A stretch of DNA of 62,039 bases, filler included, from Catajapyx aquilonaris (GCA_000934665.2; 3 parts of 3 records of this genome joined end to end with filler, not necessarily neighbours in it); one strand, 5' to 3'. Shown: positions 1-62,039, counted from the whole stretch's first letter. Numbers and translations are program-made. Notes: generated by a model not told the origin, from the sequence alone.

Positions 1-155
1 TTGGACATTAATCTCTTCATACTGCTAGCTACATTTTCCAAAGCGGCAGGAAAACTAATCGAAGCTATGGATAGTGCAAGCCGTGCAAGCAAGATTCGTT
101 CTTCTGCTGCTTCGGAAAAGCTAGCAGTATGATGCGATTAATGTCCAACACTGTA
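1..155. mobile_element. MITE (Tc1/mariner-type ends), cut by window start; same family as 15171-15308
   Basis: Internal inverted arms TTGGACATTAATC...GATTAATGTCCAACACTG followed by TA; related copy at 15171-15308. Confidence 0.7.
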
Positions 156-814
156 CCTTGAGCACTCCAAATTTTATTTCAAAAACCATACTACAATATG
201 AACCAAAAGAACACTTCAAAAAATGCTAGTAGCAAAACGGATAGCAAATTGCAAAAGAAGGCATTCCAAAGCAGGCAAGTACCTCCATCTTCCTCATTGT
301 GACCCGTTGCATGAGTGATGGCTGAAAACCTTCGGTATTGACACTTTCGGAACGGAGGCTCGTAAGACAACCACGTTTTCAGTGCAACTGCAGGGTGGCA
401 TTCACCGCAGAAAAACACAGAAAAGTTATTTTCCGCCAAAGTGGCACTTGCCTCATTATGGAAGAGCACCCCTTGATTGTTCTTCCAAGCTTGTGAACGC
501 ATCTTCATACACAGTGAAGAATGGTAGGCACGCTAACCAAAAGTTATAGTTCCACTAACATTTCTAGCTGTTTAGCATTAGTGATGTCCATTGTTTTACT
601 GAGCAAGTTACAGGGGTCGAAATATTCGAATGCAAAGGTGCAAGTTGTATTGCATAATTGTCATCTGCACTCCAAACTGAGCCTTGCCTATGCTTTTAAA
701 CACTCAGTAATTAAAAATTAAGCGCTCCAAGTAAGCGATTTGCACTCCAGATTAAAGTCTGGATTGCAAACTTTGCATCTGGACAAAAATGTTAAAATTC
801 GGCCCCTGGGACCA

Positions 815-950
815 CCTTCCTTTAAAAGCACCATGGATGGGATCATCGTACTTTCTGTGGTCGTCAAATGGAAGGAGACTAAAAGCAGCTCTGGGTGTGA
901 AAAGAAGGGCTTTTCCATGCTTTCTATTCTCAATCTGAGCTGCCACATTG
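815..950 (+). ncRNA. SNORA21: Box H/ACA snoRNA, SNORA21/ACA21-like, copy 1 (upstream of FAM120A CDS, probably in a 5'-UTR intron)
   Basis: Hairpin CCTTCC...GGAAGG, H box AGACTA (876-881), hairpin GCAGCTC...GAGCTGC, ACA 945-947 plus 3 nt. Pocket 1 (AAAAGC/CGTC) matches 28S GACG-U-C-GCUUUU; pocket 2 (TGGGTG/CAATC) matches 28S GAUUG-U-U-CACCCA. Both pockets are 14 nt from the H/ACA box. Confidence 0.88.
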
Positions 951-1079
951 ATTTAACTCTTGACATGTTACATGTATAATCGTTAGCTGTTAACGAAAGT
1001 TAGCAGTGCCCACCATTGACAGTGAAGGTAAGAAAATGATGGTTTGGGTGGATGTGTAGGTAGGGCACGATAACGGACA

Positions 1080-1312
1080 AATGACGCCAACGTTTTGTTT
1101 AGCAATTCCTAGTCAGCGGAAATATGCCGAGCACACCTCTGGAACCTCCCACTTATCAAGTTTCCATGGAGATGCCATCGTGCAACAATTGACGTAAAAA
1201 TTTCCAAACAAATGCCTTAATTGTTGCATGGGGGCATTTCCATGGAAACTTGAAAAGTGGGAGGTTCCAGGGGTGTGTTCGGCATATTGGTAAACAAAAC
1301 AATGATGTCATT
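1080..1312. mobile_element. Palindromic MITE/foldback element
   Basis: Long arms ATATGCCGAGCACACCTCTGGAACCTCCCACTTATCAAGTTTCCATGGA and TCCATGGAAACTTGAAAAGTGGGAGGTTCCAGGGGTGTGTTCGGCATAT; partial related copy near 1466-1518. Confidence 0.7.
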
Positions 1313-4300
1313 TGAAAGTTATTGTGGCCTGCCTATAATTATATTCTTGCCAAGTCAGGATTGCCATACAGTGCAGAAAATGAACTGGCGATCTGACCTC
1401 ATTGTTTCTTACATTGTTCTTTTTTTGGCTGACATTGTTTACTCATATTGCTGTGTGAGGGCATCGCCATGGAAGCAGGAAAAGGGGGAGGTTCCAGAGG
1501 GGTGTTTGGCAGATTTCCTTTGAGTAGGAGTCTGTAAACAAAACGAGGACGTTGGGTCGAAGTAAGGGCGGGCCGCCTATAAGAGGCCACCAATTCACTT
1601 AAAAACAATAGTTTGCAAACTTGTGAACACACCTGTGAAGGTAATAAAGAGGTGATTTTGTTGAGCTGGATGTTGCGTCTGTAGCTGCTTGCAATGTCAG
1701 GAATGTTGAGTGCCACCCAAACTTCCAGCCAGAGCCATACGGGAGATAAGGAATGTATGTGGGTATGGGGCATGTTGAACATGCAGTTGTTGTGTGCTGC
1801 ACCTGCAGCTGTTGCTTCAGGAGTATCTCAGGGGAGAGAAACATTCCATGTCCACTGGCCTGTTGCTGTCTTTAGGAACTAAATTGAGAGAAAATTTGTT
1901 AGCAGGTTTTTTGGATCTCTCTGTTGTATTGTATTGTAACTCAAGCCAAAACAGATGAGGCCTGTTACTTAACAAACTTTATTGCCCGATCCAAATCAGC
2001 AAGTGGCTTTTAGAATTATGCGATTTTGATCATTTGACAAAGGTGGCATTAGCTACAGCTCACAAAGGAAAGCCTCTTGACAGGACATTCCGCCAATGAG
2101 TGTCCAAAAGTGAAGCGTCTTAAATGAAAGGTGCCAGCATGGATTCAAGACATTTCTTTTCGGCTCTACAGTTGTGCAGATAATACTCCATTGGCCGTAG
2201 AGGTGGAAAATTATACTTACGGGAATATAGCAACATAGGGAGCGTTCTCAATTCTTGTTTGTGGAACCTTCATATGCCACTTCATAGCACATTGTGAATA
2301 TTAAGAGGCCTAGCGTAGGGTAAGAATCATTTTGTCACTCTAGGGCATTTGAAGCTGCATATAAGTGTATTTTTCCATGCAACTTAAAACCAGAAGACTG
2401 AAATATTGGCCAACACAAAAGAAATATTACTGTAAGTGACCTGTGTGAATGTGTACAAACCTTCCCCCCTGAAGTTCACATAAAGTATTTAGATTGTTAT
2501 CAGCAAGGAAATTAGTTATGATTCTGATTGAAGGTGGAGAAAGTGTAAGACGTTCTTTGTGGTTCATCAATGTTGTTAGAGAATGCAGGTAAAGTACGGA
2601 TATTTGGATTGGTTTATAGTGGAAGAACTTGTAAGTCATTAGCCTGGGTAATACTTAGGGTGTTTAGAAGGGTGTTCTTGACAAAACACATGAGGGATTT
2701 TTGCACACATGCCCCAGCACTTGTGTGAGGAAGATCCCATGTGGAATTTCCCACTTTCCATTCTGGAAATGAAGTATTGTCTTGTTATGGCGACATTGAG
2801 GTCTGACCTCATTTATCAGAACCACCAGTATGCCCATGCCACACATTCAACCTAATAGTAGTAGGTAATATTTCATGTAAACTTTCAAATGAGCTTCTCC
2901 AAATAACTGCCTAAAGTTAAACTGATCAGTATGGTCAATTCAGTTGAAACACGCAAAGGTTGCATGGTTGTAAATGCTCAAAACATGTTATCTGGTCCAG
3001 AGACTAGGTGTGTGGGTGGGGAATGAAATCAGCAGCTGGCCAATCCAGAGCCGAGGATGCAACCTGGATGGGAAATTTAATAACCGGCATTCAAATTTAC
3101 AAAATTGTTGACATGAAAGGAAAGAATGATGTCAGAGCTGTTCCTGTGTTTTGTGTTCTTGTTGACAAAAGTATGTACAAGGAAGAAGTATGGATGAGGC
3201 ATTCTTTCTGATATTGTGTTGCCCTTCTTTGGTAATCACAACAGGAGGATATGGGAATTAATGCAATGTTTGTGCATGGGTTTGGCCATTAATTACTGCC
3301 ATCTCATGGAAGTACAGTTCATTCAGCAATGGGATGGGATTGATTCCAGAGGCTTTTAATTGTTGGTGGATGGCCGTTATAGCCTGTTATGGCATCAGAA
3401 TTCTCTGGCTGTATGAACTGCAATGTCATCACGTCCAGTAAACATGTAAATTTATACCACACTTGAATGTGGCCCAGCAGGATTGCCAATTTTTCCATTG
3501 ATTGTTTTTTACTAGAATACATAGAATTACTAGAATTTACATAGAATGCGAGCTATGAAATTCATTGTAGAATTAGGATAAAATTGGAGCGGCATGCAGT
3601 AAAATTTCAGTCCTCATGAACATATTTGCGTTAATGGGCCACATTGGTGGAATTTCTATTGTACTGCATTTTTATAGGGTGGCAGTAATTTATTTATGTG
3701 CCAGTTGTAGTTGCTGCTTCCTGTTACTTCTGCTTGCATTTTTCTATGTGTTCTTTTAGTAAGGACATTGTTCAGTGGTACGTTGGAGAGCGTAGCCAAT
3801 TGTCACTATGTTTATGTACGTGGTACTAAATTGTAAATGGTACCACATTACCTCTGAAGCCTGCAGGTGTCAACACTTCACAACTTTTGGCAAAATGCTA
3901 CTACCTTCCTCCGACTCTCTGAGCAAGTTTTAAATTCTTAAAATGAGCAAGAGGTAACAATTTTTTATAGATTTGCTCATTTACAGAAGCAATGACTCAG
4001 TCTCATATGGGCATTACTTGTACCATCTATTGGATTGCAAGCTCTGGTTCAGGCATATGTTTCTGAACAGGTGGATATTATCAGTAAAATAACGTTCATG
4101 CAATATAAGACCAGCTGAGTGGCATAAAACAGTTGCACTTCTAGTAGAAGAGGAAACTAGGAGCTGTGGCAGAGATATCATCTAGTAGTCCGACTTATTT
4201 TGTGGTTGTTATAACGTATTTGTATATGTTTTAAGTGCGGCCTGGGTACATAGTCTATTGTAGTTTTAGCTATGAACGTTCACTGTAACTGCCACCAATA

Positions 4301-4530
4301 TGACATGCACTGTATGACAATTTGTCTTCTTGTGTAATTTTTTTATGGGTTCCACAAGTCCTTCTGTAATATCCGATGCACGTGTGAATTCTAGGGAGTT
4401 GCCAATGTACTTTGTTGCATATGAAGAAAGCTGTAACTATGTAGCTTGTATTACCAGTTATCTATAGACAGGTCCATTAATGAAGTTCCTCTTCTTTGCA
4501 GTAAATTGGAACAATACAACACATTCAGCC

Positions 4531-4636
4531 ATGTGAATTCTTCACCACACCGCATCAAAACATTCGACATATTAAATCTCATGATGAAACAAATGCGTCG
4601 GAAACCATAATTATGATCTTGGCCAGACTTTTTTAA
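4531..4636 (+). promoter_or_regulatory. Three short uORFs in the FAM120A 5'-UTR exon
   Basis: Putative acceptor TTCTTTGCAG ends 4501; ATG-TGA 4531-4536, MMKQMRRKP* 4581-4610 and MILARLF* 4613-4636 precede the main ATG at 4694. Confidence 0.45.
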
Positions 4637-4693
4637 ATTGACCCTAAATTGAGGGGGGAGAAAACTTTTACATATCTTTGAAACACAACAAAC

Positions 4694-7600
4694 ATGGGAA
4701 TTCAAGACCTACAGACATTCATACAGAGCCAACTCCCTGGAGCTGCGGTCCCCGTGGATCTTCTGAAGATTGGACGAAATTTCATTTCCACCCAGCGCAG
4801 ACTCTACCAGAAGGGAGGAAAGGGTGGGGGTGCTCCAGTCCCCACCCCATACAGGGGACGCCTCTGCCTGGTAGTAGACGGGGAGTGCTGCCTGGACAGG
4901 CTGTACGGAGGATACTTCTCTGACTGGGCATGTGGGGGGCAGTGGAATCGAATGGTGCAGTTCCTGGCAGTCCTAGTCAATGCCATACAGACCAACCAAA
5001 TTGAATTCGCAGTCTTCTTCAACGGATGCTTGGAACAGGAGCGAATGGCCGACTGGATCAAGGGGCAGCAGGCTGTCAGGCAGAACGTCAACCAGGTTTT
5101 GAAGCATATTGGCTTGAAGGGAACGCCCCCACCCAAGGTGTGGTGGGTGGCCCCCGTCTGCCTGAGGACCTGTCTGCGTATGGCACTCAGGCATCTCAAT
5201 GTTGCTGTGGTAAGTTACAAAGTTTTAGTGCTTATAATATTGTAAAAATGTCACTTTTACCTGTCCTGGGAACAAAAAGCTAAAATCTAAGCGTACTGTA
5301 ACATTTGGACGAATTGCGTGTATCTCGCAGCATTAAAATATTGTACAGTTCACTTAGAAACTCGGAATATACATTTGTAGTGACTCTCAGTGACATAGCA
5401 TCAGGTTCCTCCTACCAGTTAGGGATGCAATCCAAAATAATAATAGTAGCAAGTTGAGTAGCAGTTGCGGTGTTGCTCATGCTAAATTTAATTTCAGATG
5501 TGCACCATGGATGACCACCATCAGGAAGTCATTGCATACTGCCGAGAAAACAACTTCGATGGCCTTCTGGCAGAAGATGCTGAGTACGCTGTCTTCGACC
5601 CGCCACATTACTTCTCTTCTGAACAACTCAAGCTGACTTACAAAGTACGCTTCTATTCTTGATCATAACTCCAAGAAGTAGGCTTATGATCTGGTTTACT
5701 AATGTCAGTGATTGTCTTCTACTTTCAGGGATCTCTGGAGACCAAAGAATACATGTTGAGAGAAGTGGCCAAGGGTCTTGACCTAAATCCAGTCCGCATG
5801 TGTGTCTTCGCAGCCCTCCTTGGCAACTATTTGCTCACAGATGACGACCTATCTGCATTTTACAAGAAAGTGTGCAACGAGCCTGGTCAAACCAAGGGAG
5901 TAAGTAGGAATTTGTCTCTTGGTGTCGCAGTTGCATGACCTTCCTTAAAAAGCACCATGGTTGTGATAACTTTACCTACTGTGGTTGTCAACGGGAAGGA
6001 GATTGAGACAGTTCTGGGTGTGATCAGGAGATTTTTATGTGTGCTTACTGGTCTCAATCTGAGCTGTAACATTGAATATATGAATGTTGTTTACTCGCTA
6101 TGAACAAATGGCATTATTTGTGTTCTTCAATTATAGGTCAGTCGGGAGTCCATGCTGAAATCGGTGGCTGCTTTTGTCCGGTCCCTTCCTTCCACTGACA
6201 ACTTAGATGCTATTGGTGAACAAATTTTCGGCCCTTCTGACCCAAGGATTGGACGCTTCAAGCACTGTGTGCAGTATTACATCAATGGTACCAAGGATGG
6301 ATTCCTTAGATACAACCCTACCCTATCTGGAGGTAATCCATTACATTCATTCCAATCCTTAAAATTATGAGGTGTAATCCAGATCATGGAATGGCATGAT
6401 TTCTGAATGTCATGTGTATTAGAATGAGCATTAAATTGTAACACTGACACTCAGCTCTGAGATATTTCAAGTGTAAATGTGACGGTAGAAAATTTTTCGA
6501 GAGCAGATTTAACAGTAACGGAACATTGTGATTTGAATGCAGGAATTTTCTGTAACTGTGAATTATAATTGTAACTACTCTCGTTCAGGTGGAAATCGAC
6601 GCAACGCAAACAAAACATCCTCAAGTGGAAAGTCCTCTTCCCAGAATCAGACCACTGAAGAGAAACCAGAGAGCACCATCAAATTTGCATCTGAAACAGC
6701 AGAAAGCGAGGTAGTTTGGGAAATCTTTGGGTCATGACGATTGAGGCTCACTCTTGTTTCTTGATTCCTCAGAAAGACAGCCTGGCAGCTTACAAGGTAG
6801 CCACTTCAGGAACCAAGCTGGCCCCAGAGATTGTAATCGAGTCACCAGATACACCGCAAGAAACGGATGGGAAAGAAGTAGTGAAAGCTGCGGGTGAAGA
6901 AGAGAAGAAGATAGGTCAGAACACGTTATTCGTTATTATTATTAAACATCCACATTCAGGAAAATTGATGGTGCCACGTACCTGTTTTGTAGTGTCCTTA
7001 TATTCATTGTAAGCCACCTGTAGTAAACAATCCTACTCTAAAAATTGTGCATCCAGCTACCATAGCTGTTAAGGAAAGTCACAACATGAACAGTCACCTG
7101 TTAAGTAAATTTAGGTAAGGGGCCACCTTCCTTTAAAAGCACCGTGGATGGGATCATCAAACTTTCTGTGGTCGTCAAATGGAAGGAGACTAAAAGCAGT
7201 TCTGGGTGTGAAAAGAAGGGCTTTTCCATGCTTTCTATTCTCAATCTGAGCTGCCACATTGATTTAACTCAATTGACATGTTACATGTATATGATGTAAT
7301 ATGGTATCGAAACTCATCTGATGCGAACTGTCATGTTACATGTTCAATATGTGGTTTATTGCAGCTGGTGAGAAGGAGCCTACTACTACCGTCTCAACCG
7401 GCACCAGTGCCACAGCGCAAGCGAGTCCACAGCATGCAGTCAATGGTGCCCACTTGCTGAGTTCATCAAGTTCCAGTAGCAGTTCCAGTGCCGCCTCTCC
7501 CAACAGGCTGACTCCAGATGTGTCCTGGAACACACAATCGCAGAGAGGGAACGTGAGTACCACAGACTGTGTTGAAATAGGCCAGTTGTAACATCTGATC

Positions 7601-10600
7601 CTCTGGATTATCCCAGAGCAACGTTAAGAATGGCATTGACAGTAATTGCAACTCCAATTTGAAGGCTACCAAGATGCTGAGTGTACCACCTGAGGTGATG
7701 CGCACAGCAAGTGAGCGACATCAGAAGGGCCTCATGTCTCCTTACATCTACCAGATACTCAATCAAGTAAGAGGACTATGCTTGTATGAGATTACCTACT
7801 GATGTAGTTGCATGAGCGACTTGTCAGCTTTAACAAGGGCTGTGAGTACTGACACTACAAAATTTCTTCCTTAAAAGCACCATGGACGGCATAATTTTGC
7901 CCACCATGGTTGTCACATGGAAGGAGATTAAAAGTAGTTCTGGGTGTGAACAGAAGTATACATTAATGCTGACTGTTCTCAATCTGAACTGCAACATTTA
8001 TTAACAAGTTTTGTCCCAGTCATGTAAACCACTGCGGGAAATATTTTGCACCTAGGTGCATCTGCACTAGTGTAAGTGCCAATTGGTGATGTTCTCTTGC
8101 AAAAATTAAGGTTGTCATATACAGTTTTCTGGCACAATCATTTACTTAGTACATTATAATGCAGTTTTTATATTGCAGAAGGTGGCACATATTTAACTTG
8201 TTTCACTGCTTTTAACCATTTGCAAAACATTAATTTGTAAAATTTAGCAACAGAATAAGGGAATTTTAAGCTGATGCATGGGGCATTCCAATTTCACTAA
8301 GGCTGCTCAAAAAACCGTAGTTTAATTGAATTTTTCCTTTCTTATCTACAGGGGGAGATCAAGCTTTCGGTACTGATGGAGGAAGAAGCAAGCAAAGAGC
8401 TTCCAAACATACACATTCTCTATCGTCCAGTTCGTCAGATGGTGTATGCCATCTTGTTCAACCTGCACCACTACATCTACCTCTCAAACCAGCATGCAGA
8501 GGGGAAGAGTGAACGTAAGGTGGACATCCCCGAGGTCAAGGTCAAGGAGTGGGTCTGGTCCAAGAGTAATCCACTGCAACATCCTGACCATGTACCTGCT
8601 GAGCCTATCGGATGGGCTGTTCCTACTGTTCAAAAGCTTTGGTTTGGGTAAGCCTCAGGTTACTGTTCCATTTACTTTGTTCAATCATGATGTTCCCGTA
8701 ATTAGCTTGACAAATTTTTTCCAACGTGGGCCTGCAACTTCCTATCGTCTCATCTTGCAACGCATCAATTAAATTCTTGTAGATATTGCAGGGGTTGAAT
8801 GCTACTGAAAATGTACAAGACAGAAAGTAGTTCAGGGATTTATTAGTCCAAACAAAAGGGGTTTAGCTTACAATACTGTCTTACACGTTTGCCACTCAAA
8901 AAGTGGTTGACGTGCATTTCCCATGGCATCGACACAAACTGATCAGGGGATGATTTTTGTCACAAGGTCTGCTGTGGATGACAAGAGAAGACGACTGAGG
9001 GCATTTCTTACCTGCATGAGGTCAGACACTCAACTGATTCTTTGCCCGGATTATGTTCCCCAGCATATGCTTGTCATGGCATGTGTCTTGAGGTAAGGCA
9101 ATGGCTGATTCTGTACGAGTTTTTCTCTGCATAGATGTGAATAAACTATTGCATTGACCCTGATGTGGTTGGTGGGTCGACAATACTGTGCCTATCTGAT
9201 AGTGGGCCATGTTTGGGTTGGGTGTAAGATTTGCATAAAGGGCCCAGTTGATACATTTCACTGCTGATAGGCTAGTACGCATGTCAAAAAATCAATTCAA
9301 TATAAACTATTTGCATAGACATTGAAATGTTTTTTTCGTTGTTGTTTACAGGTACATCGTGTCGTACCCAGCATGTCGTGTGCTTCACAGGCATGAGCTG
9401 GATGCCTTCATAGTCCAGGCCTTCTCCCCTGAGCTGATGAACGCACAGGATTTGCAAGAGCTTCAGCTTCCTGTGGTGTCAGTCAGGGGTGTCCAGTTGG
9501 CAGCTCTTTTCACGCAGGGGATAGAGATGGCACTGCTGGCCAATGATGCGTGTGGGGCTCCTGTTCCATGGCTCATGTGTTGCCCTTGGCTGTTCTTCGA
9601 TGGTAAACTCTTCCATGCCAAGCTGCACAAAGCCACCATTTCCAAGGATATGTATGAACTGTGTGACTGCCAGTATGAACTGCATGCAAAGGTTGACAAG
9701 ATGAAGAAGGCCATACTTGAGGGGATGGAGCCCAGGTTTGCCAGGTCGACTGCTATAAATCCCTTGCCAAGTGAGTTTATTCCTCTTGTTCACGGAACAG
9801 TTTCAAGCAATTGATTTTGTACACTATCTATGGTAACTCAGACAGGGTGGGAGTCAGTACTGTAGACCTTTTCATAGAAAGAAAAAATGCGAGGCTAGGA
9901 AAGATATTCTTGTCATAATGCTGATGATTTGTTTTCTTTTGCAGCCATGAGAATGGGACTTCCAACTCAGTCATACAGTATGATCCCGCCTCCACCCCCA
10001 CGGGATGTCCCACCCCCGTTCCATCATCCTATGTATGATGGAAGGACAGGGCGCAATAACATGCCTGGTCGCAGGCCTGTCCCCTTGTCAGGAGGCAAGC
10101 TCCAGATTGCTGGAGTGACTGTCGGCAGCTGGGGCCCCAATTACGGGAGCTATCCAGGTGGTGGTGGAAGAGGTGGGAACAGGGCAGGAAATGGCAGTGG
10201 GCATAGGGCAGGGAGTGGAGGTGGTCACAACCACCACCACCCGCATCATCCGCACCACCCGCACCATGCACACCATCCGCACCATCCGCAAGGGAATATC
10301 GGACGGGATGGGACTCCATTACAGGTGACAAATGTAGGGCCCCATCAGGGCTGGGGATACCAACACAAGCACATGGGGAATTATGGTATACCACCTGCTG
10401 GAATGTCAGGAAGGCCATCCTACACACCCATGAGAGTAGGAGCTGGCCAGAGGGGGGGAGGAACTGGAGCTTTCCGGGGACGGAAGATGCCTGTCAATAA
10501 CGTGGTACGTATCACTAGCTATGAGTTTTTTAGCATCATCTTGTGCATATGGGAATTTTATTTTGTCAGTAATACTGAGAAAGATATTTCCAAAATTAGT

Positions 10601-11523
10601 GCATTGTGCAAGCTCATCACAGGTTTTGTTAATAATGTGTCACTGGAATTGGTGGCACCTTACCTTTTCGACAAAACAGGAATTGCACAAGTGAGGTCGG
10701 CTTATTTTGTCATATTGAGATCCAATGGGAACGTAAGCTGAAGAAATATGCATTATTTTCACCGCTGTTTTAAGTTTTTCCTATGAAATCTAGTTTCTGC
10801 CAGGTGGTGCAAGGTTTGCATTCAAGGTTGACCCTTTTACTCAAATTTTACTGGTGGGTCATTCGCATAATTTGCTGGTGTTTTGTAATGAGTGTAATAT
10901 TTTTGTTTCTTTGTCAGTTTCTTAATATTTTTTTTTCTTTCATTTCAGCCGTCCAATGGGAAGAAGAAACTCATACCTAACAAAAAGACTGTCTACAAAG
11001 AGACTGAAAAGAAGGACAGCAAGGGGCGTGGGATGACAGTCGACACACCTAACGGCATGTATGTTGACAATTTAAAGTGTTTCATACTTTCTACTTTAGT
11101 CTAAAAGAAACTGCACTTCCAAATGTGGAGTGAGCGCTGTGAATAATATTTTAGAATGCCCGTTTTGGAGCATTACGACATGTAGAGTACCGTTGACCCA
11201 TTTAAACATTTCTGATCAACAGCAGGTCTGCTGTCCCATCACACCTGCTGAAGCAGAATGGCAGTGGTGATGCAACATCCGCCAATGGCCCTTCCTGCAA
11301 CAATGACGCAGGGAGTGAAGAGAGCGAGCCAGAAGTTGCAATTGAGCAATTCGAGGATGTGGACGATAACGTCGCCGTAGGAACAGAAACCTCCAAGGAC
11401 TCAGTGGCTACAAAGGATATGGTGCCCTCAAAGGAAACTATGGTCACCAAGGATGCAGTGGCTGAAAAGGGAGGGGGCGATGGTCCGGACATTATACCAG
11501 ATGTAGTTTCTGCCAACGAGTGA
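4694..11523 (+). CDS. FAM120A: FAM120A-like protein (constitutive coactivator of PPAR-gamma-like protein 1 homolog; PIN-like N-terminus, Gly/His-rich RNA-binding-type C-terminus), 14 coding exons, ~1147 aa
   Basis: Exons joined by hand with GT-AG sites and consistent phases: 4694-5209, 5498-5644, 5729-5899, 6137-6332, 6589-6710, 6773-6914, 7365-7552, 7617-7766, 8352-8647, 8967-9092, 9352-9770, 9945-10504, 10949-11058, 11223-11523 (3444 nt, stop TGA 11521-11523). FAM120-family motifs: MGIQDLQTFI, LVVDGECCLDRLYGGYFSDWACGGQWN, GTPPPKVW, DDHHQEVIAYCRENNF, ANDACGAPVPWLMCCPWLFFDGKLF. Confidence 0.93.
5939..6074 (+). ncRNA. SNORA21: Box H/ACA snoRNA, SNORA21-like, copy 2 (FAM120A intron 5900-6136)
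   Basis: Same architecture; guides AAAAGC/TGTC and TGGGTG/CAATC kept, variant H box AGATTGA, ACA 6069-6071; upper stem changed to GATCAG/CTGGTC with pairing retained. Confidence 0.86.
7126..7261 (+). ncRNA. SNORA21: Box H/ACA snoRNA, SNORA21-like, copy 3 (FAM120A intron 6915-7364)
   Basis: Near-identical to copy 1; H box AGACTA, ACA 7256-7258, both guide pockets intact. Confidence 0.88.
7865..7999 (+). ncRNA. SNORA21: Box H/ACA snoRNA, SNORA21-like, copy 4 (FAM120A intron 7767-8351)
   Basis: H box AGATTA 7925-7930, ACA 7994-7996, guides AAAAGC/TGTC and TGGGTG/CAATC; stems GTAGTTC/GAACTGC and GAACAG/CTGTTC keep pairing despite substitutions. Confidence 0.86.
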
Positions 11524-14500
11524 GTCGTCGTGAGAGTTTAATCAGGGCTGGGAAAAACGTGGAGACATCTGGAACACTCGCAAGTAGACCGTTTAAGAAA
11601 CCAAGTGATAGTTCAAACAAGACACGATAACGGGGTATATTAAGTAAGGGTTGGGAAGGGAGGGGGGAACAAAGGGGGATAAAAAGAATGGTAGAAAGAG
11701 AGAGAGAGGGAGGGAGAGGGAGAGAGAGAAAAACATGGAGTATATTTTTCTATGTTTGTTATTTTGTTACAAAGGTTTATAATAAGCCCAAAGTTGTTGA
11801 CCATCATGTGCTTTGTTTATCCCCCTGTTACTTCTAAACCAGGTGGCGTTTTGCACTGTTTGGTGACAGCTGAGGGGCAAACAAAGACCATGAGTGATTT
11901 CAAAGTTGTGTATGGGGAGGGGGAGCGTGATCACTATTAGTGACGACTGCCATCCCCCTCACCAGAAGAGTTAATAATAGGGAGGTTGAAAAAAAATAAT
12001 AATAATGTAAGGTGCCAATGGACTGGATATTTTAGGACTTGCACTTTCTGCTTTTTGGCATCAAGACCTAAGTTTTTTGGTGTAAGGTAAATCCCAGAAA
12101 AGTGCATTCACATTGATGACAAAAAATATATATATATTGGCTCTCCCTATTTGTGCAACTGGAACGCAAAATAATTTAAATACACATGAAACTTTACACA
12201 CACGTACCGCCAGCCAGGACATGGTCCTGCATGATTTTGCAGCACTGCAACTTTTAACAGTGCAACATGATTTTTAATGGATATATATTAAAAAGCTGAC
12301 TTTGTAGCCCACACAAATGCCTCATAAGTGCAAGGCAAATGATATTTTTTTCATGCTAAAAATGGGTGGTTTTACGCTGAAAAAAAAAAGCGATATTTTA
12401 ATGGAGGTTTAAAAGAAGCCACACTAAATGAAAAGAAGTTACAGCTAAACTTGTATACAAAGCCATGGACATGACTTCACCAGTAGTAAGGTATAAACTT
12501 GAGGGATATTTCGCGATGAAAACCCAATTTTTAAATGAGAATATGGCCATTAGCTTGACAGGCCAGATCTTGTTTGAGTGACTAAAACTAACCCAAAAAA
12601 TAATAATAAACTGAGACACTGCTGTGTTTTTTTCCCCAACGGAAATGATTCACATAAAATGCTGTTGACAGCTCTTTGAAAAGTTATCAAAGGTGACTTT
12701 TTGCAGATGCAATGCACATGAAGAAAAAAAAAAAATGAATGAAAAGAAAAATGTAGAACTGATCTAACGATTGTGAGTTTGCAGTTTTTGAAAATGTCGG
12801 ACTTTATCTTGAAAGCAACTAACTGTGTTGCAATGAAGATGAAAAATGAAAGACAAACTGATTGCATGAATAAATTTTTCAAACTGGTAAAAGAAAAGGG
12901 GGCCCACTTCCTACCAAACTTTGTGAGTTTTTGAAAAAAACCGATGTTTGTATTTGTTTTTTTGTTCCCATTTATTTAGGTTAGGGATAACTTTACATGA
13001 TTGATGAAAGATGATGATGATGATGAAATGATGATGAAACTCTTTAACTGAACTCTTCGTGTCTCTTTGTGTAGAATTTAAGCAAGCTGGGAAAAAAAAA
13101 GAAAAAAGGAAAATTTACTGAAATGAACATTTGTAGGCTTAAACTTGTGCTCTTACTGTATCTTTTATTACAATGGAAAAGGAACCTGTCACTGCAACAC
13201 GCCAGAAGATTTTGTTTCGTTTAGGTTTTTTTTTCTCTCGTGACCCTGGCGATCTCCATGTTAATGAGCAAGGAGATGATTAAAGCGGGGCAAGAATACA
13301 TAGGTTTAGATTTCTTGAGGGCAGTGAATTTTCGAGGGTGATTTTTGAAAAGCGTAAACACATGGGTGAAAAGAAAAGCGAGCGGAGGCAACAATTTTTT
13401 TGTGGAGCATTAATTAACGTTATTCTGCAAAGCAATCCATTTTATGTCAAATGATTGATTGTTGTGACGTGTAAACTACAAAGTAAAAGTGAACCAGTTT
13501 TTTCTCCCCACTGCCTAAAAATATGTAATGAAAAAGGCTTTTGTATTAAGTTTGACAATTATAATAATTTTTTTTTGTGGAGAATTTCACATTGCACTTG
13601 TCGTTGAAGAACCATGAGTAAAAAATGCTGTTAAACTTTTTAAGTAGTAGTAACGTGTTGGGAAATTGTAAACTGGTGTTTAGTGTAGCATTTGTTTTTT
13701 TGCGCCCTTTTTTTCCACCGTGTCTGCAACGCAAGTAATTTTTTTAGTAAATCGTTTTAGTTACAGTTTTTAAAAAATTGAGGTTCGCGATTTAGTCTTA
13801 CGTGATTTTTTTTTTCTTTGTGTTTTCTCTGGGGAATATACAAAAAATGAAGTATCTATCATAGTCAAGTATGTAGCTTGCTTTTCAAATATAGTTAATA
13901 ACGTGAATAATCAAGAAGCACAGTTTATCAGAAGGAAAACATATTATAAAGTGGGCCCCTATTTAAAAAAAAGAACTGCAGTTTATCCTTCTAAAACATA
14001 AGCATCTTAACAGAGTTTGATTTTTTGTTTATATGAAGAAAAGAAAAAAATGTATTAATCTAGTTCCAATAATTTTCTTTTTGTGTTTTTCATTGAGCAA
14101 ACATAGAATTTTCAATATCAGCTGATGCCTGGAGAACAAACAAGCAATGTAATAATAATAATCGATCGGGAAACAATGACTTTGAAGTAATGCGCAAAAT
14201 TTGCCTTTTTTATTTTATCAATAACTAATTACCAAGCTGCTTGTTCGCTCCAAGTACAGGTCAAGTAATGTCTAATTTGTCTTTAATGTTTCTAAGTATA
14301 GCAAATTGAAACTTCGAAGCACTGCTAGGTGGAGTCAGGATATGGTGCAAAGTTGCCAAGATAATGGTTAATTTTTAAAGTGACATCCAATATACACATC
14401 TCTTTTTTTGGTGCAAAGTGCTGACATGTGCAAAAAAAATAATAATGATTTCAAGTGGGAGGGATAGAAAAGAGAGGTATTGATGAGCCATGTCCCAAAT

Positions 14501-15065
14501 TGATTCCACAGTGCAGATTTCAAGAAAACTTTACAAAAAAAAAACCAAAAAAAAAAAGTGTTAGGTGTGGGTTTGCATTGCAAGAATTCTAGAAGATAAT
14601 GCCATTTAACGCCTGCAAAAATAAATTTTCAAGTGTGTTGAAGTGCGGTTATATGAAATTGTAGCTGGCTTGACTACCTGGAAGCATTCGTTTAACAAAA
14701 AGAAATAATGCTAAAATGAAAATTGTCAGGTGTTCGTATTTGCTCCTTTATATTGGTCGACGAATTTAAAATAATTTTGAAATTTTTGACTCCCCCCGTG
14801 ACATGATTTTCCAGGTAGTTACAGGTAACCCCATGTATTATCCCCCCTAACGCAGTTATTGTTTACGCAACATTATATCTGATGCCAGGAGGTATATCAT
14901 GAGCATGCGATTTGTTTTTATAAATATTTAAAGCCATCTCTGAAAAGTTGGGGAAATTGGGCAAAATCGACAAAAGTGCTGTAATGACGGGGGTAAAAAA
15001 TAATTTGGGGGTGTTGAATTTTCTGTGTGCACCCAACTAGTTCATTTTGTGATTGTAATAAAGGA
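11524..15065 (+). other. Probable long (up to ~3.5 kb) AT-rich 3' UTR of FAM120A
   Basis: No credible coding exons; poly-A/poly-T rich, several AATAAA (last near 15057) before MITEs and the convergent MANBAL 3' end. The true end is unknown. Confidence 0.5.
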
Positions 15066-15170
15066 TGGTACCATATAACCTCCGTACTCTTCAATTATCT
15101 AGTACCCTCGCTTTTTATTGGCAGTGGTTGGCGTGACATTTGGTCAGAACTACCTTACGCATTGTTGGTA

Positions 15171-15308
15171 CAGTGTTGGACATTAATCGCATCGTACCAT
15201 GCTAGCGACATTTTCCGAAGCAGCAGAAGCAATGCATGCGAGCAAGTTTCCTTCTGCCGCTTTGGAAAAACGTCGCTAGTAGTACGATGCGATTAATGTC
15301 CAATACTG
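15171..15308. mobile_element. MITE with CAGTGTTGGACATTAATCGCATCGTAC terminal inverted repeats
   Basis: TA|CAGTGTTGGACATTAATCGCATCGTAC ... GTACGATGCGATTAATGTCCAATACTG; homologous to 1-155. Confidence 0.75.
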
Positions 15309-15378
15309 GAGAAGTTTCAGGAAATCGAATGAATGCATGTCGTACCTGCGTAGTTTTGATGTAGAAAACTGTTTCGTA

Positions 15379-15503
15379 CAGTGGTGGAAATTACTGGATG
15401 TCCACAAGTATCGCCTCCTGGCTGAGCTTTTCCTTTACATGAAGCAAAGTAAAATCTCCCCCAGGTGGCGATACTTGTGGATATCCATTACGTTCCACCA
15501 CTG
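15379..15503. mobile_element. MITE (Tc1/mariner-type, TA TSD)
   Basis: TA|CAGTGGTGGAA...TTCCACCACTG|TA with internal arms TCCACAAGTATCGCC / GGCGATACTTGTGGA. Confidence 0.75.
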
Positions 15504-15751
15504 TACATTACAATTAGCCATTCAAAAATGATAAAAAAAACAAAAAACAAATACATACGAGAAAAGGTTTATTCCCAACAATAAGGACTAACATAAGTGT
15601 ACAAAATATGCAAATTACAAAACAGAAAGCTGTATACACACTGGAATGACATCACCGAGGTTGCGACCCAAGAATCTGAGTGACTAGAGAAGATGGAAGA
15701 ATCATAAGATTGGGGGGAATGGCATTAATTTATCCTCCGCTCAACTGCGGA

Positions 15752-16169
15752 CTACCGCCGTTTCTTTTTCTCCTGCTTCCGTCTCTGATGCGTGTGAGGC
15801 CGATGGGGCGTGAAGTGCGGACTGCCTTGCTCCGAGATCTCTTCGTCACTCATGTCTCCATCCTTGAAAAAAAAAAGTGACCACCGCATTACAATACAGT
15901 ACGCTCTCGCAAAACATTACAATAGCATTGAGAATTAATGCTTCATTACAAATCAGGTTGTTTTTAACTGGTAACAACTGAACATTTGAATGTCAATTTT
16001 TTTTTTGTGCGTGACACCTTTTTGGTACTAGATGTTTATCTGAGCTGACCTTTGACCCATAGTCTCCCTTGTCCGGCAGCACGACCACTGCCGCAATGCA
16101 AATCAGCTGGAATATCGCCCCAAGGAACAGCCCGTAGCGTAGAAACGCGTCGATAAAATCCTCCGGCAT
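15752..16169 (-). CDS. MANBAL: UPF0239 single-pass small membrane protein (MANBAL / anon-73B1 homolog), 76 aa, 2 exons
   Basis: Exons 16169-16050 ([40 protein letters not shown]) and 15862-15752 (DGDMSDEE...[10 protein letters not shown]). The [16 protein letters not shown] motif and basic tail are characteristic; minus-strand AATAAA at 15568-15573. Confidence 0.92.
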
Positions 16170-16244
16170 TTTTTTCCCTCCTCGACGCGTCCTGTTGTAC
16201 AATTTCGAATAATTAAAAAAAGGAAAAAAAATCGACCTCAAATT

Positions 16245-16370
16245 GACGCCATCTTGGAAATTTTGACGCCACAGTTTACACCTTCAAGCAACACAAACGT
16301 ACGCATGCGCACGTATAAACAGCCAGTTTGCTATTGGCTACCAGGAATATGTTGGTGCATCTGATTGGTC
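16245..16370 (-). promoter_or_regulatory. Probable MANBAL core promoter
   Basis: YY1-type CGCCATCTTG (CAAGATGGCG on minus), NRF1-like ACGCATGCGCA and two minus-strand CCAAT boxes just upstream of the first exon. Confidence 0.5.
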
Positions 16371-17849
16371 CACAATGTTGCTGTTGAGGTGTTTACTGAT
16401 ATGATCTGCTTGTTAACAACCCCGTTTAATTACCTCTTATTAATATCATAATTGGTACGATCATATTTAGAACCCGATGCGTACTATCCGGTTGTTAAAT
16501 TCCACACAAGCGGATCTCAACCCTGCGACGAACCCTGGGCTGGGTTCGAGTTTAATCCCGTCCCCCGGTCCGTGGATCCAGTCGTGTGGACCCCGTCACA
16601 CCGAGCCCAAATGTGTCCGCCATCTTTAGTTTTTGAACCTAAACTCTCGTCTCTCTCGTTCTGAGGGATAGACACACACACTTACACCGGGGACAACTTC
16701 TCTTCCCCTGGAACATATAATCCAAAAGGGGGGGAAGGATTAAGAAGGAGCAGAGGATATATAAGGAAAATACCCCATCGGAGCTGAGAAACGGGGGGGA
16801 CTTAAGAACAGCAGGTAAGGAAAAATAATTTGGGTGTCAAAAATAAGTGATGGTTCGAATCAAGTTCGAATAGGTTCGAAACTTTTTGGATATGTTCGAA
16901 TAGGACAGAATGGATTGGAACGAATTTTTTTTGCGGAGGCGGGATTGTGGGTTGTCATCATTTTTTAAGAAGGAATAGAACTGCTTCAATTTTAATGTTA
17001 AATGTTGCAGTTTAATGTTAATTTCATGACTGCTTGTGTTCTAATATGTGCTGATTACATGTGCATAGTCGTAAGTAGGTCTGGTGCAGGCAGGTCGGGT
17101 AGTCGCACATTAGGGTTAACAGTCGGTTCGTCGAACAGTAGTATTAACGATGAATTAAGCTGCAATGTTGCTTCTAGATATGTTAGGTGTCATTCGCGGT
17201 TTTTGCAAACCCATGAAAGGTACTGACAAAACGCATCGGGACATACCGAGTGAACTGTACATCAAGAACTGATGTGTACCACAGTACAGATACCTTAATG
17301 AGCTCAACTTTGACTGTACTAATGAAGTTTACATGTACGCACAATTTTTGCACTTATACATCAGACGTGAAGACCAAGCTGGTACACACAGCCAAGTAAA
17401 CGACATATTTTAACTAACATTGATAGTAATTTTGCGTAGGTTGGTGCAGGGAACGTGTGAGAGACGAATTAAAACCATTTGCAACAAGTCTGAGCTTTTC
17501 AAGGGTTGCCATCTTGCCACTTAGGCTAGGGCCTAGAGAGATCGTGATGCATTGGCATCTGGGGGTGAATTATGAGGGTGAAAAGTGATTAAAAACCATA
17601 ACATAAATGGGAAAAGTTGTTACAGTTAAACATTTAAAGGTTTAAAAGTGAATTGGTTGTGACTGAAGAACACTAGTGGGCCGTGATCAGTAGGGATCCG
17701 ACGATACAGAAAAACATTATCTCGCCTTCACTGGCCTCCCCACTGTTTTATTTATTGTTGACCATTGGTATTGACTAAATCCATTAGGGACCACGAGAAA
17801 AAATATGCCAGCACAAACCCTAGGCTACTCGTGATTGTATCAGAGATCG

Positions 17850-18420
17850 GAAAGGCAAAGTGAAAGGAGGAAAACAATGCAGAATTAAAGATACCGTATA
17901 ACTAGGCTCAACAGTGTATTTAACCGTGCTATTAGTGTACGCAATCATTCATGCTAACGGAAATTCTGGGCTGGCCTAGGCCTAGTGCCCGTCGTTGAGA
18001 CGCCTGCACCGTGGAATTGATTCATTGAGCTCGAAATATGTTGACTCAACGATAGGAAATTAGATTTTAGTTTTCTGTGACGTTAGTCGAGTGATTCCCA
18101 AGTGGTGCGATGGAAGCGTTTTGCCTCAAATATCCTTTCAATGAACCATAAGAAAGTAGCGTCCAAAAATGTATTCGTGATGACCCATTTGGCATCTTTT
18201 CTGCAGTGTCTTGATGGGCAGAGAACGAGGATTTGTCTCTAGAATTGTGATGTTACAATATCAGCGACTGTTTCCGCATGAAGTGTAGCCTACCTGGAAA
18301 GACAGATATTGTTGCTATTAGCGATGTTTTGGGAAGGTACCGTGATGCAATCGCAGACATTGAGCTGCAAGTAATTTTGCGGGAATTTATGTCGAAATAT
18401 TTCTCAGAACTAATGTAACA
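17850..18420 (+). mobile_element. Possible highly decayed hAT transposase remnant
   Basis: Stop-riddled peptide CSVLMGRERGFVSRI resembles the hAT DGASVMxGxxxGV motif; weak support only. Confidence 0.3.
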
Positions 18421-20620
18421 TTATTTCGCAGTAAAATTCCTTGAGCACTGGATTGGTGTAAATTAAGGTGCAAAAGCATGCATTAGTTAAACAAAATCAG
18501 GCACGCTGCATATTGAAGAGATAAATTGTCAGGTAATATGCTCTCAAAAGCATTGAAATGTGCACGCAAATATTTATCAAAAAATCAGCGAAATAGTCTG
18601 GCAAATAATTCTCCTTATAAGTCACGATGAGCCTTGGTAATGAATGTATTCTTGTGAGTGTAATTCTGTAAAATGTCTCCAGGTTTCTAAGCTAAAATAA
18701 TAATAATAAATAACCTATATGCTGTACAAGTCGTTAAATTTGAACATTTTGTGTGTGCACTTGCAAAATAAGTACCCTTTGGTTTCATGATGCCTTGAGT
18801 AGCGATCCTGTGAAAGACTCGTGCAGAAACACAATCTGCAAGAACCTAACATCCCAACTTTTTATCCCAACTCTTCAAGAACAAGGGTTGTTAACAATTT
18901 GAACTACTTTATAATCAATGTTGTATTGATTGCCGCTTTACGTAAAGCGTGGCCTGTGACATTCGTTGAGTTGCATGACATTTCTTAGCGTCTGAAAGCA
19001 TGCTTGGAGGTGGTTAAAATTTGCATATGCCAATATCCGTAGAATTCTGTGTTCTGCTATCAAACATTTGAAACTGGGTCTTGACGATATTAGATGCAGT
19101 GACAGCTTAGGATTGCTCAAGTAGTTTGGAAAGGGAACGTAAATCACATTTCATATACTGAGCATGTCAGAGCTGCATCATTTAGGCGAATGCTAACTTG
19201 GCTGTCAATTAGGTGCAATGTAAGCGTCATTTTATTGTGTTTTGTAAGTAATGACCATGTACCGAGCGGTAGGAGTGAGCGCTAGGCCCAGCCAAAAATA
19301 AGTTGGTTCCACAGTTTATCCAAGTTTGCTATTGATCCTGGGATGTGCGTTACAATTACTCTATTGATTTCTAATGTTATGGCCTGTGTCGGTTTGTGTG
19401 GCGTAATCCACAAAGTTCAGAAGCGCATTAACAACTGGTGTGTCCATGTTTACCCACCTGTTTGGGAACACTTTTTCATGTCAACTAGTGTCACGGGAGA
19501 GGGAAAATGCTCATGCTTTGCCAGACATGACAAACGCAGCATATTACAGCCCCGTCAGTTCCAAGCAAGTTGACGAAAATAATAAAATATTGCAAACTAT
19601 CAGCGACTTATTTGCTCCGGCAGATAAATGTAGTGTGGTCAAGTTGACCTCTAGTGCGATTGAAAATTGCCATAATTAGGAGCGCTTGCAGTTTTTTTTT
19701 AAATCGTGAAGCTAGTGGTACGACGGAAAATAGTTTCTAGGAAGTCTGAGGAGGTGAAGGCCGGTTGATATTCAATGTGCCTTTTTTTTATGCCAACTCC
19801 CAAGGTTTTTGCTGTTGTGTGTACATGTGTCTGTGAGTTAAAATGTGCGTTGGAGGTTCATGAACTTATTAATTATTTTTTTTGAGCGCTTCCATGCTCT
19901 TCCTCTTTTTCTCTCCCTTTTTTTAAAATTTATTTACACCTGTAGTGTTTGTGGAGGGTGGGGTTTGGAAGAAGGGAGGCCTTGTTGGGATCATCCCTAA
20001 ACTTATGTCCTTGGCTATTTTTCATTTTTTTGTTGTAGTACCTTTCATGTAACCGGTTCGGGAAGGGAGCTGGTTTACTTATTTACACTGGTTATTTGGG
20101 AGGGGGGAGGTTATCGCAATTGGGGAGCCCCCCTGAATTATTTAACCAGGCCAATGTTTGTCCATCCGCTAACATGATTGCATACCCTGGTTATTGCGCA
20201 CTATTGTTGCGAACCTGGCCGAAGACAAGCAGGAAGTGCCGCATTAATTGCCCTCCAGACCATCTGAAATAATTGCATTACAAAGCCTCTCCCTAGTCCA
20301 GAGTTGGAAGCTGGAAGGGGATGGCAGTTCTAAGAGAGAAAAACCAGTGTTTGCATACAACCCTGGAGCAGGAAGTAAAAGCATTATCAGAGCAGTTACA
20401 GCATGCCTCCACACTGTAATATGTAAATGATTGCTCTGTACACATGTGTTGCGCATATCTGCCATTGATTTTTTTTAATCTTTTGTAAATAGCCAAAAAT
20501 GAATTTGATGACAATGTGCAATTATTTTTTTATTGCATTTGACATTTTTTTTTGCCAATAAGTGGGGAGGGGGATGTTATTCAAGAAGTAGGGTGCGGGG
20601 GCGGAGGGGGGGGGGGGACG

Positions 20621-20720
20621 NNNNNNNNNNNNNNNNNNNNNNNNNNNNNNNNNNNNNNNNNNNNTTAATTAATTAANNNNNNNNNNNNNNNNNNNNNNNN
20701 NNNNNNNNNNNNNNNNNNNN
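20621..20720. other. Assembly gap (44 N + TTAATTAATTAA + 44 N)
   Basis: N run with a six-frame stop-codon linker; identical structure at 41331-41430. Confidence 0.97.
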
Positions 20721-20816
20721 GCGTTTCCGGACATGGGTTCCTATGTCAAAAATACTTGTCTTGGTCCCCTCTATTACCCCTGAAAGTCTTTGCAGAGTTA
20801 CAATAAACACCCTGTA
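20721..20816. mobile_element. Tc1/mariner-type element end abutting the gap
   Basis: Ends ...AATAAACACCCTG|TA, typical of a Tc1/mariner TIR plus TA target site. Confidence 0.45.
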
Positions 20817-21018
20817 TTATTATACTCAATGGCACTATGGAATTTGAGACAAAACTATGCACAGATCAAGTGAAAAGGTGAATAATTTGCTGACGTCACT
20901 TGCAGGTCACATGAACATCACATGTATGTCCAAAGTGGATGATAAGTGTAGGCCTAAATGGTGAATTTAACCTGGCTCGTACCAACTACAAGTCTCCAAC
21001 GTTTACTTCTATAAGGTG

Positions 21019-21332
21019 AATCAAATGACACCCGTTCTTGGCTTCTAGAGAGGATACTACTGAATGCAGGGACTTTGAATTTCTACCATGGAAAGATAGT
21101 ACCAATACCCTTGGCTGTCAGAAATGGAAAAACAATGCGCTGATCTCGCTTGGGTATGCTCGACAGTGCGCACGCCATCTTGGATTGGCTGCAGCGGCAT
21201 TCTTGGTATGGGCGTGAAAGAACTTACCTATGCATTTAGAAGGTATTGGTAATATCTTTCCGTGGTAGAAATTCCAAGTCCCTACATTCAATAGTATCCT
21301 CTCTAGAAGCCAAGAACGGGTTTCATTTTATT
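21019..21332. mobile_element. Palindromic MITE in C1D intron
   Basis: ~85-bp arms CCCGTTCTTGGCTTCTAGAGAGGATACTA... and ...TAGTATCCTCTCTAGAAGCCAAGAACGGG. Confidence 0.75.
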
Positions 21333-21473
21333 GACCCCAATACAAGCACCCAGTAACCTTAGAAGAATAAAACAATAATGCATCATCTGCTCTGGGGGTC
21401 CCCTTTCACACAGAAACAAAACTAATGAACTGCTCACAAATCTGCTGCAAATGTGCAAGTTGATTATACTTAC

Positions 21474-22135
21474 TCCAGAAGAGTGAGTTGAGGGCATAAA
21501 CTGACACCAGGTCATACTTGGCCCTGTCCAATGGCTTGAGCTACAAATAAAAGTGCAGGTTATGACAACTTCCTACCAATAAGAAAATTCAACAACAACA
21601 AAAGTGGCCTGTGAACAGCCCACAACTTTGCACAGTATATTCCATCTGGTTAGGCTTAGCTTCCAAATCCCTTGGGTGCCTATGGTTAATGGTGTCCATT
21701 AACTTTCCAATAAGTAACAAAAAATGCATATGCCATAGAATGGCTCTATATGCACTGGTAGTACCAGATAACACTCCAGTGATCAAAGAGCATTCCAAGG
21801 TTTTGGAGGCAGACCCCGTCACATTTATATTGCACGTGACCAGTGATGTCAAAATTTTCTCCTCGATAAAATTTCCTGCCTCCATGACGTTTTTGCCGCC
21901 CCCTAAAATTTGCTGCCCTAGGCACATGCCTACTCGGCCTATTGGGTAATACACCCCTGCATGTGACTGCAGGCAGTGGTCGTGCGTGATGATGTGTGTG
22001 ACTGACCTGCGCCAAGACGTCGCTGGGCGGAATGGAAGCATAGGCCCCAATCACCTGGTCCACTTCCAGGATGCTGGAAGTCACCTCCTCCACCTTCCTC
22101 GTCAGCTCTTCTGGAAAATCTTCCTCTTCCGCCAT
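21474..22135 (-). CDS. C1D: Nuclear nucleic acid-binding protein C1D (Rrp47/Sas10-C1D family), 5' part only
   Basis: Exon 22135-22007 MAEEEDFPEELTRKVEEVTSSILEVDQVIGAYASIPPSDVLAQ and exon 21540-21474 LKPLDRAKYDLVSVYALNSLFW (the C1D LxPLxxAKxDLVSxYxLNSxFW motif). The remaining exon(s) were not found and probably lie in the gap. YY1-type GGCCATCTTG near 22449. Confidence 0.88.
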
Positions 22136-22892
22136 CCCGACTCGCCCCCTCCTTCGCCCAACCCTGTCAGCTCACCTGAGAGTCTGCGTGACCGGTGCAA
22201 CGACCTGCAAGCAGAACACGTACGAATTCTGCACATGAGAAATGTCTCTAGCTAGGTGTGCAGCTCAAGCATGCTGTCATATACACTCAGGAGAGAGGGC
22301 CTCTTGCTAACCCTGGTTCAGTTGTAGCCTCCTCCAGTCCCCTCCAAGATAGTGCACGGCCAAGCTGAGATAGTGAGAGGCTGAGATCGAAAGACAGAAG
22401 ATGAATCTTCGTAGGAAGGTTGGAAAAAATATTTAGAACTTAAAATCGGCCATCTTGAAACAGGGTGGGTCGAACGAAACGCAGCTGCTTTCTGCTAGTC
22501 TCAGTATTACCTTAACTGCGATCGCATTTCACGTCTTGGCTAAGTTTCACATGAACCCTACATATACAGCCTGAAAAGGGCTAAAAAATTCAAATTCCAC
22601 ATATTTTACTGACAGGAAAGACAGTTTTATTGATATGGTTTTCTACAACACTTCACACCTGCATAGTCCTTATTACATTCCTGTTACAGTACAATATGCT
22701 CAATATAATGGGTATGGGCGGGTATGGGACTCACTCTTACATTTTCCTCAAGATGAGTCTTAGTAAGGTCAGGTAAGGTCTATGTCTGACAACCGAAGTT
22801 ACTATTCTTACCCTCCTGAATTTTGAAAATTTTGAGGTTTTCTAATTTTGCTTGGCCTATAGTGTTGAGAAGCAGAATTAGAAAATCTAAAA

Positions 22893-23036
22893 AAACAGGA
22901 GGGTAATATTATGCTACTAAAGTTTAGTAGCATAATATAATATTATGCTACCCTCCTGTTTGTACTATTGATAGTTAAAATACTTGCATGGTTTAGTAAC
23001 TAAACCATGCAAGTATTTTAACTATCAATAGTACAA
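22893..23036. repeat. Two adjacent palindromes, including a perfect 38-bp-arm inverted repeat with a 1-nt centre (22960-23036)
   Basis: TTGTACTATTGATAGTTAAAATACTTGCATGGTTTAGT-A-ACTAAACCATGCAAGTATTTTAACTATCAATAGTACAA; preceded by nested AAACAGGAGGGTA...TACCCTCCTGTTT. Confidence 0.9.
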
Positions 23037-23769
23037 GGGCTATTTTTAATTAAGTTCCGATGAGCTGTGAATGAAAAAAGCAAGGGTGATCATGAAAAAA
23101 TTAATGCTTACGATACCTTCATATACTACTTTTCCACATAATGGGGTAGTGCTGACCTTCTCAGCACTGTCAGTATTGCACGACCCTTAATTTATTTTGC
23201 AATTTTTTACATGCACACAACACACTCATGTTTTTGTCGCAACACCCTGGTCTACGGGTGTGTGGGGAAAGGGGGGTTCCCAAGGGAGGTATCTCTTAAG
23301 TAGTTTCTAGTCATTGCAGACCCTCATAGCACCAGACCTTTTCTCCTTGCCCTGGGCAGGGTAGGAAGTGCGAGTCTGCCCGGACATGTCGGGTGAAAAG
23401 TGGAAGAAGAGCCGACCAAGCAGAGGTGACGGGACGGGATTTGATCCCCAGACCTCACACTTGGCTGGCCAGTAGCATAGTCACTAGGCCACCATGACCA
23501 TGCCCCCCTCACTTACCACATAGTCACCATCCCAATTGAATCACACATCACAACGTGGCACCATCTTTTGTATGCCCTGCCCAGAGAAGGCTGCTGCCTA
23601 GGTACCGAGTATGTTTTCATTACTCTTGTTTTTATTTCAAAGCTCATCAGAACTTAATTTTAAAATAGCCCACATACTTTGGTGTCTGTCAAACGTTGAA
23701 AATGTCTATATCTTTTATGATGCCATACCAGTAACCCTATACAACTTTATAATTGATATTAGGGAGGTT

Positions 23770-23976
23770 GGCCCGGCATTGCCTCTTCAACCTCCAAGGA
23801 TAGGGAAGGAAGGAAACGGCTGTGGCCTATTATACGGAAGCGACCCAGGAATTATCCTAGGAAGACCGTGGAAAACCACAGAAAACCAAGGTCAGGGTCG
23901 CCGGTCCCAGGATTCAAACCCAGGACCTCCCGATTAGCAGTTGGACGCCTTATCCACCATGCCAACCTGCTTTGGT
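23770..23976 (-). mobile_element. tRNA-derived SINE
   Basis: Minus strand reads GGTTGGCATGGTGGATAAGGCGTCC...GGGAGGTCCTGGGTTTGAATCCTGG (Pol III A and B boxes) followed by a non-tRNA body. Confidence 0.65.
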
Positions 23977-23997
23977 GAGTAACCCTATACACTTATA

Positions 23998-24160
23998 CAG
24001 TAAAACTTTGATATAATGCTCCCCCATAATTATACACTTTCCTGCTTTTAACGCCCCCTTTTTTTGGGGTCCCTTGATCATTTCCATAAGGTAAATTTCC
24101 CCACATATACAGTAGGCTATAACGCTATCCCTGGAAGAGTGTCATATTGAGGTTTTACTG
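23998..24160. mobile_element. MITE (pogo/Tc1-type, TA TSD)
   Basis: TA|CAGTAAAACTTTGATATAA ... TCATATTGAGGTTTTACTG|TA. Confidence 0.65.
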
Positions 24161-24459
24161 TATATTTCTTATTCACAATTGATTTGCTAAGAATATTATC
24201 TGCTCTGGATCAGACACAGGTTATGATTCAATAGGTGCAGTAAAAATGTGAGTCATTTCCAGTGCTAATCTTGTGCACAATGGAGCCAACTGATTCAATT
24301 CATTTGCTAACATTTTGGTAAAGTGTCAGTTCACTACATTGCATTCAGAGTATGATGCACACAATACAAGCAGATGAATTGATGCAATTACCTTTTAAAG
24401 CAAATCTTAATTGCTGTTATTCATGTAGACATTGAACTAGCCAAGCCAAGAGCTCTTGC

Positions 24460-25140
24460 TTATGCAAATACCTCTAAAAGTTTGGTGACACATTCATATC
24501 CCTTCTCTTCTGCAAGGTCAAGGGGTGCCTTCCCATCCTTGTCCATGACGGACCAGTCCGCTCCCTTGGACAATAGGGAGTGAACCACTTCTGGTTGGTT
24601 GCACCATGCCGCCCAGTGGAGTGGGGTCCGATCATCCTGTCCCTTCTCCTCCAGCCCTGCCTCTTTCTCCAGAAGCAAGTCCACAACCTGGACGTGGCCT
24701 CCCGAAGAAGCCAGGTGGATGGGGTGGTTACCATCTTCGTCCTTTGCCCCCAGCTGAGCCCCTTTCTGGATCAGTGCCTGGCAGATGGACAGATGCCCTC
24801 CATCAGCTGCCAGGTGAAGGGGTGTCTTGCGCCAACAGTCTCTCAGGTCGACAGCCCACCCTTTATTCAGAAGAGAGGCCACCACCTGTTCCCTTCCTTC
24901 CCATGCAGCCAGGTGGAGTCGACTCCATCCAAAACCATCCTTCACTTCCTCCTCCACCATCCTCTTCACTTCGTCCAGCCTGCCTTCCGCGCCGGACACG
25001 AGAAACATTGACCACAACAAGGAAATTAATGGTAAGGAATGACTCACAAAAATGCACGTGTTAACCTCTTACCTCAAGGATGTCAGGCCTTGTTGCCAAG
25101 TGATACGGACAATGGCAATGGATGCGCACGCACATGCCAT
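24460..25140 (-). CDS. Short ankyrin-repeat protein (~4-5 repeats, ~195 aa)
   Basis: Main exon 24979-24460 with repeats GWSRLHLAAWEG, RKTPLHLAADGGH, GNHPIHLASSGGH, DRTPLHWAAWCNQ, GKAPLDLA. A candidate upstream exon 25140-25073 (MACACASI...GLTSL) joins in phase 2; the start is uncertain. Confidence 0.8.
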
Positions 25141-26690
25141 CTCCCCCACTTATTCTGGGCAATTTGGCACCTCTGCTTCAGAGAGATAAACAAAGGTTGT
25201 CCCCATCATGGATAAAATGCTTACCAACATTACTCCTGATGGATCACTTCACAGTCCATTTAATTTCGAGTAGTGAACACTGAAAGACCAATACAAATTC
25301 CCAATATTGTTTCTCCTGCACACAAGATGTTTATTCACAATCAAGTGTTCTTTATTTCTTCTTCTGTATCTTAGTCAACAGCCCAGTGACAGTCAAGACA
25401 ATCTCAGCAGTTTAAAACATCCCAGACATTATTCAATGGATAAACTGCACAAAAAAAAAAACATGAAAATGCCAGCAATTTTCAGCATGACCTGCAGCCC
25501 TATAAAACTAGACTGCTTGCCACTCTTGCCGCACTGTTCATGATAAAAACCCGCCTCGTGTTATGCGACATATTCTCAAAGTCTTCTCAAAGTCTTTGGT
25601 ATGACACCTACAAGCGCTATACGCATTGGCTTTACCATTACAAAAAGAAAAAAAACTTGCATGGAGGGAGGTATGGCATGGCACTTTCCAAATAGGCAGA
25701 AGGGAAATCAGGTTTCCTTCCCAAACAACACGTGTTATCTCACCTATTTCAATCAAAGCTCATTATTGGCAATAAACCAGATCTCCTGGATTTGTATGTT
25801 TTTGGCATTCATGAGAGTCACTGTCAAGATGCTGTAAAAACTAAAAACATTTTACTTGACTAGTGGAAATTAAAGTAGTTCTTTGGTTACATTAATTTGT
25901 TCCTGACTCAAGTTCTGGTAAATACAAACACCACTACCTATCTACAATTAGTGTGCAATAATTGTCCATTCAATGGAAAGTTAATGGCTCTGGAGAGGGT
26001 GACAGTGAAATCAGTGCAGGGCCAATATGTACTCAAGCTACCTAGAATAGAGTGGCCACACTTTAGAGTTCTGATCATTTCCAAAAGGACCTGTACAGTA
26101 CAAAAAATACAGTTTTGCATGCAGTACAAAAATGAAAAATCTACAAAAAAATCTGACTAGAAATTAGAGAATCGCAGAAAAGCACAAAAATTGCTCTCTA
26201 AGCTCTTCCTGGACTTTCCTGATTTTCAAAGTAATCGTTATGAAAAGTCGCGTGATATTTAAAAAGCAATGTTTCTTGTGGACTAATAATAATCTCTCAA
26301 TAGCTATAACGTAGCGCCTACACAATACAGTATATAAAGTGCAATTTTTTAGTACACTGCTACAAATCAGGTGTTAGTTCAGAAAACATCAGCACAAAAC
26401 TATTGAATCAAAGCCTAGGCCTGGTACTATTTTTTAAACAGTAAAAAAATAATAGTGCAAAGTAAGGAGGAGAAGGAGGACTGTCTTAAGGCATTCCTGA
26501 ACCACACTGTGAGGGACTGCTAATACCAAGAATTGTAATCCCAGCCCAAATTGGGTATGGATAGAGTTCTGCATTAAATATCCCCAACATTTGATAAACC
26601 AACCTATTTAGACAGCCCCCACATTCAACACATTCTCTCTCGCTCTACACAAATGGACTTGTGCTTGAAGTATGTGTGAGGGTGATAGGC

Positions 26691-29289
26691 CTAGAGTACC
26701 ATACACTTGCGCTGCCTTCTTTTCTGAGGCTCAGGCCGCAACACAGCTCGCACGGCCTCATCAAAAACCTGCAAGAGAAGGTAACATCAGGAATACTGTA
26801 TTCTATGGTGGCAGCACTGTCTCACTTTTACCTGCTTCAGTCCACGTTGCGTGAGGGCAGAGCACTCCATGTACTTGACAGCACGCACCTTATTAGCAAG
26901 CTTTTGGCCTTGTTCACGCTTTACCGGAGAAAGACCCTGTTCTGACAAGAGAGCCAAGGTCTCCTTGTCCTCACGCAGGTCAATTTTGGTGCCTAAAATG
27001 TCAAGTAGGAAATTAAAAACCAGAAGCCCACTTTCAATTGTACTAGTATGCTTTCAATGTCAGAAATCGATTCACAAACAGAATTGCCACAATATCTGAA
27101 TCCCATCCCTATTTTCACTCTGTAAGTTTAGCTTTTACCAAGCAGAGTTTATCACAATTGCATGCAAATAAACACAGGTTATTACAAGAATAATACTAAT
27201 CTAATACATATTTCTCGACGTCTGTCTGTCTGTCTGATCCCGATGCAAATCCATATGGAGGCCTCGACATATGCCCCAGAGGAATGATTAGGGATAGTTT
27301 TTTACTGGGAAGGACATAAGCACATTGGACTTGACCTCCGAGGTCATCCTTGGCCGCAGGAGGCCCCCCGTTGGCCCTCGTTCTAATTATGCACAATTGG
27401 GTGTAAACAACTCCTCTGTTGAGTTGCCGGGGAAACTTTCGTTCTCTGTCGGCCAAAGGGGTCACATCCCCACTGCCACGTCCAGCCCCTCAATTCCACT
27501 CCTGCCATCAAATCCCCAGTCCACCCCTGCCCATCAACTCCTCCATCCGCCCTCCCCTCGACTGTTGTTCTACCCACCCCCACCCTTGCCAGACGGAATC
27601 ACTGCAGATTTGTCCTCGAATTCATTACATAGCAGTTTGTTTCATGTCTCCCCTGTGTGTTATTACATTTCTACGTGGTGTCTGTACTTGGTCAGTGTTT
27701 TGTACACAAATGGTTGTACTTTGTTCCAATTTCTCACAGTCACCCGCCAACCTCCGCAGTTTGTCTGCTATTTTGCTGCAGGTTTGTGGTGTGTCAAGCC
27801 CACTGACATTGTGGCAAAATCACAAGGAACACCTGGCAGAAGACTTTAAGTACCAGGCCCAAGCTCAAAATTCTGACTTACAAGATAGTTGTCTACAATG
27901 ATGCCATTTTCAACTTAGCCCTCATTGCCATCGAGGACAAAGTCATGTCTATGGGAGGACAGGACCTGCAGTCATTTGGCCTTTCTCAGGCTCACCACCT
28001 TCAAGTTGACAACATTTGTCATGAGATTCTACTTGAGACCAATTACAACACCAAAGAACTCATCCAAGAGGTTGCTATTAATGAACCAAAGTTGCTACCA
28101 GATCAAAGATCTGCTTATTTGACAATAGTAGACAATGTCCATGGTCAGAAAGGTGTTGTTTTTTTTTTCTTTTTTTTTCTTGACGCACTAGGAGGACTTG
28201 GTAAAACATCTGTGACAAATCTGTTGTTGGCAAAAGTTCGTCAGGATCAACAAATAGCACTTGCGGTTGCTTCTTCTGGTATAGCATCTACTCTTTTGCC
28301 TGGTGGTAGAACTGCTCTTACAGCATTCAAACTTCCTCTAAATTTAGCTACACAAGACAATGCAACATGGAATTTTAGTCCCACTGCTGGTTACTGCTAA
28401 CGTAGCACCAGTTTTAACTTACCCACAAGAATTATTGGTGCATCAGGACAGTGATGCTTGATTTCAGGATACCACTTTGATGTGACATTCTCAAATGAGG
28501 AGGGACTCACCACACTGAAGCAAATGAGGAAGACATCAGTCTGAAACAAAACGATATATGGTTTATAATTCTACTCAATTGATGTCTGTCATGTGCAGTC
28601 ACCTGAGGGTAGGAAAGTGGACGCAATCGATCGTAGTCTTCTTGACCCGCTGTGTCCCACAAACCTAAACTCACAGGTATTCCATCCACCACCATAGGGG
28701 CAGAATAGTTGTCAAATCTGCAAAATAAAATTTAAAAACATCATTAACAATACCACAAGCTAATTGAGTCAAATTTCATCATAGTAATTTTAAACTTTTC
28801 CAAATTTAAAATTATATCTACATAAGCGTTGTACCTGGTTGGATGTTTTGGTACAGTGAAATATTTAGGGAAAAAAATTGGGATGGGGAGTGTCATAGGG
28901 TCGCCAATTTGAGCAAAGGTTGTAAATAGGGTTGCAACGAAAAAAGGTTGAGCACTACTTCTGTAAGTTATATACGTGCCAATTCTGTGAAGGGGTAAAT
29001 TTCTGATTACATATAGACATTCACAATATGTAATGTAACAAAACTGGAGATTTTCACTTGTGTTGATCCAATTGGCCATTGTAGGAGTATTATTCCTCTT
29101 TATAAGTCATTATAATATTCCCACTAAATGTATGAGAAGTGAGTCATTTTGGAAGGATGCCAAATCAACTTACACTGTTGGTACATATTCCCCTGGGAAG
29201 CTGTCTGTGGTGTAAGAGATGAGCATGCAGGTTTTTCCGACTGTTCCATCACCCACGACCACACATTTGATAGGTCTTCCTGAGGACAT
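26691..29289 (-). CDS. Mtl: Rho-family GTPase Mig-2-like (Mtl), 195 aa, 5 coding exons
   Basis: Exons 29289-29174, 28717-28603, 28540-28423, 26992-26832, 26768-26691 (588 nt). [82 protein letters not shown] and CAAX end RQRKCMVL*. The GDGTVGKT and GRPIKC signature is Mtl/MIG-2 rather than Rac. Confidence 0.95.
27200..28410 (+). mobile_element. Helitron remnant (Rep/PIF1-helicase fragments) inside Mtl intron 3, antisense to Mtl
   Basis: [32 protein letters not shown] and [12 protein letters not shown]...[30 protein letters not shown] (PIF1-type helicase motifs) with frameshifts; 5' TC start followed by a (GTCT)n tract as in arthropod Helitrons. Confidence 0.85.
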
Positions 29290-32200
29290 CTTTGGCTCAA
29301 AATGCAGAAAGCAACGGAATAACTGGAAATAAAACCATCTCATCAGTGCCATCAGAGATGAAGAAAATACATTTCAAATACATTTTTGGAGCAAAGCAAG
29401 AAAAGTGTCAATTTTTCATGTATGTCACACATGTTTGAATCCAGATTCTAGCCTTTCATAATAAACCACAATTTTCTGAGTAGCAAGTATTCCAGATTTC
29501 ACTTCTACAACTGAGCATTGCTCATCATGAAAAAAAAAAATGACATCTGTCAGTGACCCTGACCCCTGAGGGTCTTGGTCCATCCATCTGCCAGGAAAGC
29601 TGTTATTCTAACTCCTGTAGGAAAGGTCACTAGTAGCTGTCACATCCAAATCTGACAGTGACACAGTGTGATGTTGCTACATGAAACATGCAGTATTCAT
29701 GCATTCTTGCAAGTGATAAAGCATGGCAAATACGCAGCAAAATAGTTCAATTTGCCCAGTATTTTATTGCAAATGCCTCAGAATATTAGGGAGCATTTTG
29801 TGTCCTCAATCCCAACGTGGCAATGACGCATACTAATTTGCGTGACGTCACGGTAGTATTATCTTCCTGAAAGGAACTTGCCCATTAAACACATGCACTG
29901 TGAAGTAGAAAGATTGCTCAGCAAGCACCTCTTCATCTAACAAGCAGAATCTGTGCCGTTCCTGATAAGAGCTCCTGATTGCAAGCCAGACCCTCGGCCA
30001 GACCCTCATGCAACTCACACTACCGGCCAGCAGTCAAAGTGCAATCCTGATATTCCTGCGGCCCAACCTCCATGCAATGTGAAGGCCATACCGGAATATG
30101 CAAATAGGGGCTGGGGAGCTATTTAGTCCCCCACATCAGTACCTGTGCCTCCTGAGTGAGGCCAAGGTGAGGCCAGTTATATCCCTGTTGAGGCAGCTGA
30201 CGTGAAGAAGGTCAAGTAGTCTCTTTCCTCCTCGGAATGGGCTTCCTTTTGCGGACTAGCCCTTCCTGCAGTGTGTGGGCACAACCGAGATGCGTGTTGG
30301 GTGAGTCAAGAAAAAGGCCCCATCCATTCAGCAGAGGAGTGTCACCCTCCGGACCCCAGATCCTGGTCCTTCCGCCAGACACCCACCGGACGCCATCTTG
30401 ACACTTTTCGGGAGTCGAGTGGTGGCGGGGAGGGCCGGGTGGGGGGGAATGTAGTGCAGAGGGTGCAGTGGGCGCTGTGGTTGTGGCCCTTGTGGGACAC
30501 TCACCCAGCTTCAGCCAGCCGGCGAAGAGACACCCCCCTGTCAGTTCAGTGGCATTATAACCGACAAAAAGTGTGCCAGGTGATGGCTAATTGCGGTGGG
30601 AGGGAGCCACTTCCTGCACACCCGGTAGCAGGGGTCACGCTCCCATGCCCCACACGGGTGGGACTAAAATAATTTAATAAAAAGGTGCAGGGTACCACTC
30701 TTGCTAGTACACAAGAGGAGCTCGTGTCTGCTGCTGTCCTGGGTTGAATGAATGGAGGGGGTGAATATTGGGATACAAGTAGAGGAGGTGCTTTGGGGTG
30801 TGCCGAAGAGATGGCGTGCCATGTACTGAACCGGACAAGGTTCCGGATTTATACGGATGTAATAATTATGCGGATCAGAGGTTGGAATGAGTGGAATGAC
30901 CTCTTCGATTGCATATGTCGTAGCTTTCGAAACACGGCGGAATAAATGCCAAAAACAACAACCTATTTATAATGCACCTGTCATGTCGCCAGCTGAGTTC
31001 ACAAGGTATAGGACTACCAGTGTAACATACTGTACGAAGCAGGCGACCTGATGAAATACAAGTACCGGTATAACAAAAAGTGCAGAAGGCATAAAATTAA
31101 TGATTATTTCTGCATGAGGCAAAATAATCATATCCTGGTAGTTAGGCCACTCCCCTGCCACATGTGTTAGTCTGGTGGGCTAACAAGCAGGATATTCTCG
31201 GATATTCCCTGTTATTTTTGTAGTACTGTTGCCAAATCTTTTATTGGTCTCAGCATGTGGACTAGGCACCAACTTGCCAAAATTAGGCAAAAAATTAGGC
31301 ATCGAAGCGATATCCGACGGTGAAGTGCAGAAGTAAGCGAATCGCCATCCAGGTGGCGCCCTGGCGCCCGGAACGGCGGAAATGGGAATTCAGTGGAATG
31401 GACGCGGTCGGTTTTTTGCTGCGTTTTTTTGAGTTTTACAAAGTCCCTCGGTACCATTTCCAAAAAATGAAAAGTGGGCTGCAAATACAGAAAACACTGG
31501 CAAAATTTGGACACCACTCCTAAAGCTGTAGGACGTACGGTGCGGGAGGAGTTTCCACGACAGTCAGATTCTGCCCATTTGTCGGGAGTTACATACCACC
31601 CTGTACTGGGCTCCAGTCCTGGAAATCCTAAAGACAAAAAGAAAATTGGCAAATAAAAGCACCTTGAGATGCTACGATCCAAATATGCGAACAATGCTCC
31701 TTGACGAATTCCTCCGAGACGAGGCCATCCATCTCAACCAAGACTCTCTCGAGAAATAAATACGATGCAAATTCCGTAATGCTAGCGTTGATGACGCAGA
31801 AAAAGAGCGTCTCTTTTTTTTCGACTCTACCTTTTTTTTTCTGGCAAGTATTGGTCGTGTTCCTGCGAACCTGAACCGGCCAGAGAGGATGACTTTCCTT
31901 GCTCTTCCCCGCCCAACCTTCTCACCGCTTGTTCGTTTCTTGGTGGGGGAAATCGAGTCATTTGTCTTCCCAGGAACACGACTTTCCCATCTAAATCTGA
32001 AACTCGCTTGACTCACTTTAAAGAGCAGAAACTAGAAAAGGAGATGGGGGGTGGGGGGGGGGGGACTGGCAAAAAGGAAGAAATAAATGCCCGAAAGGTG
32101 GGGGGTGGCTGTTGTGGAAGCTTAAGTCACTTCCAGCCCACTCCTGATGTCGTCGTCTTTATCGTGTTAAATGTCTCGTTTATAAACCAAGCTTAGCGGG

Positions 32201-35200
32201 AGGGAAAATTTTGCCTTCACATTTATCTGCCGCAGAGGCCAGTAATTTGATAACAAATGACGGCAGGCAAGTTGAATCTGGAGCTGTATTTTCATCAGTG
32301 TGCTACAGTCTCACCTCCCCATTTTGTTCCGGCCATGATGGTGAACATGACTCATGAAAAGTGGACAGCTTCCGTGAATCGAAACAGCCCCCGAGGAAGC
32401 GTCCATTTATCGCCCATTTTTTGTCTGAAAAAAATGCCACCGAGTTGGAAAAAATATTACAAAAAAAAAACAAAAAAATCGAGAGAGTATGCATATACAG
32501 ATCAAAATCGACTAGACATGAGTCGGATGCAATGATGAGAAATGGCGATTATATTCATTGAGAATTGTGCAGGGTTTCCGAACTGGGTTGCAATTACAAG
32601 CCTGCCTTGCTGAGAATGACGGGAGGTTGGGGGGGGGGGGGTGGTTCTAGAGCGGATATAGGTGCCAAAGGCAATGGCACACCTCCAGCTCTTTAGGGAG
32701 AAGGAAATTGAGAAAATGAAAGTTGGGGGATGGAAGTGGGGGCTGCCAAGGGAAGCGGCAAGTCTCCCTTCCTTCCTTTTCCGAGGGATATTGCCAACCA
32801 AATTCAAGCACTTTTGCTTGGCTTGCCCTTTTAAAACTAATTTTGGGGGATTAGCTTCCATCTGGGAGTTTCTTGGCCAGGAGTTAATTTGCCTCTGGAG
32901 TAGGAGAAGGAGGTACAAAAAAAACGTGAGGCAAGAAATCCGCCTGCACTACAATGTATGGGGAGTGTCGAGCAAGTCATCAGCTGGATTGTTGTAGGAG
33001 AGATCGTGTTGGATGCTGTTCAATGATGCTGCGGTCAAAAATTAATGTTATTATTTTATACCGGTGTTTGATCTAAAATGCGGTGGATAAATCCGCAATA
33101 AAATTTGGCCTACGTCACATATCCACAGAGCAAATAAATAGCATGCACAGCACCACAATATTATTGCACTTTGATGTGGGATTAAAGTTATTAATAGCTC
33201 TTCAAAACCAGTAATTACGTCAATTGTGAATATGTTTTTAATTTAATGTGTGACATGTTTTTGTGATGTATTAGCTGCAATGATATTAAAATCGAAAAAT
33301 TTATTATTATTGCTACTATGCTAAATCAGCATTCACATGTGTAAAATATTGTGCATCATAAAAATTGATTTATATTCTTCAAAATTATGACCTATTAACA
33401 TCTTTGATAATGCTCGTATGCCGATATAAGTAACCTTTTTCCACTTTTCTAACTTAAAATTTTCCTCTCGACATCTCTTCCCCCACCTGGAGTCCTGTTC
33501 CGTCCCCATTTGATAGTAAGGTTTACTCCCCCTCCAGATTTTACATCGGCAGTTTCTAGTCACGTCCAGCAGATTTCCTACTTGCAAAAAAAAGTGAACT
33601 TTCCTCAGGAAAAGTGCGGGTTTGCACGGCATCGGCCAGAGTTGCAGACCATTTGAAAACCTTTGTAGGTTGTTATCCATCAAGCTTTCATTCGTCTCCT
33701 TTCCAGCCAACAAATCTCCTTTTCGGAAGGGGTCACTCAGTCGACCGTGGAGATTTATTGGGTTGGCAAAGCGAGAAAGGAGTGTGAGGCTCCCAGTAAT
33801 TCCTGGCCGAATGCCGTGGTTTATGAAAGCCCCTGCAAGAAGTCAGTGAGAAGTGTGGTGGGTGCACACCAGCCAGTCATTAAACCCCTCCTATCTTACC
33901 CTCCTTTCTCAGCATACAAATGGAAGCATAAATTCAGTCCGGTTTGCAGGGTCTCCACCAAAGTCAAACACCATCTCCTTAACTACACCTACAAACTAGA
34001 GGAATCAGAATAGAGTTTGGGGGGGATTGTTGCGAAGATTGATTCCCTCACCCATCCAACACCCAACCTCCTGCCTTATAAACTCCAAGTGCAATCCATT
34101 CTAGAAGCCAGGGAATCGGTAACAGTATTACATTATCCCTCCTCAGAATATGTCTGGGATTTAAGTCAATTGTTTGGCTGAGAATGGGCCAAGGTAGAGG
34201 AAATTTGTATGGAGCTTTAAGGAGAGGAAAGTCGGAAAGGGCTTTTGTGTAGTCAGATAAGGGGGCGCCTCTGAAATCGAATTAATTCGTCTACTAACCA
34301 GAGCGGCAATTTACACCGCTTTTCATTCGGATGCTTCACAATAGTCGGTGTCACTTGGGAATCACGCGTCAAGCTGCGGTCCTTTTTTTTATTTGATCTC
34401 TTCTCTCCCGCTGTTCTCATTTCCGATGTTGATTAAAACTTAATTGAGGTGGTAGTGAGACATTCCGGAACTGATTTGGGAAAACGCCTGCGTCAAAGGA
34501 GGACTGAAAAGCCCGGTTGCCAGGATTTAATTTCCAGGTCTACAACTTGCTTTTGCATGGTGGGAGGGCTTTTGCTTGCAGTTATTGACCAGCCCAGTGC
34601 GGCTTGGATTTTAGTTGGACAAACAACATGGATGGTCATATGGAAAGGGTGGGAGAAAACATATTTTGACAGCTCGGTGCGAAATTTAATACTATTGGTG
34701 GTGGATTCTGACGTCGTAAATAACTTGCAGTAATTGGGCGGGAATTCAATTTGCATGGGACTGAAGTTGGGAGAGGACATTTTCATTGGGATAGTTCGAA
34801 ATTATTATGGGGTGCATAAGTGGGGACATAATGGGAAAAATGCATACTGAATGACAAAAAAAAATGTATACAGATATTTTACTAAGTGCTGATTGTCAAA
34901 CTGTCAAGGATCATTTTTCTCTTCCCAAAATACCTCATAGGTAGCTACTTGAACCATGTACTCTCGGCTTTGTGCCGCATAGGTGGTACACGACCTGAGA
35001 CCAAATCAAAGGAATACTTCAGGTACTCCACGACACTTAATGCACTAATGAATTTTCATTTGTAATCCTGCCAGCATATATTCGGTTGACCCAGCAAGCC
35101 ATCACCAACACCCAGGAGCGCCATAGTGGCCACCATTCGAGCACAGTAGTGGTTTCAAATCACTTTAACCTATTCATAGAAACCCATTTGTTTTTGCAAC

Positions 35201-38138
35201 ATAGTTTGTGCTCTAAGCGACAGGTACTGTAATGAATTTCGGATTTTGCGCTAAAAACTGGTGTGATCATGTCAAGGGAATGAATGGACTGTGATGTTAA
35301 TGGGAAATCTTACTGCTGCTGGGTCCAAACATGCCAGCTTGTCACGCATGTAGCTGTGATGCCAAAATTCTTTAAATTTTCTGCACACCATTACGTCCCG
35401 CACTAAAATTGAAAACATATGAACACCTCGCAACAAAACACCAGCCGTAAAGTCAATGTCGTAATGTAACTGTCCTGTTACAATCCAGTCGCTCGTTGAT
35501 CTCTCTTCTCCCCCCNNNNNNNTTTTTTTGTTTTTTCCTGTGTCTTCCCTAAAGTCGTAATCATGGCGCTAGTAAGAGTAGCAGAGAGGGTGGATGTACC
35601 CAGGATGCCAATAAAAGAGTGTTGTCGGCGATCAATTCTTCAAGCTTAGCGGAAGATGGATGGGTGTTGCCAGGCTGTTGTCCCGACGGGGCTTCCCGGA
35701 CTAGCCATTTCACACCGACGCCATGGGATTTCTGCAGTTGATTCTTCAACTGCGATTGTGTCTCTCCCTCGCATTTACGTTCCCATTTGGAACCAGCACT
35801 GGTGTGTATATATACACTCCTGACAAGCAAATTCCTCACATGCATGTCCTGGTAGACTTATGCCATTAGTCTATTCACAAAGTGAAAGACGAGGGGGATC
35901 AGCTCGGATCAACAAGAAAATGGAGTCGCCATTTTGGTTATGAATTATGCATTTCAAATTACAGCAGGTTTTTCCGCCCCCCTTTAAAAAAATGAATAAC
36001 ATGATTAATTAGGAGCTTGCGGAGTATACAATTAAAAGAAAACATACCTGCGTGTGTTACGGTGACAAAATTAGGATAAAGTGCAGGGCATACAAGGGGG
36101 ATGAGCGAGCGTCTTCCATCTGTTCTATTCTTTTTTTGAGAGAAATAAATTGCAAACCCCAAATGGCTGTTGTTTTACCATTTTTTCTGGCGCCTGTATG
36201 ATAAATAGACGCGTTGATATGCTGACACTACTCTTTTCAGAATGGTAGGGGTGAATTATATTAAGGGAGGGAAAAGACAGCTGATTTATCTCCGTCATTA
36301 ATTTGCATGAGACAACACCCTAATTTTTCCTCCGAAATGTAAGTCCCCGTCTGCAAAAATGTAATTTGCAAAAAGGGGTGGGCATATAGTTGCTGGGAAA
36401 TTCACTTACACGTTCCGGCAGCTCTCCCCTACTCTCACACAGCTAATCCATAATTGGAAGCTTTTGATTTCAATTTATTTTTTTATGTATGTTGCACATT
36501 GCCAGGGGGGCATAGTCCGAAAGGCTCTGGCACAATGCAAGTATTATTATTCATCAGTGCAAAATCCCTATTTTTGTTTGTGGCAAATGCTGCGCTAGAA
36601 ACCTGGAAGCTATTGCATTTCAGTATTGTGATTATTTCAAGTGTTTGTGCGATTTCATCCCGATTACAGTTTCATTTCATAGCGGTGTATTTTGTAATAA
36701 TAGAGTGTACATGTACTGTACGTGAAGAGCTTAAAATATATAGGCTTGCAAGCACAATTTTTCGAGAATAACATGATTTACACACAAAATGCAGTTGATC
36801 AGTGTTTTATCGAGCGTAATGTTTGTTATTACGTTTCACGTCTGATTAAAGTTCCTTTAAGCACATGATATAATTTCACTGGCATGAATATTTTTCCCGA
36901 CCTCTGAATTTCATTATATTGATAACCGCAGGATATTTTTGATGCAATTAGATTTTTTTTTTTGTTCGGATTTTTACGAAACAACCGAGAGCGGATCAGG
37001 TGCTATTGAATAAGTATACGATCCTGATACTGCACATATTTTTAACAAGGTTTATGAAATATAGCTTAGCTGATATTGACACAAGCCATTAGTACGCCTT
37101 CAATGGAGGCTCTGCATGATCACATTGACAATTCAATAAAACTATAATTTTTCAGGGTATGCGGTACGGGTACGGTATATTATGAAACTTTTTTTAGTCC
37201 CAGTGTTACACTATAGTTGCAGACATCTACTGGGCTTTTAAAATGCCGCGCAACATATACGTTATTCAAGTGAACATCCGTTTCCAAAGGCCACATTGCG
37301 CTGACCCCATACCCTCTACTGGTCGGCGCTGCATTAAAAAGGGATGATGCACTATGCATCTTAATCGAGTTACGATAGGCACATTTTTGGGGCTTTACTA
37401 AAGCATACGCGGGATTTGACAGGAATTTTGTACCGGCATAGCCTAAAATCGGAGACCATTTTCCGTCCAAAAACTAGGTCCAGCCAACTGCCATAGAGTA
37501 ACGTTGATTAGGCCAAATCCAAGCGTTAATGAAAGGCAGGCTCATTTTTGTTTAATAGCCACTGGATGGATCCTACCCGAACTGAATTGGGAATGCGAAG
37601 CAGCCTGTTTCACTTGGATGAGCTTCTGCATTCCCAGCTTGATCCAGCTGTATCGGACCAGATAGGTTCTATTATTAGAAGTGAGGGTCCAGCAGCATCC
37701 CTAGCTGGATGCAATAAGTAAGGACCCAGCCTGGTAAGTAATGCTGTGCAGCACCTCCTTATCTGGTCTTGATTTGCATACAGACTGGAGCAGCAGGCCC
37801 GGTCGGGATTGTTAATGAAAAGCGTGCAGTATCGGAGTCGGGCCATTGATGACCTGACCTATCACCCCTCTCTTTCCACTTCAAATGGGCCGCCGACTAA
37901 CATTAGCTCCATTTCCAAGGAAGAATCCAGGGGCCGAGTGTGTGATGCGGTTCCGGGTCGATAAAACGGGCGATAAAGCCGGTTCTTCGGCCTCGGTGAT
38001 AAATGAATCGCCACGCTAAGAGGATTCCTGTTATGAGGCTGGATTTTTGGCACGTCCCACAAAAGGGCCTGCGACTAGGAAGGAAAAGCTTGTCTTGCAG
38101 ATCGAACAATCTCGGTTCTGCAGCCAAAACTTTATATA

Positions 38139-38146
<8 letters not shown>

Positions 38147-38217
<71 letters not shown>
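38147..38217. repeat. (TA)n microsatellite
   Basis: About 35 uninterrupted TA units. Confidence 0.97.
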
Positions 38218-38219
<2 letters not shown>

Positions 38220-40477
38220 CTGTTATTGCTAACATACATCAACACAAACATATTACAGGTGGTGTTTCTTATAATGCGGAACTGTGGTGTTATTTGGATG
38301 TGTTGCGTCGGTTGTGGATTATATCACATTAGGTGGCAAGGGGATGGTGAAAATCAATTTTTGGCTGGCCCCAGGTCATTTGTCTGACCCGTCACTTTGC
38401 CTGTGTGCCTCCGGTGGGGATATAATCGGGATATATTTCGGCCAGATTCTCTCCACTTTTTTTTTATATCTCCTGCTGGAAATATTTTGTTTTTATATAT
38501 CCCGGGCGTTTGCGGACGGCTGCCAAATTCCCTCCTCTTTCAAACGGCTTCCTTTTTCTCCTCTGATTGCGTGCAATTTCCACAGCACAACCTCCGTCAA
38601 GAGAAAGAACGAGCTCATACATTTTCCCGCTTCTGAGATCGTCGCAACTTTGTAGCCGCCAAGTCTTTTTCTTTGTGTTGGCCAATCGGTCCTCCTATTT
38701 GTCAAAGACATCGCGGGTTTTTTGCGGCACAAAGTGAATCGGTTGGGTGCTAACAATATTAACAAGTTGTCTGTGCCGCAGGGCTTTGATACATGTGGCA
38801 GACAACGCCATTCTTCCGCTTCGGATAGTAAATCATTATGGGCACCTTTTCTTTACCAGCCAACCGCAAAATCTCATCCTGTTGGCACCTTAATTGAGCT
38901 CTTAAAACACACTACCGTTTGTATTTATCTCCTGCTGAATAACAAAGCGAAGGCGACAAAAGAGGGTCTGAAGGAAAAAAAGAGGATTCCAACCGGAAAC
39001 TTGATTCCGAATCGTTTCGCTTCTTCTCGAGTGCTATCCTAGTTTCCCATTTCCTCCCCACTCTGAGCCGTCATGGTGACCTCTGTAAGCAGAACCCGGC
39101 TGCTGGAAATGGTCCGCGCTCCTCTTCAAAAGAACCACCTCCTTTTGTGCCCAGTGAACATTGTACGCAACTTCCTTTTTTTTTTTACTCTAGTTCTGAG
39201 GAACAGCCAAAGCAAACTGAAACTACCTGGGAGTATATACGACTTCACTGTATGTGTACTTCCAAACTCAAACTTGGAGTCGTACAAGTCCCTTTTCAAT
39301 TCAAGGAATAATCTGGTGCCTGACGGAGTTTCTGCAACTTTTCTAGTACCGTACGGTAGGCCTATTTTCGGTACTCGAGTTGCATACTGTTTGAAGTTCA
39401 AAGGCTGATAGTGACGCACCCGGCATATAGACGATGGGGGTGAATCAAACCCTACATTTCAACCCCCTGATTTGACAGGGAGTTTCTGGCAGGTCATCAA
39501 TTGCAACAGCCCAAAAATGAACATCCGAATTCTGTCACAAAACATCAATTCTCAACCTGGTAGATGGTGCTTTTGAATAAGGTGGGTAGAGGTGAGATCG
39601 TAGGAAGAAGTAGAGAGGCTCTAGGCATGGAAATAGTTAATAAGTGCATCTGAGCAGCAGAAGCATCGCAAAAGGCCGTAGGGCCAGTCCCGCCCAGTTT
39701 AATCCGAGAGAAGCACGTTCCTGTTTGGCAAAAGCGGCAACGGCTGAGGTGCTCCTTTCCAAAGGGGATGAATAATGGAACCACTTAGCCTCAGGCTTCC
39801 TATTCCATCTTCGGCAGAAGCAGCACCAGCCAAGCCTTTACTTCTTCCATGTCAACGTCTTCGTCCTATGCTGGTTGGATTTTCCACCCCGTTTTTCCCC
39901 CTCCCACCCTCCCTCCTTGACTACGATATATGCTATCGCCTTGTCGTCCGCCCTAGGCCATATGTACATGCACCCCGTATTATAGCCCCGTGCCAGATTT
40001 TGGCAACCTCATTCTCACAAGTCTATGCCTGGCTGACGTGAGAAAGTTAGGTTGCAAAATAGGTTTAGGTGCATTTTCCAGAAATGCCTGGCGTTCATAC
40101 TTAGACGGTAATTTGCTTTCTCCGGAGAGTTTCATAATACGGTATTCATTTGAAGTTGTCCAGAGAGGTGACCACTGATTTGTCCTGCCATGGTTCAATA
40201 TCATAATGACGTTCCTAAGGACTGTACTGAACCATAAACGAATCCTGAAGGCTCATTCACTTTCACGAATTCGTGTCCTGGGTTCCCTGTAATTATGTCC
40301 AAGATAGGGCCTACAAGGTTGTAAGGAAACGTTTAAAAAACAACTTTGTCCTAAAATCACGAAGATTACACTTTGACAGCAGATTACAATGGAAACACAA
40401 CAATAGGGTTTTATGGTTGGTTGTAATCAGTATCTACAAATAATATAACTATAGTCCGGGTGCTAAGGGGTTGAACT

Positions 40478-41330
40478 CTGCATTTTGTGACAAAAGTATG
40501 AAACTCGGTACACTTGTCCTTTGGACACTTCTGATCATATCTGGACGTGGAGCCACGATGACCCACCCCGGTGGTGGTCCATTTCGCAGGGTTTCCATAA
40601 CTACCAGATGCAGCATCCTTTTAGGACCTTGTATTCGGTGACAAAAACATGAAACTCGCCACAATTGGTCTTTGGACACTTCTGAACATGTCTGGATGTG
40701 GGGCCATGATGACTGACCCCGCTGTGGGTCACTTGCAGGGTTGCCAGATCTAACGGACCAAACATACATCTCTGCAAGGATCATGTGAATTGGGAGCTTG
40801 CATTCGGTGATAAAAACGTGAAACGCGGTACGGTAGTTCTTCGAACACATCTCAACATATCTGGACGTGGGGTCACGGTGGGTGACCCCTTGTGGCCTCG
40901 CCAGGGGTCACTATCGCGGAGTTGCCAAATCGAACATGTGTTGCACACCTTTACATGAATAAGGGCCTTGCATTCGGTGATAAAACACTGCTAAAACATG
41001 AAACTCGCCCCAATTGGTCTTCGGACACTACTGAACATGTCTGGAAGTGAGGTCACTATGGATGACCCCACTGGGGGTCACTCGCAGGGTTGCCAGATCT
41101 AATGGGCTCTCTAAGTAAACTATGTGAATAGGGAGCTTGCATTCGGTGACAAAGACGTGAAACTCGGTACAATATAGTTCTTTGCACACTTCCGAACATA
41201 TCTGGACGTGGGGACAAGATGACCCACCCCGGGGGAGGGCACTATCATGGTGTTGCCAAATCTAACAGACTGTGCAGCATGCGTTTATATTTTGATAGGG
41301 AGCTTGCATTTGGTGACAAAGACGTGAAAC
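40478..41330. repeat. Tandem array of ~150-170-bp units with alternating A/B subtypes, running into the gap
   Basis: Anchor TTGCATTCGGTGA(C/T)AAA...TGAAAC recurs at ~40478, 40629, 40798, 40968, 41137, 41304; units alternate AAAC(T/G)CGGTAC and AAACTCGCC-CAATTGGTC. Confidence 0.88.
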
Positions 41331-41430
41331 NNNNNNNNNNNNNNNNNNNNNNNNNNNNNNNNNNNNNNNNNNNNTTAATTAATTAANNNNNNNNNNNNNN
41401 NNNNNNNNNNNNNNNNNNNNNNNNNNNNNN
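41331..41430. other. Assembly gap (44 N + TTAATTAATTAA + 44 N)
   Basis: N run with stop linker. Confidence 0.97.
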
Positions 41431-42299
41431 CGGCCTCACCGACCCCTCCTCGTCTTTGGGGATCCAAATGACTCGAGAACGCTTCCACGTCTCCGGGAAC
41501 AACCCCCTCTCGTACAAAGAGCGCAAGGGTTGGTCCTAGTGCGATCATGAATTTGAGATGTAAAAATGTGTATGGTACATATTGTAATAATGATATTATC
41601 TGTGTATCTGTTTGAATCGCACCGCGCCTCTGTGTGTCGAAGTGCCAACTTCATTTGAGGAATATTCGCCGAAATCAAATCAAAGCACCCCAATGTGTGG
41701 TGTGTTGTTTGTGCTTCGCCCGGGAGCTTGAATTGCCATAACTTTTTCGGGACTTGCACCAAGGCTAGGCTCGAAACTCTTCGATACCTTGCGTCGTTTG
41801 AAAAAGTGATGGTCGCACGCCATACTGTAACATAGTGAAATTGTAGGGTTCAACGAAAAATCCATGTAATTGTCGGGTTGTTTGGTTTTGAATTCATGAC
41901 ATTGTGGTAATGATGCAGCCATTTGTGGATTGGAAATAGTCGTTTCTTATGATTTCGTCATACCCTCAGATTAGAGTACGAAGGAAAGTCCGTCTCAGTT
42001 ATTCGAACCTTTTAGTTCCGGGAAGTTCATGTACTGATTGAATGTTCCCTTGTCCAAAAATATGGAATGGGTTGCCTTGCAGCTGCATGTTTTACAAATA
42101 AGCTCCATTCGATCCTTCTATTCTCGCTGATTACTCATAAACACCTTCAATTGGTTGGTCTCATGGTTATATCAAGCAAAATAGATCGACCTTTTCCAGA
42201 GGGTGCTGCAATACACCACTATTTACGTGAAAGCAGTCGCATGATGTCTTAGAGAGTTATCATCTGTCGTCCCCAATGATGTCATTTTAAATCATTGGC

Positions 42300-44300
42300 G
42301 CTCATTCTGGCTTCTTCACATTTTGTGTGAACATGACTGTAAGAGGCATAGATATTTCATCTGGATATGGTGAGATACCTTCTTTCCAGGTTTTTGAATA
42401 TGTTAATGTCCCTTTCTAAAAATGCTTCATGGCAGAGTTTGGTACACGCATGAGGGAAATATTTGTACTGGAGAATTGTTAATAGAAAATTTTCTTGTTT
42501 GTTTTAAACTGCGATATTTGCAGTTCCCTTCCAGAAGTAATTGAAGAATATTTACAATGTTGTCAACTCCAAGTTAGTTGCACATCTTTTTTTATATAAC
42601 ACCTGAAAATTTGCCTGGCACTTGCAAAAGGATGACGTGCTTTGTACCACTTCTTCTCATTTCTTTGGCCAAGTCGCAAACCTTTGGTGTGTTGCATACA
42701 GACTACACATGTTTTACAGTAAGTTGATCAGTCATAATTTTGTCGTAATCTGATGAGATATAAAATATATATCTACAACTGAAATATTGAATGAGTTGTG
42801 TGTGGTGGTGCACAGCAGGACCTTGAACACATTGGAGGGCTGTTATTGTTCTTCTTAAATGTAGGCTTGCTTGTTTTACATGATTATTTGACGTTTTATT
42901 GTTGTGTAACCACTTTGGAATGTGCATTTTTTGCTGTTGTAACATGTGAGGAATGGACACAATCTGAGAATAGGACAAGAGGCATAATTGTCATATAAAT
43001 TAAATCCCCGTGAACATCTCTTCCGAATACTTGAAATATAACTCGGAATATCCGAACCCGTTCTTTTTCTACTCGACATCGTCATCATCAGTGATTATTT
43101 TTCATTCTCAACAGCAATGTTTCGTAGAAGTAATAGTACTGTATTACATTTTTAGACTTGTGCCTCTATTCTTGCCGGGGTGCGACATGAGTCTGATGCC
43201 ATGGCACGGTGAACAGCACACCAGATTTTCAAAAGGGGCGTTCCTGACAAGACCTCATCAACATCTTTTTGCATTAGAGTCCACAGTCCTCTCTGATCCC
43301 CTGTATTTATTGCAGCTCTATCTGAGACGACTGATGTCATAATGGGTTGGATGATACTCCAGCTGCTGACAAATTCCGTTGCCTCCTTCACCGCCTCGTA
43401 GTAGCCGCCATTTGCACCAGCAGAATGCGGCTCTTCGAAGCCTAGGAAAACCAACTAGGGTGACCCTTTCTTCGACACAATCTTTGCTATCTCATGTATG
43501 TAGTTGTGTACTTGGAGTCTGTCGACTTACCCATCAACTCGCAACGACAAAGCGCTGCATTCCGTGAGTTAGCGTAACAAATCTCACATAGGACCTTCTT
43601 GCGGCCTTGGGAGTTCTACCATCGCGTCTACCATTGCATTGGTGGGTTTTGTCTCACCGCTTAGCATCTTCCTTGCTTTCTCTGTGGAGTGCAGCAGGAT
43701 GTTACCATCCCTGGAATTGAGTCCTGCCACTCAACGCATCGAGTTTCGGGAAGTAGTAATTATGCCCCCTTCCTTCAGCTACAGCCCGTCGTCATTGTGT
43801 GCATCATATGGAAACAAGACTCGAACTTGCTCTTTCAATGGAGAATTTCGGATCGCTGAGCTAAAAATATGTTTCAGGTCAGAATGAAAGTTCCCTCGCA
43901 TTGTAGTGGAAAACCTTATTCCATCTTCACAAGTGTCGGGTATAATGAGATTTTAAGGACATTCCTACTGGCAGAATAACAGTGCAGATAAGCACAATTT
44001 TAAAAAACCACTATGAACTTCTTGTATTCTGGTTATACCATACCCATAACCATGACACGGGATGGCGATGTCAATCACTTCTGTTCCCTTCGTACCTTGC
44101 CGTCACTGTATGTCGGCGGAGTTCTCACTGTGCTGCTAAGTGAGGTGCTGTACTCTTCATCGTCCTGTTCAGCAATGTTGTCCCTAATTTGAAAGTGTTT
44201 TTCAATCCCATAGTTACTTAGGCTTGAGATGGCCTTTCTTTGGCAAGTTCGGCAAGGTGGTTTCTTTTTGCTTCCACGACATCCACACTTTCATACACCG
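42300..44300 (-). mobile_element. Decayed hAT-superfamily transposase
   Basis: 43454-43152 reads VFLGFEEP...SVVSDRAAINTGDQRGLW...PLLKIWCAVHR, matching the hAT xDGAxxNxG and CxxH motifs; flanks have many stops and the boundaries are approximate. Confidence 0.7.
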
Positions 44301-44880
44301 AAAATTGTCTTTTGGGCCAGAAAATTAGCATGAATATTGACATCGCTAAATTTTGAGGTGGCATAATGCATAATTAGGTCGAAGGAATTTTTCGATATTT
44401 TACTACTGACCCATAAGTGAAATGTTAAATTCTGCATTGGGCCTATTTACCCCCGAAGAACGTCTGAAATGGTATGAAATACATGCAGATTAGCAGGCTA
44501 TATTACATCAGTTAAAAGTTCAAACATTTAATTTTTATTTCCGTATGTGATATTTGAATACAAACTCAGGAATTTAATTTCAGAAAATATGTAATTAAAA
44601 AGGTAATTAGCAAACTGAAGACTGTAAGTTACCTAGAAATAGTATGACATGGGTTGTCTCCTCCACAATTTGAAACTGATGAAGCTGTGGGTTGACAAAC
44701 AAAAAGAATACTGCTTATTTCTATTGTTGCATGAGGCCATCATGGAAACTTGAAAAGTGAACGTGAAAAGTGACGGTCGTAATGATCCTGATGGACTGTT
44801 GTCTGATCCTGATGGACTGTAGGGTCCCCCTTCTGCATCTTATTCAGGCCTGGAAGGGGATGAGAATCTATACGGTTGAA

Positions 44881-46065
44881 TGATCCATCCATATTCTTGT
44901 TCCAAGCTGCCAGGCCCCGATTGGTTTGTGTAAAACACTGTAAACATAATCTACTATCGCAAACCAGGTGAATAATGCACACTTGCATTCCATGTCGAAG
45001 CAGTAAGCCTGTATTTGACCTTTTACCTAGCTTAAGGTATAGAGAGGCCTTTACCTGCAGTGATTTATAGCAGACTAGATATTACTTTTTTTTACTGAGT
45101 TTTACATCACATAATATGGTGACATCACATGTACACAATATTTGCCGGCTTTGGATCGAGATAGTGTTCCTGAATGTGGAAGAAAATAAGCAAGGTATCG
45201 TATACTGCAATGTAATTATGTCACAAGGACGTTGATGAAACTGGAATAACTAACTAAAGTATTTTGTAAAGAATTTATTGATTGGGTCATGAACCTAATG
45301 TAATCGTACATATTTACATACTAATATTACTGATTAACGCTTTTGTCTTGGGGAGGGATAAAGGGCATTCCCTATCCCATGCGTTGCAGCCCGTTGACTC
45401 CTCTAAATACGGTCGAACTAGTCAGAGTCGATTACGCGGTATCTTAACATTATTTCCAATCAAAAATATATCTGAAGATGGAATATTACTTGCCAATTCG
45501 CTCCAAGGATGTTTTGAGCCCACCCATGAGTTAAAGGTGTTGTCTGTACTTCCTTTCTCTGTTCGAAATCTTGTCACTTCATCAAATCTCCCGTGCAGAA
45601 TAAATTACCTCATTATTGTGATGCATCCGTCTCTAAAATATTTTTCAAGCGCTGTACAATTTGCACAAATGTAGGGTTTTCTTTTTCTTTGGGAAATATA
45701 TTTCATAATTATAATTTGAGCACCTGGTTCACACACACAACAAAAATGCGAATGTACAGAATATTAAAATGGCGCCGTTTAAGTCTTTAGGGTTAATATT
45801 TCACTGAAGTCATACATCGAAATGGAAATCACAGCCATTATTTTGTACTACAGGGTGTTTGCTACTATAACAAATGTGTTCCACATGAATGATACACACG
45901 ACAATGTCAAACTATCATCTTCGGAGGACAGAATAACTTTTGTAACTAAATGAGTGAGAGGGACCACGAGATTTTATTTATGGGTTCATGTCTGATGTCC
46001 GATTATGCCGTGCTGCAGGCTGCTTCTGTTGACAGGCCCATGGTCGTAAATCCAAGGGTTGTTCT
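44881..46065. repeat. ~1.2-kb segment duplicated in direct orientation at 57291-58906 (probably transposon-derived)
   Basis: Collinear high identity, e.g. GATTGGGTCATGAACCTAATGTAATCGTACATATTTAC and GATTATGCCGTGCTGCAGGCTGCTTCTGTTGACAGG in both copies. Confidence 0.9.
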
Positions 46066-46199
46066 CGAGGAATGTTTTCATCTCGAATAAGATGTTTTCA
46101 GATCCGCGTGGTTTTCTGAAAATAAGGAAAATACAGATATTCATCAGCTTCTAAAATATGAATCAACGTAGCACTTTGGCATGTACGGTTTGTTGTTTT

Positions 46200-47810
46200 C
46201 GGAGGGTGAATCTCACCATCATCTCGGAAGTGATGTTGTCATTTTCACAACTGTCGTTTCCAGCAGGCGATGCGATGGTTGGCCTTCAACTGTTGATTGT
46301 CGGTGAGTATCTACGTCCGTCAGGATCCCTCTCCTGCTGTTTCCGCCCGGAAAAAAAAACAAAAACAGTTGGATGAACTTCCATGATCAGTTTTCTGTGC
46401 TTCAAAGAGGATTTAAAATGTAACTGTCTTATTTTTATGGGGATGACTTATTGATAAGATATAACTTGTAACGGTTGGGAATCCTTTTGTATGGAGCTGG
46501 ATTTGAGCTTAATTATTTCAGTTAACTTTAACATGGGCAAGTAATAGCCTTGAACGGAAGGCTGGTTTGAAGCCTCCTTTTCTAGCGATAAGCAAATTAG
46601 TCGCGGTTCGAACCTGAGGTTATGCAGGTGATATCCTACAATGAGAAGGACGTTATCTGTTATTTCTTCGCAGCCGGTAATAATATGGAGTGTTTCCAGT
46701 GTAGAAAAGGACGGGAGGCTAACCAGGCTTTCGTCGCTCATCATGATGCTCTCTTCTTCTCCGTCGAGGGTCGAGGTTTTTGACGTGCTTGCACTTGACT
46801 GAAGCATATGCTAGGACGTTAGCCACAGTCACATCCTCTTTCCACACGTAATCACGAAATTGCCAATGCTCGAAGAGACTTGCGTCCAGTCGTCGTGTCC
46901 AATGGCCTGGGTTGGCCCTGTTCTAGGGCTGGCGGTGGATAGGGCTTTATCCCTACTAAATGCAGGAAGCGACGATCTCACCACCCAGAATCTTGTTGAG
47001 ATGACAACGGAGCCCAGTCCGAGGGGCAGCGTTACTCGCCCCAACGGACGGACAACACGGCCATCACCCATCGACAGTCGGCAGTTGCCTCGTTGAATCG
47101 GAGGGCGGAGGTCTTCAGGGATCGACACCACCACCTCGGTTGACATATGAACATAAGAGATGCGCTACTCACTTCCTAAATTCAGGTTTGTCCCTTAAAA
47201 TTTTTAATGATTCGTAGTGGACTCAGCTGGTTGCTTTTTGGTACGCCTGCCCACTCGTCTGGCTGGTATCCTCCTTGACTTTTACGGAATGCTGGTCCCG
47301 CAGGGTGCGCCACATGGCCTTGCATTTGCTTACTATAACAATGAAAATGAATTAAGTGCAACATATAGATTCGAAATCATCAGGGTCAATGACCTAACCT
47401 GTCATACAGACGGCCTTGGCCACCTCCTGCCACTTAACGGCCATCAAATCACGATCTCGGTGATCTTTTCCCCCCTTGTCCCAGATCGCCGTGTGCTTCT
47501 GCACTTCAGTGATGAGCTTCAATCCTCGAGATAATCCTGCGAAAAGATTAGACGTCAACAATTATTTTGTTAAACAATGGCTGTCAAAACATACCTGGGT
47601 TAGCTTCAAAATGTATTTTCCGCCATCTGTCTTTTTGAGCGTCCCGTCAGAGTATTGCATTTCGTTAGTAAGGACCTGGGCGAGGCGTTCCCGAGACACC
47701 CTCTGGCCTACCCGCGAAGTGATGCCTGCTTCTATTGCGGATGCTGACATGGCGATCTTCTCTGTTACTGAGCGCTTTTTTGTCCGTAGTACCTCAGTGA
47801 CCAGCTCCAT
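46200..47810 (-). pseudogene. Intron-containing MADF-domain gene, disabled (probably a DNA-transposon accessory gene)
   Basis: Exon 47536-47399 LITEVQKHTAIWDKGGKDHRDRDLMAVKWQEVAKAVCMT splices in phase to exon 47332-47173 VSKCKAMWRTLRDQH...S*VHYESLKIL (MADF signature; TGA 47223-47225 where Trp is expected). Upstream exon 47810-47595 is out of phase; further putative exons near 46810-46724 and 46425-46217. Confidence 0.7.
46829..47146 (-). mobile_element. Gypsy-type retropepsin (aspartic protease) fragment within the MADF pseudogene intron
   Basis: LSMGDGRVVRPLGRVTLPLGLGSVVISTRFWVV resembles the C-terminal half of LTR-retrotransposon proteases; the catalytic D(S/T)G motif is absent. Confidence 0.55.
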
Positions 47811-47977
47811 AATGGTGTGATGGGACGTGATTGGAGGCTTTAAAAAAAGGAGGGGGGGGGGGGGNGGGGGGGGGGGGGGAAGAGGATTAATTGATTCTAG
47901 AAAATGTTCGTCGTTCTGCGGGCGGAAATGGACGTCTTGTTCCCGGCCAAAAATGTGTGCAGAGAATAGCTTGTAAA

Positions 47978-48128
47978 GTGTGGAAAACGAAACAACGATC
48001 TGACGTCATCATTTTTTTCTCATGCAACAATAGGAGTAGGCTAAACAATGTTCATTTTGTTGATGACACAGTTTACTCATATATTGTTGTGTGACGATGA
48101 CGTCAGGTCGTCGTTTCGTTTTCCGGAC
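47978..48128. mobile_element. Palindromic MITE
   Basis: GGAAAACGAAACAACGATCTGACGTCATC ... GATGACGTCAGGTCGTCGTTTCGTTTTCC. Confidence 0.6.
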
Positions 48129-48784
48129 AGTTGACTAATCAGGAAAATCTACTGTTGGCAGCTCTGTATCATTGGCCATTAAAGGGAATCCCGCTCCCCT
48201 TTCACCTCAGGCAATTGAAATGCGGGTTAAAGGACCACACCCTCCTTTCTATAGCCAATCGTGAGAGAGTAGGTGCCGTCATTTGACAGTACATTATTAG
48301 AATGTATTTCGTGGGTTGTTTTAAAATGAGTTCCAGAATACCCATGCCTTTGTCCATGTCAGCTGTCATAACTCAAACTCTTGCATCATAATTGGTTTGT
48401 CCATTTGTACAGAACATATATAATTATTATAATTATAATAATTTTTATTGACCTGCGGGGTAAACACCCTTTTGCAGGGGAGAAGCACCTATACATTACA
48501 ACACTTAAAGTCCTTACACAACCTATTTACAAGCGTTGACCTTTATATACCTGTCAGACTATTCAGCAACACCAGCACCTTGTATACATTTGTTGGGGCC
48601 GGACCCGTATATTTGCCAGGTGGCGGGACTATCTTCCATGTGTTATTCTCTAGAGCCGCACTGAACGACATTGCAATAATTTTCTCAATCCGGGTACAGA
48701 GATGGAACCCCAAGCTTAGCATCCATATTTCAACTATTTAGAGAGTAATATCAGCGAATCTGAGGGTTCTCACCGCTACACTCT

Positions 48785-49035
48785 TAACCATTTACCTTCT
48801 CTAGAGAAGGTAAAAAAGAGGCCCTTTTTACCCTCTATTTTCTAAGGTAATACATGCAAAATTTACCTTCGAATCAATTTACCCTACAATGTAAGGTAAA
48901 AAATGGCCACTTTCTTACCCTAGGTTTTTTTACCTTCCACATTTATACCTTACATTGTAGGGAAATCAGGACCCATATTTTACCTTATATTTTCTTACCC
49001 TTTATACCTGTAACGGGTAAAAATTACCCCCTCCT
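48785..49035. repeat. Cluster of short TTACC/GGTAA motifs in both orientations (subterminal-repeat-like)
   Basis: More than ten TTACC/GGTAA motifs plus the inverted pair CCCTACAATGTAAGGTA / TACCTTACATTGTAGGG. Confidence 0.55.
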
Positions 49036-50334
49036 CGTCCCTCCTGCGCTTCATCCTTGCACCTAAATATAAATGTGTCAGGAGAGGGGATGGGAAATAG
49101 CTGTGTGGAATGGTGGGTGAGTGTGGTGAAATTAAGAACACACATTACACAGACACTGAAAATGCTCTTTGGATCACTTCCTCGGTTTTATTGGTATGTA
49201 CGTACTTTCTAATTTCTATACATGTTGGTTTCCATCATGATGCACATATGACTTCAAAATTAATCTGCATACATATTTTAACCGTTAAGTGGTATCATGG
49301 GGTCTTTTTTGACCCCAAGCTTATGAGAATTGACAGTGTCAAGTTACTGATTAATTAAACCCCAAATGTCTTTGTGTATTCCTCAAACATACAAGGGCTG
49401 TAATACAATAGAGGCAACACATCTCTAGAAAATCAGTGAAATGTGGGAAGTTTACACCTCTTTATGTCACAGATAGGTTGGGTCTTGATCTAGCCTCAGG
49501 ACTAGGGTGTAGCGAAAAAAATGAAAGTTGTCCGATTAAATCGCACGGGGTCTTTTTATATATATGCCCAGCCATTTTTCCTAGCCACATATTAATCACT
49601 AAAACTTAAATCAACCAATTAGATAAGTTATTTCATTGCAATACTCTTCCTTGGAATATGGAAACTCTCGGGTTAATTTAAGCCCCAAATTTGCACAATT
49701 TTCCCTAGCCAAAAGTGCAGTGTGGGAAACACCCACGATTCACATATTTCTCATACCTGAGCGCCCGAGGGTCTTCGCTATGCGACCCCAGCCACCTCCT
49801 TCTTCCGGGCGTCGCGGTATATCTTCAGTTTTTGGTTGAACACCACGGGGTACTCCTGCACCTGCATGATTAGCTGTTCGTCGGACATTTGGGGTTCGTC
49901 GGACATCCTCCCGGGACTTCTAGGCCTCGCGGCTCGCTCTCTCTTCACCACGTGCTGTCAAGGCCCGGCCAGTGCCAGACTGGCAGACTCAGACTGAATA
50001 GTTCCAACTGTGCTCGCCAGAGGAGCCACAGTGGCCCTGCACACAAATCGACCCCACCCCTCGCTGACGTCTTGGCTCTCCATTGGCTCCTTCCCGCGTA
50101 GAGCGTGTGAGCGCAGTGAAAAAATAGACAAATTTCTAATCTGAGCGGCGCGTACCAGCGAAAAGTTGAGCGGAGCAAACTGGTCCGTGATTGGTTGCCA
50201 CTAGCGGAGCGGGAGCAGCGCGTAGCCAGCAACTCTAGTGTGCACGGGCCTTAACTTGTCAAATCTTTGGTTCGTTGTGACCTCCTCCGGCGTATCGGTG
50301 AAATGCGGACGTTTAGGGTAATTTGTATGAGTTG

Positions 50335-50690
50335 TCAATGGAGTTCCCAGGAGCTGTTGGTTTTCGAGTTCAGCTGGATTTTTTGGTGGGTAGCTTGTTT
50401 GGTAGGAGAGTGGGTCATAGGACCTGGATTCGTTTCTACGCCCCCAATCTTGAGCAAAGCATCGATCAGTCCCACGCACTGTAACTCACTTACAGTTCGG
50501 CTCCATTGTGGGTGGGGCCTTGGTGCAGGCACAGGGGGGCTAGCACAGGCACGAACATAATAGTCAGGACAGCAAAAAGTAGCCAAAAAGCAGCTCCCAT
50601 AAGCCCGGGGTTGGTAGGAACCAGGGCAGTGGTCACGGGCAATGGGCCACCTCTCAGGTGGGCCGCCCTCCATTGATGTATGTCCACCAT
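50335..50690 (-). mobile_element. 5' ORF remnant of a non-LTR retrotransposon carrying a 2A-like peptide
   Basis: MVDIHQWRAA start (adjacent frame) and LIDALLKIGGVETNPG/P at 50460-50419. Confidence 0.6.
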
Positions 50691-51038
50691 GTCCTGGGTT
50701 GGAATCACAAAACGAACTGGGTCGAATGCGTCACGTATGTGTGGTCGGCGGGAGTAAACTAACACGACCGTTCGCACTGCCTGCCTCTTGGCGTCTGACT
50801 ACTCCAAAGTACCTGGTCTGGTGGACCGATGCTGCGATAGCTGGACGATGCTGGACGATAGCTGCGGAGGACCAGAGAGGACAGGCATGATGACTGTCTG
50901 TTGCTGTCTTCAGTCGTCGTCTGGTGCGGTTAATGCACGTAAGCCGCAGGTGACCTCTTTGGGGTCGGACGTCTTCTTCTTAGGATCTGTGTGGATGTGC
51001 ACACGATCCTTAGGGTTGAGCTATTTTTGTTCGTAAGG

Positions 51039-52060
51039 TTAGGGAAGCGGGTCTATGTACTGGTAGTGTACTGAACCAGGTGTGTTGAACCAGGTGTTTG
51101 AAAAATACTTAGCCCCTGAAAGAGCGTCTAGAGAGTCGTCCACCCGTGGAAGGGGATAGGCGTCTAAACGCGTAGCTGCATTCATTCTCCGATAGTCAAT
51201 GCAGAATCTTGGGCTTCCGTCGGGTTTAGACACGAGACATAACAGATCCGGTATGCCATTCACCATGACGGATGTGGTGGTGGCCGAAATGATAGAGTTG
51301 AGAGGGTAGGATGGGAAGGGCTTTGCTTGTGGTGTACAGATGACCGGGGTCATCCCTGTGACACCGGCCGGTTCTAGTTTTCCGGCCCACCTGGTCTGGT
51401 CTTTTCCCAAGCGGTGATGTCCTTTTGAAGTTTCCAGCATTCCTGCTTTTGTGTTGTAGGGTTTCCCACAATAGGTGCATTTGGGCTTGGTAGCGTCAGG
51501 GTCGGCTTTGGTGTGTTGTGGCTGACTTACGGCCCTGACCGCGTCCTCGGCCTCTCACGAAAGTTTGAGACCGTACACTCCCTGTAGGGGTAGTAGTAAA
51601 CGGTTGACCCATACCAGACATGCTGGGGTCATGAGCATGAAAACCCGATGACCACTTCTGAATCCCCTCCCAAAGCTTTGCAGCACGTAGGACCTCCTCA
51701 AGAGAGGACAAATCCTGCGTCAACACTTGATGTTGAGACTCACGTGGTAAAGACTCGAACAGCTTTCTGCACGTAAACTGTGCGATCGTATCCGCGGAGG
51801 CTGTAGGATATGACTTTCTCATTGCCTCCTTAAGACCGAATACGAATGAATCCCAGCCTTCGTTGGGTAGTCGTAACATGGACACTTCGCTTTTCTTCAA
51901 TACCTTGGGAGGAATAGGCTCCAGTGTCGTTTCGAGAGCGGAAAACGCAGATGCAAGATCATCTTTCTGGGCGTCCGTAAGAAGACGGAACGCCAGATAT
52001 GCGTTACCTTCCAGATCCTTGTTATGCAGATATATCAGAAGATAGTTTCACCAGCGTAGA
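51039..52060 (-). mobile_element. Gypsy LTR retrotransposon remnant (gag, degenerate zinc knuckle, RT fragment), internally deleted
   Basis: gag-like 51900-51496, KCTYCGK knuckle start near 51480, RT motif [45 protein letters not shown]. Confidence 0.85.
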
Positions 52061-53567
52061 ATATTACGACTTGGTCACTAATTTCCGACTAATTTTGACT
52101 TGATAATCCTCATTTTGGAACTGGAAACCAGTGTCAAAAAGGTGCACTATCTCTTTAACGAATGCCTTCAGGAACTCATGGACACACTGTGGCTTTGATT
52201 CACCTACATACGTGGGTTGATTCATAAGTCATGGCAGGTATTTTTTATATTTAAAAAACGGTGCAGCCGGGGGCAAGGGAGGGCCTCTGGTAACTTCGGC
52301 CCCACACCCACAAATCCCTACGGCGGAATCCAACCAGGGCGGGGGGTTGGCACAGGTCCCGACCCAATCTTGGCCACAGTGCTAGCTTCCAGGATGCGGG
52401 GAGGACCCGGTGACCACCTGTCAGGCCAGGGGGTCCACGGGTGAGCAGCATAATATAGGTAGGTTCCAGCCGAGGCCCTATCCACCTCCTGTCCATGGCC
52501 GGGCGGCGGGTACTGCACGCCAACCGCGCCCCCGTCCAGCGGGAGCCACAGACGCCGCAGGGGCCGAGGCAGCAGGCGAAGGGGCGCGCCTGCTTCAAGT
52601 TTTGGGTAATTTCTTACTGCCCAGTTCTTCAGTTCAGTCCTGACATTGAATGGTGCAGGTTGCTGTACTTCTGCATCACAGAAATATGACATTCATGTAC
52701 ATGTTCTTCTTTACTATCTATAGGTATATGATCATAGGCTTCATCGAATTCGCTATCACTATCTGTGCACGAGTCTGCATCACCATGTATTTATTTCATT
52801 TGCCTTATCTACTGAAACTTCCACATGAGTGCAATCATTACTCTCCATCCTATATATGGGAGGGTGATGAACTACCTACCAGCACATCATTTTCTTCGAC
52901 TTATAGATTAGTTCGACTTAGGGAAGTTCGACTTATGGAAGTTTTACTGATATTTTATTGTACTTATTTTTGTCTGGAAGTCTAGTTGCAAATCCCACAA
53001 AATCCCGGAATGACCATACGATACGAACTCACGTGAGGTGGCCAATTAGCGTAATTGGTGGATGCGTTGAATTTACGGCAATGCTTTAATTTTCTAGGCG
53101 GTATTATTGCATAAGGGCATTTCCATGGGAATGTGAATCGATATAACTTATTGTTATTTGATGTTTATGTAAGTTAATTGTTAAGGCCTGAGAAGTGAGA
53201 AGATTCGGGAATATGCGTGTTGTGGGAGTTAGGTTCATTTTCGGAAGCTGAAACATGCGGCGTTAGATTCCTTGGAAAATGTAACCCCCGATGTGCTAAT
53301 TTAAGGCGGTGTAGGAGCCTTCCCCTGGATTTCTATAAGGGACAAACAAACAAAGTCTCCTTATTTATAGAGATAGAGAAGATAGAGAAGATATACATAT
53401 AGGTACTGATGTCAGATTTTTTATTTTTGTCACTTGCATCCCTTTGTTTCTAAGCGCCTCAATTGTTAAAATTATACCCTACAGGTTATAATAGTGAAGG
53501 AGCATGCTTTCGAGGATCAGACATGACCGCATATACAGTGCAGTTAATACACGCACTCATCTCATTC

Positions 53568-54183
53568 TTAATTCTCTCTCGCCCTTTTCCCCCCCTGCTC
53601 AGCATTGAGAATTTTAAGAAGCATTTTAAGCTTGTACGAGGTCATGTACTGATCCTCGAAAGCATCCTCCTTCACTAAAATGGTTTGTAGCAACCCTAAA
53701 ACCTGCCCAAACTGTGCAGGGTATGAGTAGTTCTTCACATAGTATATATGCAAAGGCACACACACAATGCTCTTTCAAGGGAGCAGTCCATGGGAAGATT
53801 GATTTTACCATCGTCGATGGACATTAGAGCCCTCTCTGATGTCCCCCAATATATTTGGGGACCAGGTGATATCGCCATGGCGGCATCAATGTTGTCTCCC
53901 TATTATGCACACCATCACAGCAAAGAGGGCAATCAATTAATGACAGTGCCTACCATGCATGCATTATAAATTCAACGCAGAAGTGGTTTTTACTTACAGT
54001 CATAATCAGAGACACAGAACTTGCTGTGGCCTGGAGATATTTGTCAATCTCAATGAAGCTGGCAAGTTCTGGCTTTTTCTTCTGAAGTGTAATGACAGCT
54101 TTCAGTAACTTTTCTGTCAGGTCATGGATGCTGCTACCAAATCGCAGCTCAGCTTCCATCGCCAACTGCATTGAACAAAACAA
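53568..54183 (-). pseudogene. Decayed multi-exon ORF resembling DNA-transposon accessory proteins
   Basis: IYYVKNYSYPAQFGQVLGLLQTIL resembles the YYxFNxxYP...LxxLQ C-terminal motif of transposon-associated proteins; splice-like boundaries; the frame is broken. Confidence 0.35.
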
Positions 54184-55342
54184 CCTTTATGATCTGCAGT
54201 ACTCAAACAAACTCTGGTTGGAATGGCATATGTGATGAATGAAATGTCAAAGAATAATGCATATGCCTTATGGCTTAAATGTTAGTTTTATATATGCACT
54301 TACAATCTCATGATTTTTCAAATATTTGGGTAAAATGGAAGACTCCATGTTTTCCCGTTTTGATAGTGAGGCAATGGGTGAAATTCAGAGAGGTTTGGTG
54401 TTGATGGAACATGAAATGGGCCAAAGTTTGCATTGGGAAATATAGGGCCATTTATAACCTAAAAAGATATGTTCATAACATGTAATAAAAACTAACGTTG
54501 TGATAAGTCGTAAAAGTAAATGGACAATAATAAGGCTTGGCACACTTTGTACAGTAATTACATAACGAAAGTCGTGTTCACTTACCCTTGTGTACACAGG
54601 GATAACAAGCATTAATGCGTAATTTTAAATATCTCAACAGGTAAATATAACTTGATATTGATTATAACATCCTGCACATCATTCAAGAAATGATATTATT
54701 GTATCAAGTTTTTATACGACGCAAGTACCAATCATTGATCCTTGTACTGATTTTCCTCGTCGGTAGCTGTGATTTATATGATTTTTTAAAAAAATCAATT
54801 GAATGCCCTTGAGGCTTCAATGTGAAAAAATGTGCTAATAACCACAAACTAATTCAAGTCAAGATCTCACGCACTTTATTTCCAACAAGATGAGGATTTC
54901 AACTTCTCACTCGTGAGATTACGAGTATACATGATTCTTAACGAAAACCCAATTATTCATGAACTCCTTTTCCTGCCAACATATAGTCTTCAGTCTTAAT
55001 AATTTTTCAATTCCGGTCAGATGGAAAATATAATTTTGATATTAGTGTCATGTTGCCTAACAATTCCTTAAACTTCAATTTACAATCACGAATCATTTTC
55101 ATTGCTGCGCTTAAACAGCAGTATGCATATGTATGCAGTTATTTCCAGTGACGATTCCAGTGGACATCCAAACTGATTTACTTTAATTACACGTAATATC
55201 TTGCCTCCTAACGATGTCCTACATGTAAGTCGACTCATTAACAAGTTACGTGACCATACGTGCAGAATTAACCAACTTTGCTATGAAGCTCACCTGAACT
55301 GATGCTCCGAACCAGTCTCGTCTACAGCCCTGACAACACATG

Positions 55343-55860
55343 TCATTTGACAGTAATGTGCCTCAGCGTCTGATTTTGGTCGATGATAAACAGTCCAGGC
55401 AGCGCATATGCTCCATTCTCTATGAACACTCCATAGGCCTTGCTGACCGCACAGTCTGTCGGGTCTGCCAGCAATGGGAATTCCACATGGCCCACATGGC
55501 CCACATGATTGTCTTGGTGATTGTCACCTGTCTGTCTAGGGGTGTTACACCACGCCTTGTGGATGATCAGGTTGTTCGTCGAGCACGCTATTATCTCACA
55601 GCCCATCGCCAGGGATTGATTATAACTGTTTGAGAAGGAGATGATTTCTTGCGCACTCATAGGCGAGCTGGGAAACAAGAAGTTCTCAATAGCCGACCAT
55701 GAGTACTATTTAATTGTACTTGATATACTTACAAATCACTTGGGTAGAAAATCAGAACGACATATCTCCCCGCGTAGTCGCTAAGCGCGAAATCTTTGGT
55801 TTGGGTGCCGTTTATGACGGCAGAGGTATTGAAGTGGTGGGCGGAGAACTGGATGTTCAT
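55343..55860 (-). pseudogene. Divergent typical 2-Cys peroxiredoxin (Prx1/AhpC)-like gene lacking catalytic residues; truncated by a frameshift at ~150 aa
   Basis: Exon 55860-55733 MNIQFSAHHFNTSAVINGTQTKDFALSDYAGRYVVLIFYPSD(F) joins in phase 2 to the exon from 55667: FSPMSAQEIISFSN...CEIIACST...HKAWCNTPRQTG...FPLLADP...SKAYGVF...LPGLFIIDQNQTLRHITV. Collinear with Prx1 [21 protein letters not shown]...RGLFIID. Confidence 0.85.
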
Positions 55861-56025
55861 ATCTTGGAGTAGGAAGAGAGAGCGTTATCAATAACACTTA
55901 TTTTCCTACAAGCCTAGGACACTTTATTACCCACATTACCAGGAAGTGTACGACCTATAAGGTAGCATTTAAATCACCGTGCATTATATTTAAAGAGATC
56001 ATTAACTAACTGATATCGTTATTAT

Positions 56026-56475
56026 TGACAATCACCAAGACAATCACGGCGTGGGCCATCTGGAATTCCCATTGCTGGCAGACCCGACAGACTGTGCGAT
56101 CAGCAAGGCCTATGGAGTGTTCATGTAGAGAAGGGAGCATATGCGCTGCCTGGACTGTTTATCGTCGACCAAAATCAGATGCTGAGGCACATTACTGTCT
56201 ATGACATAAGTGTTGTCAGGGCTGTAGACGAGACTGGTTCGGAGCATCAGTTCAGGTGAGCTTCATAGCAAAGTTGGTTAATTTTGCACGTATGGTCACG
56301 TAACTTGTTAATGAGTCGACTTACATGTAGGACATCGTTAGGAGGCAAGATATTACGTGTAATTAAAGTAAATCAGTTTGGATGTCCACTGGAATCTTCA
56401 CTGGAAATAACTGCATACATATGCATACTGCTGTTTAAGCGCAGCAATGAAAATGATTCGTGATTGTAAATTGAA
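56026..56475 (+). pseudogene. Inverted partial duplicate of the peroxiredoxin-like gene (3' part of exon 2 plus intron)
   Basis: Reverse complement of 55074-55526; encodes EFPLLADPTDCAISKAYGVF / ALPGLFIVDQNQMLRHITVYDISVVRAVDET with its own frameshift near 56124. Confidence 0.85.
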
Positions 56476-56479
56476 ATTG

Positions 56480-56630
56480 AAGCCGCAAATGGGACTCCCA
56501 AGTATTTGTAGTCGGGGACTGATTCAATCTTTATGTATTTCCATGTATAACGCTGTCTTTTCCTGATATTTTACTCCCCTTCCGAAAAATAACTACTTTA
56601 GTTTTTTGCACATTTAATGTCAGTGAATTC
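56480..56630 (-). mobile_element. Non-LTR retrotransposon RT C-terminal fragment
   Basis: NSLTLNVQKTKVVIFRKG matches the LxLNxxKTKxxxF motif of LINE reverse transcriptases. Confidence 0.6.
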
Positions 56631-56799
56631 GGGCCCTTGCAGACGGGCCCTGGCGTCGGCCGCATCTTGCGGAGCCACGGCTGGCCACGGTACCCGTTCT
56701 GACGGGCACGGAACAGGCACCCGCATTTGTGAAAGTGGGCGGTAGATGGCGGCACGAAAAAACCAGTGACGCCCAGTATCCGTCCTCCGTCGTCCACCT

Positions 56800-56972
56800 G
56801 GGACTGCTCTGAAGTCGATCATGGAATTCTCCGGATGATGCCCTGGGCCTCTGGCCGCAATTGCTGCGTAAATGGGCCTGTTGCGCGCCGCATTTCGCAG
56901 GCCCTGCTGGTGCTGCGCCAATTCTTTAATGAGGACTTCTACCTCCGAGTCCTCCCAAAACGTAGCAGCCAT
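56800..56972 (-). pseudogene. Myb/SANT-like (trihelix) DNA-binding domain fragment, PIF/Harbinger ORF1-like
   Basis: MAATFWEDSEVEVLIKELAQHQQGLRNAARNRPIYAAIAARG resembles WxxxExxxLI...L....RNxxIYxxIA; truncated. Confidence 0.55.
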
Positions 56973-57290
56973 TTCGAAAAATTCGCAGAAGCACAAGAAC
57001 ACGGTGTCAAGATAACTGCCGAAACTCGGAAACATGTGCCCCTATGAATGTTGTGACGAGATTTTTCAGACTAATAGCTGAAAGGTGCTCCTAGCTCCCT
57101 GTAGCGTCACAGGTTCGTACCTCTACTGGTTTGCACGGTATACCGAATCTCCGGGAACTTTTCGATCACACCTCGTAATTCTGCAGTGTGCCTAATCAGT
57201 ACAATAATTTTAGCTGGTTCTCTCGCTTCATCTGGAAAGCCTTATAGGCCATGTCAATAGTAAACATGAATTTGCTGTCAGTTACTTGTA

Positions 57291-58906
57291 TGATTCATCC
57301 ATATCCTTGCTATCCAAGCTACCAGGTCCCGATTGGTTTGTGTAAAACACTATAAACATAATCTACTATCGCAAACCAGGTGAATAACCTGGAGAAACAC
57401 TTGCATTCCATGTCGAAGCCTGTATTTGACCTTTTACCTCTATAAGGAATAGAGAGGCCTTTACCTGCAGTGATTTATAGCAGACTATAGATATTACTTT
57501 TTTTACTGAGTTTTACATCACATAATATGGTGACATCACATGTACACAATCTTTGGCGACTTTGGATCGAGATTGTGTTCCTGAATGTGGAATGGCAAGG
57601 TATCGTATACTGCAGTGTAATTATGTCACAAGGACGTTGATGAAACTGGAATAACTAAAGTATTTTGTAGAGAATTGATTGATTGGGTCATGAACCTAAT
57701 GTAATCGTACATATTTACATACTGATATTACTGATTAACGCTTTTGTCTTGGGGAGGGATAAACGTCATTCCCTATCCCATCCGTTGCAGCCCGTTGACT
57801 CCTCTAAATACGGTCAGAGTCGATTACGCGGTATCTTAACATTATTTCCAAGCGAAAATATATCTGAAGATGGAATATTACTTGCCAATTCGCTCCAAGG
57901 GTGTTTTGAGCCCACCCATGAGTTAAAGGTGTTGTCTGTACTTCCTTTCTTTGTTCCAGATCTTGTCACTTCATCAAATCTCCCGTGCAGAATAAATAGA
58001 CCTCATTATTGTGATGTATCCGTCTCTAAAATATTTTGCAAGCACTGTACAACAACAACAACAACAACAACATCACGACATTTCCCTATGAGGGGTAGTC
58101 AGCGATGAAGGGAGATGCAAGCTAACCCAACATATGAACTAATAAAACACATGAGAAAGAACCTAAAAACAACCTGTCCCACCCCCCACCCCTGTCCCAC
58201 CCCCCACCCCTGTCCCACCTCAGACATCACCTTATCCTCAGACATATTTACCTATTTACCCATTAATTAACCTACGCCATTTACACCTATCCAAACAAAC
58301 AACCCTAGCCTCAGCCACGTCCATGGTCCTATTGACACAAGAACGTCTCGGCTTAACACTAGCAACACCCTTAAGACACTGGCCCACCTGGTCCAACCAT
58401 GTCTTCCTAGGCCTACCCTTGCCCCTCTTACCAACTACTCCACCCAAATAAACCTTCTTCACAATCTCCTCCTCCTTCATCCTCTCCTCTCGGCGGTGTA
58501 CAATTTGCACAAATGTAGGGTTTTCTTTTTCTTTGGGTAAAATATTTTATAATTATAATTTAAGCACCTGGCTCACACACACAACAAAAATGCGAAGGTA
58601 CAGAATATTAAAATGGAGCCGTTTAAGTCTTTAGGGTTAATATTTCACTGAAGTCATACATCGAAATGGAAATCACAGCCATTATTTTGTACTACAGTGT
58701 GTTTGCTACTATCACAAATGTGTTTCACATGAATGATACACACGACAATGTCAAACTATCATCTTTGGAGGACAGAATAACTTTTGTAACTAAATGAGTG
58801 AGAGGGACCACGAGATTTTATTTATGGGTCCATGTCTGATGTCCGATTATGCCGTGCTGCAGGCTGCTTCTGTTGACAGGCACACGGTCGTAAATCCAAG
58901 GGTTTT
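57291..58906. repeat. Second copy of the 44881-46065 segment, interrupted by an RTE insertion
   Basis: Collinear with 44881-46065 except for the insertion at 58053-58496. Confidence 0.9.
58053..58496 (-). mobile_element. 5'-truncated RTE-clade LINE with (TTG)n tail and 7-bp TSD
   Basis: ORF end ERMKEEEIVKKVYLGGVVGKRGKGRPRKTWLDQV...DRCKWR (RTE C-terminus); (CAA)n on plus strand; TSD TGTACAA at 58046-58052 and 58497-58503; single TGTACAA at the empty site 45653-45659. Confidence 0.9.
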
Positions 58907-59290
58907 CTGTGCCCTTGGAACCCGGAGGCATCCCATCGCCCCCGTCCTGCATGAAATCGGCAGCCGTCATGCGACCGGAGGCCGGACTCAGCCGCTCGCC
59001 AAGGCTCCCATCATCTGCCGGCTCCCGCTCAACAGCATCCCGAATCGGGTTCCATCACCCCCCGGTTCTGACAGGCCCCTTCATAAAGTAATCCGCCATG
59101 GTGGACTGACCCGGCGGCCTGGAGGCCAGCCCCTGTTTGTCCATGACTCTAACCGCACCAGGTGGCGTCCGGCTCAAAGAGTTCATCAACGACTGAGAAA
59201 CAAGTACGGCACGGTCGCACGGAGTACGGGTCGAGGAGGTAACAAGCAAGGTACTCCTCCTTGAGCAAGGTAACAAAAGAGGGCTAAAAG

Positions 59291-59480
59291 CTACATAGTC
59301 AGGTCTCTACTACATTTCCCTATTTTGTATATGGAAAGCAATGTTGCAGGGCACGGGTACTCGTAATAGGTTCCTGATATTGGCAGACGGCATACCAAGT
59401 GTACATTGTCTTCTGTCACTGGTGAACTTGCTGTACGTACATGTACAACATTAACAATTTTAACAAGTGCCCTACTCATC
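59291..59480 (-). mobile_element. CMC/EnSpm-like transposase C-terminal fragment
   Basis: VKIVNVV...YYEYPCPATLLSIYKI resembles the FYxYPxxSxxLxIY tail of animal CMC-type transposases; a possible N-terminal piece (ELKNWAVRN) lies near 52610-52640. Confidence 0.45.
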
Positions 59481-60154
59481 AAGAAGTCCTCCGGGTTGAG
59501 GTCGGCGGTGATGACGTCTTCCGGGTTCAAGTCGGCGGTGATGTTGTTTGGCTTGAGATCCAGGCTGGTGAGGGCATCGGTGATGATGTCTCCTCCTGCA
59601 ATGCTGTCCGGTCTGAGATCCACGCTGGTGGTAGTGAAGTTTACCTTGAAAAATGTTCCAGGGAATAGTTCCTTCTTCTGTTTCTCTTTTTTGTAACATG
59701 GAAGTGCTACGAGGTTCACTGGTCCATAGATTATTGTTCCAGGGCCAATGTCCTACCACCTGGTTGGTTGCTACATTAGTCAACAGGTCAGTTATTGGAC
59801 CGTATGTTGACGTAACGTGGTTGTAGATCCATTGATTCATTTTGTGAGTTTTGATTCTTGCCTCAGTGAAAGCTCTAGAAATCTTTTCTGATAGATCTAT
59901 TTCCACTTCCGGGGGTGTGGTCAATTCCATTACTGGCACCAATGCATCATACCCGCTGGAATGAGGCTCACCTTCTGGTATGGGGGACAGTATTCCAGGA
60001 AAAGCCTTTACCAATTCGCTGTGTAGTTTTCTCCTGTTCGAATTGGTTATTTGTGTAGGAGACAACGGAAGGTAGTACGGCGACCCATCATCTGTGATGG
60101 CAGGAACGTCTTCTATGCTCACTATAGTATCCCATCAGCCATTTCACATGCGTT

Positions 60155-60330
60155 TTGTGCAATTCACCATGGAGCGATATACATGTGCGGAACAATCCGA
60201 CATGGTATTGGCGTTCGGTGCAGCGGACAATAGCGGACGATAGGCCCAACGCCAGTCCGCACCATGTGACATTTCCGGCTATTGTTAGGCGCCTGCGAGA
60301 AACTGGTTCATCCATTCCAGGTGAGTCTAT
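60155..60330 (+). mobile_element. Tc1/mariner transposase N-terminal HTH fragment (DUF4817-like)
   Basis: RPNASPHHVTFPAIVRRLRETGS matches P....P...T...I...LRETGS. Confidence 0.55.
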
Positions 60331-60373
60331 GAGAACTATATGGTCTTGATCTCTGGTCGTGTGAGTAGCGTAT

Positions 60374-61515
60374 CTATAGGGCCACTGTTAAGCAGAACGT
60401 GTTGAAGCTGGGTTGGAGTTCCTTCATCAGGGCTTCCTTGGAACAGGGCCATCCAAAATTACCAGATACAGCCGCTCTACGCAGCTCTCCCCTGGCAGCG
60501 GGTATCTCTGGGAGAGCACAAGTCCAGATTATGTGCGCTGGGGTCTGCTCTCCATCTCGGCATTGACAACACGCCTCGGCAGGTTCAACCCAATCCTCTT
60601 CGTCCCTGTTCTTTCCTTTTCCCAAATGGAAACGGTGTAGGTCTGCCCTAAAGGGGCCGTGGCCGGACACAATTCGGGCCAAGTGGCCATGGATGTGGAG
60701 ATTGTGTAGATACCGATGGAAGGAATCCGAAGTACCACGAGTCAGACCCCATCTCCCATTCCCTCTGCCAGGCCTCCATTTGCGAGTCGAATGCTCGTTT
60801 TCGCATGTGGTTTGCCGATATGGGCAAGAAGCGGCGACCCACGGTCAGCTGCGCCGCCTTCTTTGCTTCCTCATCAGCCAGCTCGTTCCCCAGTTGCCTT
60901 AACCCAGTGGAGGCTGATGTTCTTGTTAGCACCTTTCATCAGTCTACGTGCGTATTGAGCCGATCCGTTAGTGGAGCGTGGGTTTACCACCGTTTGAAGA
61001 GCTGACTTGGAGTCAGAGATTACCCAAACGGAATGTTCCAGCGCAGAAGAGGAGGCGATCTCCAAGGCCCTCACGATCATAGCCAGCTCCACGTCAAAGA
61101 TGCCAGCCGGTGCATTGAAAGGGATGTTTTCGCAGGTGACCACTCGCTGTCCTCCGTCCGTAAAGATCAGGAGATCCACCCCAGTCGGCGCCTCCGTCCA
61201 AATGCCAATGTCAGGCCTGTTCCATTCCCAAGGTGGCGGAGAGTCTCTCACTGGAACGGGAAGCCTCACCATACCCGCCCCAGCTTCGGAGTGAAGCCTC
61301 TGCCTCGCCTCCCAAATGGCCTTCGCTTGCAGTGCCGGTGGTATGGTCCCGCTCAACACGCAGAGGAGAGGGCCAGGCGTCGCGTCTTGTATGTTCTTGT
61401 TGCAGACAATAGGAAGGGGCGGAGAGCGGCCAACAGGTGTCTTCTCACCGCCTTCACCCGCGTTCGGTGGCCCCAAACTTCGGCCCCATATAACAGCATT
61501 GGCAGCACGCCTCAA
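60374..61515 (-). mobile_element. Non-LTR retrotransposon 3' part (RNase H + C-terminal CCHC), R1/I-group-like, frameshifted
   Basis: LLIFTDGG, FDVELAMIVRALE, VWVISDSKSALQ, ISLHWVKA, GNELADEEAKKAA, WQREWE, IVSGHGPF, CQC..EQTPAHIIWTC across three frames. Confidence 0.85.
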
Positions 61516-61589
61516 AATATATTCATAAGTCGTTTAAACACAGGTCTTTAAACACAGCTCAACCACAGTTAGGCCTAATCATCGGCATT

Positions 61590-61945
61590 TTCCGCTGCAT
61601 CACATACACAATGCTGTACACTTCAGCTCTCGCCTTTAGGCCTACACCTCGATCCGCATGTCGTTTTGCATCGGATAAGTTCCAAGCAAGCTTGTGAATA
61701 AGTAACCGGCATGGTAGTCCAGACGGGCACCCAAAAGTTTTCTTCCCTTTTCCATCCCCATTCTGACGGACTGGGGAGATCTAGGTGTAGGTTGAGTGCT
61801 TGACCCCATATATGGACGCCCTGGTAGATGGCTCGCAAAATGTGTTGGTACAGGGCTCGGCATTTAACGGGAGGGGAAAAAAGAGCGCTTTCGAAGAGTT
61901 CCAGGCATTACCTAATGCTACTGATGGATTTAAAGCAGCTGCAGA
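61590..61945. mobile_element. Academ-like (XPG-type nuclease + Cys-rich finger) DNA transposon remnant with an internal inversion
   Basis: Minus strand: ALYQHILRAIYQGVHIWGQA...PSPSEWGW...WVPVWT...LIRCKTTCGSRC...CTALC. Plus strand from ~61857: SAFNGRGKKSAF (H3TH-type motif). Confidence 0.6.
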
Positions 61946-62039
61946 GGTTCCATGGTTACGCCTGGAACCTGCTGCGAGTGCCTGACCTTCGCTCCAGTTA
62001 TTTTCCTTTTTGGTCGAGAAGAGATGATCGGGAGAACCG

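Follow-up and report, generated by a model that had tools for sequence, protein, structure and literature searches.

The question raised by this locus is what the four paralogous elements of ∼136 nt are that lie on the sense strand of the Catajapyx aquilonaris FAM120A orthologue, and whether this gene is their host. The window analysed is the whole stretch of 62,039 nt, filler included (GCA_000934665.2; three parts joined with filler). The host was recognised by its best protein match, an arthropod 'constitutive coactivator of PPAR-gamma-like protein 1 homolog' (68% identity, E 7.7e-76), and its splicing was deduced from the transcript contigs of run X1, the library type of which is unrecorded. 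These contigs bridge twelve GT..AG host introns; the first host exon in the window spans 4501-5208, with the ATG at 4694. A first-pass annotation had placed four ∼135-nt paralogs, all sense to FAM120A, at the positions given below for copies 1 to 4, and both the exact coordinates and the strand were borne out:

1..4500, + strand: putative first (5′UTR) host intron, with an acceptor (...ttctttgcag) at 4499-4500.
815..950, + strand: predicted H/ACA snoRNA copy 1, upstream of the first acceptor; 5′ hairpin 815-875, hinge box AGACUA 876-881, 3′ hairpin 885-944, ACA 945-947 plus 3 nt; 30.3 bits with Rfam SNORA21 and 165.5 bits with a covariance model of the four copies (R1).
4501..11635, + strand: FAM120A orthologue, the host gene, from the protein match and transcript contigs; its 3′ part continues past 11635.
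5939..6074, + strand: predicted H/ACA snoRNA copy 2, hinge box AGAUUG; SNORA21 30.5 bits; in intron 5900-6136.
7126..7261, + strand: predicted H/ACA snoRNA copy 3, hinge box AGACUA; SNORA21 28.7 bits; in intron ∼6913-7362.
7865..7999, + strand: predicted H/ACA snoRNA copy 4 (135 nt), hinge box AGAUUA; SNORA21 29.7 bits, ceN82 24.1 bits; in intron 7767-8351.

The alignment of the four paralogs has a mean column identity of 87% over 137 columns. Any two copies are 72-77% identical, apart from the pair 1 and 3, which agrees at 132 of 136 positions. Ungapped identity in the 40-nt flanks is 7-17/40, so the likeness ends at the boundaries listed; a common flank is found for copies 1 and 3 only, where a gapped alignment prolongs the likeness by ∼10 bp on the upstream side and ∼30 bp on the downstream side. 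When R1, built from all four paralogs, was run unfiltered on both strands of all 62,039 bases, the four copies were the only matches (140.8-165.5 bits), the next best being a 23.1-bit match antisense over copy 4. The presence of several copies inside 7.2 kb might suggest a short mobile repeat (a SINE, a MITE or a snoRNA-derived retroposon) that merely resembles an H/ACA RNA. The first-pass annotation had itself named hundreds of dispersed copies with target-site duplications, as of a SINE or MITE, among the findings that would speak against a guide RNA; no poly(A) tail or target-site duplication was seen at the four copies. Moreover, the 62 kb contain just four copies, which share a single gene and a single orientation, and flank similarity is confined to copies 1 and 3. 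A mobile repeat is made highly improbable by these features and by the conservation of the guide strands described below.

All four copies can be read as a hairpin, a hinge box, a second hairpin and an ACA with 3 nt after it; in copies 2 and 4, similarity to the paralogs ends with those 3 nt. The minimum free energy fold of each copy taken alone has this hairpin-hinge-hairpin-tail shape (z -2.81, -2.87, -1.63 and -5.37 for copies 1-4), that of copy 3 being the least distinct, with 10 of 200 shuffles equally good. In the named H/ACA structure, 96.7% of 122 cells are paired, versus 39.5-54.1% when the partners are slid. Compensatory changes on both sides affect 5 of the 31 base pairs, a figure drawn from four sequences, two of them nearly identical, and from a structure derived from those same four. 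The architecture claimed for each copy in the first-pass annotation thus stands, except that the hinge box of copy 2 (AGAUUG) departs from ANANNA at its final letter. The stem covariation it reported holds as well, although one of its examples, the 3′ upper stem GAAAAG/CUAUUC of copies 1 and 3, contains an A.A mismatch, and this helix is therefore perfect in copies 2 and 4 only.

These irregularities bear on the possibility that only some of the copies work, one or more being decaying duplicates that are not stably processed, in which case the guide dosage would be lower than four. Copies 1 and 2 would be the candidates: copy 2 because of its hinge box, and copy 1 because it sits 3550 nt from its acceptor, far inside a long 5′ intron, versus 62-352 nt for copies 2-4; the weakly distinct fold of copy 3 points the same way. 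Against this, no copy has lost either pocket, the ACA box or any helix, each retaining 28-31 of the 31 pairs, and the SNORA21 consensus in Rfam (AGAGuG) likewise has a G at the final hinge-box position. The guide strands are invariant even between copies that are 72-77% identical, which argues for selection on each lineage. Partial decay of the set is possible, but we consider it rather unlikely.

The conservation pattern is strongly uneven. Variable columns make up 1 of 22 in the guides, 24 of 62 in the stems and 26 of 44 elsewhere (Fisher p 1.2e-5, four-copy alignment), the apical loops diverging while the guide strands stay conserved. The sole varying guide column is a C/U change opposite a G, in agreement with the earlier description of pockets invariant save for one C/T change that keeps the pairing with G. 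Conserved guides beside divergent loops count against a mobile repeat, as do pockets with specific bipartite complementarity to rRNA. That complementarity emerged from a search of public contigs with a pattern derived from the guide strands alone. At least 100 contigs matched; among the matches listed, 96 had a span of 81 nt and 4 a span of 82 nt. One locus, L001, was classified by Rfam as LSU_rRNA_eukarya (1905.8 bits), the one locus so classified, and 98 of the 100 listed loci match it by blastn, the exceptions being L074 and L082; the LSU loci matched belong to unrelated environmental eukaryotes and are not the Catajapyx 28S. When 1990 nt of the L001 LSU sequence were scanned, the best sites for every copy were U1505 (10-13 bp) and, 69 nt further on, U1574 (12 bp).

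Pairing with this LSU rRNA is bipartite in both pockets, with 4 + 6-9 bp in the 5′ pocket and 6 + 6 bp in the 3′ pocket. One side of the 5′ pocket has just 4 bp, its 10-bp total in copies 1, 3 and 4 is equalled by 37-56 of 2000 shuffled pockets, and it has a 9-bp runner-up site on the same LSU. Counted on alignment columns, the distance from the first 3′-strand guide base to the H or ACA box is 14 nt (15 if U117 is counted). Each element is thus predicted to hold pockets in which bipartite rRNA complementarity surrounds an unpaired U-N 14-16 nt upstream of a box, as expected of an H/ACA guide. The 5′ pocket, AAAAGC ... YGUC, would pair with GACG-UN-GCUUUU of the LSU rRNA, and the 3′ pocket, UGGGUG ... 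CAAUCU, with GGAUUG-UU-CACCCA in the A-loop (H92); in either case the uridine to be isomerised would sit 14-15 nt upstream of the corresponding box (H or ACA). If the pockets act in this manner, the native 28S should contain GACGUNGCUUUU and GGAUUGUUCACCCA. The two uridines predicted to be pseudouridylated lie near the catalytic centre of the ribosome.

The first-pass annotation had called these elements SNORA21-type. A scan of the whole window at Rfam gathering thresholds returned no hits, and formal Rfam membership is unsupported, since the SNORA21 scores (28.7-30.5 bits) are well short of the 80 bits set as gathering score for that family (RF00412). SNORA21 was nevertheless the top Rfam family for all four copies, with model positions 1-136 aligned end to end, and the guide strings UAAAAGC, GUCAA, GGGUG and CAAUC recur in the family consensus of these cmscan alignments. 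Like human SNORA21/ACA21, the Catajapyx elements would be intron-encoded, two-hairpin H/ACA RNAs of about 133-136 nt, and they agree with it in hairpin order and in the guide strings of either pocket. Their stems and loops, by contrast, are unrelated in sequence to those of SNORA21, and the Rfam scores are ∼30 bits. By sequence, the same two rRNA targets are predicted on the same hairpins as in SNORA21: Table 6 of PMC13204842 gives the human targets as 28S 4401 and 4470, a spacing identical to the 69 nt found here. The earlier proposal that the pockets match conserved 28S sites, the A-loop included, is supported on eukaryotic LSU rRNA.

Two further RNAs invite comparison. Yeast snR10 is an independent gene. 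Its 3′ hairpin guides Psi2923 in the A-loop, while its 5′ hairpin is described as serving 18S pre-rRNA processing rather than a second pseudouridine (PMC2879522). The 3′ hairpin of the Catajapyx guide corresponds to that of snR10, its pocket being predicted to target the same A-loop uridine; the 5′ pocket, unlike the 18S-processing hairpin of snR10, is predicted to guide a second pseudouridine. A scan of the copies in E-value mode gave no snR10 match at E up to 10. For copy 4, and for no other copy, the Caenorhabditis H/ACA snoRNA ceN82 (RF01654) came second among the Rfam matches (24.1 bits, E 0.052, far short of its gathering score of 80); its alignment shows the same AAAAGCAC, GUCA and GGGUG strings. 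The same E-value scan also produced weak C/D-like rows (snR50, SNORD125 and snoZ185; E 2.9-8.9).

The four elements are therefore probably genuine, distant guides of the SNORA21/snR10 type. What was observed of their sequence, folding, pattern of conservation, position within introns and pairing potential with eukaryotic LSU rRNA is best explained (probability about 0.85) by paralogous gene copies of a single box H/ACA guide for pseudouridylation. In arthropods this guide would be the counterpart of SNORA21/ACA21 and is probably orthologous to it, if distantly. The expression and processing of the copies and the modification of Catajapyx's own 28S are inferred. On this reading the locus supplies four H/ACA snoRNA genes missing from the annotation, along with the likely arthropod equivalent of SNORA21/snR10, a guide whose target pseudouridine next to the ribosomal A-site is universally conserved.

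With regard to the host, copies 2, 3 and 4 lie in three separate GT..AG introns bridged by transcript contigs, and copy 1 lies upstream of the ATG, as the first-pass annotation had stated. Copy 2 is 39 nt from its 5′ splice site and 62 nt from its 3′ splice site. The X1 contigs do not cover copies 2-4, adjacent exons alone explaining the depth bins; as the X1 library type is unrecorded, this says nothing about expression. No additional snoRNA was found in the downstream introns when Rfam was run in E-value mode over 8300-14500, the sole row being sR5 (21.1 bits, E 0.13). Each copy would be transcribed within the FAM120A pre-mRNA and freed by splicing and debranching; exonucleases would then trim it to ∼135 nt, ending 3 nt past the ACA, under the protection of dyskerin, Nop10, Nhp2 and Gar1.

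Human SNORA21 resides in RPL23, intron 2-3 (PMC5552212), and not in FAM120A, and the four copies within one gene are a feature of Catajapyx. A FAM120A host relationship was absent, as the first-pass annotation had supposed, from the literature searched, judged mainly from listings and abstract openings; FAM120AOS figures in PMC9454646 as a predicted target, not as a host. The weight given earlier to this relationship was nonetheless too great: PMC5932544 (citing Huang et al. 2004 and 2005) presents it as typical of fly snoRNAs for a single protein-coding gene to carry several paralogs, each in an intron of its own, Drosophila intronic H/ACA clusters being alike in this respect and different in species and host, and the locations and hosts of intronic snoRNAs are reported to be unstable across eukaryotes (PMC3511168). 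Nor is the proposed link between guide dosage and FAM120A transcription a special mechanism, such a link being common to any intronic snoRNA. The locus offers a further example of snoRNA host switching (RPL23 in human, FAM120A in Catajapyx) and intragenic duplication, useful for annotation and for the comparative study of snoRNA mobility; the accepted view of guide action is unchanged. It is doubtful, and we raise it as speculation, that throughout a large arthropod lineage the pseudouridine guide for the A-loop/H89 region has long resided in FAM120A and perhaps nowhere else. Were this true, A-loop modification would depend on the transcription and splicing of a gene for a stress-granule-type RNA-binding protein rather than of a ribosomal-protein gene, and the four copies would be retained to set dosage or to allow release specific to an isoform or tissue, one of them from an alternative 5′ transcript starting near 751.

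The placement of copy 1 requires separate consideration. The FAM120A mRNA contig has a loose end at 4501, beyond which it continues 116 nt further upstream; this exon sequence has no match in the 62-kb window with up to 3 mismatches allowed. With these letters missing from the window and a canonical acceptor at 4500, the simplest layout has the first exon left of the window and copy 1 sense in intron 1. Copy 1 therefore probably lies in a 5′UTR intron whose first exon is outside the window, and its membership in the FAM120A transcription unit is deduced from this arrangement. It might instead belong outside that unit, either with a promoter of its own or as part of another transcript (of an upstream gene or a non-coding RNA) that has an exon beginning near 751. 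A transcript contig match does start at 752, right after a CAG (748-750), with 201 preceding letters found nowhere in the window and different from the 30 letters ahead of the FAM120A exon at 4501, and more spliced-looking pieces occur at ∼121-471. The sequence beyond all four loose contig ends (4501, 752, 155 and 471) is without a match in the window. Separate expression of copy 1 is nevertheless unlikely given the upstream extension of the FAM120A contig, its canonical acceptor, and the fact that copy 1 is a near-identical duplicate of the intronic copy 3. All the copies would stem from local duplication inside the gene, copies 1 and 3 being the product of the latest event, which would have involved a segment of ∼180 bp.

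Alignment of the H/ACA-type elements confirmed the four paralogs at the coordinates reported by the first-pass annotation, all on the + strand:

815-950, + strand, H/ACA paralog copy 1
5939-6074, + strand, H/ACA paralog copy 2
7126-7261, + strand, H/ACA paralog copy 3
7865-7999, + strand, H/ACA paralog copy 4

The alignment has 137 columns and a mean column identity of 87%. Copies 1 and 3 are identical at 132 of 136 positions; the other pairs show 72-77% identity. The similarity stops at these borders, every pair of 40-nt flanks having an ungapped identity of 7-17/40. When gaps were allowed, copies 1 and 3 alone proved to share flank, ∼10 bp on the upstream side and ∼30 bp on the downstream side; because of this, the two evidently arose by recent duplication of a ∼180-bp segment that bears neither a poly(A) tract nor terminal repeats. 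A covariance model made from the four copies (R1), run with filters off on both strands of the whole window (E up to 10), found only these copies (140.8-165.5 bits), the next best of its 30 rows being a 23.1-bit match antisense across copy 4. Each copy contains the 11-mer TCTGGGTGTGA once; the total of exact occurrences is four, and a single one-mismatch site lies at 17558.

Variable columns of the alignment were distributed as follows:

Predicted rRNA-pairing guide strands: 1 of 22
H and ACA boxes: 2 of 9
Stems: 24 of 62
Remaining columns: 26 of 44

The sole variable guide column is a C/U facing G, and the difference between guide columns and the remaining unpaired columns gave a Fisher p of 1.2e-5. 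This pattern is characteristic of a guide RNA rather than of a decaying repeat.

Each copy alone folds into a hairpin, a single-stranded hinge, a second hairpin and a single-stranded tail (z-scores against 200 shuffles of -2.81, -2.87, -1.63 and -5.37 for copies 1-4). For testing, an explicit H/ACA structure of 31 pairs with open pockets was set; derived from the same four sequences on which it was scored, two of them nearly identical, it showed standard pairs in 96.7% of 122 cells, compared with 39.5-54.1% when the 3′ partners were slid by 1-3 columns, and its observed paired fraction was reached by 0 of 500 shuffles. Both sides changed at five pairs. The proposed co-variation of the stems is therefore correct overall, with the cited GAAAAG/CUAUUC an exception: the 6-bp upper helix of the 3′ hairpin is unbroken in copies 2 and 4 but interrupted in copies 1 and 3 by an A.A mismatch. 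The hinge boxes of copies 1-4 are AGACUA, AGAUUG, AGACUA and AGAUUA; that of copy 2 deviates from ANANNA at the final position, a deviation shared by the Rfam SNORA21 consensus (AGAGuG). Every element ends in ACA followed by exactly 3 nt, and the first guide base past the upper stem sits 14 nt ahead of its H or ACA box, counted on alignment columns.

At gathering thresholds, Rfam returned no hit in the window. With permissive filters SNORA21 (RF00412) was the top family for all four, aligning end to end (model positions 1-136) and recovering the same borders; copies 2, 1 and 3 scored 30.5, 30.3 and 28.7 bits (E 0.0036-0.01 in 7.7 kb) and copy 4 scored 29.7 bits (E 2e-4 in 261 nt). SNORA21 is thus the best family for each element, although scores of 28.7-30.5 bits, far under the gathering score of 80, mean that they are not formal Rfam members. 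The consensus carries guide strings identical to those of the copies (UAAAAGC, GUCAA, GGGUG and CAAUC), each in the corresponding hairpin, whereas stems and loops are unrelated, which accounts for the low score. Copy 4 further gave a lesser match, of 24.1 bits, to the nematode family ceN82, in which these strings recur.

Public metagenome contigs were scanned for a target pattern built from the reverse complements of the guide strands alone, placing U-N at the apex of each pocket and letting the distance between the two sites vary. At least 100 loci matched; of the 100 matches listed, 96 had a span of 81 nt and 4 one of 82 nt, which places the two target uridines 69 nt apart. One matching locus, L001, is a eukaryotic LSU rRNA (RF02543, 1905.8 bits, model 1348-3401), and 98 of the 100 matches listed align to it by blastn, L074 and L082 being those that do not. 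Pairing was then scored at all uridines within 1990 nt of the L001 LSU. For the 5′ pocket, the best site in all copies was U1505 (GACG / U N / GCUUUU; 10 bp, 13 bp in copy 2), and for the 3′ pocket it was U1574 (GGAUUG / U U / CACCCA; 12 bp), with no runner-up. Totals as high as those observed arose in 2-56 of 2000 shuffles of the 5′ pocket, the weaker of the two, which has a 9-bp runner-up site, and in 12-18 of 2000 shuffles of the 3′ pocket. Among LSU sequences the unpaired N following the first target is T, C, A or G, as would be expected where pairing is not needed. The sequence GGAUUGUUCACCCA is helix 92. In yeast, the 3′ hairpin of snR10 directs Psi2923 in the A-loop (PMC2879522), which corresponds to the predicted target of the 3′ pocket. 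On sequence evidence, a SNORA21/snR10-type dual guide is a well-supported prediction for the function of the copies. Table 6 of PMC13204842 lists SNORA21/21B with host RPL23 and 28S targets 4401 and 4470, 69 nt apart. For SNORA21, PMC5552212 gives a length of 133 nt, RPL23 intron 2-3 as location and 'U4401 and U4480' as targets, the latter figure in conflict with both PMC13204842 and the 69-nt spacing.

Judged by protein similarity, the gene around the copies is a FAM120A orthologue. With its first coding exon as query, 338 of 951 candidate proteins had E values of 0.001 or lower; among the 120 listed, the named matches examined are all arthropod, some of them hypothetical proteins and most annotated as 'constitutive coactivator of PPAR-gamma-like protein 1 homolog', the best having 68% identity (E 7.7e-76). 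Contigs from X1, the single public run covering the window and one of unrecorded kind, bridge 12 GT..AG introns and therefore derive from spliced RNA. Three of these introns contain copies:

5900-6136, + strand, intron with copy 2 (donor 39 nt away, acceptor 62 nt away)
∼6913-7362, + strand, intron with copy 3
7767-8351, + strand, intron with copy 4

Hosting by FAM120A, as first proposed, is thereby borne out for copies 2-4; the placement of copy 1 we infer. The match of the mRNA contig begins at 4501, right after ...ttctttgcag, and the last 30 of the 116 letters preceding it are absent from the 62-kb window. Hence the first exon is outside the window; its simplest placement is to the left, in which case copy 1 would fall in a first intron of >4.5 kb. 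Other X1 contigs have spliced-looking ends with unplaced continuations at 122/123, 155, 471 and 752; the 30-letter continuations at 155, 471 and 752 have no match in the 62-kb window. A CAG (748-750) precedes the end at 752, which may represent an alternative exon immediately 5′ of copy 1; the ends at 121-471 and 752 could be alternative 5′ FAM120A exons, another gene or assembly chimeras.

Animal H/ACA guides are, as a rule, intron-encoded. According to PMC5932544, fly snoRNA paralogs typically occupy separate introns of a single protein-coding gene; for clusters of multiple intronic H/ACA RNAs it cites Huang et al. 2004 and 2005. PMC3511168 describes snoRNA intronic location as unstable across eukaryotes, drifting among broadly expressed hosts. 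No description of FAM120A as a snoRNA host was found in the portions of the literature searched, including PMC9454646, and the relationship appears undescribed. The claim of novelty survives to that extent, but its special significance does not, the pattern being well known: this host is an ordinary case of it. Nor is a tie between guide dosage and FAM120A transcription special, since coupling of guide supply to the host is generic to intronic snoRNAs.

The FAM120A exon at 9945-10503 encodes a Gly/Arg-rich and His-Pro repeat segment, HHHPHHPHHPHHAHHPHHP in the ORF listing. X1 contig depth rises from ∼10 over the 5′ exons to ∼108 over 11629-14000, and 11223-14000 is probably a long 3′ exon or UTR belonging to the host; the high-depth region includes a repeat that is skipped (13000-13117) and an insertion of 1 nt (13805). 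A nested, MITE-like foldback (1057-1552) follows copy 1 closely within the putative first intron and has these inverted arms:

1121-1190/1219-1288, 90% complementary
1057-1106/1286-1335, 78% complementary
1084-1212/1424-1552, 73% complementary

This foldback is responsible for weak miRNA-like Rfam rows at 1159-1249 on both strands.
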